Below are positions 1 through 64,000 of a stretch of DNA of 64,000 bases, in pieces (positions within the stretch are counted from its first letter, which is position 1; the number at the start of each line of letters is the position of its first letter). This DNA comes from Terriglobia bacterium (GTDB taxonomy: Bacteria; Acidobacteriota; Terriglobia; Acidiferrales; UBA7541), in NCBI GenBank assembly GCA_963695545.1, contig OY968796.1, positions 3,712,001-3,776,000 of the forward strand, read 5' to 3'. Position numbers and translations under genes: made by a program. Under the pieces are notes generated by a model. The model saw nothing but the letters and a program-made list of their open reading frames with translations, was not told the DNA's origin and did no database searches.

Positions 1-1471
1 CGATTTCCAGGTGATGTCTGATCACGTGAATACGCCGCCGACGCCGCCCACACGCTACTACCCTTATATCGCGCCAGGATTTGAGCAGTGCGTGTTGAAG
101 TCCCTGGCGAAAAACCCGGACCAGCGATTCCAAACTGTCGAAGAATTCGGTGCAGGTCTTGAGCATCCCTTGGGCTTGCCGGGCTACGTTCCGGTAATGC
201 CCGTTCAAGGACAATGGGTGCAGCCAGCTCCTTCTGTGATGCCAGCCGGAGGTTGGACTCCGCCCGGTACTCCGACAGGCCAGCCCGCAGGCGGAGGTTG
301 GACTCCGACGGGCGCCTCCCCGGGCGGCCAATGGACACCGCCGGGAACGCCGCCTCCACCGCCGGCGCGAGGTTGGACTCCTCCGCCGGGGACGCCGCCT
401 GGAGGAACGTATCCCGGTGCGCCCGCCGCAGCGCAACCCTCGATGGGCGGGGCAACTTGGATTGGAGATGGCCCTCCCGGTTCGGGACCCGCGTATGTCC
501 CCGGGATGGCCGGCGCGACGCAGGCGCCCTTCCCACCCGGGCCGGGCACTGGTGCGCCGACCACGGCGGCATCGAGCGGGCCTTCCAAGAACGTGATTTT
601 CGCCATTATCGGCGCCGCAGCGCTTCTCCTGATTATCCTGGGCGTCGCAGTTGCGCACTTCCGCAGCTCATCCGACGCAGATGGCGGCGGCAACTCGTCC
701 TCTCCGTACGCGGGCGGAGGTGGCGGCGGATCCACTGGCGGCGGATCGAGCTCGGGTGGCGGCAGCAGCAGCGCGAGTAGCGGCAGCGGGAGTAGCGCGT
801 CGAACCAGACTCCAGCGCCGGCGATCAGCTCCGGTGAAAGTGGCAACGGCGCGGGCGGTCTTTCCGGCGGGAGCAACGGCGGAAGCAGCGGTGCCGCCGG
901 GCTCGTTCCGCAACCCACTTCACCGTCTTCTCCGTCTTCGCCTGCGGGCGGAAACGGCGGGTCGACTCACGCTGCGCCTCCGCGCAAGAGCGCCGCGAAT
1001 GCTAACCCGCCGCCCCCAACCTCAGCGTCCCCGCCCGCAGCGCCAGCGGAATCGACGAATCCAGCGCCGCCCGTCGCTCCGTCAGCAGCACCGACGCCGG
1101 CCAGGGCCACCCCGGCGCCGGCTCCCGCGGCGTCAGCTCCGACGACCGCGGGGTCTCACCGATACTTTGTTCAGCACCGGCATCTCTCCATCGACTTCAA
1201 AAGCAAGACTGGAACTTCGCAATCCTACTGCGAGGGATATTTGACCGTTAACTCTGACGGGACGGGCAGCTACTACTGCACGCAAACTTTCGATGGCCGC
1301 TGCGACCGCGTGGCGTTTGGCGCAGGTTCGATCCACGAAGTCAAAGTCAATGGCACCCAACTGCATCTTTCATCGTCGTACGGCAACTACGACTTTTACG
1401 GAACCGGCGCGTCCGCTGCCTCTGACATGCAGGCCGCGTTCCAGACCCTCTCTCAAACCGTAAAACATTAG
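1..1471 (+). CDS. Hanks-type Ser/Thr protein kinase, 5'-truncated (end of kinase domain, Pro-rich linker, TM helix, low-complexity extracellular region, small C-terminal domain)
   Basis: 'CVLKSLAKNPDQRFQTVEEF' resembles kinase subdomain XI; hydrophobic helix VIFAIIGAAALLLIILGVAVA; reading frame is open at the window edge. Confidence 0.8.
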   Translation, partial: DFQVMSDHVNTPPTPPTRYYPYIAPGFEQCVLKSLAKNPDQRFQTVEEFGAGLEHPLGLPGYVPVMPVQGQWVQPAPSVMPAGGWTPPGTPTGQPAGGGWTPTGASPGGQWTPPGTPPPPPARGWTPPPGTPPGGTYPGAPAAAQPSMGGATWIGDGPPGSGPAYVPGMAGATQAPFPPGPGTGAPTTAASSGPSKNVIFAIIGAAALLLIILGVAVAHFRSSSDADGGGNSSSPYAGGGGGGSTGGGSSSGGGSSSASSGSGSSASNQTPAPAISSGESGNGAGGLSGGSNGGSSGAAGLVPQPTSPSSPSSPAGGNGGSTHAAPPRKSAANANPPPPTSASPPAAPAESTNPAPPVAPSAAPTPARATPAPAPAASAPTTAGSHRYFVQHRHLSIDFKSKTGTSQSYCEGYLTVNSDGTGSYYCTQTFDGRCDRVAFGAGSIHEVKVNGTQLHLSSSYGNYDFYGTGASAASDMQAAFQTLSQTVKH

Positions 1472-1630
1472 TCATGTTTTTCGCTCGGCCATCGCGGCTC
1501 GCGCGGACGCCGCGTCGAATGGTGTTAACCAATTCGGACGCCTCGCTCGATCTGCTCGATGCTTTCGCCACGCTCAGAGCTACATTGTTGGCGTTCGGGC
1601 TAGAGCAATTGCCCCGGCGAACAGGAAAAT

Positions 1631-2026
1631 ATGAGCCGCATTTTCGAGGCAATCAGGAAGGCGCAACAAGATCGCGAGGAACGGGCGCATCGGGAACCCG
1701 CCGCAATCGGACCCGGCCCGCGCTCTGACCGGCGCAGGAGCCGGCGATGGACGCTCGATGTGCCGGTGTTTGTGTACGGGCACAGCACGGCGCAGGAGCC
1801 GTTTCACGAGGAGGCTCATACGCTCGACGTCAGTGCGAATGGCGCTCTCTTAATGCTCGGCGCAAGCGTGCAGGCGGGACAAAAACTTTTGCTGATCAAC
1901 AAAACGACGCAGACGGAACAGGAATGCCGCGTGGTGTATCTGGGCGCGCGGCGCACGTCGTCGGCCGCGGTGGCCGTAGAGTTTGGTCAAGCGAACGCGC
2001 CGTTCTGGCAAATCTCGGCGCGCTGA
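1631..2026 (+). CDS. PilZ domain protein (putative c-di-GMP receptor)
   Basis: RRRSRR (RxxxR) and DVSANG (DxSxxG) motifs; AGGA upstream of ATG. Confidence 0.8.
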   Translation: MSRIFEAIRKAQQDREERAHREPAAIGPGPRSDRRRSRRWTLDVPVFVYGHSTAQEPFHEEAHTLDVSANGALLMLGASVQAGQKLLLINKTTQTEQECRVVYLGARRTSSAAVAVEFGQANAPFWQISAR

Positions 2027-2112
2027 GTGCGGCTCGATCCCGCTACGGCGCGACGTTAATGAGCGCGCGAACCTGAACCGCGCGGTGTTGACGATCGTCG
2101 CCTACAAATTCC

Positions 2113-2799
2113 TCACGAAATCTTGCCGAGATACAGGGCCATCCCCACGGCCGAATCCATTTTCAATTTTTCGAGCGCGCGGATTTCCCGTTGACTGCGA
2201 ATTCCGCCGGCCGCAGTGATTGGCAATCGCGTGGCGCGGCGCAGGCTGCGAAACCAAGCGAGGTTCGTGCCGCGCATCGTGCCCTCGGTATCGACATAAG
2301 TGCACAGAAATTCCGAAGCGTAAGGCTCGAGCTCCGCGAGGACGTCGCGCGGTTCAAGACGCAATCGCTCGCGCCAACCTCGCACCAAGATCCGGCCGCG
2401 CTCCGTATCGAGCGCAATCACCAATCGCCGCCGGCCGCACGCTGCGACCAAGCGCCGCAAGAAGGCGTGATTCACGCGGCCGTTGCGGAACGCCGCGCTG
2501 CCAACAATCACTTTTTCCGCTCCCCAAGCGGCGATTCGCCGCGCTTGCGCCACGCTGCGAATTCCTCCGCCGACGCGCACGCGCATGCCCGCGCGCCGCG
2601 CCGCGCGACACACTTGGCGCACCAGGCGCGCGTTCGAACCTTTGCGCATCGCCGCATCGAGATCGATTATGTGCAGGCGAGGGTAGACACTGAATCGATT
2701 GACGAGACCGAGCACGTCATCCACGGCCAAGCGCCGCTTGCGGCCGTGAACGAGTTGCACGGCGCGGCCGTCCTGAAGATCGATGCATGGAACAAGCAT
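2113..2799 (-). CDS. hisA: ProFAR isomerase HisA
   Basis: PCIDLQDGRAVQL, IIDLDAA, VGGGIRS, AAGGIRS motifs; last gene of his operon. Confidence 0.9.
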   Translation of the reverse strand: MLVPCIDLQDGRAVQLVHGRKRRLAVDDVLGLVNRFSVYPRLHIIDLDAAMRKGSNARLVRQVCRAARRAGMRVRVGGGIRSVAQARRIAAWGAEKVIVGSAAFRNGRVNHAFLRRLVAACGRRRLVIALDTERGRILVRGWRERLRLEPRDVLAELEPYASEFLCTYVDTEGTMRGTNLAWFRSLRRATRLPITAAGGIRSQREIRALEKLKMDSAVGMALYLGKIS

Positions 2800-2806
2800 G
2801 ATTGTG

Positions 2807-3571
2807 TTACGCGCTCACGCGCATCGGGACGCCGCGTTCAGCCAGAAATCGCTTGAGCGCGCCGAACCCCTGCAAGTTATCGTGGAAAATCGAGGCGGCC
2901 AGCGCAGCATCGGCTTTGCCCTTCTCGAAGACGTCGAGAAAATCCTGCGGCGTGTCCGCGCCACCCGAAGCGATCACGGGCACCGAAACCGTTTCCGATA
3001 CCGCCGCGGTCAACTCGCAGTCGAAACCTTGGCGAGTGCCGTCGCGATCCATCGAAGTCAGCAGAATTTCGCCTGCGCCGCGCTCGACACCTTCGTGCGC
3101 CCAAGCCACGGCGTCAAGATCGGTGGCTTCGTGGCCGCCGCGCACATAGGCGCGCCAACTTTTGCCGTCGCGGCGCGCGTCAATCGCCAGCACCACGGCT
3201 TGCGCGCCGAATTCCGCAGCCAGTTCGGTAAGCAACTCCGGGCGCCGGATCGCGGCGGTATTCACCGTCACTTTGTCCGCACCGGCGCGCAAAATCGATT
3301 GGCCGTCCTCCAGTGTATTGATTCCACCGCCGGCGCTGAGCGGAATCGCGAGCTCGGCGGCCACACGGCGAATCGTTTCGAGGAAAGTCGGTCGATGATC
3401 GCGCGATGCGGCGATATCGAGAACCACCAATTCGTCGGCGCCTTCGCGGTTGTAGCGCGCCGCGAGTTCCGCGGGATCGCCGGCATCGCGGAGGTGGATG
3501 AACTGCACACCCTTCACGACGCGACTGCCGTCGGTATCAAGGCACGGAATAATGCGACGCGCGAGGCTCAT
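2807..3571 (-). CDS. hisF: imidazole glycerol phosphate synthase cyclase subunit
   Basis: RIIPCLD, VVKG, GAGEILLTSMDRDGT, ALAASIFH. Confidence 0.97.
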   Translation of the reverse strand: MSLARRIIPCLDTDGSRVVKGVQFIHLRDAGDPAELAARYNREGADELVVLDIAASRDHRPTFLETIRRVAAELAIPLSAGGGINTLEDGQSILRAGADKVTVNTAAIRRPELLTELAAEFGAQAVVLAIDARRDGKSWRAYVRGGHEATDLDAVAWAHEGVERGAGEILLTSMDRDGTRQGFDCELTAAVSETVSVPVIASGGADTPQDFLDVFEKGKADAALAASIFHDNLQGFGALKRFLAERGVPMRVSA

Positions 3572-4233
3572 CGCGCCGCACCGCGGTTTTTCTGGCCGCT
3601 GCCGTTCTGCGCGTACCGCGCGGCCAGTCGCAGGAAATTATCAAGCAACTTCGCGCCGGCCTGACCGGATTTTTCCGGATGGAATTGCACCCCGAAGATA
3701 TTGCCGCTCTCGACCACGGCGACGAAACGCCCGCCGTGATCGCAGAGCGCCGATTCGGCGTGGTCCAGTTCCGTTGCGCCGGGCAGTGCCGCGAACGAGT
3801 TGGCAAAGTAAAAATACGCATCGATTGGCACGCCCTCGAGCAAGCGAGCCGGTTCGCGCCGCTCGAGCTGATTCCATCCCATGTGCGGCAATTTCGCCGT
3901 TGGCGGAAGCGCAGCCACGCGTCCGGGAAAAATGCCGAGACCGCGATCTTCGGGCGCTTCATCGCTTGCGGAAAATAGGGCCTGCAGGCCCAAACAAATG
4001 CCGAGAAACGGCACGCCGCGAGAAATGCGTTCGCGCAAAGGGTCGATCATTCCGCGCTCGCCGAGTTGCCGCATCAGCGCGCCGAAATGGCCAACGCCGG
4101 GCAGAATGATGGCTTCCGCGTCGCCGAGCGCCTCCGGAGCGGGCGCGCGAAACGTGTCGGCGCCCAAGCGCGCAAGGGCGCGCTCAACCGAAGGCAAATT
4201 GCCCGCGCCGTATTCAACTAGCGCAATTTTCAT
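3568..4233 (-). CDS. hisH: imidazole glycerol phosphate synthase glutaminase subunit
   Basis: YGAGNL, ILPGVGHF, GICLGLQ, QFHPEKS; start at 4233 overlaps hisB stop (ATGA). Confidence 0.95.
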   Translation of the reverse strand: MKIALVEYGAGNLPSVERALARLGADTFRAPAPEALGDAEAIILPGVGHFGALMRQLGERGMIDPLRERISRGVPFLGICLGLQALFSASDEAPEDRGLGIFPGRVAALPPTAKLPHMGWNQLERREPARLLEGVPIDAYFYFANSFAALPGATELDHAESALCDHGGRFVAVVESGNIFGVQFHPEKSGQAGAKLLDNFLRLAARYAQNGSGQKNRGAAR

Positions 4234-4817
4234 ATCAAGCCCTTGGTCGAAGGCAGAATGCGTTTCATCTGCGGATCGCGCGCCGCCGCGAAGCGCAACG
4301 CCCGCGCAAACGCTTTGAATATGGCTTCCACCTGATGATGTGTTGAGCGGCCGTAAATCAGGCGCGCATGGACGTTGGCGCGCGCAGCCTGCGCGAAGCC
4401 ACCGAGAAAATCCTCCACCAGCTCGGTTTGAAAATCTCCGACGCGCGCGGCGGAAAACTTGCACCGGCAAACGCAGTGCGGCCGTCCGCTGAAATCGATG
4501 GCCACGGAAGCCAACGTTTCATCCATGGGCATCAGGCTGTAGCCCGCGCGCAGAATGCCGCGTTTCGATCCCAATGCTTTGGTCACCGCTTCGCCCAGCG
4601 CGATGCCGCAATCTTCGACGGTGTGGTGTTGATCGACATCCAGATCGCCGCGCGCCGCAAGCTCCAAATCCATCGCACCGTGGCGCGCGACAAGTTGCAA
4701 CATGTGGTCGAAAAAGCGAATGCCCGTCGAGACGCGCGCACGTCCGCGCCCGTCGAGATTTAGGCGCAGGCGGACGTCGGTCTCGCTGGTTTTGCGGTGC
4801 AGCTGTGCGCGCCTCAT
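4230..4817 (-). CDS. hisB: imidazoleglycerol-phosphate dehydratase (monofunctional)
   Basis: TGIRFFDHML, DQHHTVED, PMDE, HHQVEAIFKA, PSTKG. Confidence 0.97.
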   Translation of the reverse strand: MRRAQLHRKTSETDVRLRLNLDGRGRARVSTGIRFFDHMLQLVARHGAMDLELAARGDLDVDQHHTVEDCGIALGEAVTKALGSKRGILRAGYSLMPMDETLASVAIDFSGRPHCVCRCKFSAARVGDFQTELVEDFLGGFAQAARANVHARLIYGRSTHHQVEAIFKAFARALRFAAARDPQMKRILPSTKGLI

Positions 4818-5509
4818 ATCCAATATTTCTCCAGTTCGATGGCTTTGTCCAAGATGCGCAACGCTCCGAATTTCCGCAGCAGGCCGGCGCGAATGCGCCG
4901 CGCTTTGGGAGTTCCGCCGCCCGGAAGCACGCCGAAAAACGGCACGCCCGCGCGCTGCGATGACAACGCATCATCCACGTTGTCGCCCAAATAGACGGCG
5001 TCGCGCGGATTGAGCTTTCCGAGCACCCGCAACAACCCCTCGGGATCGGGCTTAAGCCGGTCGACGTCGTCCATCGTGACGATCTTCGTGAAATATTGCC
5101 GCATCTTCAATCGGTCGAGCGTGTGATGCAGCTCCGTTCGCGTTCGCCCCGTAAATAATGCAAGCGGCGCGCGCCGTGACCATCGCTCGAGGCGCGCGCG
5201 CGGCACCAGCCATCGCTCGCGCGTCACGTTGCCCGGACATCCCTTTTCTCCCCAGTAGAATTTCATGAACTGCCTCTTCACCGTCGCGTAGCTGACTTTT
5301 CCGCCGAGCGACGCAATCCAGGCGGTCGAAAGGCGCCAATCGTCGTTGTAGCCGCCGCGATTTTTCCACGCGGAGATTTCGGCGTAGGTTACGCGGCGAC
5401 CCGTGAAATACCGTACGGTGTCGAGAATCGACTTGTGAAACGAACCGCGCACATCCACCAGCACGCCGTCCACGTCGAAAATCAAAAGCTGCGGCGAGAT
5501 GCGCATCAC
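4814..5509 (-). CDS. HAD-superfamily hydrolase, probable histidinol-phosphatase
   Basis: FDVDGVL motif I, KPDPEG, YLGDNVDD; translationally coupled between hisC and hisB. Confidence 0.8.
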   Translation of the reverse strand: MMRISPQLLIFDVDGVLVDVRGSFHKSILDTVRYFTGRRVTYAEISAWKNRGGYNDDWRLSTAWIASLGGKVSYATVKRQFMKFYWGEKGCPGNVTRERWLVPRARLERWSRRAPLALFTGRTRTELHHTLDRLKMRQYFTKIVTMDDVDRLKPDPEGLLRVLGKLNPRDAVYLGDNVDDALSSQRAGVPFFGVLPGGGTPKARRIRAGLLRKFGALRILDKAIELEKYWI

Positions 5510-6597
5510 CGCGAATCCTTGAACACATGGATGGCGCGCAGCAGACGATCGTTCTGCTCCGCCGTGCCCACTGTGATGCGCACGAATCCTTCGCGCCCGA
5601 ATTCCGCAGCGCGGTCGCGCAGCAAGATGCCTTGGCGCGCAAGGCGCTTCACCATGCGCGTGGCGTCCTTGCCGAAATCCACGAGCAGAAAATTCGCCTC
5701 GCTTGGAAAAACGCGCGCGCCCATATTTTCAAGACTCATCATCAGTGGCGCGCGATTGCGCACAACCTCTTCGGCGTAGGCGCGCAGCGCGCGCGGCTCG
5801 CGGATCACGGCTTCGGCTGCAACTAGCGCTGCCGTGTTTACTGGATACGGCGAATCGGCGCGCTTGAGCGCCGCAATCATTTCTGACGCGGCAAACAAGC
5901 AACCCAATCGCAATCCCGCCAGAGCCGCCGTCTTTGAAAATGTGCGCGAGACAACCAGATTGGGATATCGGCGAATCCACGGCAGCACCGACACGCCCGA
6001 AAACTCGAAGTATGCCTCGTCCACAAGCACCAGCGTTCGCGGCGCTGCCTGCAGAAGCGCGCGAATCTGTTCCTGCGACACAAGCGTTCCGGTGGGATTG
6101 TTCGGATTCGCGATCAGAAGCGCGCGGGGCTTGCGCTTCAACTCCCGCAGCACTCGTTCCTGCGGAAAACGCGTGTCGGCTTCGTAGCGCATCTCGATGT
6201 CGTACCGGAGCGCGCGAATTCGAGCGCCGGCGAGCTGCGCGTAAAACCGGTACATGTTAAATGTGGGCTCGACGATCACAACTGTGCTGCCAGGTTCGAC
6301 AAACGTGTCCATCAGAACGTGCAGCGCGTCGTCCACGCCATTGGTGAGAAGCAATTCATCGGGCCGCACTTTGAAAAATCGAGCGAGGCGCGCCGCCGCC
6401 GCTTCGTACTCCGGATAGATCGCGATCTGCTCGGGCGTGAGCTTCCGCAGCGCGCGCAGCACGGCAGGCGAGCAACCTCCGGTGTTTTCGTTGAAATCGA
6501 GGCGCAACTTTCCCGCGCGCCCTTCCACCGGCGCGACATACGGCTCAAGCTCGGCGACGAAGCGGCGCAACGGAACCTTCGGCAGGCGCGCCCTCAT
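5506..6597 (-). CDS. hisC: histidinol-phosphate aminotransferase
   Basis: LDFNEN, NPNNPTG, VDEAY, RTFSK..LAGLRLG; true start MRARLPK at 6597 (the longer ORF to 7209 is frameshifted hisD sequence). Confidence 0.93.
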   Translation of the reverse strand: MRARLPKVPLRRFVAELEPYVAPVEGRAGKLRLDFNENTGGCSPAVLRALRKLTPEQIAIYPEYEAAAARLARFFKVRPDELLLTNGVDDALHVLMDTFVEPGSTVVIVEPTFNMYRFYAQLAGARIRALRYDIEMRYEADTRFPQERVLRELKRKPRALLIANPNNPTGTLVSQEQIRALLQAAPRTLVLVDEAYFEFSGVSVLPWIRRYPNLVVSRTFSKTAALAGLRLGCLFAASEMIAALKRADSPYPVNTAALVAAEAVIREPRALRAYAEEVVRNRAPLMMSLENMGARVFPSEANFLLVDFGKDATRMVKRLARQGILLRDRAAEFGREGFVRITVGTAEQNDRLLRAIHVFKDSR

Positions 6598-7860
6598 CGC
6601 CGCACCTCGACGCAGCGCGCGATGCGCCGCCAGATCCTTCGGCGCCGGCCAGCGCGCGAGCCACCGGCTCCAGGCTACGGAATCCCGCGCGCGATATTTG
6701 CTGCACGCTCGATGCAGCGCACAAAATCCGCCGCTCGAAAGCCCGCCGCGAACGCGCGCCCAACCGCCGGTGGGCAAAACGTGATTGGTGCCGCTCGCGT
6801 AATCGCCGATCGATTGCGCGCTCCACGGCCCCACAAAAATGCTGCCCGCCGCGCGCAATTCCGCCAAGAGAGCGCGCTCCGCGCCCGGAATGCTCAGATG
6901 TTCCGGCGCAAATGAATTCGCGAATTCGGTGGCGGCGGCGATATTCTTCGCTACCAAAATCGCGCCGTTTCGCGCGAGCGCTCGCCGCGCCGGATTCGTC
7001 GCAGGCAATCCGCGCAGCTCAGATTCCACTTCCGCCTGCACGGCCGCGGCCAGTTTCTTCGATGTCGTTACGAACAGAGCGCGCGCGTCCGGATCGTGCT
7101 CGGCCTGCGCCACCAGATCGGCGGCGATGAAACGCGCGTTCCCGCGCGTCGCGACCACGAGCACTTCGGTCGGCCCCGCCAGCATATCCATGGCGCAGTC
7201 CGCGCTCACGATGCTGTTTCGCCGCGGTGACGTATCGGTTGCCCGGGCCCGAAGATTTTATCCACGCGCGGCACCGAGTGCGTTCCGTAGGCCAGCGCGC
7301 GCGATCGCCTGCGCGCCGCCGATGCGCGCGATCTCCGTCAAGCCCAGCAGATTCCGCCGCCGCCAGCACCGCCGGGTTGGGCTTCGGGCACGCCACAACG
7401 ATTCGCTTCACTCCGGCAACTTGCGCCGGCACCGCCGTCATCAGCAGCGTTGAAACCAGCGAAAATCGTCCGCCCGGAACGTAGCAGCCGATGGCATCGA
7501 GCGGCGCGACTCGCTGCCCGACCCGCACGCCCGGCTCGACGAGCAAACTCCATTCGCGCGGCAATTGCCGCTCGGCAACGCGGCGAATGTTGCGCGCCGC
7601 GTGCTCGAGGGCACGCCACAATTCCGGCGCCACACTGCGCCGCGCCGCGCGCAATTTCTCTGCGCGCCACCCACAGCGTGCGCGGCCCGAGCGCGGCTTT
7701 GTCCAGGCGCTTGCGTCCACGCAAACAGCGCGCGTCTCCGCGCCGCTCGACATCGCGCACGATCCGCGCAGCCACGGCCAGCGCGGCGGCGATCGGCGGC
7801 GCGGCGCGCGCTCGAGAAACTTCGCCGCGACGTCGCGTGGTTGAGTGGCAGAATTCGCAT
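6594..7860 (-). CDS. hisD: histidinol dehydrogenase, broken by several frameshifts (probably sequencing errors)
   Basis: HisD motifs split across frames: GCYVPGG, GPGNRYVTAAK, DMLAGPTEV, AQAEHD, APEHL, GDYASGTNHVLPT. Confidence 0.88.
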
Positions 7861-8817
7861 CAGAGCACGATCTTATTCAGCGGATATTCCACAATTCCCT
7901 GCGCCTCGGCGGCCTTCAGTTTCGGAATCAGCTGGCGCACCACGTCTTCATCGACGATCGTGTTTACGGCGACCCACTCCGGATCGGCCAGCGTGCGAAA
8001 TCGTCGGATTTTTCAGCGCGGGCAAAACCGCGGATACAGCGTCAAGCTGCGCGCGCCGCACGTTCAGCATGAGCCCGACTTTGCTGTACGCCGCAATCGC
8101 GCCCGAGAGCAGCAGCGCGATGTTGCCAATCTTCTCTTTCTTCCACGGATCGGCGGCCGCGGCGCGGTTGGCGATGAACACCGTGCGCGATTCGAGAACC
8201 GTATCCACAATGCGCAGACGATTGGCGCGCAGCGACGCGCCAGTCTCGGTGACTTCGACGATGGCGTCGGCCAGTTGCGGCACTTTCACTTCCGTCGCGC
8301 CCCAGGAAAATTCCACGCGCGCTTTCACCTTGTGCCTATCGAGATATTTCTGCGTCAGGTTCACCACTTCGGTCGCGATCACTTTCCCTTCGAGCGCCGC
8401 GACGGTAGTGGCCTCGGATTCCTCCGGCACGGCCAGCACCCAGCGCACCGGCGCCAGACTTTGTTTCGCGTAGAGCAGCTCGGCGATCTCTGTCACCTCC
8501 GCGCCGGTCTCGAGCACCCAATCGCGCCCGGTGATCCCGGCGTCAAGCGCGCCGGTTTCGACGTATCGCGCCATTTCCTGCGCGCGCACCAGCATGCAAG
8601 TGATTTCCGGATCGTCGATGGCGGGAAAATAGCTGCGCGCGTTCGCCGCGATGCGCCAACCGGCGCGCGCGAAAAGTTGTACGGTGGCATCCTGCAAACT
8701 GCCTTTCGGAATGCCAAGTTTCAGGCGGCGCGTCGGCGCGCTCGTTGCACCGCTTTTCGCTTCGCGCGCCGCGCCGCTTTTCGCGCCGCTCGCCTTGCCG
8801 CCGCGTTGCTTGGTCAT
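7860..8817 (-). CDS. hisG: ATP phosphoribosyltransferase (long form), one frameshift near 7995
   Basis: [33 protein letters not shown]-terminal ...[12 protein letters not shown] continues in a shifted frame. Confidence 0.92.
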
Positions 8818-9203
8818 CGCCCCGCTCCTTCGCCGTAGACCGCCTTGGGATCGAATGTTCGCTCGGCGACGAGGGTCACGCCGCCATCCGCATCGAGGCG
8901 CCGAAAAAAACAGCTCCGATAACCTTCGTGACAAACTCCCGGCCCAACGGCGTCAACGCTGATAACCAACGCGTCGGCGTCGCAATCAAAAAGAATTTCT
9001 CGAACGCGCAACACATGACCGCTCGATTCGCCCTTGCGCCACAGTTTGTTTCGCGAACGGCTGAAAAAGGTTACGTCGCCCGAAGCGCGAGTAGCCGCGA
9101 GCGCCGCGTCATTCATGAATCCGAGCATGAGTATTTCCTTGGACGTCGCGTCCTGGATCACCGCCGGCAAGAGTCCTCCGGACTTTTCAAAGGCAAGCTG
9201 CAT
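8814..9203 (-). CDS. hisI: phosphoribosyl-AMP cyclohydrolase (monofunctional)
   Basis: [30 protein letters not shown]. Confidence 0.95.
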
Positions 9204-9281
9204 CTCGTTCTCCCTTTTCGCTTCTGGTGCGGCCGGCGCGGCGAAATGTGCGGCGCGCGCCCGTTTTCCAGGCTGTCACCA

Positions 9282-9318
9282 ATAAAAAAGCCCGCTGGCG
9301 CTTACCGCGCCAGCGGGC
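9282..9318 (-). terminator. his attenuator terminator
   Basis: 12-bp stem GCCCGCTGGCGC/GCGCCAGCGGGC with 5-nt loop, then a U-run on the minus strand, between the leader peptide and hisI. Confidence 0.9.
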
Positions 9319-9341
9319 CAATGAGTGCGATGCGATTCGCG

Positions 9342-9413
9342 CTACTCAGGCCTCCGCGAGCACGGCCGTACCTCGGCGTGATGATGGTGATGGCGATGTG
9401 CGGAGAGTCTCAT
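9342..9413 (-). CDS. hisL: his operon leader peptide MRLSAHRHHHHHAEVRPCSRRPE
   Basis: 6 His codons (5 consecutive) in a 23-aa ORF just upstream of a terminator and hisI. Confidence 0.9.
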   Translation of the reverse strand: MRLSAHRHHHHHAEVRPCSRRPE

Positions 9414-9423
9414 GACGCTAATT

Positions 9424-9452
9424 AGATTAGCCGAGCCGCGAACCGCCGTCAA
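9424..9452 (-). promoter_or_regulatory. sigma70-type promoter of his leader
   Basis: TTGACG-N17-TAATCT, 10 nt upstream of the leader ATG. Confidence 0.75.
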
Positions 9453-9470
9453 GTATGTGCGCGCGATAGG

Positions 9471-10796
9471 TTACGCTGCGCGAAGCGCTTCCTTCGCGGC
9501 GGCCACGGTCTCGGCGACGTCCTGTTCGAAATGAGCGGCCGAGACAAACAGCGCCTCGAACTGCGACGGCGGCAAAAGAACTCCGCGATCCAGCATCGCG
9601 CGGAAGAACGCTCCGAATCGCGCTGTATCGCAGCGTTTCACGTCCGCGTAATTGCGCATCGCGCCTGCCGCAAAAAATATCGTGAGCAACGAACCAACTC
9701 GTACCAGTTTCGCGGCAATTCCGGCATCGGCAATCGCGCGAGACACTCCGTCGGCCAGCTTCGCGGCTTTGCGATCGAGCGCATCGTAAAATCCGGGCGC
9801 CGCCAATTTCTCGAGCGTCGCGAGGCCCGCGCGCACAGCCACCGGATTGCCCGAAAGCGTCCCAGCTTGATAGACCGGCCCTTCCGGCGCGAGCCGCAGC
9901 ATCAAATCGCGCCGCCCGCCGTACGCCGCGAGCGGCAAACCTCCGCCGACGATCTTGCCGAGCGTCGTCAAATCGGGCGTGATTCCGTAAAGCGTCTGCG
10001 CGCCGCCGTAGCACAGCCGAAATCCGCTAATCACTTCATCAAAAATCAGCAGCGCGCCATTTCGCGTCGTGATCTCGCGCAATGCCTTGAGAAAGCCAGC
10101 CGCAGGCGGCACAACTCCCATATTCGCCGCGACAGGTTCGACAATCACCGCCGCGATTTTCGCGCGATGCGCGCCGAAGACTCGTTCCACCGCTTCAAGA
10201 TCGTTGTACGGAGCATTGAGCGTCAGCGCGGCCAAAGCTTGCGGCACGCCCGGACTTGAAGCGATCCCCAGCGTCGCCAAACCCGATCCGGCTTGCGAAA
10301 GGAAACTATCGGCGTGACCGTGATAGCAGCCCTCGAATTTAAGAATGAGGTCGCGCCCGGTCGCCGCGCGCGCCAGACGCACTGCGCTCATAGTGGCCTC
10401 TGTGCCGGAACTGACGAGGCGTACTTTTTCAATCGATGGCAACGCGCCCACGATGCGCGCCGCGAGTTCCGCCTCGGCACTCGTGGTCATGCCGTAACTT
10501 GTTCCGCGAGCAGCCTGCTCCGCGACGGCGCGAACAACATCCGGATCCGCGTGCCCCAGAATCAGCGCGCCCCACGAGCAAACGTAGTCGAGATATTCGT
10601 TGCCGTCGGCATCCCAAAGTCGCGCGCCCGCGGCTCGCTCGACGACAACCGGCTCTCCACCGACCGCGCCGAACGCGCGCACCGGGCTATTGACCCCGCC
10701 GATGAGCAGCTCCTGCGCTCGCGCGAACAATTCGCGCGAGCGGGCGCGGACGCGAGCGCGCTTCGGCGGCGTGGCGCCCTTCGATTCCTCAGCCAT
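9471..10796 (-). CDS. hemL: glutamate-1-semialdehyde 2,1-aminomutase
   Basis: [47 protein letters not shown]. Confidence 0.97.
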
Positions 10797-10800
10797 AATT

Positions 10801-11781
10801 TTATTGCGCGCCCTTGAGCCAGCGCGCGGCGTCTTTGGCGTGATAGGTGAGAATGAAACTCGCGCCCGCGCGCGCGATTCCGGTGAGAATTTCGAGCGTG
10901 ACGCGCTCTTCGTCGATCCAGCCGTTGCGCGCCGCGGCCTTGACCATCGCGTATTCGCCGCTGACGCTGTACGCGCCCACCGGCACATCGAATCGCTCGC
11001 GCACCGCGCGCACCACGTCGAGATACGCCATCGCTGGCTTGACCATCACCATGTCGGCGCCTTCGGCCACGTCGAGCTCCACTTCGCGCAGCGCTTCGCG
11101 CGCGTTGGCCGGATCCATCTGGTAACTGCGGCGATCGCCGAATTGCGGCGCCGATTGCGCGGCTTCGCGGAAAGGCCCGTAAAATCCAGAACAATATTTC
11201 GCCGCGTAGGACAGAATCGCGGTCTGTTCAAATCCGTGCAAATCAAGCGCCTGCCGTACCGCGCCTACGCGCCCATCCATCATGTCCGATGGCGCAACAA
11301 TATCGGCGCCAGCCTGCGCGTGCGACAGTGCCTCGGCCGCCAGCACTTCGACCGTCGCGTCGTTCTGCACGTCGCCATTCTCGACGATCCCGCAATGCCC
11401 GTGGCTCGTGTATTCGCACAAGCACACGTCGGTCGCGATCAGCAGCCCAAGTTTGGCTTTGCGAATGCCCTCAACTGCGCGCTGCACAACGCCGGTGGGC
11501 GAATACGATTCCGTCCCGCGCTCGTCCTTCTTCTCAGGGATGCCGAACAAAAGAACCGCCGGAATTCCCAGCGATTCCACTTCCCTGCACTCTTCGACCA
11601 GCCGATCCGCCGACTGCTGAAAAATTCCCGGCATGGACCCGACTTCGGCGCGCACGCCCGATCCCGGACAAACGAACATCGGATAGATGAAGCTCGAAAC
11701 CGAAAGGCGCGTCTCGCGCACCAGACCGCGGATGGCCTCCGAACGCCGCAGCCGCCGCGGACGCGTCACGGGAAAACTCAT
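10801..11781 (-). CDS. hemB: porphobilinogen synthase
   Basis: [39 protein letters not shown]. Confidence 0.98.
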
Positions 11782-12581
11782 ACCGACGCCTCCTGGGCGC
11801 CGGAACCCGCAGCAAAATAATCCGCAACCGCGCGCACCAGCGAAGCCGCCGTGGCTTCCTTGGCCACAATCGCCACAGGCAATCCCGCCTCACGAATCGC
11901 GCCCGCCGTCGCCGGCCCCACCGCAGCCAGCGCCGCGCGCGCCGCGACGCGCCGGAGTGTGCCGTGACCGAACTCCGCCTGCAAATTCGCCAGCGCCGAA
12001 GGACTGAAGATCGAAACCACGTCGATCTCCGCCGCGCGAAATTTCTCCGCGACGTGAGCCTCGTGCGCGCCCATTCCTCCCGTTCGATACACCACGACTT
12101 GAACCACATTCGCTCCCTGCGCCAACAATGCCTGCGGCAAATCCTGATTCGCTCGATCGCTCCGCGGCAACAAAACTTTGCGTCCCGAGACCGCGGGGCC
12201 CAGCTCGCGTCCGAGCGCCACGCCGCGGTATTCGCGCGCCACATATTCCACGCGAAACCCCTCGGCCGTTGCCGCACTCGCCGTAGCCGGCCCCACCGCC
12301 GCGAAGCGCGGCGGCGCGGCCAGGGGCACCGCGGCCACGACCGTCCTGCATCGGCCCGCAAAAAACTTCGCCGCGTTCACGCTCGTCAGCAACACCCAGT
12401 CGTAGCTCGCGAGCTCCCGAATCGCGGCGTCCAAAGGTTCGCAATCCACCGGCGCCGAAAAGCTGACCGCGGGGAGCACGAACACCACCGCGCCCAAAAC
12501 CCGGAAGCCTTCCACCACTTCGCGCGCCTGCTCCGGAGAACGCGTCACAACGATGCGTTTTCCCGCAAGTTCGCCGCTCAT
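11778..12581 (-). CDS. hemD: uroporphyrinogen-III synthase
   Basis: GKRIVVTR, LTSVNA, AVGPATA, VVYRT, FSPSA. Confidence 0.9.
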   Translation of the reverse strand: MSGELAGKRIVVTRSPEQAREVVEGFRVLGAVVFVLPAVSFSAPVDCEPLDAAIRELASYDWVLLTSVNAAKFFAGRCRTVVAAVPLAAPPRFAAVGPATASAATAEGFRVEYVAREYRGVALGRELGPAVSGRKVLLPRSDRANQDLPQALLAQGANVVQVVVYRTGGMGAHEAHVAEKFRAAEIDVVSIFSPSALANLQAEFGHGTLRRVAARAALAAVGPATAGAIREAGLPVAIVAKEATAASLVRAVADYFAAGSGAQEASV

Positions 12582-13534
12582 GGCGCTTTTTCCGCTTGAG
12601 ATTGCCGGCGCCCCGCGAGAATTCGGTCCGCGCCGTCCGCAATCATCGCCGCGGCCAAATTTCGTCCGAGTTCTTCGGGCCGATCCGCGCGGCCCGCGGT
12701 CCGCCGCCGCAGGCAATCCGAGCCATCCGGTGAAAGCACGACGGCGTCGAGCTTCATTTGATCACTTGCACCGGCGCGCGGCTCGATCCGCGCCCAAGCT
12801 CCAATCGGAATTTGGCAGCCTCCGCCGAGCCCCGCGAGCAAGGCCCGCTCGGCCTCGACGCACGCGCGCGTTTCGGCGTGATCGAGTTTCCTCAATCGCC
12901 CGATTATTTCGGCGTCGTCCACGCGCGCTTCGATCGTCAGCGCTCCCTGTCCCGCCGCGGGCAGACTAATCTCTACCGGCAAGATTTCCGTGATGCGTTG
13001 GCTAAGGCCCAGCCGGTCGAGACCGGCCTTCGCCAGAACGATCGCGTCGTAATCGCCGCGATCGAGTTTTCCCAAGCGCGTATCCACATTGCCACGCAAT
13101 TCGGCCACCCCAAGATCGGCTCGATAGTGGCGCAACTGACTCTGCCGGCGCAAGCTGCTCGTCCCCACGCGCGCGCCCGGGGGCAGGGCGTCGAGTCTTG
13201 CTCCAGAGCGCGAGACGAGAGCGTCACGCACATCCTCGCGCTCCAGAAAAGCGGCCAGCGTGAGCCCCGCAGGCAATGGATCTGTCGGAACATCCTTCAA
13301 ACTGTGCACGGCCAGATCCACGCGCCCATCGAGCAGCGCGTCTTCCAGTTCCTTCAGGAACATCCCCTTCGTTCCCACTTGGCCGAATGGCAAATTCACC
13401 GCGCGGTCGCCGGTCGTCTTGATCACCACGATCGTGGCGTCCGCTCCGACCCGCTCGCGAAGCAATCGCCGCACGTGCTCGGCTTGCCAGAGCGCGAGTG
13501 CGCTACCGCGCGAGCCAATCGAAAGCAGTCTCAA
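12578..13534 (-). CDS. hemC: hydroxymethylbilane synthase
   Basis: GSRGSALALWQA, AVHSLKD, GTSSLRR, RGNVDTRL, GGGCQIP. Confidence 0.98.
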   Translation of the reverse strand: MRLLSIGSRGSALALWQAEHVRRLLRERVGADATIVVIKTTGDRAVNLPFGQVGTKGMFLKELEDALLDGRVDLAVHSLKDVPTDPLPAGLTLAAFLEREDVRDALVSRSGARLDALPPGARVGTSSLRRQSQLRHYRADLGVAELRGNVDTRLGKLDRGDYDAIVLAKAGLDRLGLSQRITEILPVEISLPAAGQGALTIEARVDDAEIIGRLRKLDHAETRACVEAERALLAGLGGGCQIPIGAWARIEPRAGASDQMKLDAVVLSPDGSDCLRRRTAGRADRPEELGRNLAAAMIADGADRILAGRRQSQAEKAP

Positions 13535-14808
13535 GGTTTGCCTTGATCGAGGCGAAACAGATCGCGCAACGCTTCCAGATTCTGCAGCTTCCTTCGCAAT
13601 TCGCGCTCGCCGCGCAGCCGCTCGGCCGGATCGAGCAGCACTTGATCCAGAAACTCCTCGAGCAAACGCGCCACCCGCGCGCGGTCCGCTTCCGGCAAAT
13701 GCGCGAGATCTCCCATCCGCGCCGCGAGAAACGTCTCGCGCTCCGCCCCGAGCCGCTCCCGCAGCCCGGCGAGCACGACGTTTGCGTTGACTCCCGCTTG
13801 CCAGTTCAGAAATTTGTCCACGTGTTCGCCGACGATCTCTTCCGCGCGTGGAACTTCCGCCGCGCGCGCGCGTTTATTTTGCTCGACGATTTCCTGCAGG
13901 TCGTCGATGTTGTAGAGATAGACGTTGTAGAGCGCGGCGACGCCCGGCTCGACATTGCGCGGCACTCCCAGATCGATCAGCAGCAACGCGCGATTCCCGC
14001 GCGCCTCCATGGCGCGTTCAACAACAGCTCGCGTCAAAACCGGCTCGGCGCTCGAAACCGAGCTGACCACCATGTCCGGCCAATCGAGCGCCGCGGACAA
14101 GTTCTCCCACGCGACTGCTTCCGCTTTGAAGCGCCCCGCGAGATCCATCCCGCGCTCGGCCGATCGATTCGAGACGCGCAATCGCCCGATCCCGCGATCG
14201 CGCAGATGCGTCACCACAAGTTCGCCGGTATCGCCCGCACCCAGAATCAGAGCGCTGTGATTCTTCAAGCTGCCGAAAATTCTCTCGGCAAGCTTCACGC
14301 CCGCAAAGGCCACGGACACCGGCCGCGTTCCAATCTCCGTTTCCGCGCGCACGCGCTTGCCGACTTCGAGCGCCCCTTGAAACATGCGGTTCAGCACCGG
14401 CCCCGTCGCCCCGTGATCGAGCGCGATGCGATACGCTTCGCGCACCTGCCCCAGAATTTCCGCCTCGCCCAACAGCATGGAATCGAGGCCCGCAGCCACG
14501 CGATAAAGATGCCGCACGACATCGAGATCGCGATGCCGATATAGGCTTGCTCCCAATTCATCCGGCCGCATCTGGTGAAACGACGCCAGGAAAAGTTCCA
14601 TCGCCGCGGCGCTATCCGCCGTGGTTTCCGGCGGCACACCGTAAAGCTCGCTGCGATTGCACGTCGATAGCACCAGCGTCTCTTCGAGAATGCCGCGCGA
14701 GCGCAATTGCTCCGCCGCCACGCGCGCTTGCTCGGCGCTGAACGCCACGCGTTCGCGCAGCGCAAGCGTCGCCGTGCGGTGATTCAATCCGATGAGAACA
14801 AGTTCCAT
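13531..14808 (-). CDS. hemA: glutamyl-tRNA reductase
   Basis: GLNHRTA, LSTCNRSE, GLDSMLLGEAEILGQ, DLGVPRN. Confidence 0.97.
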   Translation of the reverse strand: MELVLIGLNHRTATLALRERVAFSAEQARVAAEQLRSRGILEETLVLSTCNRSELYGVPPETTADSAAAMELFLASFHQMRPDELGASLYRHRDLDVVRHLYRVAAGLDSMLLGEAEILGQVREAYRIALDHGATGPVLNRMFQGALEVGKRVRAETEIGTRPVSVAFAGVKLAERIFGSLKNHSALILGAGDTGELVVTHLRDRGIGRLRVSNRSAERGMDLAGRFKAEAVAWENLSAALDWPDMVVSSVSSAEPVLTRAVVERAMEARGNRALLLIDLGVPRNVEPGVAALYNVYLYNIDDLQEIVEQNKRARAAEVPRAEEIVGEHVDKFLNWQAGVNANVVLAGLRERLGAERETFLAARMGDLAHLPEADRARVARLLEEFLDQVLLDPAERLRGERELRRKLQNLEALRDLFRLDQGKP

Positions 14809-14819
14809 CCGCGCCGTGC

Positions 14820-15638
14820 TCACAAGTACCGATGAAATCGCGACAAATACAGATTGACGATGCTGTAGCTGAAAATCACGAACAAGAAATTTGCCACGCA
14901 GAGTGCCGAAGCCCGCGCCCCGCGCCACGTTCCCGTCCGCGCGAGAACCAAATACGCCGCGTACGCCGCAAAAATCAGCAGCGTCACGCCGACCTTCCAA
15001 TCATCGTCCCAGTATCGTCCGAGCAGACGATGCGCCCACACGAAGCCCGTCACTACGCCGATCGCGAGTAACAGCAACCCCACGCGAACGCTCAATCGGC
15101 TAAGACGCTCAAGCGCATCGAGCGCCGGAAATCTCCAGCCGACCGCGCCCATCCTTCTGTCCCGCAGCATGCGATTCTGGATCAGATAAATCACGCTGGC
15201 CACGAACGAAAGTGCGAATGCCGCATAGGCCCAAATATTCAGCGTGACGTGAAGCGCGAAAATCGCTCCGCGCGCCGGCGGTGCGGACGACCCGGGCGTC
15301 GCGAAAACGTGCGCGAACAGGAAAAGGGCGAGCACCACCGGCAAAACGAACGCCCCGACCGTCTTCTGCCGCAACACGAGTTCCAGGCCCAGGTATGTCG
15401 CCGCCAGCAGCCACGCAAAAAGCGAAAGCGATCCCGCCAGATCGTCGTAGGGCACGCCGTGAATCATGCGCGAACGCGCGATCAGCGCAAAGTAATGCAA
15501 AATTAGGCCCCCGGCCAGCGCAAACGTCGCGGCGCGGCCCACCGCGCGCTTAGGCGCGTATAGAAATCGCACATAGCAGCCGAAGCTCGCGGCGTAACAC
15601 GCCAGCGTCACAACGACGAGGATGCGGTAATTTGTCAT
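14820..15638 (-). CDS. cytochrome c assembly family (CcsA/HemX-like) membrane protein
   Basis: about 8 hydrophobic helices, conserved His (LHVTL), W-rich 'WAH...WDDDWK' loop; first gene of the hemA operon. Confidence 0.8.
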   Translation of the reverse strand: MTNYRILVVVTLACYAASFGCYVRFLYAPKRAVGRAATFALAGGLILHYFALIARSRMIHGVPYDDLAGSLSLFAWLLAATYLGLELVLRQKTVGAFVLPVVLALFLFAHVFATPGSSAPPARGAIFALHVTLNIWAYAAFALSFVASVIYLIQNRMLRDRRMGAVGWRFPALDALERLSRLSVRVGLLLLAIGVVTGFVWAHRLLGRYWDDDWKVGVTLLIFAAYAAYLVLARTGTWRGARASALCVANFLFVIFSYSIVNLYLSRFHRYL

Positions 15639-15810
15639 AATTGACGGCAACCGGCAGCGCGACGCAAAGCCCCTTCGCTTCCCCCGCGCATGGGCACACA
15701 GTGGCTTGCCCAACGTCGCCTCGAAGTCGCGCCCATTATAGCCCGTCTGCACGCGGCCGACACGCCAGCTGCCACCGCCGCTCCCGCTGCGTCATCCGCG
15801 CGGTTTTGCT

Positions 15811-16947
15811 ATGATGAAACGCGAGAAGACCCTCGAAATGAACACTATGGAACGCGTTGGCGGCTTACCGAGCCGCAAAGACCTCTTTCTCCGCGCCTGC
15901 CGATGCGAGCCTGTGGAGCGCGTGCCGGTATGGATGATGCGCCAGGCCGGCCGCTTCCTTCCCGAATACCGCGCCCTGCGGCAAAAACACAGCTTCCTCG
16001 AAACTTGCAAGTCGCCGGAGTTGGCCGCTGAAATCTCCTTGCAGCCGTTTCGCGCGCTCGACGTCGATGCGGTCATACTTTTCTCCGATATTCTGATTCT
16101 CGCCGAAGCCATGGGCGTCCCGATCGAAATCGCCGACGCCGGCCCGGTCATCCAGCAAACCGTACGCACCGGCTCGCAAATCGACGCCCTGAAATTGTTC
16201 GATCCCGAAACCGAAACCGGATTCACGATGTCCGCGATTCGTCGCCTGGTGCGCGAACTCGGGCCGGATGTGCCCGTCCTCGGATTCGCCGCGGCGCCGT
16301 GGACCCTGGCCTGTTACTTGATCGAAGGCCGCAACGAACCCGGCTTCCCTGCGGCTAAGTCTATGCGCATCGCCGAGCCATCATTGCTGCGCCAGCTGCT
16401 CGAAAAAATCGCGCGCGCCACCGCGCTCTATCTGCGCGCTCAAATTGCCGCCGGCGCCACAGCGGTCCAACTCTTCGATACGTGGGCCGGCGACTTGACG
16501 CTCGACGAATATCGCGAATTCGCACTCGGCCCCACGCAGCAAATCATTCAGGATGTTGCCGCGGCATCGCGCGCCCCAATTATTCTGTTCACCAAAGCTT
16601 CAAATCATTTGCTCGACGCCGTGGCCGAATCCTGTGCAACAGTTCTTAGCGTGGGCGCAAGCGTCGATCTCGCGGATTTACGCCGGCGCTTCGGCACATC
16701 GATCGCGCTGCAAGGCAACGTCGATCCGAATATTCTTCTCGGCCCCGAGTCCGCGATCCGCGACGCCGCCCGGCAAGCCGTCGCCAAAACCGGGGGCGTC
16801 GGCCACATCCTAAATCTCGGCCACGGCGTGCTTCCGCTAACGCCCGTGGCGCACGCGCGCGCGTTTGTGCAAGCGGGCCAATCCGCTCCGCTGCGCGCTG
16901 GCGTCGCTGCAGTTCGCGACGCAAGCCCCGCCGCGCGGAGCGTCTAG
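15811..16947 (+). CDS. hemE: uroporphyrinogen decarboxylase (start may be 15838 or 15847)
   Basis: PVWMMRQAGR, ILFSDIL, QLFDTWAG, QGNVDP, NLGHGV. Confidence 0.97.
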   Translation: MMKREKTLEMNTMERVGGLPSRKDLFLRACRCEPVERVPVWMMRQAGRFLPEYRALRQKHSFLETCKSPELAAEISLQPFRALDVDAVILFSDILILAEAMGVPIEIADAGPVIQQTVRTGSQIDALKLFDPETETGFTMSAIRRLVRELGPDVPVLGFAAAPWTLACYLIEGRNEPGFPAAKSMRIAEPSLLRQLLEKIARATALYLRAQIAAGATAVQLFDTWAGDLTLDEYREFALGPTQQIIQDVAAASRAPIILFTKASNHLLDAVAESCATVLSVGASVDLADLRRRFGTSIALQGNVDPNILLGPESAIRDAARQAVAKTGGVGHILNLGHGVLPLTPVAHARAFVQAGQSAPLRAGVAAVRDASPAARSV

Positions 16948-16955
16948 GCGAACTC

Positions 16956-18368
16956 ATGTCCTCGCTCAACGCCAATTCCGATCCGAGCCTGTTGCATCTT
17001 GAAATCTCCGAGGATTTCCTCAAGAAATACAATCGCCCCGGCCCGCGCTACACGAGTTATCCAACCGCGCCGATCTGGCAAGACGATTTCGGCCCCGACG
17101 ATCTCGAAGAAACGTTTCGCCGCGCCGACCAGTTGCGCACGCCCGCTTCGCTCTATATGCATCTGCCGTTCTGCGAAAGCCTGTGCCTTTTCTGCGCCTG
17201 CAACGTTGTCATAGAAAAAGATCACGCCGCCGCGCCGCCCTATCTCGATCTGCTGAAGCGCGAAATCGAGCACGTCAGCCAATTCGTCTCGCGCAGCCGC
17301 CCCATCGTGCAATTCCACTGGGGCGGCGGCACGCCAACCTATCTTTCTCCCGCGCAGATGGAGGATCTCTTCGGCTTCGCCGCTGCGCGCTTTTCAATCG
17401 CGCCCGACGCCGAAATCGGCATCGAAGTGGATCCGCGCGTCACTTCATTTGCGCATCTCGAATCGCTGCGCCGACTCGGCTTCAATCGCCTCAGCCTGGG
17501 CATCCAGGATTTTCATCCCGAAGTCCAGGAAGCCGTCCGCCGCATTCAGCCCTTCGACGCCACGCGCGATCTGATCGCTGCCGCCCGCGCTCTCGGTTTC
17601 GCCAGCATCAACGTTGACCTCATCTACGGTCTGCCATTTCAGACGGCACCGCGTTTCGCGCACACCGTCGAGCAAGTTTTGACGTTGCATCCGGATCGCG
17701 TCGCGCTGTTCAGCTACGCACACGTTCCCTGGCTGCGTAAACAGCAAGGCGCTTTCGCCGCGCATCTCCCCGAAGGTATGGAAAAATTCCGTATTTTCCG
17801 CGCCGGCCTCGACGCTTTTCTCGGCGCGGGCTACGTTTATATCGGCATGGATCATTTCGCGCTTCCCGACGACGAGCTCGCGATCGCGCAGCGCGAACGC
17901 ACGCTGCACAGAAATTTTCAAGGCTACACCACCAAGGCCGGCGCCGATCTCTACGGAATGGGAGTCAGCGCAATCAGCGCCATCGGCGAATCCTACGCGC
18001 AAAATGTTCGCGATCTCCCCGGCTACGGCGCGCGCATTTCCGAGCGCGGCATCGCCACCATGCGCGGCTATCGCCTTTCCGCCGACGATCGCCTGCGCCG
18101 CGCCGTGATCAGCCGCCTGCTGTGCCACACCGTGGTGCGCAAATCCGAAATCGAATCGGAATTCTGCGTTCGCTTCGATGAAACTTTCGCGCCGGAACTC
18201 GAACGCCTGAATTCCTTCGCCGCCGACGGCCTGCTCGTCTCCGCCCCCGACGAAATTCGCGTCACCGGCCCCGGCCGAGTCTTCATCCGCAACGTGGCCA
18301 TGGTTTTCGATCCGTATCTCGATCGGCAGAAGCTCGAAGGCCAGCCGCTGTACTCGAAAACACTCTAG
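16956..18368 (+). CDS. hemN: oxygen-independent coproporphyrinogen III dehydrogenase
   Basis: PGPRYTSYPTA, CxxxCxxC (CESLCLFC), HWGGGTP, IGMDHFA, RNFQGY. Confidence 0.96.
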   Translation: MSSLNANSDPSLLHLEISEDFLKKYNRPGPRYTSYPTAPIWQDDFGPDDLEETFRRADQLRTPASLYMHLPFCESLCLFCACNVVIEKDHAAAPPYLDLLKREIEHVSQFVSRSRPIVQFHWGGGTPTYLSPAQMEDLFGFAAARFSIAPDAEIGIEVDPRVTSFAHLESLRRLGFNRLSLGIQDFHPEVQEAVRRIQPFDATRDLIAAARALGFASINVDLIYGLPFQTAPRFAHTVEQVLTLHPDRVALFSYAHVPWLRKQQGAFAAHLPEGMEKFRIFRAGLDAFLGAGYVYIGMDHFALPDDELAIAQRERTLHRNFQGYTTKAGADLYGMGVSAISAIGESYAQNVRDLPGYGARISERGIATMRGYRLSADDRLRRAVISRLLCHTVVRKSEIESEFCVRFDETFAPELERLNSFAADGLLVSAPDEIRVTGPGRVFIRNVAMVFDPYLDRQKLEGQPLYSKTL

Positions 18369-18374
18369 CCGCCC

Positions 18375-19163
18375 GTGCCTGAAGACACTACGAACCTCCC
18401 CGTCGCGGCTTCGCAAACATGGAATCCCGAAACCTACGCGCGCAACGCGCGTTTCGTCGCCGAACTCGGCGCGCCCGTCGTGGATTTGTTGGCGCCTCGT
18501 CCCGGCGAACGCATTCTCGATCTCGGTTGCGGCGATGGCGCGCTGACGGCGAAGCTCGCCGCGCTCGGCTGCGATGTCGTCGGCGTGGATTCGAGCGCCG
18601 CGCAAATCGAAGCCGCTTGCAGACTCGGCCTGGATGCGCGTGAGATCTCGGCCGCCGCATTGCGCTTCGACGCCGAATTCGACGCCGTGTTCAGCAACGC
18701 CGTGCTTCACTGGATCAAAACTCCCGACGCCGTGATTGCCGGCGTTTGGCGCGCGCTGCGCACGCCCGGCCGTTTCGTCGGCGAAATGGGCGGCCACGGC
18801 AACGTCGCGACAATCAAAAAAGCGTTGCTCGACGCGCTCGCGCGCCGCGGCCTCGACGGCGAATCTGCCAACCCCTGGTATTACCCCACGGTCGAAGAAT
18901 ATTCCACGCGCCTCACGCGCGCCGGCTTTCGCGTGCGCACGATGCAAATGATCCCGCGCCCCACGCCGCTGCCCGGCGACATCGCCGCGTGGCTTGAAAC
19001 TTTCTCCGAAAGTTTCACCTCGCTCGTGCCGCTATCCGAACGCGCGGCCTTCATCGCCGAAGTCCAAGAAGCGCTGCGCTCGCAATTGTGCGACGCCGAA
19101 GGACGCTGGACCGCCGATTACGTCCGCCTGCGCTTCGCCGCCGATAAACTCGCTTTACCCTGA
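18375..19163 (+). CDS. class I SAM-dependent methyltransferase
   Basis: ILDLGCGDG, FDAVFSNAVLHW, ADYVRLRF. Confidence 0.9.
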   Translation: MPEDTTNLPVAASQTWNPETYARNARFVAELGAPVVDLLAPRPGERILDLGCGDGALTAKLAALGCDVVGVDSSAAQIEAACRLGLDAREISAAALRFDAEFDAVFSNAVLHWIKTPDAVIAGVWRALRTPGRFVGEMGGHGNVATIKKALLDALARRGLDGESANPWYYPTVEEYSTRLTRAGFRVRTMQMIPRPTPLPGDIAAWLETFSESFTSLVPLSERAAFIAEVQEALRSQLCDAEGRWTADYVRLRFAADKLALP

Positions 19164-19167
19164 GCGC

Positions 19168-20574
19168 ATGCCGGCAGCCGCTCCATCCGCAATCGTCATC
19201 GGCGCCGGAATCTCCGGACTAACGTGCGCGTACCGCCTGCGCCGCGGCGGCGTTTCTGTCTTGCTCCTCGAAGCGTCATCGCGCTCCGGCGGCATTATCC
19301 GCAGCGTGCATCAAGACGATGGTTTTCTCTTCGAGCTCGGGCCACAAAGTTTTCTTGTCGACGCGCCGCTCCTGGCGCTGATCGAAGAATTGGGACTCGG
19401 CGAGAATCTTTTGCGCGCGAATCCGCGCGCGCCGCGCTATGTTCTGCATCGCGGACGCCTTCGCGCCGTCCCGCTCGGCCCCGCCGCCCTGATCGGCACG
19501 CGTCTCTTGAGCGCGCGCACGAAACTGCGTATCGTCGCCGAATTTTTCCACCGCACACGTCCGCCCGACGAAGATGAATCCGTAGCCACTTTCGTTCGCC
19601 GCAAATTCGGCGACGAAATTCTCGAACGCATCGTGGCCCCGATGGTTTCCGGCATCTTCGCGGGCGACCCCGAATCTCTCAGCGTTTCCGCCGCCTTCCC
19701 TTCGCTGCGCTGCTACGAACTTGAACACGGCAGCGTCGTGCGTGGCGCGCTCAAATCGCGTCCGGCCAAAGGCGAGACGCGCCCCAGCCTCTGCTCTTTC
19801 TCCGATGGCATGGAGACGCTGCCCGCCGCGCTAGCCGAATCTCTGGGCGACGCGCTCTGGTGCGACACCCAAGTGCAATCCGTTCGCGCAGCCGCGACCG
19901 AAGCTTCTGCCCGGCCCCGAAGCGCGCGATTCCAAATCGACATCCTGCGCCGCGGCACGCCAGAAATATTGGCAGCCGACGCCGTGATCGTCGCCGCGCC
20001 ATGCGACGCGTCGGCCAACATCCTCTCAACGCTCTCCGGACCTCTCGCCGAAACGCTTCGCCAAGTCGAATATGCGCCAGTTGCAGTCGTCTGCGCAGGT
20101 TACGCGCGCGCCTCCGTCGGAAATTCGCTCGATGGGTTCGGCTTCCTCGTCCCGCGCAGCGAAGGTTTGCATCTTCTCGGAAACGTCTGGAATTCCTCGC
20201 TCTTCCCCGATCGCGCGCCCCTCGGCCACGTCAGTCTGGCGAGCTTCGCCGGCGGCGCAACCGATCCCGAATTCTGCGCGCTGCCGGAATCGGAAATCGC
20301 CGCGCAGATTACCAAGGAGCTCGCGCAAATTTTGCGCATCACCGCTCCGCCCGCCGCGCTCAGTGTGCAAAAATATGCCCGCGCACTGCCGCAATATAAT
20401 CTGGGCCACGCTCGCATCGTCGAATCTCTCTCAAAGCTCACGGCCGCCACGCCCGGCCTCTTCCTGTCCGGAAATTATCTCTCCGGTCCATCCGTCGGCG
20501 CCTGCATCGCTCAGGCCGCGCAAACCTGCGAATCCGTACTGGCTAGCCTGTCACTTAATCGGGATTCGACCTGA
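19168..20574 (+). CDS. hemY: HemY-type protoporphyrinogen/coproporphyrinogen oxidase
   Basis: VIGAGISGL FAD-binding motif, ELGPQSF, GFGFLVP, ALPQY; heme cluster context. Confidence 0.92.
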   Translation: MPAAAPSAIVIGAGISGLTCAYRLRRGGVSVLLLEASSRSGGIIRSVHQDDGFLFELGPQSFLVDAPLLALIEELGLGENLLRANPRAPRYVLHRGRLRAVPLGPAALIGTRLLSARTKLRIVAEFFHRTRPPDEDESVATFVRRKFGDEILERIVAPMVSGIFAGDPESLSVSAAFPSLRCYELEHGSVVRGALKSRPAKGETRPSLCSFSDGMETLPAALAESLGDALWCDTQVQSVRAAATEASARPRSARFQIDILRRGTPEILAADAVIVAAPCDASANILSTLSGPLAETLRQVEYAPVAVVCAGYARASVGNSLDGFGFLVPRSEGLHLLGNVWNSSLFPDRAPLGHVSLASFAGGATDPEFCALPESEIAAQITKELAQILRITAPPAALSVQKYARALPQYNLGHARIVESLSKLTAATPGLFLSGNYLSGPSVGACIAQAAQTCESVLASLSLNRDST

Positions 20575-20663
20575 TTCGCCGAGCCTCCAAGCTCGCGGGC
20601 GCCGCGCAGCCAAGCCCGCGCGCGTCCGACCTTACTCTCGCGTCCGACGAGCCGTAGGTGCTC

Positions 20664-20823
20664 TTGACAGAAATCTCCGATCCCACTATATGAGAGCTCG
20701 TGCCACGGGCTAGGACGATCCTTTCCTGGCCAGTTTCCCGTGCAATTTCGATATTGTGGCGCCCAAAATGAAAAATGTTCTTGACAACAATCCAGAATCT
20801 CAATATATGAGAGCGCGTGCCAC
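20664..20823 (+). promoter_or_regulatory. tandemly duplicated promoter-like unit upstream of IclR gene
   Basis: TTGACA-N17-TATATGAGAGC(T/G)CGTGCCAC at 20664 and 20781 (117 bp apart). Confidence 0.7.
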
Positions 20824-21641
20824 ATCGTAAGACACGTTCGTCGCCCTATCGCGCCCAGGTTTTGGACCGCGCGGTCTCCATCCTGAACGCCATCGCTGCG
20901 CGCCAGGACGACCTCAGCGTGGCCGATCTCTGCAGCCAGTTGAAGCTACACAAGAGCACCGTCCATCGCCTGATCATGGTCCTCGAGGGCCATCGCCTGG
21001 TCACCCGAAATCCGGAAAATGGCCGCTATCGCCTGGGCCTGAAACTTTTCGAGCTAGGCTCGAAAGCCATCGGCTCTCTCGATTTGCGCGAGCGATCGCG
21101 CCCTCATCTCACGCGCTTGCTGCAAGAAACGCGCGAAACGGTTCACCTTTGCATTCTCGATCTGGGCGATGTCGTGTACCTCGAAAAAATGGAGCCCGAA
21201 CGAAGCATGCGCACCGCCTCGCGCGTGGGCGTGCGCCACGCGGCCTACTGCACGGCCGTCGGAAAAGCCATGATGGCCGAACTGCCTGAACGGGAGCTCG
21301 ATGCCCTTCTCGATCAGATCGAGTTAAAGCCCATCACTTCGCGTACCATCACCTCGCCGAATGTGTTTCGCGCCGAGCTCAAGCGCATTCGCTCTCGCGG
21401 CTATGCGCTGGACGACGAAGAGATCGAGGAAGGTTTGCGCTGCGTGGGCGCGGCGGTTCGCGACCACTCGGGCCGCGCGATCGCGGCAGTCAGCATGTCA
21501 GGACCTTCTTTCCGCATGACCGACGCTCAGATCCCGAAGCTTGCGGAGAGCGTCTGCCGCGCGGCGATGGCGCTGTCCATCGAATTGGGGTTTGTCGCGC
21601 AACGCGCAGAAGTCGAAGCAGTCGGCCGCGCCGGAGCTTAG
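20817..21641 (+). CDS. IclR family transcriptional regulator
   Basis: HTH LHKSTVHRL, CTAVGKA, GYALDDEE..GLRCVGA. Confidence 0.95.
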   Translation: MPHRKTRSSPYRAQVLDRAVSILNAIAARQDDLSVADLCSQLKLHKSTVHRLIMVLEGHRLVTRNPENGRYRLGLKLFELGSKAIGSLDLRERSRPHLTRLLQETRETVHLCILDLGDVVYLEKMEPERSMRTASRVGVRHAAYCTAVGKAMMAELPERELDALLDQIELKPITSRTITSPNVFRAELKRIRSRGYALDDEEIEEGLRCVGAAVRDHSGRAIAAVSMSGPSFRMTDAQIPKLAESVCRAAMALSIELGFVAQRAEVEAVGRAGA

Positions 21642-21799
21642 CAGTCGGGCGGGCAACCGCCTGGCCCGCGCGGCCGGTTCTTGTTCGATGCGGAGGCAAA
21701 GGCCATGGGGACCTTTTCTCCGGTTAGAGGCTGTAGAACGATTCGGGTTCCGGGGCCTGGAAGCAAAATTTACGGGGTGTGAAATGAGGAGGCGAGTCC

Positions 21800-24700
21800 A
21801 TGTCTGACCTAGAAGCAAGCGTCCGTTCGCCCAGAAGCAGGGGAATGTGGGTCCTCTGCACGCTGGCGCTCGTTGTCGTTTTCGTTTTGTCGTTGGCCAC
21901 GCCCAGCGTCGCTCAAATCACCACCGCAACCGTCGTCGGCACGGTTACCGATAACACTGGCGCGGTGGTGGGCAACGCGCAGGTGACGATCACCAATCCC
22001 GACACGGATTTCACCCGGGCCACTCCAACAAATAGTTCGGGACAATACCGCTTCGAATTGCTCCCGATCGGAAATTACGTTCTCGACGTAACCGCGTCCG
22101 GCTTTAAGAAATTTGTCCAGCAAGGAATCGTCCTCACGGTGAATCAAGTCGCCACCGTGGACGTTACTCTCGCGATCGGCAGCATCAGCGAAACCGTGAA
22201 CGTGACCGGCGCCGCTCCCACCGTGAATACCTCCAACGCCGAAATCGGCACCACCGTGAACAACGGGGAGGTCGAAAACCTCCCGATCGTCAACCGCAAT
22301 GTCTATACGCTGCTCGCGCTTACTCCCGGTGTTCAATCCTCCGCCTTCACGGACACCGCCGTCGGCTTCCAGCAACAAGTGACCATGATCAATGGCGGCA
22401 CCGATGGCGGCGCCGGCTCCGTCGGCTATTACCTTGACGGCGGCTTGAACCAAACCGGAATTCGCAATACCGGCAATGCTCTACCTAGCCCGGACGCCAT
22501 TCAGGAGTTTCGCGTTGAGACCAACAACTACAACGCCGAGTATGGGCGCTCCGCGGCCGGCATCATCAATGTGGTCACCAAGTCCGGCACCAACGATTTG
22601 CACGGTTCGCTGTTCGAGTTCGTTCGCAACACCGATCTCAACGCCAACAATGCCTTCAACACGTCGACCACTCCCATCTACCACCGCAATCAGTTCGGCG
22701 GCACGGTGGGTGGCCCCATTCGCAAGAACAAGATATTTTTCTTCGGTTCTTACGACGGCTTGCGCCAGATCACTCCGAATTTCCATTCCGGCCAGGTTGT
22801 CCCCACGGCCGCTGAGCGCGAAGGGAATTTCTGCGCGGACGCGGCGATCAAAGATCCAATCGTGGGCGGACCGGTGTTCTCCCAGAGCGGCATGGTTAAC
22901 GGAACGTTGGTAACGTGCCCGACCGGATCGACCGGCGACATCATCCCCAGTTCCGTCTGGGACGCGTCAGGCGCCAACCTTATGCAGAATTACTTTCCGG
23001 TGGCCAACGTTGCCAACGCCACCACCGGCGTCCTAAACGAGTGGACCGGTGATCAAGCCTCAAGCCCGTACAACTTCGACGACTATTTGGGCAAATTCAA
23101 TATCGCGCTGACCAACAACCAGCAGCTCACCGCCAGCTACTTCTTCAACCAAGGAACCAACACGGTGTCCGAGGGCAGCGTGCCCTACGCCTATCTCGAA
23201 TATACGTGGCGCCAGCAAAATCTCAATTTGAGCCACACCTGGACGCTTACACCCGACTCCGTCAACCAGGCCTGGATCAGTTACACGCGAAACTTCGGCG
23301 GCCGCGTCCCCGTGCCCGAGATTTCCCTCTCTCAACTGGGAACCTCGGCCAGTCCGAACAAATACATTGGTCAAGGCACCGCCGACCTCCCGCAGATTGC
23401 CGTCAGCGGATACACCACGCTCACCGACGCGATCTCCGGGCCCGCCACCGGCTCTAACATTTTCACTTTCCGCGACGTCTACAATTGGACCAAGGGCAAA
23501 AACGGATTCGAGTTCGGCGGAGAGATCTCCCACGATATCGATAAGCAGCAGACCAACCTCGATAACTACGGCGTCTTCACCTTCGCCGGCAAGTATTCCG
23601 GCAACAACCTCGCCGACCTCCTGCTCGGCATCCAAAGCTCGCAGGAGCAGGACCAGCCGGTCACGCCCTATACCGACAGCATCTACTACGCGCTGTTCGT
23701 GCAGGATAACCTGCGCGTCACCTCGCGCCTCACTCTCAATCTCGGCGTGCGCTGGGACGTTCAGACCCCGCCCACTAGCTCCAACAGTCTGGCTTCGTCC
23801 TTCGTCGCCGGTCAACAGTCCAAGGTCTATCCGACGGCGCCTCTCGGTATGCTCTTTCCCGGTGACGCCGGCGTCTCCGGCACCGGAATCGTTGACACGC
23901 GTTATCACCACATCGCCCCGCGCATCGGTATCGCGTGGGATCCGACCGGAAAAGGAAAGACCTCGATTCGGGCGGGAGCCGGCGTGTTTTACGGCAACGT
24001 TTCCGGCAACGAATGGAACACCACCTCGAACTACGAGCCGTTCGCCATACGTCTAACGTCCTGGCCGAACATTTTCTCCACTGGCAAGGCCACCGGCACG
24101 TACGCCACTTTGACCAACCCGTATGGCGGATACACATGCGGAGGCGTTGCCGCGTCTCCGTTCCCGTATCCGAATTCGAGTTGCGGTGCGTTCGTCGGCG
24201 GCGGCTCGATTTACGGAATATCGCCGCATTTCCAGTGGCCCTATACGTATCAGTTCAACCTGTCGATCCAGCATCAATTCGGCGGAAGCAACGGCCCAAC
24301 ATTCAGTTTCGCCTACGTCGGAACGCTGGCCCACGATCTGCCCTTCGCCACGGACTTGAACGCGCCGACCGTCTTTTGCGGTGCAGTAACGTCCGCCAAC
24401 TTCAGCACCTGCCGTTCGGATGTCAACGACCGTCGTCCGATCGACAACTCGGTTCTCTACCCCACCACAGGTTTCACAGCCAGCGCCTTCGGGCAAGTGT
24501 TCGATTTGCAGTCCAATCAAACCGCTTCGTATAACTCTCTTCAGATCACCTGGGTCGAGCGGCTGCAAACCCATCTCACGCTCAACGGCTTCTTCACTTA
24601 CAGCAAGAATCTCGAGAGCGTCGAGCTCGAGAACAACACCGCGAATCCCACGGGCACTGGCCAGGTTCCGCAAGACTACCTCTACCTGAACGAGGAACGC

Positions 24701-25309
24701 GGCCGCACCGACGACGACATTCACAGCATCTTCGTGACTTCGTTCGTTTGGAACTCCAGCTATTACCAGGGCCCGAACCGTTTTGTTCGCGCCATGGCCA
24801 ACGGCTGGCAAGTTTCGCCGGTGTTCACACTGGAGAGCGGCACGCCGTTCACGGTCACGACCGGCAGCGACAACAACGCAGACAGCAGCTCCGCAAACGA
24901 TCGCCCGGATTTCGTCCCCGGCCAAGTGGCTGCTATCTCAAACGGCAATCTCACGCAACAGCTCCACGGGTATTTCAATACCGGCGCGTTTTGCTACAAC
25001 AACGGGCAGACCGGCACATACGCCTGCCCCGCCGGCGTCACCGGCGTCGGACCGAACGGCCAGGATGGCGATGTCCCTCGCGACATCCTCAGCGGCCCGA
25101 CCTTCTTCGACGTGGACATGGCCATTTTCCGTGATTTCAAAATCCACGAAGATTGGACTCTGCAAGCTCGCGCGGAAGCCCAGAACGCCTTCAACCTGCT
25201 CAACCTAGCCGCGCCTAGCGCCGGCATGACTTCGTCCACCTATGGCCAAATCACCGGCTCCGCCGGCGTCAACCGCGAAATTCAGCTCGGTCTCCGGCTG
25301 ACTTTCTAA
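21800..25309 (+). CDS. TonB-dependent receptor (Oar-like, N-terminal carboxypeptidase-regulatory-like domain)
   Basis: signal peptide, GTVTD..GAVV, AEYGR..G, LHGSLFEF.RN, RNQFGG, C-terminal REIQLGLRLTF. Confidence 0.93.
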   Translation: MSDLEASVRSPRSRGMWVLCTLALVVVFVLSLATPSVAQITTATVVGTVTDNTGAVVGNAQVTITNPDTDFTRATPTNSSGQYRFELLPIGNYVLDVTASGFKKFVQQGIVLTVNQVATVDVTLAIGSISETVNVTGAAPTVNTSNAEIGTTVNNGEVENLPIVNRNVYTLLALTPGVQSSAFTDTAVGFQQQVTMINGGTDGGAGSVGYYLDGGLNQTGIRNTGNALPSPDAIQEFRVETNNYNAEYGRSAAGIINVVTKSGTNDLHGSLFEFVRNTDLNANNAFNTSTTPIYHRNQFGGTVGGPIRKNKIFFFGSYDGLRQITPNFHSGQVVPTAAEREGNFCADAAIKDPIVGGPVFSQSGMVNGTLVTCPTGSTGDIIPSSVWDASGANLMQNYFPVANVANATTGVLNEWTGDQASSPYNFDDYLGKFNIALTNNQQLTASYFFNQGTNTVSEGSVPYAYLEYTWRQQNLNLSHTWTLTPDSVNQAWISYTRNFGGRVPVPEISLSQLGTSASPNKYIGQGTADLPQIAVSGYTTLTDAISGPATGSNIFTFRDVYNWTKGKNGFEFGGEISHDIDKQQTNLDNYGVFTFAGKYSGNNLADLLLGIQSSQEQDQPVTPYTDSIYYALFVQDNLRVTSRLTLNLGVRWDVQTPPTSSNSLASSFVAGQQSKVYPTAPLGMLFPGDAGVSGTGIVDTRYHHIAPRIGIAWDPTGKGKTSIRAGAGVFYGNVSGNEWNTTSNYEPFAIRLTSWPNIFSTGKATGTYATLTNPYGGYTCGGVAASPFPYPNSSCGAFVGGGSIYGISPHFQWPYTYQFNLSIQHQFGGSNGPTFSFAYVGTLAHDLPFATDLNAPTVFCGAVTSANFSTCRSDVNDRRPIDNSVLYPTTGFTASAFGQVFDLQSNQTASYNSLQITWVERLQTHLTLNGFFTYSKNLESVELENNTANPTGTGQVPQDYLYLNEERGRTDDDIHSIFVTSFVWNSSYYQGPNRFVRAMANGWQVSPVFTLESGTPFTVTTGSDNNADSSSANDRPDFVPGQVAAISNGNLTQQLHGYFNTGAFCYNNGQTGTYACPAGVTGVGPNGQDGDVPRDILSGPTFFDVDMAIFRDFKIHEDWTLQARAEAQNAFNLLNLAAPSAGMTSSTYGQITGSAGVNREIQLGLRLTF

Positions 25310-25360
25310 CCCAACACCGTCGCGGCGGCCCGCAATCTTTCGCGCACCGCCGCCAGGCCC

Positions 25361-25399
25361 GAGATGCCTCGCAGACTCTTGCGAGGCATCTCTTTTTTT
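25361..25399 (+). terminator. intrinsic terminator after TBDR
   Basis: 13-bp stem GAGATGCCTCGCA/TGCGAGGCATCTC followed by T7. Confidence 0.9.
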
Positions 25400-25585
25400 C
25401 GGCGATCTGTCGCGGCCGATCCGCTTCGACAACTCCCCCCTTAGTCCGCCCATCCATGACACGAATATTCCATGAGCGTACCAATCCCGGTTAAGATGCA
25501 CACTTGCGCACCTGCCTCCGGCGCGCATCATCCAAATTCCCCCGCTCAGCCGTACTCATCTTAAGAGCGGAGAAAGCTCGGCCGA

Positions 25586-26176
25586 GTGTTTCTGGCGGTG
25601 ATCCAAGGTTCGGCGGGTCCGCGTGATCCGGCCGATGGAGAGCTGATGGAGCGCCTTACCGCGCGCGATCCTACGGCGCTTGAATCCCTGTACGATCGCT
25701 ACAGCCGCATGGTCTATTCCCTTGCGCTGCGCATCGCGGAGCAACCGGCCGTGGCCGAGGAGATCGTGCAGGATGTCTTCCTGAAGCTCTGGCACAGCGC
25801 TGATCGTTATCGCGCCGAGCGCGGCCCGCTCGGCCCGTGGCTCTGCACCCTCGCGCGCAATCGCGCCCTCGATCATCTGCGCCTGAAGCGCGAGAAGCAG
25901 CGCCGCCGCGAAGATTCGCTCGACGGCGATTTCACCATGCACACGTCCGCTCCGAATCCGGAAACGCTCGCGCAGCAAAGCCAGCAAGCCGTGCGCGTGC
26001 GCGAATCGCTCAGCGAATTGCCCGCCGCGCAGCAGCGCGCCATCGAGCTCGCCTATTTCGAGGGCATGACGCACAGCGAAATCGCCGCTGCGCTCGCCGA
26101 ACCTTTAGGCACGGTAAAAAGCTGGATTCGCAGCGGCCTGTTGCGCATGCGCGAAACTCTGGTGAAGCAGGAATGA
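25586..26176 (+). CDS. ECF RNA polymerase sigma factor (SigK-like)
   Basis: AEEIVQDVF, WL..LARNRALD, LAYFEGMTHSEIA..L..PLGTVKS; start codon uncertain. Confidence 0.92.
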   Translation: MFLAVIQGSAGPRDPADGELMERLTARDPTALESLYDRYSRMVYSLALRIAEQPAVAEEIVQDVFLKLWHSADRYRAERGPLGPWLCTLARNRALDHLRLKREKQRRREDSLDGDFTMHTSAPNPETLAQQSQQAVRVRESLSELPAAQQRAIELAYFEGMTHSEIAAALAEPLGTVKSWIRSGLLRMRETLVKQE

Positions 26177-26238
26177 ACACCGGCGCGCAAGCTACGCAGG
26201 ACGATTAAAATAGAGATTTTCGAGCACAAGGAACAAAC

Positions 26239-27075
26239 GTGGATGATTGCCGACAACTGAGCGAGTTCTACGAGGCCTACGCTCTCGGCGCGCTCGAAGG
26301 CCCGGAACGCGACGAGATCGAGCGCCACCTCGCGCGCCACTGCCCCGCGTGCACCGCCGGCGTCGACGAGGCCAAATGGCTCGTCGCGCAGCTCGCCTAT
26401 CTCGCGCCCGAAGCCCAGCCCCCCGCCGCTCTGCGCGCCCGCATCGTCGCCGCGGCCACAAGCTCGGCGAAGGCAGGCGCAACGAGCGTGCCAGCCGCAC
26501 GCGCCGCGGGCGTCACGTCCATCGCCGCGCGCCTCGATCGACGTCAGCCTAGCGCGATTCCCGCCTGGGCCTGGGCCATCGCCGCCGCGCTGCTGCTCGC
26601 CACAGTGTACTCAGTGCACCAGACGCGCCAACTCGATCGCCAACTCGCCGCCGTGCAGCACGACCTGCGCGAAGGCCAAGCCCAGCGCGCGGCCATCGAA
26701 TCAGAGCGCGAGCATTACGAAATGGCCATGGAAATCCTGTCCGCGCAGGACATGAAGTCGCTGGAGCTGATGCCCAAGAAAGCAGCGATGCCGCCCGTGC
26801 AAGCCTACTGGAGCCCGAAGATGGGCCTCCTCGTAATGTCCGCGAACATGCCGCAGATGGCCAGCAACATGACTTTACAATTGTGGATGGTGCCGAAGAA
26901 GGGCCAGCCGATGAGTGTCGGTATTTTCCGGCCCGATGGCGCGGGCCACGTGATGCTGGTTGCTGCGCCGGGTGCGCCAATCGCCGAAATCGCCGCGCTG
27001 GCGATCAGTGAAGAGCCCGCCGGCGGCAGCGTGCAACCCACGTCGGCACCAGTGTGGGTCGGTCCGCTTACCTGA
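26239..27075 (+). CDS. anti-sigma factor (RskA-like, N-terminal zinc-binding ZAS motif)
   Basis: YALGAL, HLARHCPAC, TM helix, LQLW, AISEEPAGGS.QPT. Confidence 0.9.
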   Translation: MDDCRQLSEFYEAYALGALEGPERDEIERHLARHCPACTAGVDEAKWLVAQLAYLAPEAQPPAALRARIVAAATSSAKAGATSVPAARAAGVTSIAARLDRRQPSAIPAWAWAIAAALLLATVYSVHQTRQLDRQLAAVQHDLREGQAQRAAIESEREHYEMAMEILSAQDMKSLELMPKKAAMPPVQAYWSPKMGLLVMSANMPQMASNMTLQLWMVPKKGQPMSVGIFRPDGAGHVMLVAAPGAPIAEIAALAISEEPAGGSVQPTSAPVWVGPLT

Positions 27076-27104
27076 ACTTGCGGCAAATCAACACGCGCAA
27101 AAAT

Positions 27105-27764
27105 CTAAACTTCCGCCTTGCGTTGCGCCATGCGCAGCGAGCGCCGCTTGAGCGCGCCCTTCGAGCGCCGCCGATCGTCCGCAGTCTCCAAAATCAGCGG
27201 CGGCGCCACGCGCGGATGCCCTTCCGAATCCACGGCCACGAAGGTCAAATACGCGCTCGTCGTATGCTTGCGCTCGCCCGTCAGCGCGCTTTCGGAGAAC
27301 ACCTTCACCCCCACTTCCATCGAAGTATGAAACACGCGATTCACGCTCGATTGCAGCACGATCAACTCGCCTACTCGAATCGGATTCCGGAAATCCACGT
27401 GATCGAGCGAAGCCGTCACCACATGGCTCCGCGCGTGCCGATGCGCCGCAATGGCGCCCGCGATATCCACTAGATGCATCACCCGCCCGCCAAGCATGTT
27501 CCCCAGAACATTCGCGTCCTGCGGCAGCACTACTTCCACCATCTCCGTGCGCGAAAGGCTCACCGGCCGCCCCGTCATGCCCGAGCCATTGGCGCCATTC
27601 TTCACGCCGTTTTTCAATCCGTTCTTCACTCCGGCGTGCGCCCCGCCGTGTGCTCCGTTTTCAGCCGCGCCGCCGGCCGCCGCCTTCCCCGCAGTCTTCG
27701 GCGCCACGTACCGCGCCCGCAGCGGAGACGAAGATACCTTCGCATGTCGATTTGGCGAAGCCAT
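27105..27764 (-). CDS. acyl-CoA thioesterase (hotdog fold) with low-complexity N-terminal extension
   Basis: DANVLGNMLGG, VVTASLD, TSMEVGV, AYLTFVAVD. Confidence 0.9.
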   Translation of the reverse strand: MASPNRHAKVSSSPLRARYVAPKTAGKAAAGGAAENGAHGGAHAGVKNGLKNGVKNGANGSGMTGRPVSLSRTEMVEVVLPQDANVLGNMLGGRVMHLVDIAGAIAAHRHARSHVVTASLDHVDFRNPIRVGELIVLQSSVNRVFHTSMEVGVKVFSESALTGERKHTTSAYLTFVAVDSEGHPRVAPPLILETADDRRRSKGALKRRSLRMAQRKAEV

Positions 27765-27877
27765 CGATGGATTTCCCTTCTCTTCAAAAACTATGTATGG
27801 ACCCGTGTTTCGGAACGAACTTCCCTGCGAGCTTCCGCGCGGACCCGCTGAACCGCTATAATACCCCCTTTCGCGCC

Positions 27878-28204
27878 ATGACCCAAGCCCCCAAGAAAAC
27901 CCGCCGCCAGATGCTTGAGGAGTTCGTCGCCGCCCACCCCCAGGACGCCTTCGCGCGCTACGGTTTGGCCGTAGAATGCGCCAATTCCGGCGATTCCGAG
28001 GCCGCGGGCAGCCATTTCGAGCGTCTGATCCAAGCCCACCCGGATTACGTCGCTGGCTACTTCCAATATGGCCAGCTCCTGGGCCGCATCGGCAACACCG
28101 ACAAAGCCAAAGCCACGCTTTCCGCCGGCATCGACGCCGCTCGCCGCTCCGGCGACGAGCACGCTCGTAGCGAGATGGAGTCCGCCCTCGCCGGCCTCGC
28201 GTGA
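27878..28204 (+). CDS. TPR repeat protein
   Basis: P.DAFARYGLA.E, PDYVAGYFQYGQ; TATAAT at 27857-27862. Confidence 0.85.
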   Translation: MTQAPKKTRRQMLEEFVAAHPQDAFARYGLAVECANSGDSEAAGSHFERLIQAHPDYVAGYFQYGQLLGRIGNTDKAKATLSAGIDAARRSGDEHARSEMESALAGLA

Positions 28205-28366
28205 CGTTCCTGCCCCGCGCCTCATCTAACCTATAGTCGCATCGCAAACGCTCGCCTCCGCAGTCGCAACACCAGATGCGACCCAAAACGCCGCCGCGCG
28301 CGATCTCACGCGGCGCGTATAATAGATACGAACCGCTCGCGGCCAGGGCCAATCACCGGGGACACT

Positions 28367-29845
28367 ATGGAATCGAAACCAACCACGCTGGGAGAATTGC
28401 AGAAAAATCCGCGTTACGCGCCGGGCGCGCCCGCGCGCACCGTGAAAGACGAAATGCGCGAGAACGTTTTGCGCCGCATCGCCGCCGGCGAACCGCTTTT
28501 CCCCGGCGTTCACGGCTACGAAGAAACTGTTCTCCCTCAGATCGTGAACGCGATCCTCGCGCGCCACAATTTCATTCTGCTGGGCCTGCGCGGCCAGGCC
28601 AAAAGCCGCATCCTCCGCGGCCTGATCGAATTCCTTGACGCCGAAACTCCGGTGATCGCCGGCTGCGAAATTCACGACAATCCTTCGCGCCCATTGTGCA
28701 AAGCTTGCCGCGATCTCGTGGCCGAGCGGGGCGCCGAAACTCTAATCGCCTGGCGCGCGCGCGCCGATCGCTTCGTTGAAAAGCTCGCCACGCCCGACGT
28801 CACCATCGCCGATATCCTCGGCGACGTCGATCCCATCAAAGCCGCGCGCAGCGGCCGCGCCCTCGGCGACGAGATGACCATCCACTATGGTTTGCTCCCG
28901 CGTGCGAATCGCGGCATTTTCGCCATCAACGAACTGCCGGATCTCGCCGGAAAAATTCAGGTCAGCCTTTTCAACATCATGCAAGAAGGCGACGTGCAGA
29001 TTAAAGGCTATCCCGTGCGCCTGCCTCTCGACGTCCTGCTCGTCTTCACCGCGAATCCGGAAGATTACACCGCACGCGGAAAAATCATCACGCCTCTGAA
29101 AGATCGCATCGGCGCGGAAATCCGCACTCACTATCCCGCCACCGTCGCCGAAGGCATGTCCATCACGGAGCAGGAAGCCTGGACCAAACGCCCTGGCGGC
29201 GTCGCCGTCGATATCCCCGATTATCTTCGCGAGACCGTCGAGGAAATCGCATTCCTCGGCCGCGAGGATAAGCGCGTCGACAAGCGCTCCGGCGTAAGCC
29301 AGCGCCTGCCGATCGCCTGTCTCGAAAGCGTCGCAAGCAACGCCGAACAGCGCGCCGCGCGCAATCGCGAATCGCAAGCCACAGCCCGCGTGGCCGACCT
29401 CTACGCCGCGCTGCCCGCGATCACCGGAAAACTCGAACTCGAATACGAAGGCGAAATGAAAGGCGCCGAAAATATCGCGCGAGAACTGGTGCGCTCCGCC
29501 GTCGGCCGCGTTTTCCAGAAACGTCTCCCCGGCGCGAATTTCCAGGGCATCGTCCAGTGGTTTGAAGGTGGCGGAGAATTGAAAATTCCGGAAGGCGCGC
29601 CCGCATCCGAAGCCCTGAAGCAAATGAGTAAAATTCCCGGCCTCGCGGATCACGCCCACGTCCTTGGTGCGGACGGCGCCACCACGCCCGGCGCCGCGGC
29701 CGCCGCATCCGAATTCGTTCTCGAAGGATTGTGGTCGCAGAAGCGCATCAGCCGCAGCGAAGAGCGCGGCTTTTTCGCCGAGCGCCCCAAGCAAGCCGAG
29801 CCGCGCGAGCCCATGCAACGCCCGCCGCGCCGGCAATTCAATTAG
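28367..29845 (+). CDS. AAA+ ATPase (magnesium chelatase/MoxR-like)
   Basis: Walker A GLRGQAKS, Walker B variant FAINELPDL, TANPEDYTARG. Confidence 0.9.
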   Translation: MESKPTTLGELQKNPRYAPGAPARTVKDEMRENVLRRIAAGEPLFPGVHGYEETVLPQIVNAILARHNFILLGLRGQAKSRILRGLIEFLDAETPVIAGCEIHDNPSRPLCKACRDLVAERGAETLIAWRARADRFVEKLATPDVTIADILGDVDPIKAARSGRALGDEMTIHYGLLPRANRGIFAINELPDLAGKIQVSLFNIMQEGDVQIKGYPVRLPLDVLLVFTANPEDYTARGKIITPLKDRIGAEIRTHYPATVAEGMSITEQEAWTKRPGGVAVDIPDYLRETVEEIAFLGREDKRVDKRSGVSQRLPIACLESVASNAEQRAARNRESQATARVADLYAALPAITGKLELEYEGEMKGAENIARELVRSAVGRVFQKRLPGANFQGIVQWFEGGGELKIPEGAPASEALKQMSKIPGLADHAHVLGADGATTPGAAAAASEFVLEGLWSQKRISRSEERGFFAERPKQAEPREPMQRPPRRQFN

Positions 29846-29874
29846 AAGCCTGACCGTTTGAGCGAGACTCGAAA

Positions 29875-31137
29875 ATGAAATACATCCGCTACAAGAAATA
29901 TAACGGTGAGCCGGCCGACGACGTCGATCTCGACACGCTGATCGATCGCCTCTCCGATTTTTTTCTGCAAAGCGGCTTCGAGTCCCAATTCTACGACATC
30001 AACGAGTTCGATCCCGACCGCTCGATGGAAGCTCTGCGCCAGGCCATCGAGCAGGCCCTCGCCGAAGGCGACCTGATCCCCGACGATCTATTGAAACAAT
30101 TGCTCGAGCAGGAAGGCGAAGGCGCCAATTCCAGCATGCGCGAATTGATCGATCGACTGATCGAGCGGCTGATGCAGGAAGGCTACATCGACGGCCCGCT
30201 CCCGCACGTCACTCCCCCGCCCGGCAAAACTCCGCGCGGCGGAATCGGCCAGCCGCAAGAGCGTCAAGCCAACGCGCGCTTTGAAATCACCGATAAAACC
30301 ATCGACTTCCTCGGTTTCAAAACGCTGCGCGATTTGCTCGGCTCGCTCGGCAAAAGCAGCTTCGGCCGTCACGATACGCGCGATCTCGCCACTGGTGTGG
30401 AATCCGGCGGCACTTCCCGCGCCTACGAATTTGGCGACACGCTCAATCTCGACATCGCCGAGACGCTCTCAAACGCCGTACGCCGCGAAGGCGCCAAAGT
30501 CCCCATCGAACTCGATTATCCCGACCTGATGGTTCATCAGTGCGAATACCAAAGTTCCTGCGCCACGGTTCTGATGCTCGATTGCAGCCACAGCATGATT
30601 CTTTATGGCGAGGATCGCTTCACGCCCGCCAAGAGAGTCGCCATGGCGCTCTCGCATTTGATCCGCACGCAATATCCCGGCGATTCCCTGCACCTCGTTC
30701 TCTTCCACGATTCCGCCGAAGAAATGCCGCTCGGCGAATTGGCCCGCGTGCAAGTCGGCCCGTATTACACCAACACGCGCGAAGGCCTGCGCCTCGCGCA
30801 GCGCATCCTGAATCGCCAGAAAAAAGACATGCGCCAGATCGTCATGATCACCGACGGCAAACCATCGGCGCTAACGCTCGAAGACGGCCGCATCTACAAA
30901 AACGCCTTCGGCCTCGATCCCCTCGTCGTCAGCCAAACTCTCGAAGAAGTCTCCAAGTGCCGCCGCGCCGGCATCCCCATCAACACCTTCATGCTCGCCA
31001 GCGACTACAGCCTCGTGCACTTCGTCCAAAAAGTCACCGAGCTCTGCCGCGGCAAAGCCTACTTCACCACGCCCCGCAATCTCGGCCAGTATCTCCTCAT
31101 GGATTATCTCGGTAAAAAGACTCGCCACATTCACTAG
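29875..31137 (+). CDS. vWA domain protein
   Basis: MIDAS DCSHS, YTNT, MITDGKP; follows AAA ATPase. Confidence 0.9.
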
Positions 31138-31208
31138 ACCACCGACGCCCCTCCGCGGCTCCCGGTACCCTCGCGCCGCAAACACCCGGAGTGGTAGATT
31201 GTTGCCAT

Positions 31209-31832
31209 ATGTCTTTCGATTGGGAACAACTCCTCGCGACGGTCGGAGGACAAGCTGCAGTGTTGGCGGCTGTCGGCTACCTGATCAAGACTCTACTTTC
31301 AAGCCGCCTGGAACGCGAATCGGACGCGTTTAAAGCGGAACTCAAACGGAGCGCTGACGTTGAAATCGAGCGCTTGAGAAGCAGCCTCCAGATGGAGGCG
31401 CTGGAACATCGCGTTCGCTTCTCGAAACTCCACGAGCAACGAGTGGATGTTATCTCCCGTCTGTCTACAGAAATCGAGGAAGTTCCGGCTGCAGTGCAGA
31501 TTTTCGTGCTGAATGTTAAACAGCCCGCAGCCCTCGAAGTAGCACGAGATCGTACGTTCGAGCTATTCAGACTCAGCCGCCTAAACCGCACAATTCTGCC
31601 GGCATCTGTATGCGCGATGTTGGAACAGTACTCGAGAAAACTAATGCATATCGTCTCGTTTGTCTCGGTGTACTGGACTGCCGTAGAGAACCCGACTCCA
31701 GAAACCGTAACCAAGCGAAACGAAATCATGTTGGACGCCGTCTCCGCGCTGGAGGGAGATATCCCGGCGCTCAAAGAGAAGTTGATCGTCGAATTCCGTA
31801 CGCTCTTGGCGGGAGAAAACGCCAAGACCTAA
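31209..31832 (+). CDS. hypothetical protein with N-terminal hydrophobic helix and coiled coil
   Basis: open frame with atypical, lower-GC codon usage; no recognised motif; alternative GTG start at 31191. Confidence 0.6.
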   Translation: MSFDWEQLLATVGGQAAVLAAVGYLIKTLLSSRLERESDAFKAELKRSADVEIERLRSSLQMEALEHRVRFSKLHEQRVDVISRLSTEIEEVPAAVQIFVLNVKQPAALEVARDRTFELFRLSRLNRTILPASVCAMLEQYSRKLMHIVSFVSVYWTAVENPTPETVTKRNEIMLDAVSALEGDIPALKEKLIVEFRTLLAGENAKT

Positions 31833-31973
31833 CAAGACCACGCCGGCGTCGCGCCAGATTGGCCTCACGAGGCGATTTTGTTTCCGCCTGGCGAACCGGC
31901 GGCGATCGACTCATACGACGCCTTCCCACGATATACTTACGCCCGCACGCAACGATCGCGGAGGCAACCGGAA

Positions 31974-32855
31974 ATGCCGGCCTGGCTTGAAATCGATCGA
32001 TCCTCGTCCCGCACCACGCCCACCGACGACCGCTACGTCCGCGCCCTCGAATCCGGCCAAGTCCTCTTTTTCCCCACTCCTCCCATCGATCTCCCCAACG
32101 CGGACCGCGATTTCCTGGTCGCACAGCGCCGCGGCGATTCCGCCGTCCACAAAAACGTTTCCTTCCGCCCCTCCACCGGCATTCTCCGCGGCTGGTCCGG
32201 CGACCGCGACACCCGCGACCGCCTCTGCGCCGTCCTCGGCGAATTCTCCGCCCGCGCCCGCGCTTTCGTCTGTGCCTTCCTCCCCGCCTACGCCGCCGGC
32301 CTCCAAATGGACTACACCAGCTTCCGCCCCCTCGAAGAAGCAGGCCGCCAATTGCCTCTCCACAAACGCAACGATCTCCTGCACGTTGACGCCTTCCCCA
32401 GCCGCCCCACGCGCGGCGGACGCATCCTGCGCTTCTTCATCAATCTTCATCCCGAAAAAAAACGCGTCTGGAACGTCGGCCAGCCCTTCGACATTCTGGC
32501 GCGGCAATACGCCGCCGACGCCGGCCTCGAAAAAATCGCCGGCAATCGCGGCGGCTCGATCTGGCGCCGTTTCGCCATAGGCCGCGCCCGCTATTCCGCC
32601 TACGACCGCTTCATGCTCCACTTTCACGATTACCTCAAAGAAAATTCCGCCTATCAATCCACCGGCGAAAAAACGCGTCTCGAATTTCCTCCCGGCTCCG
32701 CCTGGCTCGCCTACACCGACGGCGTCCCCCATGCCGTGCTCTCCGGCCAGCACGCCATCGAACAAACCTTCATCATTCCCCCCGCGTCCCTCGTCGCCCC
32801 CGAGCACGCCCCCATCCGCGTCCTCGAATCCCTCGCCGGCCACCCCCTCGCCTAA
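31974..32855 (+). CDS. Kdo hydroxylase family protein (KdoO-like)
   Basis: LLHVDAFPSRPT.G.RILR.F.N, YDRFML.FHD.LK, TD.V.HAVLSGQ; GGAGG RBS upstream. Confidence 0.88.
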   Translation: MPAWLEIDRSSSRTTPTDDRYVRALESGQVLFFPTPPIDLPNADRDFLVAQRRGDSAVHKNVSFRPSTGILRGWSGDRDTRDRLCAVLGEFSARARAFVCAFLPAYAAGLQMDYTSFRPLEEAGRQLPLHKRNDLLHVDAFPSRPTRGGRILRFFINLHPEKKRVWNVGQPFDILARQYAADAGLEKIAGNRGGSIWRRFAIGRARYSAYDRFMLHFHDYLKENSAYQSTGEKTRLEFPPGSAWLAYTDGVPHAVLSGQHAIEQTFIIPPASLVAPEHAPIRVLESLAGHPLA

Positions 32856-33073
32856 GTCATTGCCGAATTAATTTCCGCCCCTCGCTCGTCATCTCTTCGC
32901 GCGTTGCCCTCTCTTAAGGATGGAGGAACTTCAGCCCGTGTAAAAAAACGTCCCTACATTCGTGGCGCCTTAGCCCCCGAAGCGTTCCGCAGTACAGCGG
33001 CCCAGTACCTGTACCGGCATCCCGCGCACCCCTCCGTTCAATGTATTCGAATACAGTAAACATCATTTTCTTG

Positions 33074-33103
33074 TTGACACTCTGGTAAGCAACGTGCTAA
33101 TCT
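33074..33103 (+). promoter_or_regulatory. promoter of repeat-leader/Zn-finger cassette copy 1
   Basis: TTGACA-N18-TAATCT with extended TG; same geometry as copy 2. Confidence 0.75.
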
Positions 33104-33171
33104 CTCGCATGACACACCGGCAATCCATCCCGTTTGACGCCGGCATCCGTCCCGGTTCCTCGTTTTTCGCC

Positions 33172-33301
33172 GCAACGCTTGTGTTTTCAATCGATTCCAA
33201 ACTGCTCGTGCACACATTTCTCGCAACTCACGTATTTACATCGCATTACGAACTGCCTACCCGGGGTACCCCCCCTTATCTCACCTAGAATGGAGCCTCA
33301 C
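33172..33301 (+). repeat. conserved non-coding leader with degenerate GCAA-N12-CA(A/T)-N4-TT(A/C)C units and GGGGTACCCC palindrome
   Basis: aligns with 58872-59061 (minus strand); units at 33172 and 33223. Confidence 0.75.
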
Positions 33302-33814
33302 ATGACCAAGAAAAACGCGAACTCCCGCACCATCCTCAAGTTGTCTCGCTGCCTGCGCCGCTTCCCCAACGGCAGCCGTTGCCGTCTCCCCATCGCCGAC
33401 CAATCCTCCTACTATTGCGAGCGCCACGCCCATCTTTCACAACCCGGCGAAGCTCCTCTCGATCTCTTCCGCGAACTCAGCGCCGACGTCGATGAATTCA
33501 CGTCTGCCTCCGACGTCAATCAATTTCTCTCCAATCTTCTGCGCCTTCTCTCGCAGGATCGCATCTCCCCGCGCCGTGGCGCCGTCCTCGCCTACACCTG
33601 CAATCTCCTCCTCCACACCCTCCGCGCCATCCAGCACGAACTCGAAGCAGCCGATAGCGCCGCGAATCAAACCACACAAATCATCTTTGACATGCCCCGC
33701 CCCGACTGCGAAAGGCAAGCTCCCATGGCGGCGGAGCCCGACTCCGTCCGTCTCGCCCCGGCGAGAGACATTCGCGCGTCCGAGCCCGGAGGAAAATCGA
33801 GTCAATCAGGTTAA
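33302..33814 (+). CDS. hypothetical C-x9-C-x11-C-x2-H (putative Zn-finger) protein, paralog 1
   Basis: strongly similar to 58440..58871; GGAG RBS. Confidence 0.85.
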   Translation: MTKKNANSRTILKLSRCLRRFPNGSRCRLPIADQSSYYCERHAHLSQPGEAPLDLFRELSADVDEFTSASDVNQFLSNLLRLLSQDRISPRRGAVLAYTCNLLLHTLRAIQHELEAADSAANQTTQIIFDMPRPDCERQAPMAAEPDSVRLAPARDIRASEPGGKSSQSG

Positions 33815-33847
33815 GATGTGCCCGCAGATTGAGCGCTTGGAGAAACA

Positions 33848-35200
33848 ATGGCGCGAGAACGACTACTAGTCATCGGAGGCGTGGCGGCCGGAATGAGCGC
33901 GGCGAGCCGCGCTCGCCGCCACGATTCCAATCTCGAAATCGTGGTCCTCGAGCAAGGCTCGGACGTCTCCTACGGCGCGTGCGGACTTCCCTACTACATT
34001 TCCGGCCGCGTAGCCGAGGCGCACGACCTCGTAGTCTACACGGCCGATTTTTTCCGCAAGAATCGCGAGATCGACGTCCGCTTGCGCCACAAAGCCGTCG
34101 GCATCGAACCCGGCCGCCGCGCCGTGCAAGTGGAAGCCGAACACGGCCAAAAACTCGAATTGCATTACGACACCCTAGTGCTCGCGACCGGCGGCGCCGC
34201 GAAGGAAACCGTGCCCGGCTCTGAGCGCGAGAACGTATTCACGTGCGGCGATCTCGCTTCCGCCGTTCGCCTGCGCGATTTTCTCGACGCGAAAAAGCCG
34301 CGCCGCGCCGCAATCATCGGCTCGGGTTACATCGGCCTTGAAATCGCCGATGCCCTCGTATCGCGCGGCCTTGAAGTCACCATCCTCGAGCGCTCGGACG
34401 CCGTAATTGACGGGCTCGAGCCCGAGATCGCCGCCGAAATCGAGCGCGTGCTCGCCACGCACGGCGTCGCTCTTCTGAAACGCGCGCCGGCCAAGCAAAT
34501 CACGGGCTCCGCCGGCGGCGTGGCGACAACCGTGCAGCACGGCTTGGCGGGAACTCTGCCGACGGACCTTGTGATTCTCGCCACCGGAATCCGTCCGCGC
34601 ACGGCGTTAGCGGTAGCGGCTGGAATCGCTCTGGGCCGCACCAGCGCCATCGCCGTGGACGACGCGATGCGCACAAATATCAACGGAATATACGCGGCTG
34701 GCGATTGCACCGAAGTGCAGCACTTGGTTGCAGGCACGGCCGCATATCTTCCCCTCGGCACCACGGCGAATAAGCAAGGCCGCGTCGCCGGAGAAAACGC
34801 CGCCGGCGGACGCGCGCGATTTCCAGGCGTGGTCGGAACGCTCGTGACGCATCTGTTTGAACTTGAGATCGGCAAAACGGGGCTGTCGTTCGAGCAGGCT
34901 CGCGGCTACGGATTCGATGCCGCAACCGTCGCCATCACCACGGTCTCGCGCGCGAAATATTTCGGCGGCAAACCGCTCCTCGCGAAAATCGTGTGGGATA
35001 AACCCACAGGTCGCTTCCTGGGCGCCCAGTTCGCTGGACAAGACGGCGCCGCGAAGCGCGTCGACGCCGCGGCGATGGCCTTGCAAGCGCGAATGCGCGT
35101 AGCCGATCTTTTATATTCCGACCTCGGCTACGCGCCGCCCTTTGCGGGAGTGTGGGAAGCGCTGCTAATCGCCGCGAATGAAGCGATGAAGCAAAAGTAG
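33848..35200 (+). CDS. FAD-dependent pyridine nucleotide-disulfide oxidoreductase (CoA-disulfide reductase/NADH oxidase family)
   Basis: IGGVAAGMSAA, redox Cys in SYGACGLPY, GSGYIGLE, YAPPF. Confidence 0.92.
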   Translation: MARERLLVIGGVAAGMSAASRARRHDSNLEIVVLEQGSDVSYGACGLPYYISGRVAEAHDLVVYTADFFRKNREIDVRLRHKAVGIEPGRRAVQVEAEHGQKLELHYDTLVLATGGAAKETVPGSERENVFTCGDLASAVRLRDFLDAKKPRRAAIIGSGYIGLEIADALVSRGLEVTILERSDAVIDGLEPEIAAEIERVLATHGVALLKRAPAKQITGSAGGVATTVQHGLAGTLPTDLVILATGIRPRTALAVAAGIALGRTSAIAVDDAMRTNINGIYAAGDCTEVQHLVAGTAAYLPLGTTANKQGRVAGENAAGGRARFPGVVGTLVTHLFELEIGKTGLSFEQARGYGFDAATVAITTVSRAKYFGGKPLLAKIVWDKPTGRFLGAQFAGQDGAAKRVDAAAMALQARMRVADLLYSDLGYAPPFAGVWEALLIAANEAMKQK

Positions 35201-35237
35201 CGCGCAGTCCGCCGCGATGCCGACCGCGCGGAGGCAA

Positions 35238-35420
35238 CTAGATTTGATCCCTGAGCCAGGACTCGCGATGTTTCGGGGCCTTGCGCCGCCTGTCGGGGAT
35301 CACGCGCTCGGCCGGAGGCGAGCCGGCGGCCTCTCGGGCTCGCCGGCGCGCTTCCGCGCCAACCGTGAATTTAGGTTTGGTTCGAGCTACTTTGCGCGCG
35401 CTCGGTTTCTTTCGCGCCAT
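35238..35420 (-). CDS. small basic hypothetical protein
   Basis: 60 aa, Lys/Arg-rich, plausible RBS, co-oriented downstream of BCP. Confidence 0.6.
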   Translation of the reverse strand: MARKKPSARKVARTKPKFTVGAEARRRAREAAGSPPAERVIPDRRRKAPKHRESWLRDQI

Positions 35421-35459
35421 GATTCCACTCGGCGTCGGGCTAATCGTTCCGCCCGCGGC

Positions 35460-36068
35460 CTAGTTCGCGCGCGAGAACGCCGGAACGTAGAGCGACGCTG
35501 TTTTTTGCAGATCGGCGAGCGCTGCCAGCACTTGCTGGCTGTGCCCCGTGGGATTAACGGCGATGAATTCTTTGACGATCACGCCCTCAGGATTGATGAT
35601 GAAGGTGTTCCGCGAGGCGTGCACGAAAGTGCCGTTGGTGGCAAGCGAACCGTATTTGGCGGAGACTTCATGCGCGACATCAGCGAGGAGCTTGAAGTTC
35701 AGGCCCTCCTTCGCGCAGAAATCTTTGTGCGAGTCAGACGTATCCACGCTGACGCCGATGACCACGGCGTTGATCTTCGCGTACTGGTCGATGTCGGTCT
35801 GGAAGCTGTGCGCTTCAATCGTGCAGCCGGTGGTGAAATCTTTGGGATAGAAATAGAGCACCACCCACTTGCCGCGAAAATCTTTTAGCGAAGTGGGCGT
35901 GCCGTCCTGCGAATTTAGAGTGAATTCGGGCGCCTTGGTGCCCTCGGCGGGAGGCGCGGCGGTGGGTTGATCGTCGGCGCGAACGACAGCGAAAGCGAAC
36001 AGCAACAGCGCTGCGGACAGCGCCGACAACACAGCGGCTCGTGCGCCGCGGCTTGAAACGTTAGTCAT
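35460..36068 (-). CDS. bcp: peroxiredoxin (BCP/PrxQ) with N-terminal signal peptide
   Basis: VLYFYPKDFTTGCTIEA, R.TFII; hydrophobic leader ending VRA-DD; AGGAG RBS. Confidence 0.9.
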   Translation of the reverse strand: MTNVSSRGARAAVLSALSAALLLFAFAVVRADDQPTAAPPAEGTKAPEFTLNSQDGTPTSLKDFRGKWVVLYFYPKDFTTGCTIEAHSFQTDIDQYAKINAVVIGVSVDTSDSHKDFCAKEGLNFKLLADVAHEVSAKYGSLATNGTFVHASRNTFIINPEGVIVKEFIAVNPTGHSQQVLAALADLQKTASLYVPAFSRAN

Positions 36069-36101
36069 AGAAGTTCTCCTTTGCGCCAATAGTATGGACC
36101 T

Positions 36102-39100
36102 TCACCAGAGCAGTTTCAAACCGAACTGAATCTGGCGCGAGGTCGTGGTGGTCGAGGAGATGACTCCGGCGGTGGGCGAAAGCGCCGTGGCCGATGTGAA
36201 GATCACTGGGTTGGGCTCGTTGAAATTGGCGTGATTCAGAATGTTGAAAAATTCGGCGCGGAATTGCAGCGCCAGCCGCTCTTTGATTGGGAACTTGCGG
36301 TCGATGGAAAAATCGAGCGACGTGAGGCCCGGACCCGTGAGCGAATCGCGCCCGGCGTCGCCGTAAGTGCCAGCGACCGGAGCAGAGTACGCTGCGGGAT
36401 TGAAATATTCGTTGGGCTCGCCGAGGATCTTGGAGCCGGAGAACGACGGATTGATGTTGGACCGCACAGGGTTGCGCGTATCGCCGTCGTTCGTCGGGTT
36501 GTAGCCGAGTTGCGGCGTGAACGGAAAGCCGCTCTGAATGGTCAGGATGCCGCTCGCCGACCAATCTTCGGCGAGGCGATCGAGGAGAGCGTGCGCGGCG
36601 TCTGCGGCTCCGGCCGCATGCTTGAACGGCAGCGCCCATGTGCCATTCAAGACGGCCGAATGCGTGGCGTCGAAAGTAGACCGGCTCCAATCGGCGCTGG
36701 GATCGAGCGGATTCGCCGTGAACGCAGGCGAGCTGGTGGAAATGCTGGTGTTCACGGTGTCGCCGTCGTCCTCGCTTTTTGAATAGGTGTAAACCCCGCG
36801 GAATTGCAGGCCGTGACTGAAATTGCGGCGCAGATCCACTTGCAGCGCGTTGTAAGAGCTGTCGCCTTCGGAGAACCACGACGTGGTGTTGGCCACGGCG
36901 GAATTCGCGAGCGGCGAGCCGGCGGCGATGTATTCGGTTCCCGCGGGGAGCGATGCGCAAGCAGCGACGGCGGAGTCTGGGCAGAAGACCGGAACCGGAA
37001 CGTTGGCGTCGATCGAAAGCAATTCGTGATAGCCGTGCGAGCCGACGTAACCGACGCTGAGCGAGGTGCTGAGCGAAAGTTGCTGCTCGATTTTCAGCGA
37101 GTAGGATTCGACGGTCGGCGTCAAAAGATTTGGCTGAACGCCGGAAGGCGAGATCAGCGCGCCGGCGGGTAACGCGCCGCCCGGCATGATGGGAGTGTCA
37201 CTCGAAAGCGGCTTGCTCTTGATGGTGTACACGGTGTTGTACGGCCCGTTCTGATCGGCGCGATAACTCAAATTATCGAGCAGCGCGTCGTAGACGCCGA
37301 AGCCGCCATCCACCACGGTTTTGTGCGAGCCGAAAGGAGACCAGGAGATTCCCACGCGAGGCTCGGGCAGGAATTTTGCGTTGTTCACCGCGAGCAGAGA
37401 ATTTCCGACCGTGGGAGTGGAATCGATCACGCCGTCGGTGAAATCATAATTCGAGGCGCGGCCGCCCTGTTCGTTCCACCCGTTGGTCGATTCGGCGCGA
37501 AACGCCAGGCGCACTTCGAGATTTGGACGCAGCTTGATCACGTCTTGCGCGTAGTACGCCGCTTCCAGCGAGCGCCAGCCAAGCGGCGTGGGAGTGGGCG
37601 CGACGACGAAACTCGAAACCGTGCCCTGCAGGAAAGTGGTGAGCGAGGTGAACGTCGCCGAGCCGTATTGATCTTGAGCGAGTTCATCGTTGGCCTGAAG
37701 ACGCTCGAACCACACGCCGAGCTCGATCAGATGATTTCCGTGAGTGATCGTCACCTGATCTTCCTCGGTGAACAGATTGCGCACGGCGTGCAGATTGTCT
37801 CCGGCGTTGGTTCCAGCCGAGGTGATTGCCGACGGAGAATTCGGCGCCGTGCTGCCGCCGACGACCACGACGCCAATCGGCTCGCCGGTGACGAAGCCGG
37901 GCAGATCGATGAGCGAATCGCCATTGAAATAAAACGCGGCGCGAGAAAAGCCGACGGTCGCTTTGTTGAGAACGGACGGAGAAAACAAATGCGTTTCGGA
38001 AAGACTCAGCACTTGCTCGCGCAGCGATTCGGTGTCGTAACTGAGCGGATCGGCGGTGGGCGTGTTGTCCGCGCTATCGTCAATTGTGTAGACGATGTCG
38101 GAACTGTCCTTGGCCGAAGACGTGTGGTCCAAACGCGCGGTGCCGAAATCTTCGCGAATGGCCTGCAAAGGATGGCTGAAATCTTCGGCGATGCCGCAAC
38201 CGAGATCGGGTCCATTGGCGACGGGCCAAAGTGCGAGCAGCGGCGCGACGCTTGGGGCGACGCCGACGTGCGTCAGCGATGTAGACGACGTGCTGGGGCA
38301 AGCGGAAGGAACGTAACCCTGCAGCGCTTCGGCGTCGGGAACGAATGTGACGTCGCTCACGCCGAGGTGCTGGCGGAAACCTTCGTAGTTGGCGAAGAAG
38401 AAAGTTTTGTCTTTTTGGATCGGGCCGCCCAGCGCGCCGCCGAAAACGTTGCGCTCGAACGGCGGAATCGCGCCCTGATCGAAAAAGTTGCGCGCGTCGA
38501 GATCGCTGTTGCGCAGAAATTCGTAGACGCTGCCGTGCAGTTCATTCGCGCCGGATTCGGTGACGATGTTCACTTGCGCGCCGGGCCGCTTGCCGTACTC
38601 AGCACCGTACGTGTCGGTGACCACGGCGAATTCGCGCACGCCATCGACGCCCAGCAATTGGCCGCTTGCGCCGCCGGGAGTGTTGTCGATTTCGGATGCG
38701 CCGGTGAATTCGACGCCGTTCAGCAGGAATAGATTTTCCTGCGGCCTGCGGCCCGAGACGGCGAACATGTTGCCGACGACGGAGTTCGATGTGCCGACGG
38801 TGCCAGAGCGCTCGGCGGAATAATTCACGATGCCGGGGTTGAGAGTGATTAACTGATCGTAGCTGCGGCCGTTCAGCGGCAGATCCTTCACTTGTCGCTC
38901 GCCGACCAAACCCGATGGCTCGTCGGTCGATACGCTGACGACAGGATTGGTATCTTGAACTTTTACAACTTGCTGAACCGCGCCGACGGCGAGCGCCACG
39001 GTGACTTCACGGCGCTGGCCGACGACGAGCGTGATGCCCGAGCGGTCTTCAGGCTTGAAGCCCGGCTTCGTGATCGTGACTTCATAGTTGCCGACCGCCA

Positions 39101-39383
39101 GCGCCGGAGCGTCATAACGGCCCGAGCCATCCGTAATGAGATTGCGCGCAACGCCGGTCTCAAGGTCCGTGACCGTGACAGTTGCGCCCGGCACCGCGGC
39201 GCCAGTGGAATCGGTAACCGCGCCCCAGATCGAAGACTCGCCGACCTGGGCGCCCGCGCCCGTGGCCCAGCCGAAAAGCAGCGCCAGGAGAGCGAGCAAA
39301 ACCGCGACAATTTGCAGCTGATCTACTCTTGTTTCTCTGCTGCTGCGACGACTTCCATTGAATCTTATAGTTCTCGCGCTCAT
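36102..39383 (-). CDS. TonB-dependent receptor (Oar-like); start uncertain
   Basis: LPLNGR, AEYGK, LHGSVYEFLRN, C-terminal RQIQFGLKLLW. Confidence 0.93.
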   Translation of the reverse strand: MSARTIRFNGSRRSSRETRVDQLQIVAVLLALLALLFGWATGAGAQVGESSIWGAVTDSTGAAVPGATVTVTDLETGVARNLITDGSGRYDAPALAVGNYEVTITKPGFKPEDRSGITLVVGQRREVTVALAVGAVQQVVKVQDTNPVVSVSTDEPSGLVGERQVKDLPLNGRSYDQLITLNPGIVNYSAERSGTVGTSNSVVGNMFAVSGRRPQENLFLLNGVEFTGASEIDNTPGGASGQLLGVDGVREFAVVTDTYGAEYGKRPGAQVNIVTESGANELHGSVYEFLRNSDLDARNFFDQGAIPPFERNVFGGALGGPIQKDKTFFFANYEGFRQHLGVSDVTFVPDAEALQGYVPSACPSTSSTSLTHVGVAPSVAPLLALWPVANGPDLGCGIAEDFSHPLQAIREDFGTARLDHTSSAKDSSDIVYTIDDSADNTPTADPLSYDTESLREQVLSLSETHLFSPSVLNKATVGFSRAAFYFNGDSLIDLPGFVTGEPIGVVVVGGSTAPNSPSAITSAGTNAGDNLHAVRNLFTEEDQVTITHGNHLIELGVWFERLQANDELAQDQYGSATFTSLTTFLQGTVSSFVVAPTPTPLGWRSLEAAYYAQDVIKLRPNLEVRLAFRAESTNGWNEQGGRASNYDFTDGVIDSTPTVGNSLLAVNNAKFLPEPRVGISWSPFGSHKTVVDGGFGVYDALLDNLSYRADQNGPYNTVYTIKSKPLSSDTPIMPGGALPAGALISPSGVQPNLLTPTVESYSLKIEQQLSLSTSLSVGYVGSHGYHELLSIDANVPVPVFCPDSAVAACASLPAGTEYIAAGSPLANSAVANTTSWFSEGDSSYNALQVDLRRNFSHGLQFRGVYTYSKSEDDGDTVNTSISTSSPAFTANPLDPSADWSRSTFDATHSAVLNGTWALPFKHAAGAADAAHALLDRLAEDWSASGILTIQSGFPFTPQLGYNPTNDGDTRNPVRSNINPSFSGSKILGEPNEYFNPAAYSAPVAGTYGDAGRDSLTGPGLTSLDFSIDRKFPIKERLALQFRAEFFNILNHANFNEPNPVIFTSATALSPTAGVISSTTTTSRQIQFGLKLLW

Positions 39384-39501
39384 GATCCCCGGTCTCCTTG
39401 GGCGTCCGTAGCGCACACGTTCGAGTGTGCGGATCGTTACAGCTTGGCTTTTGGTTTGCGGCAGGCCCTTGGGGTCTGCCAACTTCGGACGGACTACTTA
39501 A

Positions 39502-39588
39502 CTAGAGGAGACAACGACAACAGCAACAACAACAGGCCGAGGTTGCCTGCCGGAGAGAAGAAACGCGGGAAGTGGATATACGTATCAT
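39502..39588 (-). CDS. poly-cysteine leader peptide MIRISTSRVSSLRQATSACCCCCCRCLL
   Basis: 28-aa ORF with 7 Cys codons (6 consecutive) between a consensus-like promoter and the TBDR gene. Confidence 0.82.
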   Translation of the reverse strand: MIRISTSRVSSLRQATSACCCCCCRCLL

Positions 39589-39607
39589 CGCAGCAATCTA
39601 CAAAATA

Positions 39608-39636
39608 ATTTTACGGAGCGTCGAAGTTGTAGTCAA
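39608..39636 (-). promoter_or_regulatory. sigma70-type promoter upstream of poly-Cys leader
   Basis: TTGACT-N17-TAAAAT. Confidence 0.75.
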
Positions 39637-39701
39637 CCGATATTTCGGGCGCTCCATCGCGAGGTGAAAATGTCCGGACAGGAGATCACAAATTCAAACT
39701 G

Positions 39702-42176
39702 CTAGGCTCTGCGGACGGCCATGCCGGTGTGCGCGTCGACGAGCTCAAAGACTTTAGGATTGGCGCAGACTTCGTAGTAGGCGCGCGCGCTGGCGGGGCC
39801 GATGCGGCCGTCCGGCAAGAGCTGGCGAACCTGGCCTTTGCGGATGACGATGGGCTCGAGGCCATCGCCGATGGGAACTTCGCCCCAATAGAGCGTGATG
39901 CGCTCGCGGGCCCACGGCATTGCGCAATCGATTTCGGCGGGCGTTAGCGCAATCTCTTCACTGAGCTTTTGGAATCCTTCTTCATTCAGCTCGATGCCGT
40001 TCAGATTGAAGCGAATCAATAGTTCATCGGCTTCTTCTTCGACCGCGCCTTCGAGAACGGTTTGAAACAGGAACAGATTGAACAGCGACGCTTGGTGCGC
40101 GAGCAGCCGGCGCGCGAGTTTCGAGCAACTTGAGAGGCGATCGGAAAGATTGAGTGCGCGGGAAATCATGATGCGCGAATCGGCGTCCACCCAATAGGTC
40201 GGCGCAGAACCCTGATAGGCGATGCCCACGCCGAGCTCAAGGCGCGGAAGTTCTTTCGACTGCGCTTTGTCGTTATAGGCCTGGAGCACGGCCAGAATCT
40301 GGCGCGCCAAACCGCAGGACTTGGATACGGCACGTTGGCTCGAGCGATTGGCCTCGGTTTCAAAAATGGCCAGCACCAGCGCGTCGCCTTCGACGAAAAC
40401 TTTCGCGGCGCCGTAGCGATCGAGGATGCGCTTCACCGGCTCGTACAAGTTTATGCTGAACAGCGACGCGGGATTGAGGCCGCGCTCGATCAGCTCGGCC
40501 GTGATTTTCGTCGAGCCGCGCACGTCGGCCTTGATGATCGTGTGGGAAACGACCTTGTCTTCGACCGGACCGACTTCCTGCGGGAGCAGAAATTCAAACA
40601 GGCTGTTGTTCATGCGCGAAATCTCGCGCGTTTTTTCGCTGCGCACCAGATTGACGCGCTCCATGGCCGCGGTCAGGCGGTCGTAATTCCTGAGGTCGCC
40701 GCGCAGGCGCATAAAATCCTCGGCGAAGCGCAGCGCAATGGTGCGGGCTTCTTCGCGCGAAGTTTTGCGCAGTTTCTTCGCGAGATCCTCGATGCGCTGG
40801 ACGGAAAACTGGCGCGCGGGAAATTGCTTGAGGATGTCCGCGACACGCTTCATTTCCTCGCGCGCGACGAGCGCTTTTTTGAGCTGCTGCAAGTGAATGG
40901 GCGGGCAGTAATCGTGATACAGATTCCGCAGCTGATAGCTGGCCAGGATATGAATCAGAAGATCGCGCTGCTCGAGACGCTCGATCCACTGATCGAGCAG
41001 TTTTCCGCGCATTTCCGCGCCACCGGGTCCATCGCCAGTGTAGCCAACGTCAAAAAGCCGCCGCGCGTTCTCCGATTGATTCAGAAAATCGCCCAGGCGG
41101 CCCTGATACTGTTCGGAAAGAAAATCGCTTCGGCGCTTGGCAGCGTCGATTTGGGGCGAGAGCGATTCGAGGCGCTCGCCGAGGCTGGTGATACGCCGCT
41201 CGACGTCGAGAAGCTCTGTGCGCGTGTCGGCCGGTGCGGAGCGCAGCCCCACACGCGAAAGCAAGCCATCGCCGCGATCGAACTTGCGGGCGAGCGAAGC
41301 GCGTTCCTGATCGAGACGCGCGAGCTCGGCGCGCGTGGTCAATGCAGCGTCCACCAGAGCTTGATTCTGCTTCAGCGCCTCGCCCAACTCTTCGCCCTGA
41401 TCGCCGGCCAGCACCGATTCGCGCAGGAAATCGAGCAGCAACGCATCGAAAGTCTCCATGCGATCTTGGTCGCGGAGGTAGTTGCCGAGCAGAACGTAAT
41501 GATCCAGGAACATCACATCGTCGCGGCCGCCTTCGACGAACGCGAGGCGATTGTTCAGAATTTCGTAGGCACTGGAATCTTCGCCGCCAAACAGGGCGCG
41601 GCGGGATTTCGAGAGCATGGATTCGTCAATTTCGGCCAGCACGGTGTAGAGATGCTGCCCGGCCTGGCGAAAGGTGTTGCGGCGGCCTGCCTGTAGTTCG
41701 GCCAAGCGCGCTTTCATCACGTGGGCCTGCTCGCTGCGCTCGAAATATTCGCCGCGGCTGCGAATCCACTCTTTGCCTTCGAGCACCAGATTGGCGAACT
41801 GCGCGGAGATTTCCTGGGTGAGGAACTTCACGATGGCCACGCGGGCCAGAACGTCGATCTCGATATTCTTTTCGTACTTGGCGCGGGTGAGCGCGGCTTG
41901 CAGCAGATCGGTGAGCTGCTTTTTCCAGGCGCCGGTTTCAAGAGGACGAACGGCGCGGCGGTCCGTTTGAGCCAGGAACGCGAGCTGCGTGCTTTGGCGG
42001 ATGAATTCGAGAAGGTAGGCGGCGGACGTTTCGATGAAGCGCGGGCTCAGGAAAACATCATGATGAATATTATCGACACCAACGGCGAGCGAGCCGAGCG
42101 TGAGATCTGCGGTATAGGGAATCAGATTGATTCGCGCAGGGTTCAGGCCCGCGGTTAGAGACATATTTTCGGGCAT
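39702..42176 (-). CDS. large coiled-coil protein with C-terminal class III nucleotide cyclase-like domain
   Basis: IKADVRGST, EGDALV, LGVGI, ALNLSDRL resemble cyclase catalytic motifs. Confidence 0.7.
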   Translation of the reverse strand: MPENMSLTAGLNPARINLIPYTADLTLGSLAVGVDNIHHDVFLSPRFIETSAAYLLEFIRQSTQLAFLAQTDRRAVRPLETGAWKKQLTDLLQAALTRAKYEKNIEIDVLARVAIVKFLTQEISAQFANLVLEGKEWIRSRGEYFERSEQAHVMKARLAELQAGRRNTFRQAGQHLYTVLAEIDESMLSKSRRALFGGEDSSAYEILNNRLAFVEGGRDDVMFLDHYVLLGNYLRDQDRMETFDALLLDFLRESVLAGDQGEELGEALKQNQALVDAALTTRAELARLDQERASLARKFDRGDGLLSRVGLRSAPADTRTELLDVERRITSLGERLESLSPQIDAAKRRSDFLSEQYQGRLGDFLNQSENARRLFDVGYTGDGPGGAEMRGKLLDQWIERLEQRDLLIHILASYQLRNLYHDYCPPIHLQQLKKALVAREEMKRVADILKQFPARQFSVQRIEDLAKKLRKTSREEARTIALRFAEDFMRLRGDLRNYDRLTAAMERVNLVRSEKTREISRMNNSLFEFLLPQEVGPVEDKVVSHTIIKADVRGSTKITAELIERGLNPASLFSINLYEPVKRILDRYGAAKVFVEGDALVLAIFETEANRSSQRAVSKSCGLARQILAVLQAYNDKAQSKELPRLELGVGIAYQGSAPTYWVDADSRIMISRALNLSDRLSSCSKLARRLLAHQASLFNLFLFQTVLEGAVEEEADELLIRFNLNGIELNEEGFQKLSEEIALTPAEIDCAMPWARERITLYWGEVPIGDGLEPIVIRKGQVRQLLPDGRIGPASARAYYEVCANPKVFELVDAHTGMAVRRA

Positions 42177-42296
42177 GAATGCGCTCGGGAGACCTCAATC
42201 GAGCGTAACAAGCCACGGAAGGCAGGGCAAGACGGCGGCGCTAAGTCGTTAACAGCGGCGTTGTTACGATGAAAGCGGCGGTGGGGAGGCGCGGCG

Positions 42297-42773
42297 TTAT
42301 GGCCTGCGCACGGTGATGCGGCGCGCATCAGCGCCCAGGTGTTCGAGCGAGATTTCCAGGCGCGGCCAGTCGTTCGCGAGGTGAAATTTCTCGGACCATT
42401 CGACGATGAGGATGGCCGATTCGGAAAGGGCGTCCTCAAGGCCGAGGGTTTCGAGATCGTGGAAATTCTCGATGCGGTAAAGATCGGCGTGATAGACCTT
42501 GGTGGGTTTTTCAGAATCGCCGGCGTGCGCGGAGCGGGACGCGTTTTGAAACACGTGGACCAGCGTGAAGGTGGGGCTGGTGACTTCTTCCTCGCGCGCG
42601 GCACCGAGTCCGCTGATGATTCCTTTGGCCAATGTGGTTTTGCCGCTGCCGAGATCGCCGTAGAGCAGCACCAGGAGCGGCGGCTTCATTCCGGCAGCTA
42701 ATTCCCTGCCGTGCGCGATGGTTTCTTCCGCGGATTGCGTGACGAAGGCTGCTGGCCGCGATTCAGCAGGCAC
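42297..42773 (-). CDS. tsaE: tRNA threonylcarbamoyladenosine biosynthesis ATPase
   Basis: GDLGSGKTT, VTSPTFTL, HADLYR, VEWSE. Confidence 0.95.
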   Translation of the reverse strand: MPAESRPAAFVTQSAEETIAHGRELAAGMKPPLLVLLYGDLGSGKTTLAKGIISGLGAAREEEVTSPTFTLVHVFQNASRSAHAGDSEKPTKVYHADLYRIENFHDLETLGLEDALSESAILIVEWSEKFHLANDWPRLEISLEHLGADARRITVRRP

Positions 42774-44379
42774 GGTCGCGCTCCGCGAGGAGTTGGCGGA
42801 ACGCCGCAGGCAGCGCATCCAGCAGATCGCTCGCGACGAGCGGAATTTCGCCCACGCTGGACGCCGCGATATCTCCGGCGAGGCCATGCAGGTACACGCC
42901 GAGGCCCACGACGCGCAGCCAGTCTTCAACGCCGAATTGAGCGGTGAGACCCGCGAGAATTCCGGTCAGTGCGTCGCCGGTTCCGGCGGTGGCCATGCCG
43001 GGATTGCCGGTGGTGTTCACGAAGGCGCGGCCATCGGGCGCGGCCACGATGGTGTGAAAACCTTTAAGCACCACGATCGCGCCCCAACGATTCGCGGCTT
43101 CGAGTGCGGTGTCGAGGCGGCGCGCTTGAATTTCCGAAATTGTGCGACCGAGGAGGCGCGCCATTTCGCCGGGGTGAGGAGTGAGCGTGAGCGAGGGCAT
43201 TTTGCGATCGCTCAGTTGATCGGCGCAACCGTCGTAGGCGTTCAAGCCGTCGGCATCGAGAATTATTGGAACTTCGGAGCGCTCGACGACGGTGTGCACG
43301 AAGTCTCGAGTCTCCGGGTTTGTCGAGAGGCCCGGCCCAATCGCAAGCACGGATTTTTTCGCGGCGATCTCGGCGAAGCGGCCGTAATCGAGGGCGTGAA
43401 GTCCGATCGAGCCCGTGTCGGTGGAGACCATGGGCACGGTCATGATTTCGGGCATGCCGCCGGCAACGATGGGCAACGCCTCGGCGGCCGTGGCCACGGT
43501 GACCAGGCCCGCGCCCGCGCGCAATGCGCCGCGCGACGATAAAATCGCCGCGCCGGACTTGCCGAGCGAGCCGGCGACGATCAGCGCGTGGCCGTAGCTG
43601 CCTTTGTTCGATTCCAGCGGGCGGATCAGCGGGATGGAGCGAAATTCACCGGGTTCGAGCCAATGCAATTTCAAATGCGCGTCTGAATCGAGCAGCTCGC
43701 GCGGCGTGCCGATCTGGCGAACCACAAGGCGGCCGACGTGGTCCGCGCGCGGTGAAACAAGTTGGCCGACCTTCGGCGCGGTGAAGGTTACGGTGCAATC
43801 GGCCTTTACGACCGGGCCATCGATATCGTGCGCGTCGGAGCCGAGGCCGGATGGCATGTCGACAGCGAGAATGAAAGGCGGACGCTCGCCCGGCGGCCGT
43901 TGCGCAGCGCGCGTGGCGTTGAGGTCGTCAATTACGCTCGCGAGGAAACCGGTGACCGGGCCGCGCAGGCCAGTTCCGAGCAGCGCATCGACAATGATTC
44001 CGGCGCCTTGGAGCGCGGAGCGCGCGGCCTGCCATTCAGATTCGCTTGCGGCCAGTTGCAGATCGCCGAGGCTCTGGCGCCAGCGCTTGAGATTTGCGGC
44101 AGCGTCGCCCGAGAGGGATTCAGGATCGGCACAAAGCACGACAAGCGGCGCGAGGCCGCGTTCGCGAAGAACGCGCGCGACAACCAATCCATCGCCGCCG
44201 TTATTTCCTTTGCCGCAGAAGATCACGATTTTGCGCGCTTCGAGATCGGGGCATGCTTCGCGCAAAAAGTCGGCGACGGCCGTGCCTGCGCGGTCCATTA
44301 GCGTGAGGCTGGGAATTCCGTAGCGCTCGGTGGTGAGCCGGTCGGCTTCGCGCATTTGCTCGGCGGTGAGGAGTTTCAT
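42763..44379 (-). CDS. nnr: bifunctional NAD(P)HX epimerase/dehydratase
   Basis: GKGNNGGDG, DALLGTG, TPHPGEMARL, GNPGMATAGTGD. Confidence 0.96.
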   Translation of the reverse strand: MKLLTAEQMREADRLTTERYGIPSLTLMDRAGTAVADFLREACPDLEARKIVIFCGKGNNGGDGLVVARVLRERGLAPLVVLCADPESLSGDAAANLKRWRQSLGDLQLAASESEWQAARSALQGAGIIVDALLGTGLRGPVTGFLASVIDDLNATRAAQRPPGERPPFILAVDMPSGLGSDAHDIDGPVVKADCTVTFTAPKVGQLVSPRADHVGRLVVRQIGTPRELLDSDAHLKLHWLEPGEFRSIPLIRPLESNKGSYGHALIVAGSLGKSGAAILSSRGALRAGAGLVTVATAAEALPIVAGGMPEIMTVPMVSTDTGSIGLHALDYGRFAEIAAKKSVLAIGPGLSTNPETRDFVHTVVERSEVPIILDADGLNAYDGCADQLSDRKMPSLTLTPHPGEMARLLGRTISEIQARRLDTALEAANRWGAIVVLKGFHTIVAAPDGRAFVNTTGNPGMATAGTGDALTGILAGLTAQFGVEDWLRVVGLGVYLHGLAGDIAASSVGEIPLVASDLLDALPAAFRQLLAERDRAC

Positions 44380-44409
44380 GGGATCGCCCGCGGCGGGAAC
44401 GCCTTCGGC

Positions 44410-45919
44410 TCAGTCTGCGTCTTGCGGCAGCCGCGGCTTGCCCAGGCGGCTGTGATGCCGGCTGTAGCTGAAATAAATGATCAGGCCGACTACCAGCCAC
44501 ACGAAGAGGCGCAGCCAGTTCGCGGCGGGCAACGAAAACATCAGCATCAGGCAGCACAAAATGCCGAGGATCGGCACGATCGGACCGAACGGCGCGCGAA
44601 ACGGACGATGCACTTCCGGATGCGTGCGCCGCATGATCATCACCGCCGCGCAGACGATCACGAACGCCAGCAGCGTGCCGATATTTACCAGCTCGGCGAG
44701 AACGCGCAGCGGAAGAAACGCGGCCATGATCGCCACGCACGTGCCGGTCAAAATTGTGGACTTCCAAGGCGTGCGAAACTTTTCGTGCACCGCTGCGAAA
44801 AATTTGGGCGGCAGCAAGCCGTCGCGCGCCATGGCCAGAAAAATTCGCGCCTGGCTCAGCATCATTACAAGCAGCACCGAAGTGATGCCCGCGATGGCCC
44901 CGATCGAAACCAGGAACTGACGCCCACGGCAGACCGACCTGACGAAATGCGTACCGAAACCGGAGCGTCAATATTGAGCTTGTTGTAGGGAACCATTCCG
45001 GTGAGCACAATGGCCATCGCAATATAGAGGACCGTGCAGAGAATCAGGGAGGTCATGATCCCGATGGGCACATCGCGGGAGGGATTTTTGGCCTCCTCGG
45101 CGTGCGTCGAAATCGAATCGAATCCGATGTAGGCGAAGAAAACGATGGCTGCGCCCGCGAGCATGCCCAGCGGCGAACCGGTGGGTCCGGTCTGCCCGAT
45201 CAGGGTGTGGCCGAAGAATGCGAAACCCGCCATGCCGAAGGGCGCGAACGGCTTCCAATTTGCGGGGTTCACATACCGCGCGCCGACGATGATGACCAAG
45301 AAAGACGATCGCGAGTTTCAGAATCACGATGCCGGCGTTGAATGCAGGCGCTTTCGCTGATGCCCTTGACGAGAATCATGGTGATCAGCAAGGTGATGGC
45401 AATCGCCGGCAGGTCGAACCAGGTCCCGGTGAGCACGAGTTTTCCGCTGACCGGATTGTAATCGAACGGCGCGTTCGAGTAGTGGTGCGGCACATGCACG
45501 TGGAAAAATGTAATGAAGTCCTGAAAATAATGCGACCAGCCGTGGGCCACGGTTGAGGATGCGACGGCGTATTCCAGAATCAGATCCCAGCCGATGATCC
45601 AGGCGAATAATTCGCCCAGCGTCGCATAGGCGTACGTATACGCCGATCCGGCCACCGGCACCATCGAAGCGAACTCGGCATAGCACAGCGCCGCAAAAAC
45701 GCAGGTCATTCCCGCGACGACAAACGAAAGCATCAGAGCCGGGCCCGCGCAGTCATGCGCAGCGACTCCCACGAGCACGAAAATTCCCGTGCCGATGATC
45801 GCGCCCACGCCGAGGCTCGTGAGTTGAACGGGACCGAGCACGCGCTTCAGGCGGCTGTGGTCGCGAAGCTCTTCCATCAGCGTTTCGTGAGATTTGGTGG
45901 CGAACAGTTGGTTTGCCAT
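44410..45919 (-). CDS. APC family amino acid permease, frameshifted (about 44910-44940 and 45300-45345)
   Basis: GAIIGTGIF, CYAEFAS, IIGWDLILEY, FFAYIGFD, NIGTL motifs in different frames. Confidence 0.85.
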
Positions 45920-46012
45920 GTTCCCTTTCAATTGCGCGATGCCAGGTTGCGCGCAATCGCCGCAGCCCACAAAATTCAGCGCATCGCTCGCCGGATCAGG
46001 CGCCGCGCAAGA

Positions 46013-47594
46013 CTAATCGGCCGCGGGCGCTGCCGAGCGCTTGCGCCATATCCAGTATACCGGCGCGCCGCACAAGACGATCACGAGACCCGGCCAGGCT
46101 GTCTGCGTGTTATACAACAGCAGAGCCACCAAGATGACGCAGGCCGCAAGAATATATAGCGCAGGAATCACGGGATAACCGAACGCCCGGTAGGGGCGCT
46201 CGGCATCCGGCTTGAGGCGCCGCAGGCGGAACAGGCCGAGAATCGTCAACACGTAGAAGATCAGAACGGCGAAGACCACGTAGTCGAGCAGATCGCTATA
46301 GAGATTGCCATAGGTGACCGCGCCGGTGAGCGGATCGAGCCGCCGCGTGCGCAAGAGCACTAGGATTGCGGCCCAGAGTCCTTGGAGACGCAACCCCATC
46401 GCGGGAACGTGCTTGCGATTGAGGCGACCGATGCCGCGAAAAAACAGGCCGTCGCGCGCCATGGCATAATACACGCGCGAGCCGGCGAGTATCAAACCGT
46501 TGGCGCAGCCGAACGTCGAAATCATGATGCCGAGCGCCATGATGCCCGCGCCGGCGGAGCCGAAAATCACTCCGAGCGTGGCGGTCGCGACGCGATCGTC
46601 GGGTGCGGTTTGAATTTGGGCCAGCGAGAGCGTCATCAAATACGCGAGATTGGCCAGCAGATAGAGTGTGATAACGATGCAGGTGCCGAGCGCGAGCGAG
46701 AGAGGAACGTCGCGTCGCGGATTTTTCACTTCGCCGGCGGTGAAAGTGATGTTGTTCCAGGCGTCGGCGGAGAAAAGCGAACCGACTTGCGCCACGCCAA
46801 ACACGATGACTAGCGCGTAAATTCCGCCCGTGGCGGAGACGGAAGGAATGTAGCGCGCGAGGAACGACGCGCCGGGCGCGATGGTTTGCGGATTGTGCAG
46901 CGCCCAGAGCGACGAAAAGTTTGCGTGCATGGCCGCGGCGCTGCGTCCCCATAAAATTCCCAGAAGAATCAGGCCGGCGAGGGCCAGCGTCTTCGCCGAT
47001 GTGAAAACGTTCTGGATAATCTTGCCCAGACTGATGCCGCGCGTGTTGACCCAAGTGAGCAACACAATCAGCGCGACTCCCACGAGCTGTTGCCGCGAGA
47101 GGCTGATTGCGTATTTCGCGGACAGCCGCAGCGGAGGAACGATCCAGGCCACTGGAGAAATCGAGGGCGCAAGCACGCCGAGATATCGCGCGAAGCCCAC
47201 AGCAACGGCGGCGATCGTGCCCGTCTGAATCACGAGGAAAAGCTGTCCAACCGTAGAGGAAACCCCAGAGAGGCGAATAGCTTTCGCGCAAATAAACGTA
47301 CTGTCCGCCGGCCTTGGGCATCATCGCGGCGAGTTCGCCGTACGAGAGGGCCGCGGCGATGGTCAGCGCTCCGGTGACGACCCAGGTGAGCAGCAGGCCG
47401 CCGACCGAGCCGGTTAAACGCGAAATGTCAGCCGAGACAATGAAAATGCCCGAGCCGATCATCGAGCCGACGACGAGCATTGTGGAATCGAACAGGCCGA
47501 GGCTGCGAACGAATCCGACAGTCGAAGTGGATTGTGCGTCGAGTGTGCTTGCGGCAGCATCGCGCTCAGGATTCTTTGGGCTCATCTCGCTCAT
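46013..47594 (-). CDS. APC family amino acid permease, one frameshift near 47244
   Basis: GSMIGSGIF, AGGQYVYL, FSADAWNN, ERPYRAFGYP. Confidence 0.85.
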
Positions 47595-48235
47595 CGGGGC
47601 GCACCGATCGTTTCGGCTGCGATCGCCAAATACTCTTCCGCGCGCGCGCCGGAATTTTGGGCGCGAAGCAGATCGCTTGCGACCGCCAGCGAATCGGCGC
47701 CGAATCGATAGACATCGCGCGCGCGCGCTAGCGTGATGCCGCCAATGGCCACGAGCGGCTTGCGCGTGAGCGCGCGAGCGGCGCGCAAGCCGTCGAGGCC
47801 GACAAGCGCGTCAGGTTTCGATTTTGTTGTAGTGGGAAAAATCGGACCGAAAGCGATGTAATCGGCCGACGTGCGATCCGCCGCGCGCACTTGATCCAGC
47901 GTGTGCGTTGAAACTCCGATCCATAGCGAGGGCCCACAAATCGCGCGCGCCCGTTCGACATCGAGATCCTGCTGGCCGACGTGCACGCCGCCCGCGCCCG
48001 CGAGCAGCGCGATATCCACGCGATCGTTGACGATCAATCGCACGCGCGTGGAATCGAGAGAACGCGCAAGCTCGGTTGCGATTTCGAGTTGAGCGCGCGA
48101 GTCGGATTGCTTGGCGCGGACTTGCATGAGCCGGCAGCCGGATTCGGCAAGTGTTTCGGCAAGCGCGACCCAACGCGCGGGGTCGTCGCTTGCGATCAGC
48201 GCGTCATCCAGGACGGCGTAGAGCGTCGGGAACAC
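47591..48235 (-). CDS. thiE: thiamine-phosphate synthase
   Basis: IVNDRVD, GVHVGQQD, GVSTH, GPIFPTTTK, VAIGGI; the ORF track starts at 48235 but a GTG at 48238 is in frame. Confidence 0.93.
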   Translation of the reverse strand: MFPTLYAVLDDALIASDDPARWVALAETLAESGCRLMQVRAKQSDSRAQLEIATELARSLDSTRVRLIVNDRVDIALLAGAGGVHVGQQDLDVERARAICGPSLWIGVSTHTLDQVRAADRTSADYIAFGPIFPTTTKSKPDALVGLDGLRAARALTRKPLVAIGGITLARARDVYRFGADSLAVASDLLRAQNSGARAEEYLAIAAETIGAPR

Positions 48236-48245
48236 GTGCGCCCCC

Positions 48246-49601
48246 CTAGCGATGCCCCGCGGTTACGGACGCGTAGCGGTCCATGAAATGAGTGTCGAGC
48301 CGGCCGGCCTCGAAATCCGGATCGGCGAGTATGCGACGATGAAGCGGGATCGAGGTTTTGATCCCTTCGATGACGAACATTTCAAGAGCGCGGCGCATGC
48401 GCGCAATGGCTTCGCCGCGATCGCGCCCGCGCACGATGAGTTTCGCGACGAGCGAATCGTAATAGGGCGGAATCACGGCGTCGGCATACACAGCGGTGTC
48501 CACGCGAATGCCCGTGCCGCCGGGCTGCTGGAAGACGGTGATGCGCCCGGGCGAGGGCGCGAACGTGTCCGGATCCTCGGCGTTGACGCGGCATTCGATG
48601 CTGTGGCCGCGCGCCTGGAGCTTGCCGACTACATTTTCAAGATGTTCGCCGGCCGCCACGCGCACCTGCGATTTGACCAGGTCGACGTTGGTGACCATTT
48701 CCGTGACGGGATGCTCGACCTGAATGCGCGCGTTCATTTCGATGAAATAAAACGCGCCGTCTTCGTCCATCAGGAATTCCACGGTGCCGGCGCCGCAATA
48801 TCCGATACCTTCGAGAGCGCGCACCACCTGCGCGCCCAACTCCTCGCGCCGCCCGGGGCCAATGGCCGTCGACGGCGATTCCTCGATCAGCTTCTGGTGG
48901 CGGCGCTGGATGCTGCACTCGCGTTCGCCGAGATGCATCACGCGGCCATGCATATCTCCCATCACCTGAAATTCGATGTGGCGTGGACGCTCGATGAATC
49001 GCTCGAGATAAACATCGGGCACGCCAAAAGCCTGCTGCGCTTCGGCGCGCGCGGTGGCGAAATGCGCAGGCAGCTCGTCTTTGCCGCGCACCACGCGCAT
49101 TCCGCGACCGCCGCCGCCGGCGGAAGCTTTGATGATCACGGGGTAGCCGATGCGCTCGGCCTCAGTCAGAGCCGCGGCTTCATCGGCCAGGATTCCGTCC
49201 GAACCGGGAACGATCGGCAGTCCCGCGGCGGACATCTCGCGCCGCGCCTGCTCCTTTTCACCCATCAGGCGCAGGATGTCGGGCGAAGGACCGATGAAGG
49301 CGATGTGCGAAGCTTCGCAAACTTCCGCGAAATTCGCGTTCTCCGAAAGAAAGCCATAACCGGGATGGATGGCGTCGACGTTGGTGATTTCCGCGGCGCT
49401 GATCACGTGAGGAATATTGAGATAGCTTTCTGACGAGCGCGGCGGTCCGATGCACACGGCTTCGTCAGCGAAGCGAACGTGCAGCGAATTTCGATCCGCT
49501 TCGGAGTAGACGGCGACGGTCTTGATGCCGAGTTCCTTGCAGGCGCAGATCACCCGCAAAGCGATTTCACCGCGATTGGCAATGAGAATTTTTCGGAACA
49601 T
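48246..49601 (-). CDS. accC: acetyl-CoA carboxylase biotin carboxylase subunit
   Basis: [38 protein letters not shown]. Confidence 0.98.
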
Positions 49602-49630
49602 GTTGCCCTGGGGCCCGGATCGGACCGAAC

Positions 49631-50254
49631 TTACTTCTTCCCAGCCGGACGAAGCGAAAACAGCGGTTCGCCGTATTCCACCGGCTGGCCGTTCTCGACG
49701 AACACGCGAACCACTTCGCCGCCGACGTCTGCTTCAATTTCGTTCATCAACTTCATGGCCTCGATGATACACACCACTTGGCCCACAGCAACCGCGTCGC
49801 CTACCTTCACGAACGCGTTCGCGTCTGGACTTGGCGCGGAATAATAGGTGCCGACGATCGGAGATTTTATGACGTGAAGGTTTGCGTCTTCATCCGGATC
49901 CGCCGGTTCGGAAGGATCCGGCGATCGGCGCGGCGCCTCCTTGCGGCGTTCGGCGCTTGAGTCCTGCTCCCACGGCGCGGGCGGATTGGCCGATGGCTCG
50001 CGCGGAACCACGATTTCCGGGCGCGGGGGCAACGAGCGAGGCGCTGAATTGGAATCGGTGAACGCTTTCTTCAGGCGGATACGCAAATCGCCGCTGGCGT
50101 ATTCAAATTCTTCGAGGCCGTTCTGCGACATGAACGCCAACAACTGTTCGAGCTGCCGCAGGTCCACACCGGGCACGGCAAGCGCTTTGCTGTCGGATGA
50201 TGTCTTGCCCGCGTCTTTCGGGGCCGACGATCTCTTCGGTTTGTTCCGTTTCAT
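49631..50254 (-). CDS. accB: acetyl-CoA carboxylase biotin carboxyl carrier protein
   Basis: [15 protein letters not shown] biotinylation motif. Confidence 0.95.
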
Positions 50255-50260
50255 CTGGCG

Positions 50261-51343
50261 TTAGAGTTCCAACAGGTCCCGCCCTAGAGTGGTGAGCAAC
50301 TCCGAGCCACTCGGCGTGACCCAGGCGTCGTCTTCAATGCGGATGCCGCCAACTCCTTCGATGTAAACCCCGGGCTCGATGGTCACAACCGATCCGGCCT
50401 GAAGCCGCGTTTGCTGGCCCCGGCCGAGCCGTGGCGCTTCGTGAATCTCAAGGCCCAGGCCGTGCCCGGTGCTGTGTACGAAATAACGTCCGAGCTTATT
50501 TCGCGTCAAGACTTGCCGCGCGGCGTGGTCGATATCCTGCGCCTGCGCGCCGGGATGCAACGCGTCACAGGCTGCCCCGTGGGCATCTTGCACCGCCTGA
50601 TACCACCGTCGCACTCTCGCGGGAGCGCGTCCCACGAAAACCGTCCGCGTCAAATCGCTGCAATAGCGGCGCAGTATAGCACCCAGGTCTAACACGACCA
50701 ACTCATTTTTGCCGATGCGGCGCTCGGTTGGCCGCGCGTGAGGCAGCGCCGAGCGCGGGCCTGACGCGACGATGGCGTCAAAGGATTCGCCCGTAGCTCC
50801 TTTGCGGCGAAAACGATAGCCGATTTCGGCGGCGAGGTCCAGTTCGCGCACGCCGGGCCGGACCAGACCAATTACCTCTTGCATGACCTGGACAGCAAGC
50901 TTGCCGGCCTCGCGAATTGTCGCGACCTCGGCCGCGCTCTTGATGGCCCGGAGATCCTCGACGATGCCCTCCGCGGCGTGCCAGCGCACCTTTGAGCCGG
51001 CGGCCTTATGCAGGGCGTGCCAGGTCGAAAGCGTGAGGTGCGTAGGGGAATACGCTACCGTGAGCTTCAAGCGGGAGAGACGCGTTCCAACAGTCGACGT
51101 CAGGGAGCCGCGCTGGATTACGAGCTTGGCCCCGGGAGCTTCCTCATGCGCCTGAACCGTAAAGCGCCCATCGGTGAACAGGGTGGTGCGGTGTTCTTCC
51201 ACGAGTAGATAACCGGAGTCTCCGGTGAACCCGCAAAGATAGACGATGTTCGGAGGATGGGTGACCAGCAGCGCATCCGCGCGCTTTGCGTGCAGCGCGG
51301 CGCGAACTTGAGCAATTCTCTTGGCGTAGAAAGGAGCGTCCAT
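50261..51343 (-). CDS. Xaa-Pro aminopeptidase (M24B)
   Basis: LPHA, DLGA..YCSDLTRT, HSTGHGLGLEIHE, TIEPG, RIEDD. Confidence 0.95.
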   Translation of the reverse strand: MDAPFYAKRIAQVRAALHAKRADALLVTHPPNIVYLCGFTGDSGYLLVEEHRTTLFTDGRFTVQAHEEAPGAKLVIQRGSLTSTVGTRLSRLKLTVAYSPTHLTLSTWHALHKAAGSKVRWHAAEGIVEDLRAIKSAAEVATIREAGKLAVQVMQEVIGLVRPGVRELDLAAEIGYRFRRKGATGESFDAIVASGPRSALPHARPTERRIGKNELVVLDLGAILRRYCSDLTRTVFVGRAPARVRRWYQAVQDAHGAACDALHPGAQAQDIDHAARQVLTRNKLGRYFVHSTGHGLGLEIHEAPRLGRGQQTRLQAGSVVTIEPGVYIEGVGGIRIEDDAWVTPSGSELLTTLGRDLLEL

Positions 51344-51417
51344 GATCCTGGCGGGCTGAGAGGAGAGCCCGTATGCGTACCCTGACGCGCTCTAATTATC
51401 GCCCGCGCCCGGGCAAG

Positions 51418-51443
51418 AAAAAGGGGGGCGACTCGCGCCCCCC
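51418..51443 (-). terminator. intrinsic terminator after pilQ
   Basis: GGGGGGCG/CGCCCCCC stem followed by a U-run on the minus strand. Confidence 0.8.
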
Positions 51444-51472
51444 GATTCAAATTCCGTCGTTTGGATCCCGGA

Positions 51473-53443
51473 CTAGTCGGGCAAAATCCGGGGAGTTACG
51501 AAGAACAGCAGCTCCTGCGAGGAGACGCTCACAGAAGTTTCCTTAAACAGATGCCCGATCAGCGGAATGCTGCCGATTATCGGCACCTGGTTGACGTTGT
51601 TTTCCTGGCTCGACACGATCACGCCGCCGATCACGACGGTTCCGCCGTCGCGAATCAGCACTTTGGTGGTGGCCGATTGCGTATCGAGGGCCGGGATGCC
51701 GGAGATGCGCGGTATGCCGTTATCGATCTGCGTATTCTCGACGTCCACGTCGAGGAACACCGTGCCGTCAGCGGTGATCTGCGGAGTGACTTCGAGCTTC
51801 AGCACGGCGTCCACGTATTGCACGGAGATCGTGTCATTGATGGTAGTCTGAATCGGAATCTCTTCGCCCTGCTTCACCGTCAGCTTCTCGTTGTTCTGCG
51901 TGACGCCTTCGGGTTCGGAGAGCAATTTGCCCACGCCCTTGTTCTCCATCGCCGTAATCACGTAGTCGAGTGCGTAGTTCGCGGCGGTGCGAGCGAAGGC
52001 GATGCCCGAGGTCGGAGCCACGGCCGGGAAATTGGTCAGCAACGGCAGAATATCCGTAGTGCCCGCGGCGGTGATTGGAAGCGTGGCACCGGTATGCGTG
52101 ATGGTGCTTGCTACGCCGCTGCCGCCGCCGATGACGTTTGAGCCGCCTGCACCATAGCCGATGCCGAGGCCAAGCTGACTGCCAATATCTCGCGCGAATG
52201 CACGTGAGGCTTCGACCACGCGGGCTTCGATCTCGACTTGCTGCGATTTGCGGTCCAGTTGGCGGAGAAGATCGTCAATCGTGGGCAACACGGCCGGAAC
52301 GTCTCGGATGATCAAGCTGTTCGAGCGATCGTCGGCCAGGATGTCACCGCGCGGCGAAAGGAAGCGCTTGAGCGTGGTGGCCATGGTGGCGGCCTTGGCG
52401 TAGCTGAGCACGCGCGTGACGGTCACCAACTCCACGGACGCCGCCTGGGCATTGGCCAGGGTGCGCTTGGCTTCGGCCTCTTTGCGCACGGTGTCCTGCG
52501 TCGCGATGCGCAAAACGTTTCCATCAATTTGGCTGGTCAGATCGTTGTTTTGCAGCACGATGTCCAGCGCCTGATCCCACGGCACTTCATCAAGCACCAG
52601 GGTGACCGTGCCGTGAACGGCAGGGTCCACCACGATGTTCAGGCCGCTGATCTCGTGAATCAAACGGAAGAAGTCTTTGAGGTCGACGTCTTTCAGGTTC
52701 ACCGAAATCGGCTCGCCCGTATATTTCTTCTCCGCGGGAGCCATCGGCCCCGCGCCTGTGCCTTGAATCGGAGTCGGATCGCCGGGCTCAAGCTTGGCTT
52801 CGACGACGGCAAACGGCGGAGCGGCTTGCTGCGATGGAGATTGGACTTGCGACGCAGATTGCGTTTGTGCGGCGGCTTGCTGCGGCGCCGGCGCCGGAGG
52901 ATCGTTTGTAGGTGCGGCGAACGAAGAGGCGTCGGTCGTCAGCCAAGTGGGCAGTGACATTTGCGGAACGTTGTTCACCGCGGCCGGAGAAGCGGACGCT
53001 CGATGCGAATCGCTTTCAGCTGTGTCGCTTGAAAACGTGATGGTCAGGCCGGAGGCGTCGGTTTGCACTCGATCGGCCACCACGTGATCAAGATCGATTA
53101 CCAGGCGAACTGCGCCGGCGGTAGATTGCCCCAGGCGTATTCCGCGAACGGGTTCGATCGTGTTCGCGACGGGACGATTTGAGGTCATGAGGCGCGCATT
53201 CGAGAAGTCCAGCACGAGCCGCGGCGGATTCTCGAGCCGCGTCTGCTGATAGACGAGCGGCGCGCCGGCGTCCACGCGCACGGTGATCTCGCGGCCCGAT
53301 TGCGCAATGTGCACGGCGGAGATGGCGGGCGTGTTGGCGTTGCTCGTAGGCAATGTTCCGGCTCCGGCCCACACCGTCGCCACGGCGGCGCTGAAAACGA
53401 ATATCAGGCAGGCGAGCCGGGAACCCGGCCAGTGATTCTTCAT
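51473..53443 (-). CDS. pilQ: type IV pilus secretin with AMIN domain
   Basis: YTGEPIS, VPWDQALD, QVEIEARVVEA, GGTVVIGG, ELLFFVTPRI. Confidence 0.95.
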   Translation of the reverse strand: MKNHWPGSRLACLIFVFSAAVATVWAGAGTLPTSNANTPAISAVHIAQSGREITVRVDAGAPLVYQQTRLENPPRLVLDFSNARLMTSNRPVANTIEPVRGIRLGQSTAGAVRLVIDLDHVVADRVQTDASGLTITFSSDTAESDSHRASASPAAVNNVPQMSLPTWLTTDASSFAAPTNDPPAPAPQQAAAQTQSASQVQSPSQQAAPPFAVVEAKLEPGDPTPIQGTGAGPMAPAEKKYTGEPISVNLKDVDLKDFFRLIHEISGLNIVVDPAVHGTVTLVLDEVPWDQALDIVLQNNDLTSQIDGNVLRIATQDTVRKEAEAKRTLANAQAASVELVTVTRVLSYAKAATMATTLKRFLSPRGDILADDRSNSLIIRDVPAVLPTIDDLLRQLDRKSQQVEIEARVVEASRAFARDIGSQLGLGIGYGAGGSNVIGGGSGVASTITHTGATLPITAAGTTDILPLLTNFPAVAPTSGIAFARTAANYALDYVITAMENKGVGKLLSEPEGVTQNNEKLTVKQGEEIPIQTTINDTISVQYVDAVLKLEVTPQITADGTVFLDVDVENTQIDNGIPRISGIPALDTQSATTKVLIRDGGTVVIGGVIVSSQENNVNQVPIIGSIPLIGHLFKETSVSVSSQELLFFVTPRILPD

Positions 53444-54114
53444 TGCGAGTCTCCTGAACTGCTGGGATTCAGTCGTTTCGTCAATTCGCGGTCGACGGGC
53501 TTGCCGAATGCGTCCGTGCCCGTCTGGTGGAAGGTGACGGCGTCAAGCACGATGTGCGTCACCGCGCCGTCGTACAGCTTGTCTCCATCGCGCAGGAAAT
53601 AAACGCGAGCTTGCGGATTCTCCACGATGGCGATCATTCCGTTGGGACCTTGTACGATTCCATCGATGCGCAGCGTGTCCACCATCAGGCCGGCTTTTCC
53701 AGGCGGCAAATTCTCCGGGTGGTTGGACCCCGAATTCGGCGCCTGGAGCAAAGGTGTGAAAGGATCGCGCCGGCCGGCGGTCTCAGCGCCGCTCGAAGGA
53801 GCCGCAGGCGCGGCCGACGGAGCGGCTGGAGCGGAAGCAGCGTTTGCTGCGGCGTTCGCGGCCTTGTGTCCTCTGTGGGGCTTGGCCGGAGACTGCTGCG
53901 CGGCCGCGCTCGATTGGTTTGCGGGCGCGGAGGGCGTCGCGTCCGTGTCTGCGGACGGCGACGAGGCCATCGCGTGATTCATTTGAGTGCGCATCTGGCC
54001 CGGCATGGCCGGAGACTCCTGCGCGCGGACCGGCAGAATTGCTAGGCCAGCCAAAGCCAGAATGGCGGCGAGCGAACGGCAGAACCGAAATTCGATTGGC
54101 AATCGCATCGTCAA
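53440..54114 (-). CDS. pilP: PilP-like pilus assembly protein
   Basis: RRDPF motif, position between pilO and pilQ. Confidence 0.7.
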   Translation of the reverse strand: MTMRLPIEFRFCRSLAAILALAGLAILPVRAQESPAMPGQMRTQMNHAMASSPSADTDATPSAPANQSSAAAQQSPAKPHRGHKAANAAANAASAPAAPSAAPAAPSSGAETAGRRDPFTPLLQAPNSGSNHPENLPPGKAGLMVDTLRIDGIVQGPNGMIAIVENPQARVYFLRDGDKLYDGAVTHIVLDAVTFHQTGTDAFGKPVDRELTKRLNPSSSGDSQ

Positions 54115-54115
54115 C

Positions 54116-54781
54116 TCAGTCGCCCCTTCCCTGCGAGCGAGCCGGTGGGCTGCCCGGCGCCGGGGTTGTCCCCGCCGCGGTTGTCGCAGCTTGGCTTGGC
54201 TTGCTGAAGAATGTGGTCACGGTGCAGGTGCCGCTGACGCTGGTGCCCGGACGCACGGGATAGCCGGTGCCCTTTGTCGGATCCACGGCCGTGAACGTCA
54301 GGTCACCCACATTGATGATTCGGGAGAGGCGGCTCAAGCGCGCGAAGAAGTCCTCGATCGCGTAGTACGGGCCGTCCACTTGAATGTCAAACGGCATCTC
54401 GAAATGGTAGTCGTGCGGGATGATGGCGTCTGCCGTGAGCCGGCGAATCTGCACGCCGGAAGCCGAGGCCGCGCCTTGTAGCATGCGCATAAATTCGTCA
54501 ACCTGCTTGTCCTCAGGGACGATGGCCTGCAGAGTCTCCAGTTGTTTTTGCAGCGCGTTCATTTCCTGGTTGAACGTGGCGTACTGCCGCTCGTAGACCT
54601 GGAGCTGCTGCACTTCCTGCTTCAACTGCCTGTCCTGATCGGTGAGCTGGGTCACCTGAGTGCGTGCCGTGGCCACCGGAGACATGGGAATGTAAATTCC
54701 GGCGACGATCACGATCACCGCCAGGGCCACGAACACCAGCGCCTGGATGTACCACGGAAATTCGCGGAACGATATCGCCAT
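54116..54781 (-). CDS. pilO: type IV pilus assembly protein PilO
   Basis: TM plus coiled coil, G.Y..I..FF..L..L.RII; operon position. Confidence 0.88.
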   Translation of the reverse strand: MAISFREFPWYIQALVFVALAVIVIVAGIYIPMSPVATARTQVTQLTDQDRQLKQEVQQLQVYERQYATFNQEMNALQKQLETLQAIVPEDKQVDEFMRMLQGAASASGVQIRRLTADAIIPHDYHFEMPFDIQVDGPYYAIEDFFARLSRLSRIINVGDLTFTAVDPTKGTGYPVRPGTSVSGTCTVTTFFSKPSQAATTAAGTTPAPGSPPARSQGRGD

Positions 54782-54789
54782 GGCTCTCC

Positions 54790-55446
54790 CTACTCCTTCA
54801 CCGCGGGATGGCCCGCGGGCGGTGCGGCCATCGGAGCGGGACTCGCGCTAGCGGCGGCTGGAGCCGCAACATTTCTGGCTTCCGGAAGCGCAAACTGCGC
54901 CGTCAGCTCGAAAACGAACGTCTGCACGACCTTCTCGCTCGGATCCTGATGCGATTCCTTGATTTCGATCTGATCGAAATATCCAGAGCGCTTCAGCTCG
55001 GTAATGAAATTGGCCACTGCGTTGATCGATGCGGCTTCGCCGGTAATGGCCAGCGAGTCGCCCTTGCGCCCCACCGACGTCAGCCACAATGTATCGGTGC
55101 GCACCACCGTGTTGGCCAGCGCATCCATCAATTCCTGGCCGCCGGTGCGGTTGCGCTGCAACTGTTCGATCACGTCAATGCGTTGCTGCAGGACGTCTTT
55201 TTCGCGCTGGAAATTCTCTACTTGAGTTTTCAGGTTCTCCAAGCGCGCTTTTTCGCCCTGCTGTTTCTGGATGTCGGCCTGAAGCGTGTGCGTTTCGCCG
55301 TCGAGTTGCGCCCAGTAGTACCAGAGCACTCCTACTGAAATCGCGAGAGCCGCGACCAGCAGGATCACCTGGAGCGTGGATTCGAGCGGCACCGTTTGGC
55401 GCGCCGCTTTGGGCCGGACTCTGCCAAGCAGATTGATGCGAATCAT
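54790..55446 (-). CDS. pilN: type IV pilus assembly protein PilN
   Basis: N-terminal MIRINLL motif, LWLT. Confidence 0.9.
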   Translation of the reverse strand: MIRINLLGRVRPKAARQTVPLESTLQVILLVAALAISVGVLWYYWAQLDGETHTLQADIQKQQGEKARLENLKTQVENFQREKDVLQQRIDVIEQLQRNRTGGQELMDALANTVVRTDTLWLTSVGRKGDSLAITGEAASINAVANFITELKRSGYFDQIEIKESHQDPSEKVVQTFVFELTAQFALPEARNVAAPAAASASPAPMAAPPAGHPAVKE

Positions 55447-56495
55447 GGTTGGTCGAAGCTCCTCAGCGCCAAGCCCACCGCAATTGCCAGGCGTGGCGCC
55501 AACTCGCGAATCTGATCCTCGTTATGCCGCCCCGGGTTGATGACGATCTTGCGGAACGGGTAAAACTCTTCCACCGGCATCGCAAACTCTTCGCGCAGCA
55601 ATTCCACAAGTCCGGGCACGCGCGCCGTGCCGCCGGCCACGCAAATCTTCTGGATGTTTTCGCCGCTGGCCGTGGCGCGGAAGAAATCGAAGGTCTTCTG
55701 GATTTCGAGCAGCAAGATATCCGAGACGGACCGCAGAATCTGCGCCTTGTGCTCGTCGGCCACGCCCGCGATGGCTTCGCCCTTCTTCAGGCGCTCCGCG
55801 TCCTCAAAACTCAGATCGAGTTCCTTCTGCAGCGCGTCGGTGTACTGATTGCCGCCCACCGAAACGTCGCGCGTGAATAGCGGGATGCCGCCGCGGATGA
55901 TGTTGATGTTCATCACGCTCGCCCCGATGTTCAGCAGAGCAATCGTCTGGCTGGGGTCCGGGTCGTAATTGACCTCGTAGCAGTTCTGCAGCGCGAAGGC
56001 GTCGATATCCACCACGGTCGGGTTCTTGCCCGCCTGCGCCAGCACGTTCGTGTGGTTCAGAATCTTATCTTTCTTCACAGCCACAAGCAGCACGTCCATC
56101 TGCGAATCCACGGATTCCAGAAGCTGGTAATCGAGATTCACGTCGGCGATATCGAACGGGATGTGCTGGCTAGCCTCGCTCTGAATGCGATCGAAGAGCT
56201 CTTCCTGCGTCATTTGCGGCAGCGTGACCCGCTTCACGATTACGGAATGCCCGGAGACTGAGGTGGCCACGTTTTTCGTTTTGGTCTTCTGCGCGTCGAA
56301 AACGCCGCTGATCGCGCCGGCCACAAGCGGCGCGTCCATAATGGCGCCGTCTACCACAGTGTCTTGTGCCAACGGCTCCAGGCCGAAGCTCACAAGTTCA
56401 TAGCCCTGCTTGGACTCTTTCAGCTCAACCGATTTGACCGAGCTCGACCCGATGTCGAGGCCAACCACGGCAACCTGCTTGGGCTTTCCAAACAT
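55443..56495 (-). CDS. pilM: type IV pilus assembly protein PilM
   Basis: GLDIGSSSVK, HIPF, NIGA, GG.A, AVGLALR. Confidence 0.95.
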   Translation of the reverse strand: MFGKPKQVAVVGLDIGSSSVKSVELKESKQGYELVSFGLEPLAQDTVVDGAIMDAPLVAGAISGVFDAQKTKTKNVATSVSGHSVIVKRVTLPQMTQEELFDRIQSEASQHIPFDIADVNLDYQLLESVDSQMDVLLVAVKKDKILNHTNVLAQAGKNPTVVDIDAFALQNCYEVNYDPDPSQTIALLNIGASVMNINIIRGGIPLFTRDVSVGGNQYTDALQKELDLSFEDAERLKKGEAIAGVADEHKAQILRSVSDILLLEIQKTFDFFRATASGENIQKICVAGGTARVPGLVELLREEFAMPVEEFYPFRKIVINPGRHNEDQIRELAPRLAIAVGLALRSFDQP

Positions 56496-56858
56496 TCTGT
56501 GACCCTTTCGGCTTTCCCGTGCGCGCTGCTTCGGACTGATTTTGCTGCGCCGCTCGCCCGGTGCTCTCGATTCGCCCTCAAAACGCTCGTACCAGTTCCA
56601 AACGAGGGTCCTAGTACCTGTCGGCGAGTTTGTGGTCCCTTATCGGAAGTGTCAAGCAAGGTAAAACTTGGTGTTGTCTTAAGAATACGTGGGCTGAACG
56701 ACTGTCCAGCGGTGGCCGCCGGGACAGGCATGCTTCCCTCAACTGCGTGAAAACACAGTGCTGAGGCCCTGAAACGCCACTTTCGTGCGGCGGAAACCGC
56801 GAGGCGCATGGGGAACGCCGGGGACTGTACCGCCGGGGGTGCTGCGAAGGAAACTGCC

Positions 56859-58313
56859 TCAGCGAGATAGCCCCAACTTGTTCCAAATTGAGTCCACGCG
56901 CGCGCGGGTTTTGTCGTCCATTTTGATTTCGTCGGGCCAGGGGCGCAAAAAACCTTCGCTGGCCCACTTGCGCGTGGCGTCGATTCCCATTTTCGAGCCG
57001 AAATCCTGAATGCGCGCGGCGTGATCGAGAGTGTCGGATGGACCGAGAACGAATTGAACGTCGCGCTCGGGATCGATCGCGCACAGCGCCTTCCACACCA
57101 CTTCGCGAAAATCCTGAACGTTCACGTCATGATCCACCACCACGATCACCTTGGTGAACATCGCCTGACCGAGCGACCAAATCGCATTCATAATTTTTCG
57201 CGCGTGGCCGGGATAGGACTTGCGAATCGAAACGATCATCAAGTTGTGAAAAATGCCCTCGGCCGGCATGGCCACGTCGACGATCTCGGGATACTGCAAT
57301 TTCATCACCGGCAAGAACACGCGCTCCACAACGTGGCCCATGAAAAAATCCTCTTGCGGCGGCGGGCCAACGACCGTGGTCATATATATAGGATCGCGGC
57401 GGTGCGTGACGCAGGTCACGTGAAACACCGGGAATTCACCTTCGAGCGAATAGAAGCCGGTGTGATCGCCGAACGGCCCTTCCGTGCGCAGCTCGCCCAA
57501 CTCGACGTAGCCTTCGAGCACGATCTCCGCGTTGGCCGGTACTTCAAGCGAGCACGTTTCGCACGGCACCATCTCCACCGGCTCGCGCCGCAAAAATCCG
57601 GCGAACATCATTTCATCGAGATCCGGCGGAACCGGCAAAATACCCGCGAGGCATGTGGCAGGATCGGAGCCGATCGCGACAGCCACTTCGATGCGTCCCA
57701 GCGGATCGGCCGCGCGCGCGCGCCGGAAATGTTCCGCGCCGTGCTTCTGCGTTTGCCAGTGCATTCCTGTGGTGCGATCGTCGAAGACTTGCATGCGGTA
57801 GACGCCGACGTTACGCTTGCCCGTTTCCGGATTCTTGGTGATCACCAGCGGCCAGGTGATGAAGCGCCCCGCGTCCTGCGGCCAGCATTGCAGGATCGGA
57901 AATTCCGAAAGCGAAAACCCGTCGCGACGAATCACTTCTTTGCACGGACCGGAGCGCACCGTCTTCGGGAAAAACGATCCGAGCTCCGCGAGCTTCGGCA
58001 GCATCTTGATTTTCTCGAACAATCCTTGCGGCGATTGAAAGTCGATGAACGAGCGAATGCGATCGGCGACTTCTTCCACGCGGTCGACTTCGAGCGCCAT
58101 GTTCATGCGCCGCTCGCTCGCAAGCAAATTGATCGCGAGGGGAACACGCGAGCCTTTCGGATGCTCGAATAGCAGCGCGGGGCCGCCGGCGCGCAAAACG
58201 CGCTGCGCGACTTCGGTGATTTCCAGCACCGGATCCACTTCCGCGGAAACTCGGCGCAGCTCGCCTTCCTTTTCGAGGCGGGCGATAAATTCCCGCAAAT
58301 CGCGATACGCCAA
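56859..58313 (-). CDS. UbiD family decarboxylase (menaquinone-biosynthesis type)
   Basis: DLREF, RNVGVYR, EGPFGDHTGFY, VGPPPQED, GSKMGIDAT. Confidence 0.93.
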   Translation of the reverse strand: MAYRDLREFIARLEKEGELRRVSAEVDPVLEITEVAQRVLRAGGPALLFEHPKGSRVPLAINLLASERRMNMALEVDRVEEVADRIRSFIDFQSPQGLFEKIKMLPKLAELGSFFPKTVRSGPCKEVIRRDGFSLSEFPILQCWPQDAGRFITWPLVITKNPETGKRNVGVYRMQVFDDRTTGMHWQTQKHGAEHFRRARAADPLGRIEVAVAIGSDPATCLAGILPVPPDLDEMMFAGFLRREPVEMVPCETCSLEVPANAEIVLEGYVELGELRTEGPFGDHTGFYSLEGEFPVFHVTCVTHRRDPIYMTTVVGPPPQEDFFMGHVVERVFLPVMKLQYPEIVDVAMPAEGIFHNLMIVSIRKSYPGHARKIMNAIWSLGQAMFTKVIVVVDHDVNVQDFREVVWKALCAIDPERDVQFVLGPSDTLDHAARIQDFGSKMGIDATRKWASEGFLRPWPDEIKMDDKTRARVDSIWNKLGLSR

Positions 58314-58439
58314 AGTATTTCTCCTCGCTGGACTCGTCCGCGTCCTTTAGCTGCTTCGTGTCGCAGGAAACGGAAGCGCTCACTCTAACACGAACCACTC
58401 GTGCCCCGAGGTTCCGGCCGCCGGGGCTTCGCCGGTGAC

Positions 58440-58871
58440 TCAGGCTGGTGGCGGATCGTTCTCGCGGTCGGGACCCGGGATATCCCAGATGATTGGTAAG
58501 TCCTCTTTCTCGCCAAATTTTGGATCGCGTTCGCGCTCGATGGCGCGGAGGGTATGGAGGAGAAGATTGCAGCCGTAGATCAAGACGGCGCCGCGGCGCG
58601 GGGAGATGCGGTCCTGTGCCAGCAGGTGGACAAGTTTGGAGAGAAATTGGTTGACGTCGGAAGCGGAAGTGAATTCCTCGACGCCGGGCATGAGCTGGCG
58701 AGCGAGATCGAGCGGGGTTTCGTCGCCAGGTGGGGGGAGATGGGCGTGGCGTTTGCAGAAGAAGGATGAGTTCTTGGAGATGGGAAGGCGGCATCGGCGA
58801 CCTGTGGGGAAACGGCGCATGCAGCGAGTCAACTCATTGGCAGAGCGGGACTTCGGATTATTCTTGGTCAT
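58440..58871 (-). CDS. hypothetical C-x9-C-x11-C-x2-H (putative Zn-finger) protein, paralog 2
   Basis: shares RC.RRFP.G.RCRLPI, EFTSASDVNQFLS, QDRISPRRGAVL, CNLLLHTLRAI with 33302..33814. Confidence 0.85.
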   Translation of the reverse strand: MTKNNPKSRSANELTRCMRRFPTGRRCRLPISKNSSFFCKRHAHLPPPGDETPLDLARQLMPGVEEFTSASDVNQFLSKLVHLLAQDRISPRRGAVLIYGCNLLLHTLRAIERERDPKFGEKEDLPIIWDIPGPDRENDPPPA

Positions 58872-59061
58872 GGGCGTCTCCAGTCGAGCTGAGATAGGGG
58901 GTACACCCCCGGGTATGTTTTGCGTAAGAGATTCATAAGGCGGGACTTGCAGAAAAAGAGTGACAAAGAGTGCGTAACGGATTGAAAACAGTCGATTTGC
59001 AACTGTTTATTTTCAACGAGATGCGCACTCTTTTGCAATGCATTGAACATGAATAATTTAG
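58872..59061 (-). repeat. conserved non-coding leader with degenerate units and long imperfect inverted repeat
   Basis: units at 58924-58950, 58974-59000, 59035-59061 plus an inverted unit at 58999-59024; GGGGG/CCCCC hairpin at 58897-58910. Confidence 0.75.
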
Positions 59062-59428
59062 AGCGACGGATTTGTACGAGTGAGCGCGTTTCGGTTGAAT
59101 TGTATCGATGATATTTGGTAGGCGAGATGAGGCAGGACGAAGAGGGGTCCTTCGGCTCGTCCGCCTCTGCGGACTCGCTCAGGACTCGCATCCTTGGCCG
59201 GATGCTCGGCTTAGAGCGACGGATTTGTACGAGTGAGCGCGATTCGATTGAAATGTATCGATGATATTTGGTAGGCGAGATGAGGCAGGACGAGGAGGGG
59301 TCCTTCGGCTCGTCCGCCTCTGCGGACTCGCTCAGGACTCGCATCCTTGGCCGGATGCGCGGCTTAGAGCGACAGATTTGTACAAGCAAGCGCGATTCGA
59401 TCGAATTGTATCGATGATATTTGGTAGG
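59058..59428. repeat. 153-bp tandem repeat (two full copies plus a ~65-bp partial) containing REP-like hairpins
   Basis: near-identical copies start at 59058, 59211 and 59364. Confidence 0.95.
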
Positions 59429-59541
59429 GCGGGCACGACGGGCGGAGGCGATGTTGCCACGGCGAGCAGGCTCCGCCGCTAGATACCGAAAATTCTTCGC
59501 GACAACGAGAGGCGGGCGTATACGCTTCCAGTTCATGCGGA

Positions 59542-59571
59542 AGCATAGCACCATTGTTAACTATATGTCAA
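59542..59571 (-). promoter_or_regulatory. promoter of repeat-leader/Zn-finger cassette copy 2
   Basis: TTGACA-N18-TATGCT with extended TG, ATG 5 nt downstream. Confidence 0.75.
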
Positions 59572-59691
59572 TAATAACGCGTGGGGTATTCTGTTCGAAT
59601 GGCTGTGGAAATTATTTCGAACAGTGGAAAACGGCGGGCCGAGGGTGACAAGCAGGCCGCGCGGGGCTGCGCATTGCGCAGGCACAAGGGC

Positions 59692-59720
59692 TTGACTTGT
59701 GTAACCTGAGTAGTTACACT
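59692..59720 (+). promoter_or_regulatory. higBA promoter with overlapping palindromic operator
   Basis: TTGACT-N17-TACACT; inverted repeat GTGTAAC-N7-GTTACAC (59699-59719). Confidence 0.8.
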
Positions 59721-59728
59721 ACACGAAG

Positions 59729-60007
59729 ATGATCCTGCGCTTTCGTCATAAGGGGCTGGAACGGCTCTTTGCCTCGGGCGACACGCGAGGGGTGAACCCT
59801 CAACACGCGAAGCGTTTGCGTCGTCTGCTGGCGTCGCTTTCGACTGCGACGATCCCGCTGAACATGAACATTGCCGGCTATCAGCTGCATCCGCTCGCGG
59901 GCGAGCGCAAGGGCGAGTGGGCCGTCTCGGTGTCGGGCAATTGGCGGCTGGTGTTTCGCTTCGACGGTGAAAACGCGACCGATGTTGATTTGGTGGACTA
60001 CCACTAG
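59729..60007 (+). CDS. higB: HigB toxin (RelE/ParE family)
   Basis: F.HKGL, LHPLAG.R.G.W.VSVSGNWRL.F.F, VDYH end. Confidence 0.93.
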   Translation: MILRFRHKGLERLFASGDTRGVNPQHAKRLRRLLASLSTATIPLNMNIAGYQLHPLAGERKGEWAVSVSGNWRLVFRFDGENATDVDLVDYH

Positions 60008-60025
60008 CAAGAGGAGAAAAGGCAC

Positions 60026-60322
60026 ATGGATATGTACAATCCCCCGCACCCCGGTGAGATCGTTCGGGAGGACTGCCTGAAGGCGCTCGATCTGACCGTG
60101 ACCGAGGCGGCGAAGGGCTTAGGCGTCACGCGCAAGACGCTCTCGTCGATTCTCAACGGGCGCTCCGGCGTCACGGCCGAAATGGCGCTGCGGCTGTCGA
60201 AGGCGTTCGGGAGCACGCCGGAGCACTGGTTGCAGATGCAGCTCGCCTACGATCTGTGGCAAGCGAAGCGGCGCGCCAAGAAGCTGCGCGTCAAGCAGTT
60301 CGTCGCCACGGCGCCGGGGTAG
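60026..60322 (+). CDS. higA: HigA antitoxin (HTH)
   Basis: PPHPGEI, AAKGLGVTR.TLS, MALRL, WL.MQ..YDLW. Confidence 0.95.
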   Translation: MDMYNPPHPGEIVREDCLKALDLTVTEAAKGLGVTRKTLSSILNGRSGVTAEMALRLSKAFGSTPEHWLQMQLAYDLWQAKRRAKKLRVKQFVATAPG

Positions 60323-60561
60323 CGGGCGGCCTTACGGTTGCCAGGCGCGACGGAGCGATGACAGCAAGGCCGCGCTGACGCCGGGGATGGCGCTGCGCAT
60401 TGGGGCGGTCACACAGACGACAGTGAAAGAGTTGGACGTGCACGGTATAGCCATGCATAGCGGAATCACGAAGGGACGAGTTTTCATCGTCTAGAGGACG
60501 GCCGAGGAGAGGATCGGGTGTAGCCACAATTTAAGTCTCTGCTCTACGCTCACGGTACCGC

Positions 60562-61824
60562 ATGCGAAACGTCTTCGATCAATATCGCCATCCAGAAAAC
60601 CGACTTACGCACGCGCTCGCCTCCTCGCTAGAGGCTGACCGTCGTTTGCTTCATCGATTTGTTCGGTGGGTGACGGGTCGCGCCGACAAAGTTCCTCACG
60701 ATCTGGAGATTGTGGAGCAGCAACTCCCTGGCGAAGAAGAAGTGCGGGATGAGGACGAGACCGAGCGCCGCGGCCTGCCGGATGCTTGGATTCACGATGA
60801 CGATACGTGGGCTCTCATTATAGAAAGCAAAATCCAAGCCCGTCTTACAAAGGGGCAACTTGATCGTCATCGTCGTACCGCCGAGCTTCGCGGATTCTCA
60901 GACATCAATCTTGTCGCCTTCGTTTCGCAGCGCCCACAACGACCCGTCTCCGACCGCGTGAAAATTGTCGAGTGGACGAAGCTCTATTCCTGGATGCGGG
61001 GCGAAGGGGCATCAGAATGGGCGCGTCGATTAACGGCGTACATGGAAGTGCTTGAGCGAAAGCTTGTCGAGGACGATTATCTAAAGGAGGGAACAATTAC
61101 CGTGTTTTCTGGCGTTCCTTTTGGTCGAGACTATCCCTACAACTATCATGAGGCCAGGCGACTGATACGCCTCGCTCTCAGTGAGCTGAGAGGGAGACGT
61201 GACTTGCGGCAAGACGCCTGGTTGAATCCTGGAGGCAAGGGGCGACCTGCCATTACGGGACGGGATGGTTCTTCCGTATGGGATCTCCTTCCGCTCGCAA
61301 GAGCGCAATCTGCGAAGAATTTCACGGAATATCCCCACCTGTCTCTTGGCATTAATCGAAAATATATGGACGCGGGCGTCACGATTCCGGACGGGATTCG
61401 GCGGAAATTTCGCCGTAACCTTCTCGCGGGAGGCAGGGAAGGATTCTTGGAACTGTTTGGGGAGGTCCACAACAATCTACGGAGGTCGCTCGCAGCAGTC
61501 GAAGGCGCGGCGCCGCACGCCGAAATCGTCCAGCGTCACTTTCCTTCGCGGCGTGCTGCGCCCATCATCGACGCCAAACTCCAGTTTGATCTACGGACTG
61601 CGTTCACTAGCCCCAAGGGCTGGCGAGAATCGGTTAAACAGCAGCCCGAATGGCTTGAAGCAGTCTACGAAGTGCTTTCCGGAAAGCAGTCAAATATCCA
61701 GTTTACGGTGGGCGCAGTTTTTCCGTATAAGCGATGCCGTGCCGTAAACACGCCGATGATCTTGGATCACGTCGCCCGCGTCTGGCTCGCGTGCAGACCG
61801 CTGATCAGAAAAATGTTGGAATAG
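60562..61824 (+). CDS. hypothetical protein with N-terminal PD-(D/E)XK nuclease-like domain
   Basis: EN.LT N-terminus, LPDAWI...LIIESK motif; lower-GC codon usage. Confidence 0.7.
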   Translation: MRNVFDQYRHPENRLTHALASSLEADRRLLHRFVRWVTGRADKVPHDLEIVEQQLPGEEEVRDEDETERRGLPDAWIHDDDTWALIIESKIQARLTKGQLDRHRRTAELRGFSDINLVAFVSQRPQRPVSDRVKIVEWTKLYSWMRGEGASEWARRLTAYMEVLERKLVEDDYLKEGTITVFSGVPFGRDYPYNYHEARRLIRLALSELRGRRDLRQDAWLNPGGKGRPAITGRDGSSVWDLLPLARAQSAKNFTEYPHLSLGINRKYMDAGVTIPDGIRRKFRRNLLAGGREGFLELFGEVHNNLRRSLAAVEGAAPHAEIVQRHFPSRRAAPIIDAKLQFDLRTAFTSPKGWRESVKQQPEWLEAVYEVLSGKQSNIQFTVGAVFPYKRCRAVNTPMILDHVARVWLACRPLIRKMLE

Positions 61825-61940
61825 CCCGATGTGCCCGCGCTAACTGGCTGATCAGGAGGCAGAAATTGTGCCCGGTTTAATCAAAACTCCCGGCTTTCGG
61901 CCTCAGGCACGCTATGTCTGCTTCTGTGCTGCCGCCTCAT

Positions 61941-62240
61941 CTATGCGCGGCGCTTGGGGCTGACCGGTTTTCGTTTCTTCCTCTTCAGCGACGCGAGCAT
62001 CTCGTCCACGGAATCGAAGGGGCCATAGTAAGGCCCATCGCGTGCGGTCGCGAGGCGTGCATCGATGGCCCGACGCTGCGCGGGCGCGTATTCGTCGTCC
62101 GCCGCTGGAAGCTTCGGGATGATGTTTATTACGCCCCCCGAAACCTTGAATTCAACCTGATCGCCGCTTCTGAGACCGGCTCTGCGGCGTACGCTTGGCG
62201 GTACGACAAGGTCAGCTTTCTTTTTGACGGTGACGGTCAT
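61941..62240 (-). CDS. AbrB/MazE/SpoVT family DNA-binding protein
   Basis: VVPPSVRRRAGL.SGDQVEF. Confidence 0.75.
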   Translation of the reverse strand: MTVTVKKKADLVVPPSVRRRAGLRSGDQVEFKVSGGVINIIPKLPAADDEYAPAQRRAIDARLATARDGPYYGPFDSVDEMLASLKRKKRKPVSPKRRA

Positions 62241-62619
62241 GGCGGATGATCTTTTTAGAATTGAAGCTGCACTTCGGACTAGCGGCGTCCGCAGAGCGCG
62301 TCAACGCAAATGAGGCCCGCAAAACCAAAGCGATGATTTGCGGCATTCGCGGCATTCGCGGCATTGCCGATGCTATCGGGTTAACAGCTCCGATTGCGGT
62401 TACAAAATCTGGAGGCGAAGGAGGAGGGTCGGAAAAGTGTGTGAGAAACGGGTTCGAGAAGTCCTATGCGGGGCCTTGGGATTTTCACGTAACCGCCGAA
62501 AAGGCTATGCAGTGGAGAACCTGGCGGGAGCGTTGAAAACTGGAGCAATCAGATATAAGGTATCGGTCGCGCGGGAGTAAAAAATCGATATTCCGGCTTA
62601 GAACTGGGGAAGGCGACAG

Positions 62620-64000
62620 ATGACGACTCTCTGGCGGGATGTGCGGTACGCCGGGCGGATGATCGCGAAAACTCCCGGGCTTTCGGTGATCATCATTCTG
62701 ACGCTGGCGCTCGGGATCGGAGCCACCACAGTCGTCTTCAGCATCGCCAATACCCTGATGTTCCAGCCGCTGCCTGTTCCGCACGCTTCTCGGATTATGG
62801 CGGTCGGGTTTCAGCAGAAGGGGAATCCGCTCGGCCTGGGGAGTCTTTCCTATGTGGAGTTGGGCGATTTCCAGTCTCAATCGGGCGACGTTTTCGCGGG
62901 CTTATTCGGAAGCCTGGTCAGGCTCTCCGGCTTCGGGCTGGAAGGTCATCCGTCCGAGCAGCTGCTCTCCAATTACGTGACCGGGAATTTCTTTACCGGG
63001 CTGGGCGTCAAGCCGGTGCTAGGGCGTCTGTTTGCCCCTGGCGAAGGCGAGCAAATCGGCGCGCCGCGTACAGCGATTCTCAGCTATGCGTTCTGGAAAT
63101 CGCATCTCGGCGGCGATCCCGGCGTGGTGGGCCGGTCGGCGCTGGTCAATGGAAAACCGACCGAGATCATCGGCATCGCCCCCGAAGGATTCCACGGCGC
63201 GGTGCCTTCGCTGATTGACATGCAGTTGTACCTTCCGCTGAGCATCGTGGCCGAAGACCAGGCCGCTACTCCCGGCGCGTTCGCGGGCGGAAATCTGTTC
63301 ACGAACCGCACGGACCGCGAACTCTCCGTGCTCGGCATGTTGAAGCCCGGCGCGAGCGCAGCCCAGGCGCAAAGCCTGGTTCGCGTGATCCAGGAACGGC
63401 TCGCCAGCCAGTATTCCAAAGACGAGAATGGACTGGTAATGGAAGCCATTTCTGCTCCCAGCGGCGTGCCGGAAACCGGCATTTTGCGTGTGATCGCGGC
63501 CTTATTTGTCGGGCTTTCGGGGATGGTTCTGCTGCTCTCGTGCATGAACGTGGCCAACGTACTGCTGGCGCGTGCGACGACGCGGCAGCAGGAGATGGCT
63601 ATCCGTGCGGCCCTGGGCGCGCCGCGAAGCCGGCTGATCCGTCAGATGCTCACCGAACCTGTGCTGCTCGCGCTGCTCGGCGCCGCTGCTGGGGTGCTGG
63701 CGGCCCGTTGGACCATGGCCGCCATCTTCGCCCTGCCTGCCTGGGCCGCGCGGCGGGCAGACTTCGTGATCCTCCAATTTAGTTTCGATTGGCGCGTGTT
63801 CCTGGTGGCCTTCGGCGGCGCGATTGTGGGCGGAGTCGCTGCGGGAATGTGGCCGGCCATTCAAGCCGGCAGGACCAATCTGAATCTGGTGCTGCACGGG
63901 GCCGGCCGCAGCGATTCGGCCGGGGCCGGGCGCCATCGCCTGCGCAATATCCTGGTTGTCGCGCAGGTGGCCGGCTCGCTTGCGTTGCTGATCGCCGCCG
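62620..64000 (+). CDS. ABC transporter permease (ADOP/MacB-like), 3'-truncated
   Basis: translated by eye: MTTLWRDVRYAGRMIAKTPG..LTLALGIGA, C.NVANVLLARA..RQQEMAIRAALGA.R.RLIRQML.E. Confidence 0.92.
   Translation, partial: MTTLWRDVRYAGRMIAKTPGLSVIIILTLALGIGATTVVFSIANTLMFQPLPVPHASRIMAVGFQQKGNPLGLGSLSYVELGDFQSQSGDVFAGLFGSLVRLSGFGLEGHPSEQLLSNYVTGNFFTGLGVKPVLGRLFAPGEGEQIGAPRTAILSYAFWKSHLGGDPGVVGRSALVNGKPTEIIGIAPEGFHGAVPSLIDMQLYLPLSIVAEDQAATPGAFAGGNLFTNRTDRELSVLGMLKPGASAAQAQSLVRVIQERLASQYSKDENGLVMEAISAPSGVPETGILRVIAALFVGLSGMVLLLSCMNVANVLLARATTRQQEMAIRAALGAPRSRLIRQMLTEPVLLALLGAAAGVLAARWTMAAIFALPAWAARRADFVILQFSFDWRVFLVAFGGAIVGGVAAGMWPAIQAGRTNLNLVLHGAGRSDSAGAGRHRLRNILVVAQVAGSLALLIAA

Follow-up and report, generated by a model that had tools for sequence, protein, structure and literature searches.

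The window examined here, a 64,000-nucleotide stretch of an acidobacterial genome (G000; one contig, 4.16 Mb), holds two copies of a compact cassette in which a predicted promoter and a repeat-bearing leader precede the gene for a small CCCH zinc-finger-like protein. Copy 1, on the plus strand, begins with a palindromic, operator-like site (TATTCGAATA; 33044..33053) upstream of the -35 box of a predicted sigma-70-type promoter (33074..33103; TTGACA at 33074-33079, N18, and the extended -10 TG.TAATCT, with TAATCT at 33098-33103). Five bases separate the -10 box from the ATG at 33109, where a leaderless ORF of 59 aa starts (33109..33288), which crosses the repeat module and encodes a peptide without conservation. 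The module (33170..33257) is composed of palindromic units at ~50-bp spacing—candidate protein-binding or pac-like sites—and is followed by a terminal G-run palindrome (TACCCGGGGTACCCCCCC; 33258..33275) that forms the conserved 3′ end of all copies. The stretch TATCTCA.CT.GA.TGGAG lies between this palindrome and the start of the CCCH gene (33302..33814), whose 170-aa product, a zinc-finger-like protein with three helices and a candidate stand-in small terminase, carries a terminase-like tail, QIIFDMPRPD (33677..33706).

Copy 2 lies on the minus strand and has two TTCGAA palindromes, 22 bases apart, on either side of TTTCCACAG (59594..59621), and a predicted promoter (59542..59571) comprising TTGACA (59571-59566), N18 and TG.TATGCT (TATGCT at 59547-59542), again with five bases between the -10 box and an ATG (59536). 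Its leaderless ORF (58868..59536; 222 aa) is open across the module, and its stop overlaps the CCCH start (ATGA). An internal tandem duplication (59058..59428; 95% identity, period 153 bp) keeps the frame and holds a hairpin that we take to be REP-like. The repeat module (58916..59049) combines the inverted words AAAAGAGTGCGCA / CGCACTCTTT with phased units and leads into the terminal G-run palindrome (TACCCGGGGGTGTACCCCC; 58897..58915) and a CCCH gene (58440..58871), the 143-aa product of which is likewise a candidate stand-in small terminase with a terminase-like tail (PIIWDIPGPDRE; 58461..58496). The two CCCH proteins are 61% identical (E 8e-52), and both have C-x9-C-x11-C-x2-H together with a FTSASDVNQFLS..QDRISPRRGAVL block. 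A HigB/HigA-like toxin-antitoxin pair (59729-60322; labelled by ORF reading) diverges from copy 2, and pairs of a similar kind stand beside several other elements. A 420-aa protein encoded at 60562-61824 gave a weak PD-(D/E)XK_4 match (E 6e-4), under the cut-off.

An initial annotation of the window had described this promoter, leader and protein layout in two copies, and we recovered it base for base; its suggestion of a multi-copy module proved to understate the numbers. Profile searches of G000 returned 107 promoter modules, 91 full modules of the kind seen in most copies (type A) and a second kind built of 39-bp tandem units (type B), each with 0 matches in the reversed genome. Merging yielded 115 clusters, of which 86 combine a promoter with A and 19 a promoter with B, and 5 have A, 3 have B and 2 have a promoter only. 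As two of the three with B alone are halves separated by an IS, we count 113 copies of the leader family in 4.16 Mb, all intergenic, the 115 clusters having no overlap with genes called by a simple gene caller. A shorter terminal profile added one match only, another IS-split half. The CCCH gene is present in only four of the 113 elements, each time directly after an element. Leader and protein had been regarded as one cassette; the leader is indeed common to most CCCH loci, but with 113 leaders to four genes the pairing is not obligate. The ~109 protein-less copies, their even spacing and the link to terminase tails set out below lie beyond the earlier two-copy view.

All elements follow one order: TTCGAA palindrome(s), which in most copies sit 20, 23 or 27 bases ahead of the -35 box, then TTGAC, an extended -10, a start codon ~5 bases on (ATG in 64/100, GTG in 36/100), the units and the G-run, with 0.23-0.74 kb from promoter to G-run. 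The most similar copies are ~87% identical over their full length. The gene downstream is on the same strand for 83 of the 115 clusters and convergent for 32, and we saw no bias of the clusters towards a strand (57 plus, 58 minus) or replichore (53/115 co-oriented). IS1595-family insertions are found in the repeat module (G000:C1:247703, 343585 and 3686320; L059; L315): three of five copies in G000 lie inside type-B elements and the other two at similar GGACTT sites, and such insertions are also present in two other genomes.

Gaps between G000 elements average 36.8 kb (median 34.8 kb, mode 30-40 kb) with a coefficient of variation (CV) of 0.56, whereas random intergenic placement gave 0.97-0.98 and reached 0.56 in 0/5000 simulations across four nulls. 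G015, a closed genome from another genus, has the same architecture (51 pattern matches against 2 in the control, at 44 loci); its spacing CV of 0.77 comes from an incomplete census and was not significant (1099/20,000 simulations).

The leader ORF is open to the G-run in 87 of the 100 elements scored, out of 105 promoter + module clusters: 71/84 of type A and 16/16 of type B, compared with 10/84 and 19/84 (type A) and 0/16 (type B) in the control frames. The variable region taken alone is open in 82/91, against 62/91 and 30/91 in the other frames, the last figure being depressed by the ATGA start. As already remarked in the initial annotation, the two window copies read the conserved block in different frames, and the same holds across the family: of the open ORFs, 27 read the conserved type-A word in frame 1 and 35 in frame 2. 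Translation therefore appears to be under selection and the peptide not, which rules out a conserved type-A leader peptide and agrees with the nucleotide-level conservation proposed earlier. In type-B leaders the single frame that is always used is the sole open one.

Frequent unit spacings are 39, 50/51, 61, 82, 101/102 and 111/112 bp. These six classes, picked by frequency, share a helical phase at 10.5 bp (R 0.90; null P about 0.003), while all 17 values including singletons give an R of only 0.45. Since the unit spacings keep helical phase, they point to double-stranded DNA sites on one helix face.

The CCCH protein has 2,121 relatives among 50%-identity representatives, and the source labels of close homologs read Candidatus Acidiferrales or Acidiferrum. 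Matches occur in 19/41 related genomes, with no more than 14 per genome; this and the other three tallies given below for the 41 genomes (14/41, 15/41 and 16/41) count in genomes marked unpublished (G007, G013), on which nothing else here depends. C17, C27, C39 and H42 are invariant in an alignment of 42 sequences. Pfam, PHROG and NCBIfam contain no family for it, only scattered weak matches in 1-2 of the 42 members, in keeping with the earlier remark that the system is undescribed; the ESM Atlas returned unnamed acidobacterial clusters and DUF5763 at 0.84, which we treat as a lead only. The structure model (pLDDT 71.5) comprises a finger region, helices at 56-60, 70-85 and 91-115 and an extended tail. 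Fold searches found generic helical bundles only (best Z 6.7, rmsd 2.7, 67 aligned), Avd-like bundles among them (Z 5.7-6.7) but not above background. None of 8000 candidates was a longer fused form, which is weak evidence, and neither CCCH genes nor the type-B repeat pattern was found in viral contigs.

Neighbours of CCCH genes are unrelated host genes. Upstream of the family, where the initial annotation had proposed to look for the leader, a unit pattern was present in 18 of 28 loci examined (4/32 were excluded for a contig end), the pattern having been written after seeing examples and without a shuffled control; several of the ten misses are truncated or show an element by eye. A second CCCH class, found after type-B repeats, has a different C-terminal helix (WE..I..AL-like) and no terminase tail (G000:C1:524853-525254; also in G015, G008 and G018); a profile search of the genome and of the cluster loci gave no partner for this tail-less C-terminus.

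A first sign of a terminase link was a weak CCCH match (E 0.003) in a 92-aa gene of a virion-gene cluster on the minus strand (G000:C1:3384000-3417500; loci L103 and L104), upstream of which is a possible regulator gene. The cluster encodes the large terminase TerL (PHROG E 5e-41), a major capsid protein, a virion structural protein, a lysozyme and the 92-aa protein, besides genes that by size and order alone we take to be portal, nozzle and adaptor genes. Its capsid gene is single-copy in 14/41 genomes, across genera and at 55-92% identity; the TerL family is strongly present in 15/41. Gene order is broadly kept, dN/dS is 0.09-0.25 and no integrase was found within 50 kb; replication genes were sought in the cluster solely by reading its ORF list. 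Being single-copy, conserved, under purifying selection and free of a nearby integrase, though patchily distributed, the cluster resembles gene transfer agents (GTAs), and we infer a domesticated, GTA-like element. The cluster may already be listed as a prophage in the supplements of PMC5900883, whose accessible text describes prophage clusters common to several acidobacteria and does not call them GTAs.

In 69/69 loci with TerL and a homolog of the 92-aa gene, the homolog shares the strand of TerL and ends <1 kb upstream of it (43 distinct sequences; many of the contigs are duplicates); in G000 and G003 the gene lies downstream of TerL instead. Position and architecture make it a candidate for the cluster's small terminase (TerS). 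Its model shows helices and a C-terminal tail, with no folded N-terminal domain, and no family or fold matched at Z 5 or E 0.001; weak rows include DUF5681 proteins (ESM Atlas 0.92). Neither CCCH genes nor element-like DNA occurred in 171 cluster loci. In G000 an element is found on the cluster's strand, 6 kb upstream of it, and G004 has a similar one at 8 kb upstream. Between the capsid and portal-like genes of G000 there is an IS3-like element, and the adaptor-like gene (L103:8936-9661) has an in-frame stop private to G000 and absent from 36 distinct relatives; because of these two lesions the G000 cluster may be decaying. A conserved read-through stop in that gene was ruled out, as G000 alone of 37 sequences has the stop. 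The TerL of two genomes, G001 (G001:C5:517918-519496) and G023 (G023:C1:412601-414037), is divided between reading frames, through decay or assembly error.

The likeness between the two protein families is confined to the C-terminus. Three of the four G000 CCCH proteins end in IIWD(I/M)PxP, and the consensus tail of the 92-aa family is PPRIIWDIPRP. A CCCH tail-only profile run against 47,100 six-frame ORF segments ranked these three CCCH proteins and the 92-aa gene as its top four, the latter at 24.6 bits (E 3.4e-5) and the next segment at 11.5 bits; the reverse profile search placed CCCH tails 2nd, 6th and 8th, without significance. The tail pattern is found in 98/187 CCCH-family proteins versus 25/2,928 control proteins. 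Seven tailed CCCH proteins come from genomes in which a TerS was recovered; six matched the TerS of their own genome best and the seventh that of a congener. Own-genome tracking holds in three genomes; in G020, for instance, the CCCH protein and the TerS candidate read IEYQFVSNVPRPDY and IEYQLVSNVPRPHY, and one G000 pair differs mainly at silent sites. The stretch in common is no longer than 16-17 residues; the helical cores fail to align. In trees of the CCCH core, one of which dropped 7/36 rows by filter and the other none, the tailed proteins of G000 and G003 form one clade; the tailed pair of G020 has no firm place (88/46), for which reason an independent gain of the tail is unsupported.

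The tail is by no means general. It was found in 13 of 36 CCCH proteins examined, the other 23, among them the fourth G000 copy, having another C-terminus, and in 0/8 CCCH proteins of G015, despite a cluster and 44 element loci there. Complex prediction of TerL with the tail scored 0.26 and 0.00, the mark being 0.32 and the controls not folded, and we give it no weight either way. Cluster TerL is present in 7/19 genomes with a CCCH match and 8/22 without, that is, with no positive co-occurrence. G018 (100% complete, 90 contigs) has 14 CCCH matches, several of them tailed, and 24 promoter matches; in G018 and G022, both with tailed CCCH proteins, our queries gave no match to TerL or capsid.

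Resembling as it does the docking tail of a DNA-packaging protein, the CCCH tail suggests that the 113 cassettes serve as points at which the loading of host DNA into virus-like particles begins. In the reading we favour, for and against which we find the scales evenly poised, the CCCH protein acts as a stand-in small terminase, bringing TerL to the repeats, and the elements are packaging start sites. The cassette would then be a minimal device for redirecting packaging, made up of a promoter, phased DNA repeats, a G-run and the gene for a stand-in small terminase. The GTA-like cluster's own TerS would contribute no folded DNA-binding domain; the CCCH protein would oligomerise by its helices, bind the phased repeats through its zinc finger and a basic DRISPRR patch, and dock TerL with its tail, whereupon TerL would begin headful packaging at or near the G-run. 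Because TerL would start there, the ~109 gene-less copies could act in trans as packaging start sites tiling the chromosome. Transcription and translation through the repeats might keep the site open or allow escape from Rho, which would explain why it is the frame, not the peptide, that counts. TerL of related incoming phages could be served by this tail as well. A more far-reaching version, possible but one we would sooner doubt than adopt, is an undescribed acidobacterial GTA with programmed cargo, combining a sequence-blind terminase, plug-in zinc-finger adaptors and more than 100 transcription-activated sites about one headful apart.

It is not settled how gene transfer agents select the point at which packaging begins; the 113 mapped candidate sites, a candidate adaptor with 2,121 relatives and a named partner make the matter directly testable. 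Were the programmed-cargo version true, defined packaging sites would be known for a GTA for the first time, and the elements would form a new class, selfish or beneficial to the host, that spreads by directing its own transduction. Even without the terminase link there remains a repeat family with a promoter, a selected ORF independent of frame and a strongly regular spacing, of which we found no description, in a phylum that ranks among the most abundant in soil. A literature search, outside which most subscription papers fell, gave no paper on the repeat family, the CCCH family or an acidobacterial GTA.

A close parallel in working principle is the terS and pac module of SaPIs. In the available text of PMC6687093, an element-encoded TerS of SaPI/PICI acts with a helper TerL so that packaging begins at a site on the element itself, and scattered pseudo-pac sites move host DNA in island-mediated generalized transduction. 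Unlike these islands, the elements described here span 0.3-1.3 kb and have no integrase, excisionase, primase or att sites; their flanks are host genes, and the integrase, att sites and replication module that define PICIs are missing. They are 113 conserved, promoter-bearing, evenly spaced sites instead of chance look-alikes, and the helper role appears to fall to a resident, conserved cluster. Nor are the CCCH genes placed immediately upstream of terL within a virion cluster, as TerS genes are. TerS proteins are ordered as a DNA-binding domain at the N-terminus, oligomerisation helices and a C-terminal TerL-binding segment in the excerpt of PMC11841831, and the modelled CCCH protein matches that order in architecture, with an N-terminal binding domain, helices and a C-terminal tail. 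GTA TerS proteins without a DNA-binding domain are described in parts of PMC6854486 and PMC11841831, where no defined GTA packaging start sites are given; one of them is the RcGTA TerS, gp1, the C-terminus of which binds TerL (PMC6854486, likewise in part). The cluster's 92-aa protein is like gp1 in its predicted helices, C-terminal tail and lack of a folded N-terminal domain, whereas the CCCH protein has an additional zinc-finger-like domain and is encoded far from the cluster. In Vibrio cholerae, PLE encodes the small proteins Gpi, GpsA and GpsB, which bind to TerL and either redirect packaging or block it (10.1101/2024.04.22.590561, as far as its accessible portion goes); PLE, however, is an excising, replicating satellite, and we saw no sequence link to the CCCH protein.

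That precedent also lends itself to a defensive reading, in which mimicry by the CCCH tail binds the TerL of incoming or resident phages, so that it is blocked or wasted on 113 host sites and gene transfer is a side effect. The tail evidence fits this decoy equally well; Gpi, in the same portion of that source, is a satellite protein that both binds and blocks TerL; G018 and G022, in which we found no cluster, still have tailed proteins; and CCCH genes evolve faster than cluster genes (dN/dS about 0.45-0.52 versus 0.09-0.25). Set against this, tails follow the host's own cluster TerS in three genomes, and phased repeats and even spacing are superfluous for a pure inhibitor, which leads us to regard a decoy as rather unlikely.

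Even spacing and helical phase would also be expected of sites that organise or regulate the chromosome, as domain boundaries or inserted promoters bound at regular intervals by a host protein or the CCCH protein, the tail being a relic. Promoter and open frame are kept throughout the copies, and the downstream gene is usually on the same strand (83/115), though in 32/115 the element faces a convergent gene. Such a role leaves the lineage-matched tails unexplained, the sites differ among congeners, and copy number varies widely, with promoter-pattern counts of 76, 52, 36, 18, 15 and 6 within the genus; we hold it to be improbable. Across the 41 genomes, any promoter-pattern match was found in 16/41, and the seven richest have 76, 52, 36, 24, 18, 15 and 14 (controls 0-2).

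The variation extends to the window itself. An orthologous element without a CCCH gene occupies the copy-1 site in G003, so gene-less and complete copies can occupy the same site; no element lies upstream of the reductase gene in G001, G002 and G004, and the copy-2 site is empty in G002, G003 and G004. Elements have therefore been gained or lost among congeners. Comparing orthologous loci for empty sites and target duplications, as the initial annotation had proposed, thus produced the former; the closest copies showed neither target duplication nor terminal inverted repeats, the congeners' empty sites are too diverged for junction reading, and four DNA sequencing runs of one study contained no empty-site joint. 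Presence and absence among congeners accord with the earlier idea of a DNA-site-plus-protein, non-autonomous element, as does the absence, noted then and upheld here, of a transposase or integrase adjoining copies 1 and 2 (five tyrosine-integrase matches, none adjoining).

One could accordingly imagine a non-autonomous transposon moved in trans by a REP-associated Y1 transposase or another enzyme, with target immunity producing the even spacing and the CCCH gene as cargo; as a spreading step it would be compatible with the packaging-site reading. Dispersed REP and MITE repeats are intergenic, multi-copy, variable between species and without an enzyme of their own, and the elements resemble them in all these respects. 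Empty orthologous sites, REP-like hairpins in and beside elements, and the proximity of all four Y1-like genes to an element (0.9-4.3 kb), though three of the four are paralogs of one block, speak in its favour. Yet the elements differ from REPs and MITEs in having their own promoter and operator, a selected open frame, phased units, strongly regular spacing and a cognate protein gene; apart from the ends and duplications that were looked for and not seen, the closest copies are only ~87% identical, and selection on the frame of each copy (82/91 versus 62/91 in the best control) is unexpected of passive MITEs. We see little prospect for transposition as the whole account. G000 (93.8% complete) had 0 matches to reverse transcriptase PF00078, and the promoter belongs to the copied unit, unlike what is expected of repeats mobilised by retroelements. 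The Y1-like (HUH-motif) genes, a possible mobiliser, lie at G000:C1:1199453, 1387941, 1475752 and 1478773, two of them within a block of transposase + element that has been duplicated. By eye only, we considered and then dropped Tn3-like ends, lambda or Xer core sites, an oriT nic and TIGR arrays.

The initial annotation had also entertained a small ribonucleoprotein and proposed leader covariation as a check, and here the results went the other way. Alignments of four subtypes (56, 12, 16 and 16 rows) showed no compensatory change on both sides of a stem; predicted pairs were invariant or altered on one side, save for a two-sided change in a single sequence. They do contain invariant inverted words, consensus folding energies were weak for three of the four, and Rfam matched neither window copy, with one chance match elsewhere. 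Although CCCH fingers often bind RNA, the promoter consensus is strong and the invariant inverted word pair could form a stem, a multi-copy structured RNA bound by the CCCH protein is very improbable given these negative tests, the Rfam result, the DNA helical-phase spacing and the translation of the region.

As a control, the elements were compared with the lexA promoter, which has an ATTCG direct repeat, unlike the TTCGAA palindrome of the elements. The acidobacterial LexA box sought for comparison was not found in the literature searched. The direct repeat in the lexA promoter (ATTCGCC-N4-ATTCGCC; L083:1430-1480) is a candidate LexA box for the lineage, and similar sites occur at about two dozen intergenic places.

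Follow-up and report, generated by a model that had tools for sequence, protein, structure and literature searches.

As far as our literature search found, leader-peptide cysteine sensing has been shown in mycobacteria alone. For Ms5788A, masking of a downstream Shine-Dalgarno (SD) sequence, with no termination, was shown by mutation, according to the accessible part of the report (Canestrari et al., 10.1101/834739). Comparative genomics also predicted terminator-less cys leader peptides of Actinobacteria, with E. coli tnaC cited in the available portion of that study (PMC1262725). The leader analysed here lies on the minus strand of a 64,000-nucleotide stretch of acidobacterial DNA (the window, in whose numbering coordinates are given unless a locus is named). 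As far as the accessible text describes Ms5788A and the mycobacterial poly-Cys leaderless small ORFs, the window leader shares with them its place as the first ORF of the transcript, a length of ~90 nt, a terminal Cys run, a spacer of ~100-120 nt, the lack of an intrinsic terminator and a leader RNA complementary to the downstream SD. It comes from another phylum, and no sequence match to Ms5788A was found with a short query of little power; the mycobacterial start is leaderless, whereas a 5′ UTR of 4-14 nt is predicted here. Moreover, in the part of the Ms5788A report available, the Cys codons themselves do the masking, whereas here the masking blocks flank the Cys run. An outer-membrane transporter as target, a fixed 18-19-codon lead-in, a module formed by the motif GTAGTCCG and hairpin P2, and tandem forms occur only here. 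Judged from its sequence, the window leader would work like Ms5788A, yet we do not class it as a member, given the lack of homology and the leaderless start of the mycobacterial system.

With the E. coli trp and Salmonella his attenuators, as covered in the accessible part of 10.1101/834739, and with the terminator-type Cys leaders of Acidobacteriota, the leader shares a short ORF in which regulatory codons follow one another and complementary segments that can alternate. It also shares an SD-less, short UTR with the his and sat leaders of its own genome. The trp/his-type attenuators differ by the U-tract behind their hairpin, which no homologue here possesses, and the RNA model R2 matches 0/5 loci of the terminator-type Cys leaders. 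The actinobacterial cys leaders and tnaC, so far as the available portion of their description goes, have in common with it a Cys run near the stop, no terminator and pyrimidine-rich stretches, and differ in that covarying hairpins and SD complements are present here and the spacer is not C-rich.

A sequence-only reading of the window had proposed a cysteine-sensing attenuator at this site, and the elements it named (promoter, 28-codon ORF, pairing segments, both hairpins, AAGGAG and ATG) are all present as described on the minus strand. The sigma-70-type promoter, TTGACT-N17-TAAAAT (39608..39636, -; -35 at 39636-39631, -10 at 39613-39608), matches 10 of 12 consensus positions, and one such site was found where 0.3 are expected in shuffles. 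Transcription is predicted to start at ~39601, giving a 5′ UTR of ~13 nt without an SD sequence; the conserved -10 lies 19 nt 5′ of the ATG, which implies a short UTR. A second -10-like hexamer, TAGATT (39600-39595), sits 6 nt 5′ of the leader ATG, and through it the transcript could conceivably start leaderless. The leader ORF (39502..39588, -) encodes MIRISTSRVSSLRQATSACCCCCCRCLL followed by a stop codon; 18 codons precede the Cys run, and seven codons specify Cys (six TGT, one TGC). The run TGT TGT TGT TGC TGT TGT CGT TGT (39511..39534, -) is the predicted sensor.

Two blocks in the leader are predicted to pair with the ribosome-binding region of the transporter. The upstream pyrimidine block aSD1 (39552..39564, -) falls where we infer that a second, queued ribosome would sit, whereas aSD2, GTCTCCT (39506..39512, -), is spelled out by the last Cys-Leu-Leu codons and is the exact complement of the transporter AGGAGAC. 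Hairpin P1, (CGG)CAGGC/GCCTG(TTG), spans the first Cys codon (39530..39552, -). Past the stop come the conserved motif GTAGTCCG (39490..39497, -), 13 nt beyond the last Cys codon; hairpin P2, TGGCAG...CTGCCG (39459..39481, -), behind which comes an A/C-rich linker instead of U; and hairpin P3, CGCACAC/GTGTGCG (39412..39431, -), whose register varies among subtypes. The SD region of the transporter, AAGGAGAC, lies at 39392..39399 (-), with AAGGAG at 39399-39394 and the ATG at 39383 (-). In addition, CGGCAGGC (39552-39545) is complementary both to GCCTGTTG (39537-39530) and to GCCTGCCG (39466-39459). No U-tract follows either downstream hairpin, as had been noted from the letters alone; the sole terminator-like match at the locus consists of the hairpin inside the ORF and the Cys codons that come after it. 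Whole-leader folding was no better than that of shuffles (z -0.79), and Rfam returned no match in the leader at E below 7 and none at gathering score in 14 loci. The window leader peptide matched no Pfam or NCBIfam family, and 0/8 leader peptides matched NCBIfam at E 0.01, a search to which a 28-residue query lends little power.

Among 7,493 intergenic ATG-started short ORFs of the 4.16-Mb genome, two contain at least five Cys in eight codons: the window leader and one 5′ of ATP sulfurylase. Other Cys runs (eight places inspected of 63 matches) came from coding genes read antisense or off-frame, or were start-less. The sat leader (G000:C1:210802-210924, +) has 13 Cys, a GC hairpin and a U-tract terminator, stands 5′ of an ATP-sulfurylase/TauE operon, and is kept with its terminator in 5/5 genus genomes that have ATP sulfurylase (L295-L299). 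The window also holds a his leader, encoding MRLSAHRHHHHHAEVRPCSRRPE and a stop (9342-9413, -), with a promoter TTGACG-N17-TAATCT and no SD; a GC hairpin with U-tract terminator (~9320-9285) follows, 5′ of hisI- and hisG-like genes recognised from motifs by eye. It is a classical his attenuator with the same SD-less short UTR. Both the his and sat leaders of this genome thus do have a U-tract, unlike the window leader.

The window leader is part of a module, made up of promoter, in-frame ATG, Cys run, GTAGTCCG and a covarying hairpin, that recurs in 21 additional leaders, drawn from two genera and from metagenomes. At every locus that extends into the downstream gene, that gene is an orthologue of the same TonB-dependent transporter. 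Within the genus, four of the five other genomes hold transporter orthologues (70-87% identity) and all four keep the leader; the fifth, without an orthologue, is 66% complete. A strict DNA pattern matched 7/401 family genomes, five of the genus and two without the module, and missed the second genus; RNA models built from known modules found it there in 11 genomes, each time 5′ of an orthologous transporter (56-62% identity). A metagenome pattern scan, covering 23 of 64 parts, gave seven true modules among 119 loci, the other 112 not being the module; six of the seven are new, five of these lying 5′ of the transporter and one ending at a contig edge. The module is absent from 63 other loci with orthologues at 45-64% identity, and R2, run over these and five terminator-type loci, gave a best E of 0.74. 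In 150 class genomes R2 produced 23 matches at E 0.01, and 0/7 loci outside those already examined were the module. Left out of all counts are L047 and L165, whose leaders are identical to a locus already counted, L341, an out-of-frame second copy, and L337 and L340, which lack the module.

The frame of these leaders is conserved: stops interrupt it in 0/21 homologues, while the other two frames contain stops in 18 and 4 of them, and it stays open in 21/21 although leaders show no relationship to one another over their first ten codons. The sequence-only reading had suggested looking for Cys runs with synonymous variation upstream of orthologous transporters, and such variation was seen: Cys codons in the 21 homologues are TGT 89 : TGC 12, while the long ORFs of the genome use TGT at 22%. 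The lead-in before the Cys run measures 18-19 codons in 19/21 homologues, a figure that is partly circular, since among several in-frame ATGs the one giving 17-23 codons was chosen; in the window genus, the chosen ATG is usually the first past the predicted start. The -10 box lies 10-20 nt from the ATG in 20/21 homologues, TTGAC and TA...T are preserved in 20/21, and the stop codon varies among TAA, TAG and TGA.

These data bear directly on whether the open frame is fortuitous and the tract a mere (TGT)n microsatellite or structural RNA repeat. The tract is nearly pure TGT and can wobble-pair in any register with two downstream motifs, and the frame is lost in one G162 copy and in one second uORF of G085, as a repeat would allow. 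Set against this, frame, start, stop and length are preserved across two genera with 0/21 stops in frame, and the broken G162 and G085 copies may be decay or assembly errors, the latter because several transporter genes in the same assemblies are also frameshifted. The conservation of frame, start, Cys run and length across homologues largely refutes the microsatellite reading, to which we give hardly any probability. The outcome that had been named as contrary to a sensor, a tract off-frame or missing in close orthologues, did not occur, and the conserved poly-Cys leader is, by its sequence conservation, very probably a cysteine sensor read by the ribosome through the leader peptide. In the second genus, six genomes have, between leader and transporter, a second, intact uORF that ends in Cys and possesses an SD of its own (L390, L391, L393, L394, L395 and L397), a tandem arrangement also found in a metagenome locus (L227:1-320); the second uORF ends in RRCC or RCRRCC and is off-frame in G085.

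Arrest peptides of the CruR/CutF type have an export helix, a CxxC and a RAPP-like arrest ending. A peptide of this kind, sensing metal or redox state itself or through its thiols, would suit a metal-importing transporter with a neighbouring peroxiredoxin and disulfide reductase: the Cys-rich peptide lies 5′ of a TonB-dependent transporter, molybdate genes lie near relatives, and a peroxiredoxin and a CoA-disulfide-reductase-like gene adjoin. The export helix, the CxxC and the RAPP-like ending are found in none of the 22 leader peptides, however; the Cys codons are the last ones and their residues would still be within the ribosome, the residues ahead of the run are not conserved while the nucleotides are, codon choice is heavily skewed to TGT, and twin leaders precede cysteine-synthesis genes. 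We therefore consider peptide-borne metal or redox sensing very improbable, and return to a sensor of cysteine supply.

Hairpin conservation was examined in the alignment of homologues. P1 is paired in 96% of cells, with one pair changed on both sides. P2 is paired in 90% of cells over 14 sequences, with two-sided changes in 10 cells (1/500 shuffles as high), and P1 and P2 together in 88% over 10 sequences, with 13 two-sided changes (0/500 shuffles as high); pairs with two-sided changes are no more numerous than in shuffles, and kin inflate these cell counts. The motif GTAGTCCG stands 13 nt from the last Cys codon in 14/15 leaders, independent of the stop codon, and 10-11 nt from it in tandem forms. 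The Cys tract is able to wobble-pair in any register with GTAGTCCG and with the 5′ arm of P2; in the latter case a stalled ribosome would cover the tract rather than free it. The long alternative pairing CGGCAGGC/GCCTGCCG, named in the sequence-only reading, is present in the window but restricted to its subtype, and this 8-bp pairing is not among the helices retained in at least 80% of 10 homologues.

How the sensor acts on the transporter is best approached through the pairing of leader codons with the SD, which was absent from that earlier account and best discriminates between mechanisms. aSD1 occupies codons 9-13 and has the same potential pairing region as aSD2, and the aSD2 sequence GTCTCCT is retained in 5/5 leaders of the window's subtype. 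Other subtypes have different SD sequences and different leader complements: the cognate leader/SD pairs include GTCTCCT/AGGAGAC, CTCCCTGTC/GACAGGGAG and GCCCTCC/GGGGGGC, and TTCCTCTCAG/CTGAGAGGAA switches to GTCCTCTCA/TGAGAGGAC in another subtype. Across 11 subtypes, the pairing of each leader with its own SD summed to -147.5 kcal/mol against a mean of -121.3 (3/20,000 permutations), over a stretch that begins 31 nt ahead of the first Cys and ends 13 nt past the last, the cover of two stalled ribosomes; two sub-windows gave 25 and 304 of 20,000, all three permutation windows having been picked after seeing the data and the subtypes drawn by us. An earlier permutation with seven subtypes gave 585/5,040, which became 2/720 without the locus that has an intervening second uORF and 43/5,040 when the SD of that uORF was used. 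In the tandem form L395, the cognate leader/SD pairing is nearly nil.

On these grounds, translational masking of the transporter ribosome-binding site is the output we favour, and hold to be probable. With ample Cys-tRNA, ribosomes would run off the 28 codons and leave the leader RNA naked; hairpins P2 and P3 would then bring it near the start region 118 nt distant, where aSD1 and aSD2 could pair with AAGGAGAC-GGGG and turn the transporter off, with Rho polarity possibly following. When Cys-tRNA is scarce, a ribosome would dwell on the TGT codons and a second would queue on the 18-codon lead-in, so that both masking blocks would be covered by ribosomes and the transporter translated.

Folding with and without a ribosome footprint, a check that had been proposed alongside the attenuator, gave a mixed picture. 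Typical footprint limits of -15/+13 were used. Opening the window SD costs 5.7 kcal/mol in the free leader and 1.2-3.3 with late stalls or queued ribosomes, bearing in mind that blocking any sequence lowers such energies. A single ribosome on the first Cys codons leaves the SD shut (6.8 and 6.1 vs 5.7 free), and the masking model therefore needs late stalls or a queue. In G003, the folding model has the SD open without any ribosome (0.7 kcal/mol). Shuffled leaders mask about as well: in the window's subtype the leader/SD duplex is no stronger than theirs (19-67/100 shuffles as strong), and in full-context folding no more than 2/20 shuffles masked the SD equally well in just 2/10 homologues. 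In these models a queue or late stall lowers the opening cost, the single footprint gives a mixed result, and the folding models on their own are equivocal.

SD masking explains neither the GTAGTCCG motif nor P2, and two other outputs of the same cysteine sensor deserve weighing. Intrinsic termination is not one of them, as P2 is followed by AAACC and no U-run occurs in the 127 nt past the stop in 18/21 homologues, the remaining three having a U-run at +62 to +111, away from P2. In Rho-dependent termination, transcription would end at or after P2 once ribosomes clear a C-rich site. The genome has a rho gene, in the window's subtype the 54 nt of leader ahead of the Cys run are rich in C and poor in G (C 19-22, G 8-13), and the fixed-distance motif and the strong hairpin with its A/C-rich tail could be pause or loading elements; Rho was also proposed earlier for the actinobacterial cys leaders that lack a terminator (PMC1262725). 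This proposal was rated weak by those who made it, so far as the available portion goes, and the one case tested proved translational, according to the accessible part of 10.1101/834739. At this locus, a C-rich, G-poor, unpaired loading site past the stop is missing, the C-rich stretch lying solely inside the ORF; in the 118-nt spacer C scarcely outnumbers G (C 37, G 33), and the spacer bears two hairpins and is largely paired. The pyrimidine blocks, moreover, follow the SD sequence of each subtype, which a Rho site would not need. We regard Rho as the output with some reserve, as rather unlikely.

Alternatively, GTAGTCCG and P2 could form a nuclease site or barrier dependent on ribosome position, so that the output would be mRNA processing or decay. 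This would suit a motif that is conserved in sequence, lies just past the predicted ribosome edge (13 nt in 14/15 leaders) and has merely weak, wobble-rich partners in the Cys codons, and the genome has an RNase E/G gene. Processing or decay leaves the leader/SD covariation unexplained, and we judge it improbable. Masking of the ribosome-binding site remains the preferred output, and its ribosome-queue form lends itself to direct reporter tests, thanks to the constant length of the lead-in and the existence of tandem leaders.

The gene behind the leader (36102..39383, -) encodes a 1093-aa outer-membrane barrel resembling TonB-dependent transporters (PF13620 and PF25183). Its structure model (mean pLDDT 85.3) has the plugged β-barrel fold, in support of what had been read from the letters, with FusA and YddB as best fold matches (E 2.7e-30 and 5.1e-29); identity to solved transporters is 12% at best, a PDB sequence search gave merely weak FepA and N-terminal-domain matches, no NCBIfam family was matched and the fold assigns no substrate. 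An in-frame extension of the ORF to 39482 was rejected, since a stop interrupts it in G003. Almost all named records of related transporters come from Acidobacteriota, in line with the organism type first proposed, and the closest (86%) comes from Candidatus Acidiferrales.

Poverty in Met is read as a sign of a protein made under sulfur limitation (sulfur sparing); our literature search on the subject returned fungal papers only. The mature part of the transporter has 2 Met in 1047 residues, and the protein is lowest in Met and in total sulfur among 24 paralogues in the genome (median Met 0.94%). Seven leader-bearing orthologues have 1-4 Met per protein, against 3-14 in 51 leaderless ones, excluding matches under 900 residues or containing stops; these Met-poor orthologues are kin of one clade and not independent cases. 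The poverty is weaker in eight leader-bearing transporters of the second genus (2-6 Met), and 8 Met occur in a leaderless member that nests within the leader clade. The suggested link to sulfur limitation is strengthened by this Met poverty and by the twin Cys leader that precedes ATP sulfurylase. If the masking model is true, the Met-poor importer would be a sulfur-scavenging channel.

The neighbours of the orthologues point to oxyanions. Molybdate-type genes (HTH-TOBE regulator, modA/modB, HTH-PBP and a small molybdopterin-domain protein) lie within 5 kb of 30/63 leaderless orthologues vs 0/27 paralogues, a strict count that drops antisense artefacts of a looser one (32/63) and whose queries were taken from the same loci. 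An XdhC and a MobA-like gene lie downstream of the nested leaderless member, and an HTH-TOBE gene downstream in 2/11 second-genus leader-bearing loci. In a FastTree phylogeny, the molybdate-linked clade is sister to the leader clade and does not contain the window transporter. Among sulfur genes, none adjoins the transporter. Searches of the genome for an inner-membrane partner gave no SulP and no TOBE match, a single SBP_bac_11 protein and a weak match to a sulfatase, and thus no partner. As oxyanions, sulfate and molybdate closely resemble each other. The cargo is probably a sulfur source, with sulfate, thiosulfate or a small organosulfur compound most plausible; given the likeness of the two anions and the molybdate genes near relatives, a sulfur oxyanion is our best, if tentative, guess, and the cargo may also be an organosulfur compound or molybdate destined for sulfur-related enzymes. 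The leader-bearing transporter suggests a way for oxyanions of sulfur or molybdate to cross the outer membrane, and its leader offers a lead to the function of one of the two dozen anonymous TonB-dependent transporters in each such genome. Separately, 30 loci (within L040-L096) define an Acidobacteriota TonB-dependent transporter clade linked to HTH_17-TOBE regulators and modABC, a candidate outer-membrane importer of molybdate or tungstate of which our literature search found no obvious description.

The peroxiredoxin gene downstream (35460..36068, -), of BCP/PrxQ type with a signal-peptide-like N-terminus as judged by eye, had been placed under the leader together with the transporter. This is doubtful: it has its own promoter-like site, TTGAAA-N17-CATACT (36091..36119, -), opposite-strand genes separate it from the transporter in 2/5 genus genomes, and in the second genus it is not adjacent. 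Its -10-like hexamer reads CATACT or TACTAT in 7/7 loci compared, and it directly follows the transporter in 5/7 loci where this is visible, opposite-strand genes lying between in the other two. Some control by read-through is plausible, because sulfur starvation induces peroxiredoxins in Pseudomonas, as the accessible part of PMC12581299 reports, and such control is not a conserved part of the system. The wider likeness to the Pseudomonas LsfA and SftP systems, taking LsfA from the same accessible text, is a TonB-dependent transporter predicted to be on at sulfur shortage with a peroxiredoxin nearby; here the transporter is of PF25183 type, unlike SftP, and the peroxiredoxin is BCP/PrxQ-like rather than LsfA-like. 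SftP of Pseudomonas putida is reportedly a TonB-dependent receptor induced by sulfur starvation. Both SftP and LsfA are under transcription factors.

Around these genes, a CoA-disulfide-reductase-like flavoprotein gene (33848-35200, +) converges on the peroxiredoxin in all five genus loci. The inserts between transporter and peroxiredoxin (L034:8776-9306 and L033:7518-8351) are unrelated opposite-strand genes, one of which encodes a ThsB-type TIR protein. On the other side of the leader, 39702-42176 (-) encodes an 824-aa protein without a Pfam or NCBIfam match, whose C-terminal part, by eye, we take to resemble a nucleotide-cyclase domain.

Cys leaders extend well beyond this module. A generic pattern of promoter plus four Cys codons occurred in 21/401 phylum genomes vs 4 control matches, and in 55/401 order genomes vs 2 control matches; among loci inspected from it, 9/20 (phylum) and 18/27 (order) are Cys leaders. 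The Acidobacteriota Cys leaders (L255, L261, L262, L264-L267, L270, L272 and L309-L330) mostly have U-tract terminators, and their targets resemble sulfite reductase, cysteine synthase, TauE, YeiH, peroxiredoxin and a dicarboxylate/amino-acid (SDF) symporter, assignments of which some were profile-checked and several score below curated cut-offs. Our literature search found no paper on Cys leaders in Acidobacteria, including in the accessible parts of PMC1262725, PMC2965389 and PMC13236596, with subscription journals thinly covered. The terminator-less, likely cysteine-sensing leader family of two genera is real, and a conserved translational version in a dominant soil phylum, beside the terminator type in the same genome, would widen the class considerably. 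More speculatively, and with the odds against it, the whole might be a cysteine attenuator built for a ribosome queue, in which the fixed 18-19-codon lead-in keeps a second ribosome over the SD-masking block, and which is chained in pairs in some relatives. It would gate TonB-dependent importers of oxyanions, an undescribed family of Acidobacteriota with one branch tied to molybdate and the other turned into a Met-poor sulfate/thiosulfate scavenger, within a phylum-wide cysteine ribulon with transcriptional and translational outputs in one cell.

Some further loci bear on Cys leaders. Many relatives have one at the sulfite-reductase-like gene, but for that gene of the window's genome (G000:C1:3169230-3171485) the short-ORF list contains none that convinces. 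In genome G902, from another family of the class, a leader ending in six Cys codons without a visible U-tract (L368:1500-2480) lies 5′ of a rhodanese gene; a rhodanese gene is also a target type in the Ms5788A operon, going by the accessible part of 10.1101/834739. Finally, in the second genus the transporter leader has a divergent dienelactone-hydrolase-like gene upstream of it (L387, L388, L389 and L397), and a similar-looking gene lies upstream of the sat leader (G000:C1:209938-210684), hinting that the transporter and sat Cys loci were once linked.

Follow-up and report, generated by a model that had tools for sequence, protein, structure and literature searches.

The unit array upstream of a zinc-finger-like gene is the conserved core of a genome-wide interspersed repeat in a Terriglobia bacterium

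Introduction

What is the array of short, degenerate units, folded in part into a long hairpin, that precedes a small CCCH zinc-finger-like gene in a Terriglobia bacterium? We addressed this question in a window of 64,000 nt (positions 3,712,001-3,776,000 of contig OY968796.1, assembly GCA_963695545.1; genome size 4.16 Mb). Unless marked otherwise, coordinates refer to this window. The window contains two cassettes of this kind, which we call copy 1 and copy 2. The original prediction described the units of copy 2 as iterated elements with fixed ends and a variable interior, and read them either as binding sites for a protein or recombinase or as a mini array processed into small RNAs. We found that the array and hairpin at 58896-59122 are the conserved core of one copy of a repeat that is dispersed throughout the genome. 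The following analyses describe this repeat, its relationship to neighboring genes, and the roles its units may play.

Results

We defined the layout of the copy 2 locus on the minus strand. A promoter-like site at 59542-59571 consists of TTGACA, an 18-nt spacer, and a TG-extended TATGCT, with matches at 10 of 12 hexamer positions and the TG present. The ORF list places a putatively translated leader frame of 228 codons at 58868-59554. Its ATG (59554-59552) lies 5 nt past the -10 box, and its TGA (58870-58868) shares an ATGA overlap with the ATG of the zinc-finger-like gene (58440-58871, 143 aa). A tandem repeat of 153 nt in 2.4 copies, with 94-97% identity between units, occupies 59058-59428 and has no assigned strand. 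Because 153 nt equals 51 codons, this repeat preserves the leader frame. It is composed of two modules, with positions 1-65 and 85-152 matching separate sets of genomic places. At its 3' end, the flagged interval takes in the first copy of this tandem repeat (59058-59120). One full interspersed repeat of about 225 nt, which we call family 1, was delimited by search, alignment, and profile at 58896-59122 (minus) and runs from a 5' module to a terminal GC palindrome. The palindrome (GGGGG, a 4-nt loop, and CCCCC at 58897-58910, no strand) marks the 3' end of most family copies. A Shine-Dalgarno-like GGAGA at 58877-58881 (minus) sits 5 nt before the zinc-finger ATG.

Copy 1 has a counterpart cassette on the plus strand (33074-33288), detected as a complementary repeat between the two loci with 73-81% identity. 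Its promoter-like site (33074-33103) is homologous to that of copy 2. A leader frame of 59 codons begins with an ATG at 33109 and ends with a TAG at 33286-33288, 13 nt short of the zinc-finger ATG at 33302. Two relatives of the units are at 33172 and 33223, and the palindrome is found at 33263-33272. These two units had been predicted, and they exist at those positions, but neither fits the strict pattern (TTCC in place of TTRC; CAT in place of SAA).

The three predicted minus-strand units of copy 2 were recovered with the pattern SYAA-N12-SAA-N4-TTRC. Direct unit 1 is at 59035-59061, direct unit 2 at 58974-59000, and direct unit 3, which is degenerate, at 58924-58950, so that their starts are 61 and 50 nt apart. 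The 64-kb window contains no further match on either strand, and the expected number was 0.30 (sd 0.54); three matches were reached in 1 of 100 shuffles. The enrichment within the window is weak evidence by itself because the pattern was fitted post hoc. Across the entire genome, the pattern has 54 matches against about 13.5 expected from base composition. Twenty-eight of the 54 fall inside the sequence covered by the repeat-family profile, which amounts to 16,579 bases or 0.4% of the genome. This concentration indicates that the motif is real.

Conservation calculated per column from 79 copies in the profile peaks at the unit ends, in agreement with the prediction of iterated units with conserved ends and a more variable interior. 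The conserved blocks are a CAA-type start, TTTTCAA, and a TT(A/G)C-type end, followed by GCACTCTTT. Each family element contains about five conserved unit blocks, one of which is inverted. The GCACTCTTT sequence occurs at 133 genomic sites, 119 of them within the repeat family. The stretches between units had been described as variable spacers. This part of the prediction did not hold: the interiors are not unique and are shared, at a median identity of 68%, with about 80 other copies. The interval 58872-59130, which contains the inter-unit stretches, gave no match in phage and plasmid collections at E<=0.001.

A long imperfect hairpin was expected from the inversion of one unit against its neighbor, and we confirmed that base pairs span 58963-59036 on the minus strand. 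The inverted unit (58999-59038, plus), recognized from sequence and the family alignment, has the same motif order on the plus strand and supplies the 5' arm when the transcript folds. The GCACTCTTT end of unit 2 forms the 3' arm. Between them lie an outer stem of about 10 bp, an internal loop, an inner stem of about 7 bp, and an apical stem specific to this copy. The copy 2 hairpin folds as RNA at -26.0 kcal/mol, compared to -13.3 +/- 2.9 for shuffled sequences (z -4.41; 0 of 200 equally stable), and as DNA at -16.7 kcal/mol (z -3.82).

We examined whether pairing is maintained across the family. Both outer arms, with at most two mismatches each, are present in 71 of 79 long copies, and no covariation was seen across family copies. 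In the outer stem, 90.3% of 790 cells pair, and of 90 variant cells 13 pair, with two double changes. The inner stem pairs in 78.2% of 473 cells, with 5 of 108 variant cells pairing and one double change. Applied to the family, RNAalifold retained only short stems. Searches of Rfam returned no match to the 64-kb window at gathering score and no relevant match to 10 leaders at E<=1. From these sequence comparisons, conservation acts on the motif sequence, whichever way it is oriented, and does not extend to the pairing itself. The hairpin follows from conservation of the motif in both orientations.

We searched the genome for relatives of the copy 2 leader. An nhmmer search with the 259-nt leader yielded 93 matches at 88 places. 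A profile built from 16 full copies found 131 and then 169 matches, including 79-81 long copies (those covering at least 140 profile positions). The 16-copy alignment shows sharp element ends about 225 nt apart, with the GC palindrome as the 3' end. No terminal inverted repeats were seen by eye in this alignment, and the ends are not complementary to one another. By our own rough gene calls (3,305 genes), 87 of the 88 places are intergenic. The genes downstream of copies are unrelated and include gpmI, aroA, fabH, a thiI-like gene, and a nitrilase-like gene. The 88 copies divide into flank classes of 32, 28, 18, and 10, which with these crude calls is near random orientation in intergenic DNA, and 28 of the 88 face the 3' end of a convergent gene. 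No transposase consistently adjoins the copies. Family copies are related, so counts made across them are not independent.

Pairwise identity between copies has a median of 68% and a maximum of 95%. The closest relative of copy 2 (genome positions 2955817-2956041) is 83% identical by BLAST and 82% over aligned profile columns. None of these values suggests very recent spread. Subfamilies differ in a 10-nt block and in the presence of the 5' module; in copy 2 this module is the sequence tandemly repeated 2.4 times. Four soil DNA runs from one study showed short-read contigs breaking at the element edges and a summed read depth at the element of 4-15 times that of the flanks.

The predicted tie between array and zinc-finger gene proved to run in one direction. 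Only 3 of the 88 family places precede a zinc-finger-like gene, and thus the array is not a private feature of that gene. Conversely, unit arrays with a G-rich palindrome lie upstream of all four paralogues in this genome and at all 21 homologue loci inspected, which represent 10 genera. In the other genera examined, the units are co-directional with transcription. The array before the fourth paralogue belongs to a second family with the same architecture and a different sequence (23 matches in this genome), and the array before the zinc-finger gene of another genus has 26 matches within its own genome. The copy 2 leader is closer to unrelated copies of the family (82%), and the leaders of its paralogues are more distant (E 1e-12 and 1e-3). 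This relationship suggests that the leader of copy 2 was replaced or converted.

The zinc-finger-like protein has four invariant residues (C17, C27, C39, and H42) among 21 homologues. Searches of Pfam, NCBIfam, and PHROG returned no family match, and the gene carries no family assignment. The AlphaFold model has a pLDDT of 72.7, and a Foldseek search of the PDB gave no fold match at E<=0.001 (best E 1.5). We also used tblastn to look for the UbiD, oxidoreductase, Kdo hydroxylase, and HigB proteins of the window at the zinc-finger paralogue loci of relatives and obtained no matches.

We analyzed the promoter and reading frame of family copies. We looked for the promoter pattern, which has 450 sites genome-wide, in the 420 nt upstream of each of the 88 copies. 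On the strand of the element it is present for 64 copies, leaving 24 with no match, and on the other strand it is present for 8. In the 54 copies with both a promoter and the element 3' end, an ATG or GTG is found 3-5 nt past the -10 box. The frame set by this start is free of stops to the end of the element in 45 of the 54 copies and contains a stop in the other 9. Open copies number 3 and 7 for the remaining forward frames and 1, 0, and 0 for the reverse ones. Total stops number 15 in the start-set frame, compared to 122, 106, 177, 200, and 207 in the other five. These results indicate that the array likely sits in a frame translated from the first base of the transcript.

An open frame might be kept for its peptide, and we considered whether the leader encodes one. 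Mismatches to the consensus are spread over codon positions 1, 2, and 3 at 23.0, 21.4, and 22.9%, and a conserved block at column 91 is read in phases 0, 1, and 2 in 22, 25, and 10 copies. Since codon positions show no bias and each of the three phases is used, we rejected a conserved coding peptide. Several leader frames continue in frame into the real gene downstream. Among the leaders of zinc-finger genes, 12 of 21, from three genera, have the promoter and start codon. In 10 of these 12, the leader frame stops at -13 to +20 relative to the zinc-finger ATG, and at three loci (L001, L016, and L017) the two share an ATGA overlap. This is the geometry of termination-reinitiation coupling, in which the leader frame would be translated. 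The zinc-finger gene has its own Shine-Dalgarno-like GGAGA, so its translation would not require coupling.

We compared element positions among related genomes. BLAST found matches to the family in three genomes of the same genus (18 in G003, 11 in G004, and 1 in G002). It found nothing in 35 of the other 36 genomes and a 25-nt match only in G022. In four sister genomes, the region upstream of the UbiD orthologues (89-97% identical) contains neither the zinc-finger gene nor the element. Homology picks up again near 58395-58410, at a promoter-like sequence that belongs to UbiD itself. This genome has about 9.3 kb there that G003 lacks, and the additional DNA includes copy 2 of the cassette along with a HigB/HigA pair and a PD-(D/E)XK-like gene. 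A profile search at E<0.1 together with inspection by eye showed the element to be absent at 12 of 12 orthologous sites: gpmI in G001 and G002, aroA in G001-G005, and fabH in G001-G005. The proximal promoter-like sequences belonging to gpmI, aroA, and fabH are conserved in the sister genomes. In a check for target-site duplication at gpmI, the filled site (G000) and the empty sites (G001 and G002) showed strong divergence around the junctions.

The copies are more evenly spaced than intergenic placement predicts. Gaps between 81 long copies have a coefficient of variation (CV) of 0.55, compared to 0.98 +/- 0.10 for random intergenic draws, and 0 of 20,000 draws were as low. The smallest gap is 6.9 kb, compared to a null median of 1.2 kb. 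Orientation relative to replication is unbiased, with 38 of 81 copies co-oriented. Six Y1_Tnp genes are present in the genome, four of them less than 4 kb from a long copy. At the three of these six loci that we examined (L079, L080, and L081), they are accompanied by inverted repeats of other sequence. The proposed co-occurrence with tyrosine recombinases was not borne out: the genome has five Phage_integrase genes, and the nearest long copy is 4.4-25.8 kb from each.

Discussion

We favor a reading in which the array and hairpin are the core of a roughly 225-nt repeat, present in 79-88 copies, that lies behind a promoter-like site in a frame that is likely translated. The units would be recognition motifs shared across the family, neither private to the zinc-finger gene nor an array of spacers. 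Taken as a whole, we consider this reading probable, if well short of certain. What the element is has good support; what its units do, we infer. Under the preferred reading, transcription of copy 2 would start from the site at 59542-59571, and ribosomes would begin on the leaderless AUG at 59554. Translation of the 228 codons would carry them through the 153-nt tandem repeat and then the array of units, opening both the -26 kcal/mol hairpin and the GC hairpin on the way. On reaching the UGA that overlaps the zinc-finger AUG in the ATGA sequence, they would terminate and reinitiate. In this view the cassette would serve as a movable promoter that brings a translated leader with it, and its units would be bound, as DNA or as transcript, by one factor common to all copies. 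Binding by some common factor is suggested by the conservation of the units regardless of frame and pairing, although this conservation could partly reflect shared descent or gene conversion instead of selection. The near-random flank classes and the 28 of 88 copies facing convergent 3' ends argue that the cassette is not merely a leader for the gene downstream. The 24 of 88 copies lacking a promoter match and the 9 of 54 interrupted leader frames also count against the preferred reading.

Other explanations for the units account for part of these data. The units may be sites in double-stranded DNA for a family-wide protein, such as a transposase or recombinase, a nucleoid protein, or the CCCH zinc-finger proteins themselves. 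Arrays of subterminal sites are found at the ends of Tn7 and Mu. Direct and inverted occurrences of the motif are equally conserved while hairpin variants do not retain pairing, the element is gained or lost among sister genomes, the copies are evenly spaced, and every one of the 21 zinc-finger leaders examined has unit arrays; all of this suits a DNA-level array. We nonetheless hold it only as a tentative possibility. Terminal inverted repeats were not seen at the element ends, and no transposase consistently adjoins the copies. In addition, the units of other genera all point with transcription, the array lies 100-300 nt downstream of the promoter within a frame that is kept open, and the zinc-finger protein has no recognizable DNA-binding fold or family. 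It is doubtful that the family is instead a selfish, non-autonomous mobile element in decay, with units that are old internal duplications lacking a present function and conserved through descent and gene conversion. Such an element would explain the high copy number, intergenic location, insertion polymorphism, and near-random orientation to neighbors, and the pneumococcal BOX elements, which are also modular and form open frames, were judged parasitic by their authors (PMC3049150). It would not explain why motif blocks are nearly invariant despite the 68% median pairwise identity, or why one frame is stop-free in 45 of 54 copies though phase varies among them, and regular spacing is unexpected from neutral decay. 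The family has the copy number, intergenic placement, and presence/absence polymorphism of a classical MITE but lacks the terminal inverted repeats.

Explanations that assign the units a more specific mechanism have less in their favor. The inverted pair could be a REP doublet, mobilized in single-stranded form by a RAYT or an IS200-like Y1 transposase. A hairpin of two inverted units of about 35 nt has the form of a REPIN (PMC3116915, PMC3337134), and four of the six Y1_Tnp genes lie within 4 kb of a long copy. This is very unlikely: the Y1 genes at the three loci examined have palindromes of their own on their flanks that differ from the units, the element is 225 nt long with direct units and a promoter instead of a bare doublet, GTAG or CGTC tags were not seen by eye at unit ends, and six transposase genes depart from the single-copy RAYT pattern (PMC5581495). 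We give slightly less credence still to antitermination, in which the unit ends and GC hairpin would act as boxA and boxB of the rrn or lambda nut type. The genome's own 16S leader has GCTCTTTGACAA about 160 nt before the 16S gene with a hairpin preceding it, and a leader of such length would have to be shielded from Rho. The most conserved unit end of copy 2 resembles, at 10 of 13 positions by eye, this GCTCTTTGACAA, which we take to be the rrn boxA-type sequence. Against this model, the rrn-type GCTCTTT[AG]ACAA has two genomic occurrences, neither of them within the family, and a lambda-type octamer occurs in 8 of 169 family matches, so the boxA likeness is no family feature. A mini array processed into small RNAs, whether CRISPR-like or a precursor of sRNAs, is barely credible. 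The repeated units, their 50-61-nt spacing, and their place in a region taken as transcribed would suit it, but the interiors are common to about 80 other copies and lack phage or plasmid matches, one unit is inverted, the array lies within the open-kept frame, and no Rfam family matches even at E<=1. A CRISPR array, already discounted in the original prediction, was rejected because the units are degenerate and include an inverted one, about 80 other copies carry the same kind of interior, and the phage and plasmid collections gave no match at E<=0.001; no Cas families were detected among 25 window ORFs scanned with Pfam. We also rejected an array of integron attC or recombinase sites, as no linked tyrosine recombinase was found (Phage_integrase genes are 4.4-25.8 kb away). 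The IHF consensus is WATCAANNNNTTR. An array of IHF sites was rejected since this consensus is found at 57 genome sites and in 4 of 169 family matches.

Returning to the preferred reading of a promoter-bearing cassette with family-shared motifs, we can extend it to a bolder model. The units may serve as an address label through which roughly 100 regularly spaced, promoter-bearing, ribosome-read cassettes are recognized by one trans-acting factor. The most plausible candidates for this factor are the orphan CCCH zinc-finger proteins, since every copy of their gene, in at least 10 genera, lies behind such an array. We regard this extension as speculative and, in its full form, improbable. If recognition by a common factor is correct, the family would represent a new kind of mobile regulatory or chromosome-organizing network in Acidobacteriota. 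If the proposed mechanism of expression is correct, each genome would have the expression of about 100 genes rewired by these cassettes, which would also be a natural portable expression module. For genome annotation, the results caution against labeling an individual copy a riboswitch, a mini CRISPR array, or a regulatory region private to one gene.

Small interspersed repeats have been described in a few well-studied bacteria. Our literature searches did not find a description of such a repeat family in Acidobacteria, and the family is apparently undescribed so far. We compared it to known systems. The BOX elements of Streptococcus pneumoniae and S. suis are composite interspersed repeats of the form boxA-boxB(n)-boxC. 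BOX elements (PMC3049150) are short and modular, lie between genes, and vary in how many internal units they contain. They precede unrelated genes and vary among related genomes; they are predicted to form stem-loops when transcribed and may contain open reading frames. Our family likewise consists of modules with a variable internal unit number. It differs from BOX elements in following a strong promoter-like site of its own, with a start codon where the transcript is predicted to begin, in having a single open frame out of six, one inverted unit, and regular spacing, and in showing no terminal inverted repeats. The Correia repeat enclosed elements of Neisseria (PMC2649163) are high-copy intergenic sequences of about 100-150 nt that can supply promoters, form transcript hairpins, and change the expression of neighbors. 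Unlike the present element, in which terminal inverted repeats were not seen and the IHF consensus occurs in 4 of 169 family matches, Correia elements have 26-bp boundary inverted repeats and an IHF site.

Putative mobile promoters are highly similar promoters reused before unrelated genes within one genome (PMC3575422). By sequence, our family resembles them, with a putative promoter on the same strand in 64 of 88 copies and unrelated genes downstream, but its promoter is accompanied by a conserved leader of 200-650 nt, in which there are a leaderless frame and an array of internal units. REPIN/RAYT systems (PMC3116915, PMC3337134, PMC3733652) share the long hairpin of two inverted units, a copy number of tens to hundreds, and the presence of Y1 genes; acidobacterial Y1 transposases are mentioned in PMC3733652. 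The Y1 genes here have other flanking palindromes, and our element is larger and polar, with a promoter and direct units. Leaderless short ORFs of mycobacteria also place a start codon at the transcript 5' end and an upstream frame before a gene, but they are short frames at single loci and not a 225-nt repeat family (PMC4633059). As reported, none of the BOX, Correia, or mobile promoter systems combines a promoter, a transcript-start codon, a single protected frame, a motif array, and regular spacing. By sequence, the element of this soil Acidobacteriota unites all of these features, with a strong promoter-like site and a frame that stays open regardless of its content.

Genomic surroundings of cassette copy 2

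We compared the neighborhood of cassette copy 2 with that of a sister genome from the same genus (G003). About 9.3 kb of DNA, running from window position ~58410 to beyond 64000 (genome 3770410-3779752), is absent between the orthologous flanks in G003, and cassette copy 2 is part of this segment. The extra DNA also carries a HigB-like/HTH antitoxin pair (59729-60322), a PD-(D/E)XK-like ORF (60562-61824), a MacB/FtsX-type permease (62620 onward) and small orphan ORFs. Downstream of the UbiD gene lies a minus-strand type IV pilus operon with the order pilM-pilN-pilO-pilP-like-secretin (pilQ) (51473-56495).

The leader of copy 2 contains a tandem repeat (59058-59428) made of 2.4 copies of a 153-nt unit that are 94-97% identical. 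Because this unit equals exactly 51 codons, the leader frame is kept open. The 153-nt unit is itself built from two modules, at positions 1-65 and 85-152, and both can be found apart from one another elsewhere in the genome.

Skew and rRNA leader

Across the window (1-64000), the sign of GC skew tracks gene orientation, with plus-strand genes giving negative and minus-strand genes positive values. Cumulative skew reaches its minimum near 34-35 kb, where gene direction switches convergently beside cassette copy 1; over the whole genome, the extremes are at 0.65 and 3.45 Mb, away from this turning point. The single 16S gene has a leader at genome 1602322-1602600, with a promoter-like site ~245 nt upstream and a hairpin followed by a boxA-type motif, GCTCTTTGACAA. 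By eye, we noticed no 23S-like sequence in the 700 nt after the 16S gene, and the sequence appears protein-coding past ~300 nt downstream.

Other dispersed repeats and Y1 transposase genes

Unit arrays of a second family, different in sequence from the first, are present in the same genome, at the zinc-finger paralogue locus L004 (1230-1400; genome 524576-524746) and in 22 other matches. Its architecture follows that of the first family, with a promoter, an ATG 5 nt past the -10 box and a G-rich palindrome, and its open frame stops 2 nt ahead of the gene's ATG. Upstream of the UbiD gene at locus L058 (G003:C181), a stretch of about 100 nt lying ~120-220 nt from the gene carries a further dispersed repeat of ~95 nt that has no relation to the units; 12 further matches (76-92% identity) occur in the window's genome.

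This genome also carries Y1_Tnp (IS200/RAYT-like) genes, six in all. Three of their loci were inspected (L081, L079 and L080; genome 1.47, 1.20 and 1.39 Mb), and there the genes are bracketed by their own palindromes of 19-45 nt. One type of palindrome, tagged with GTAG, is also found downstream of some cassette copies.
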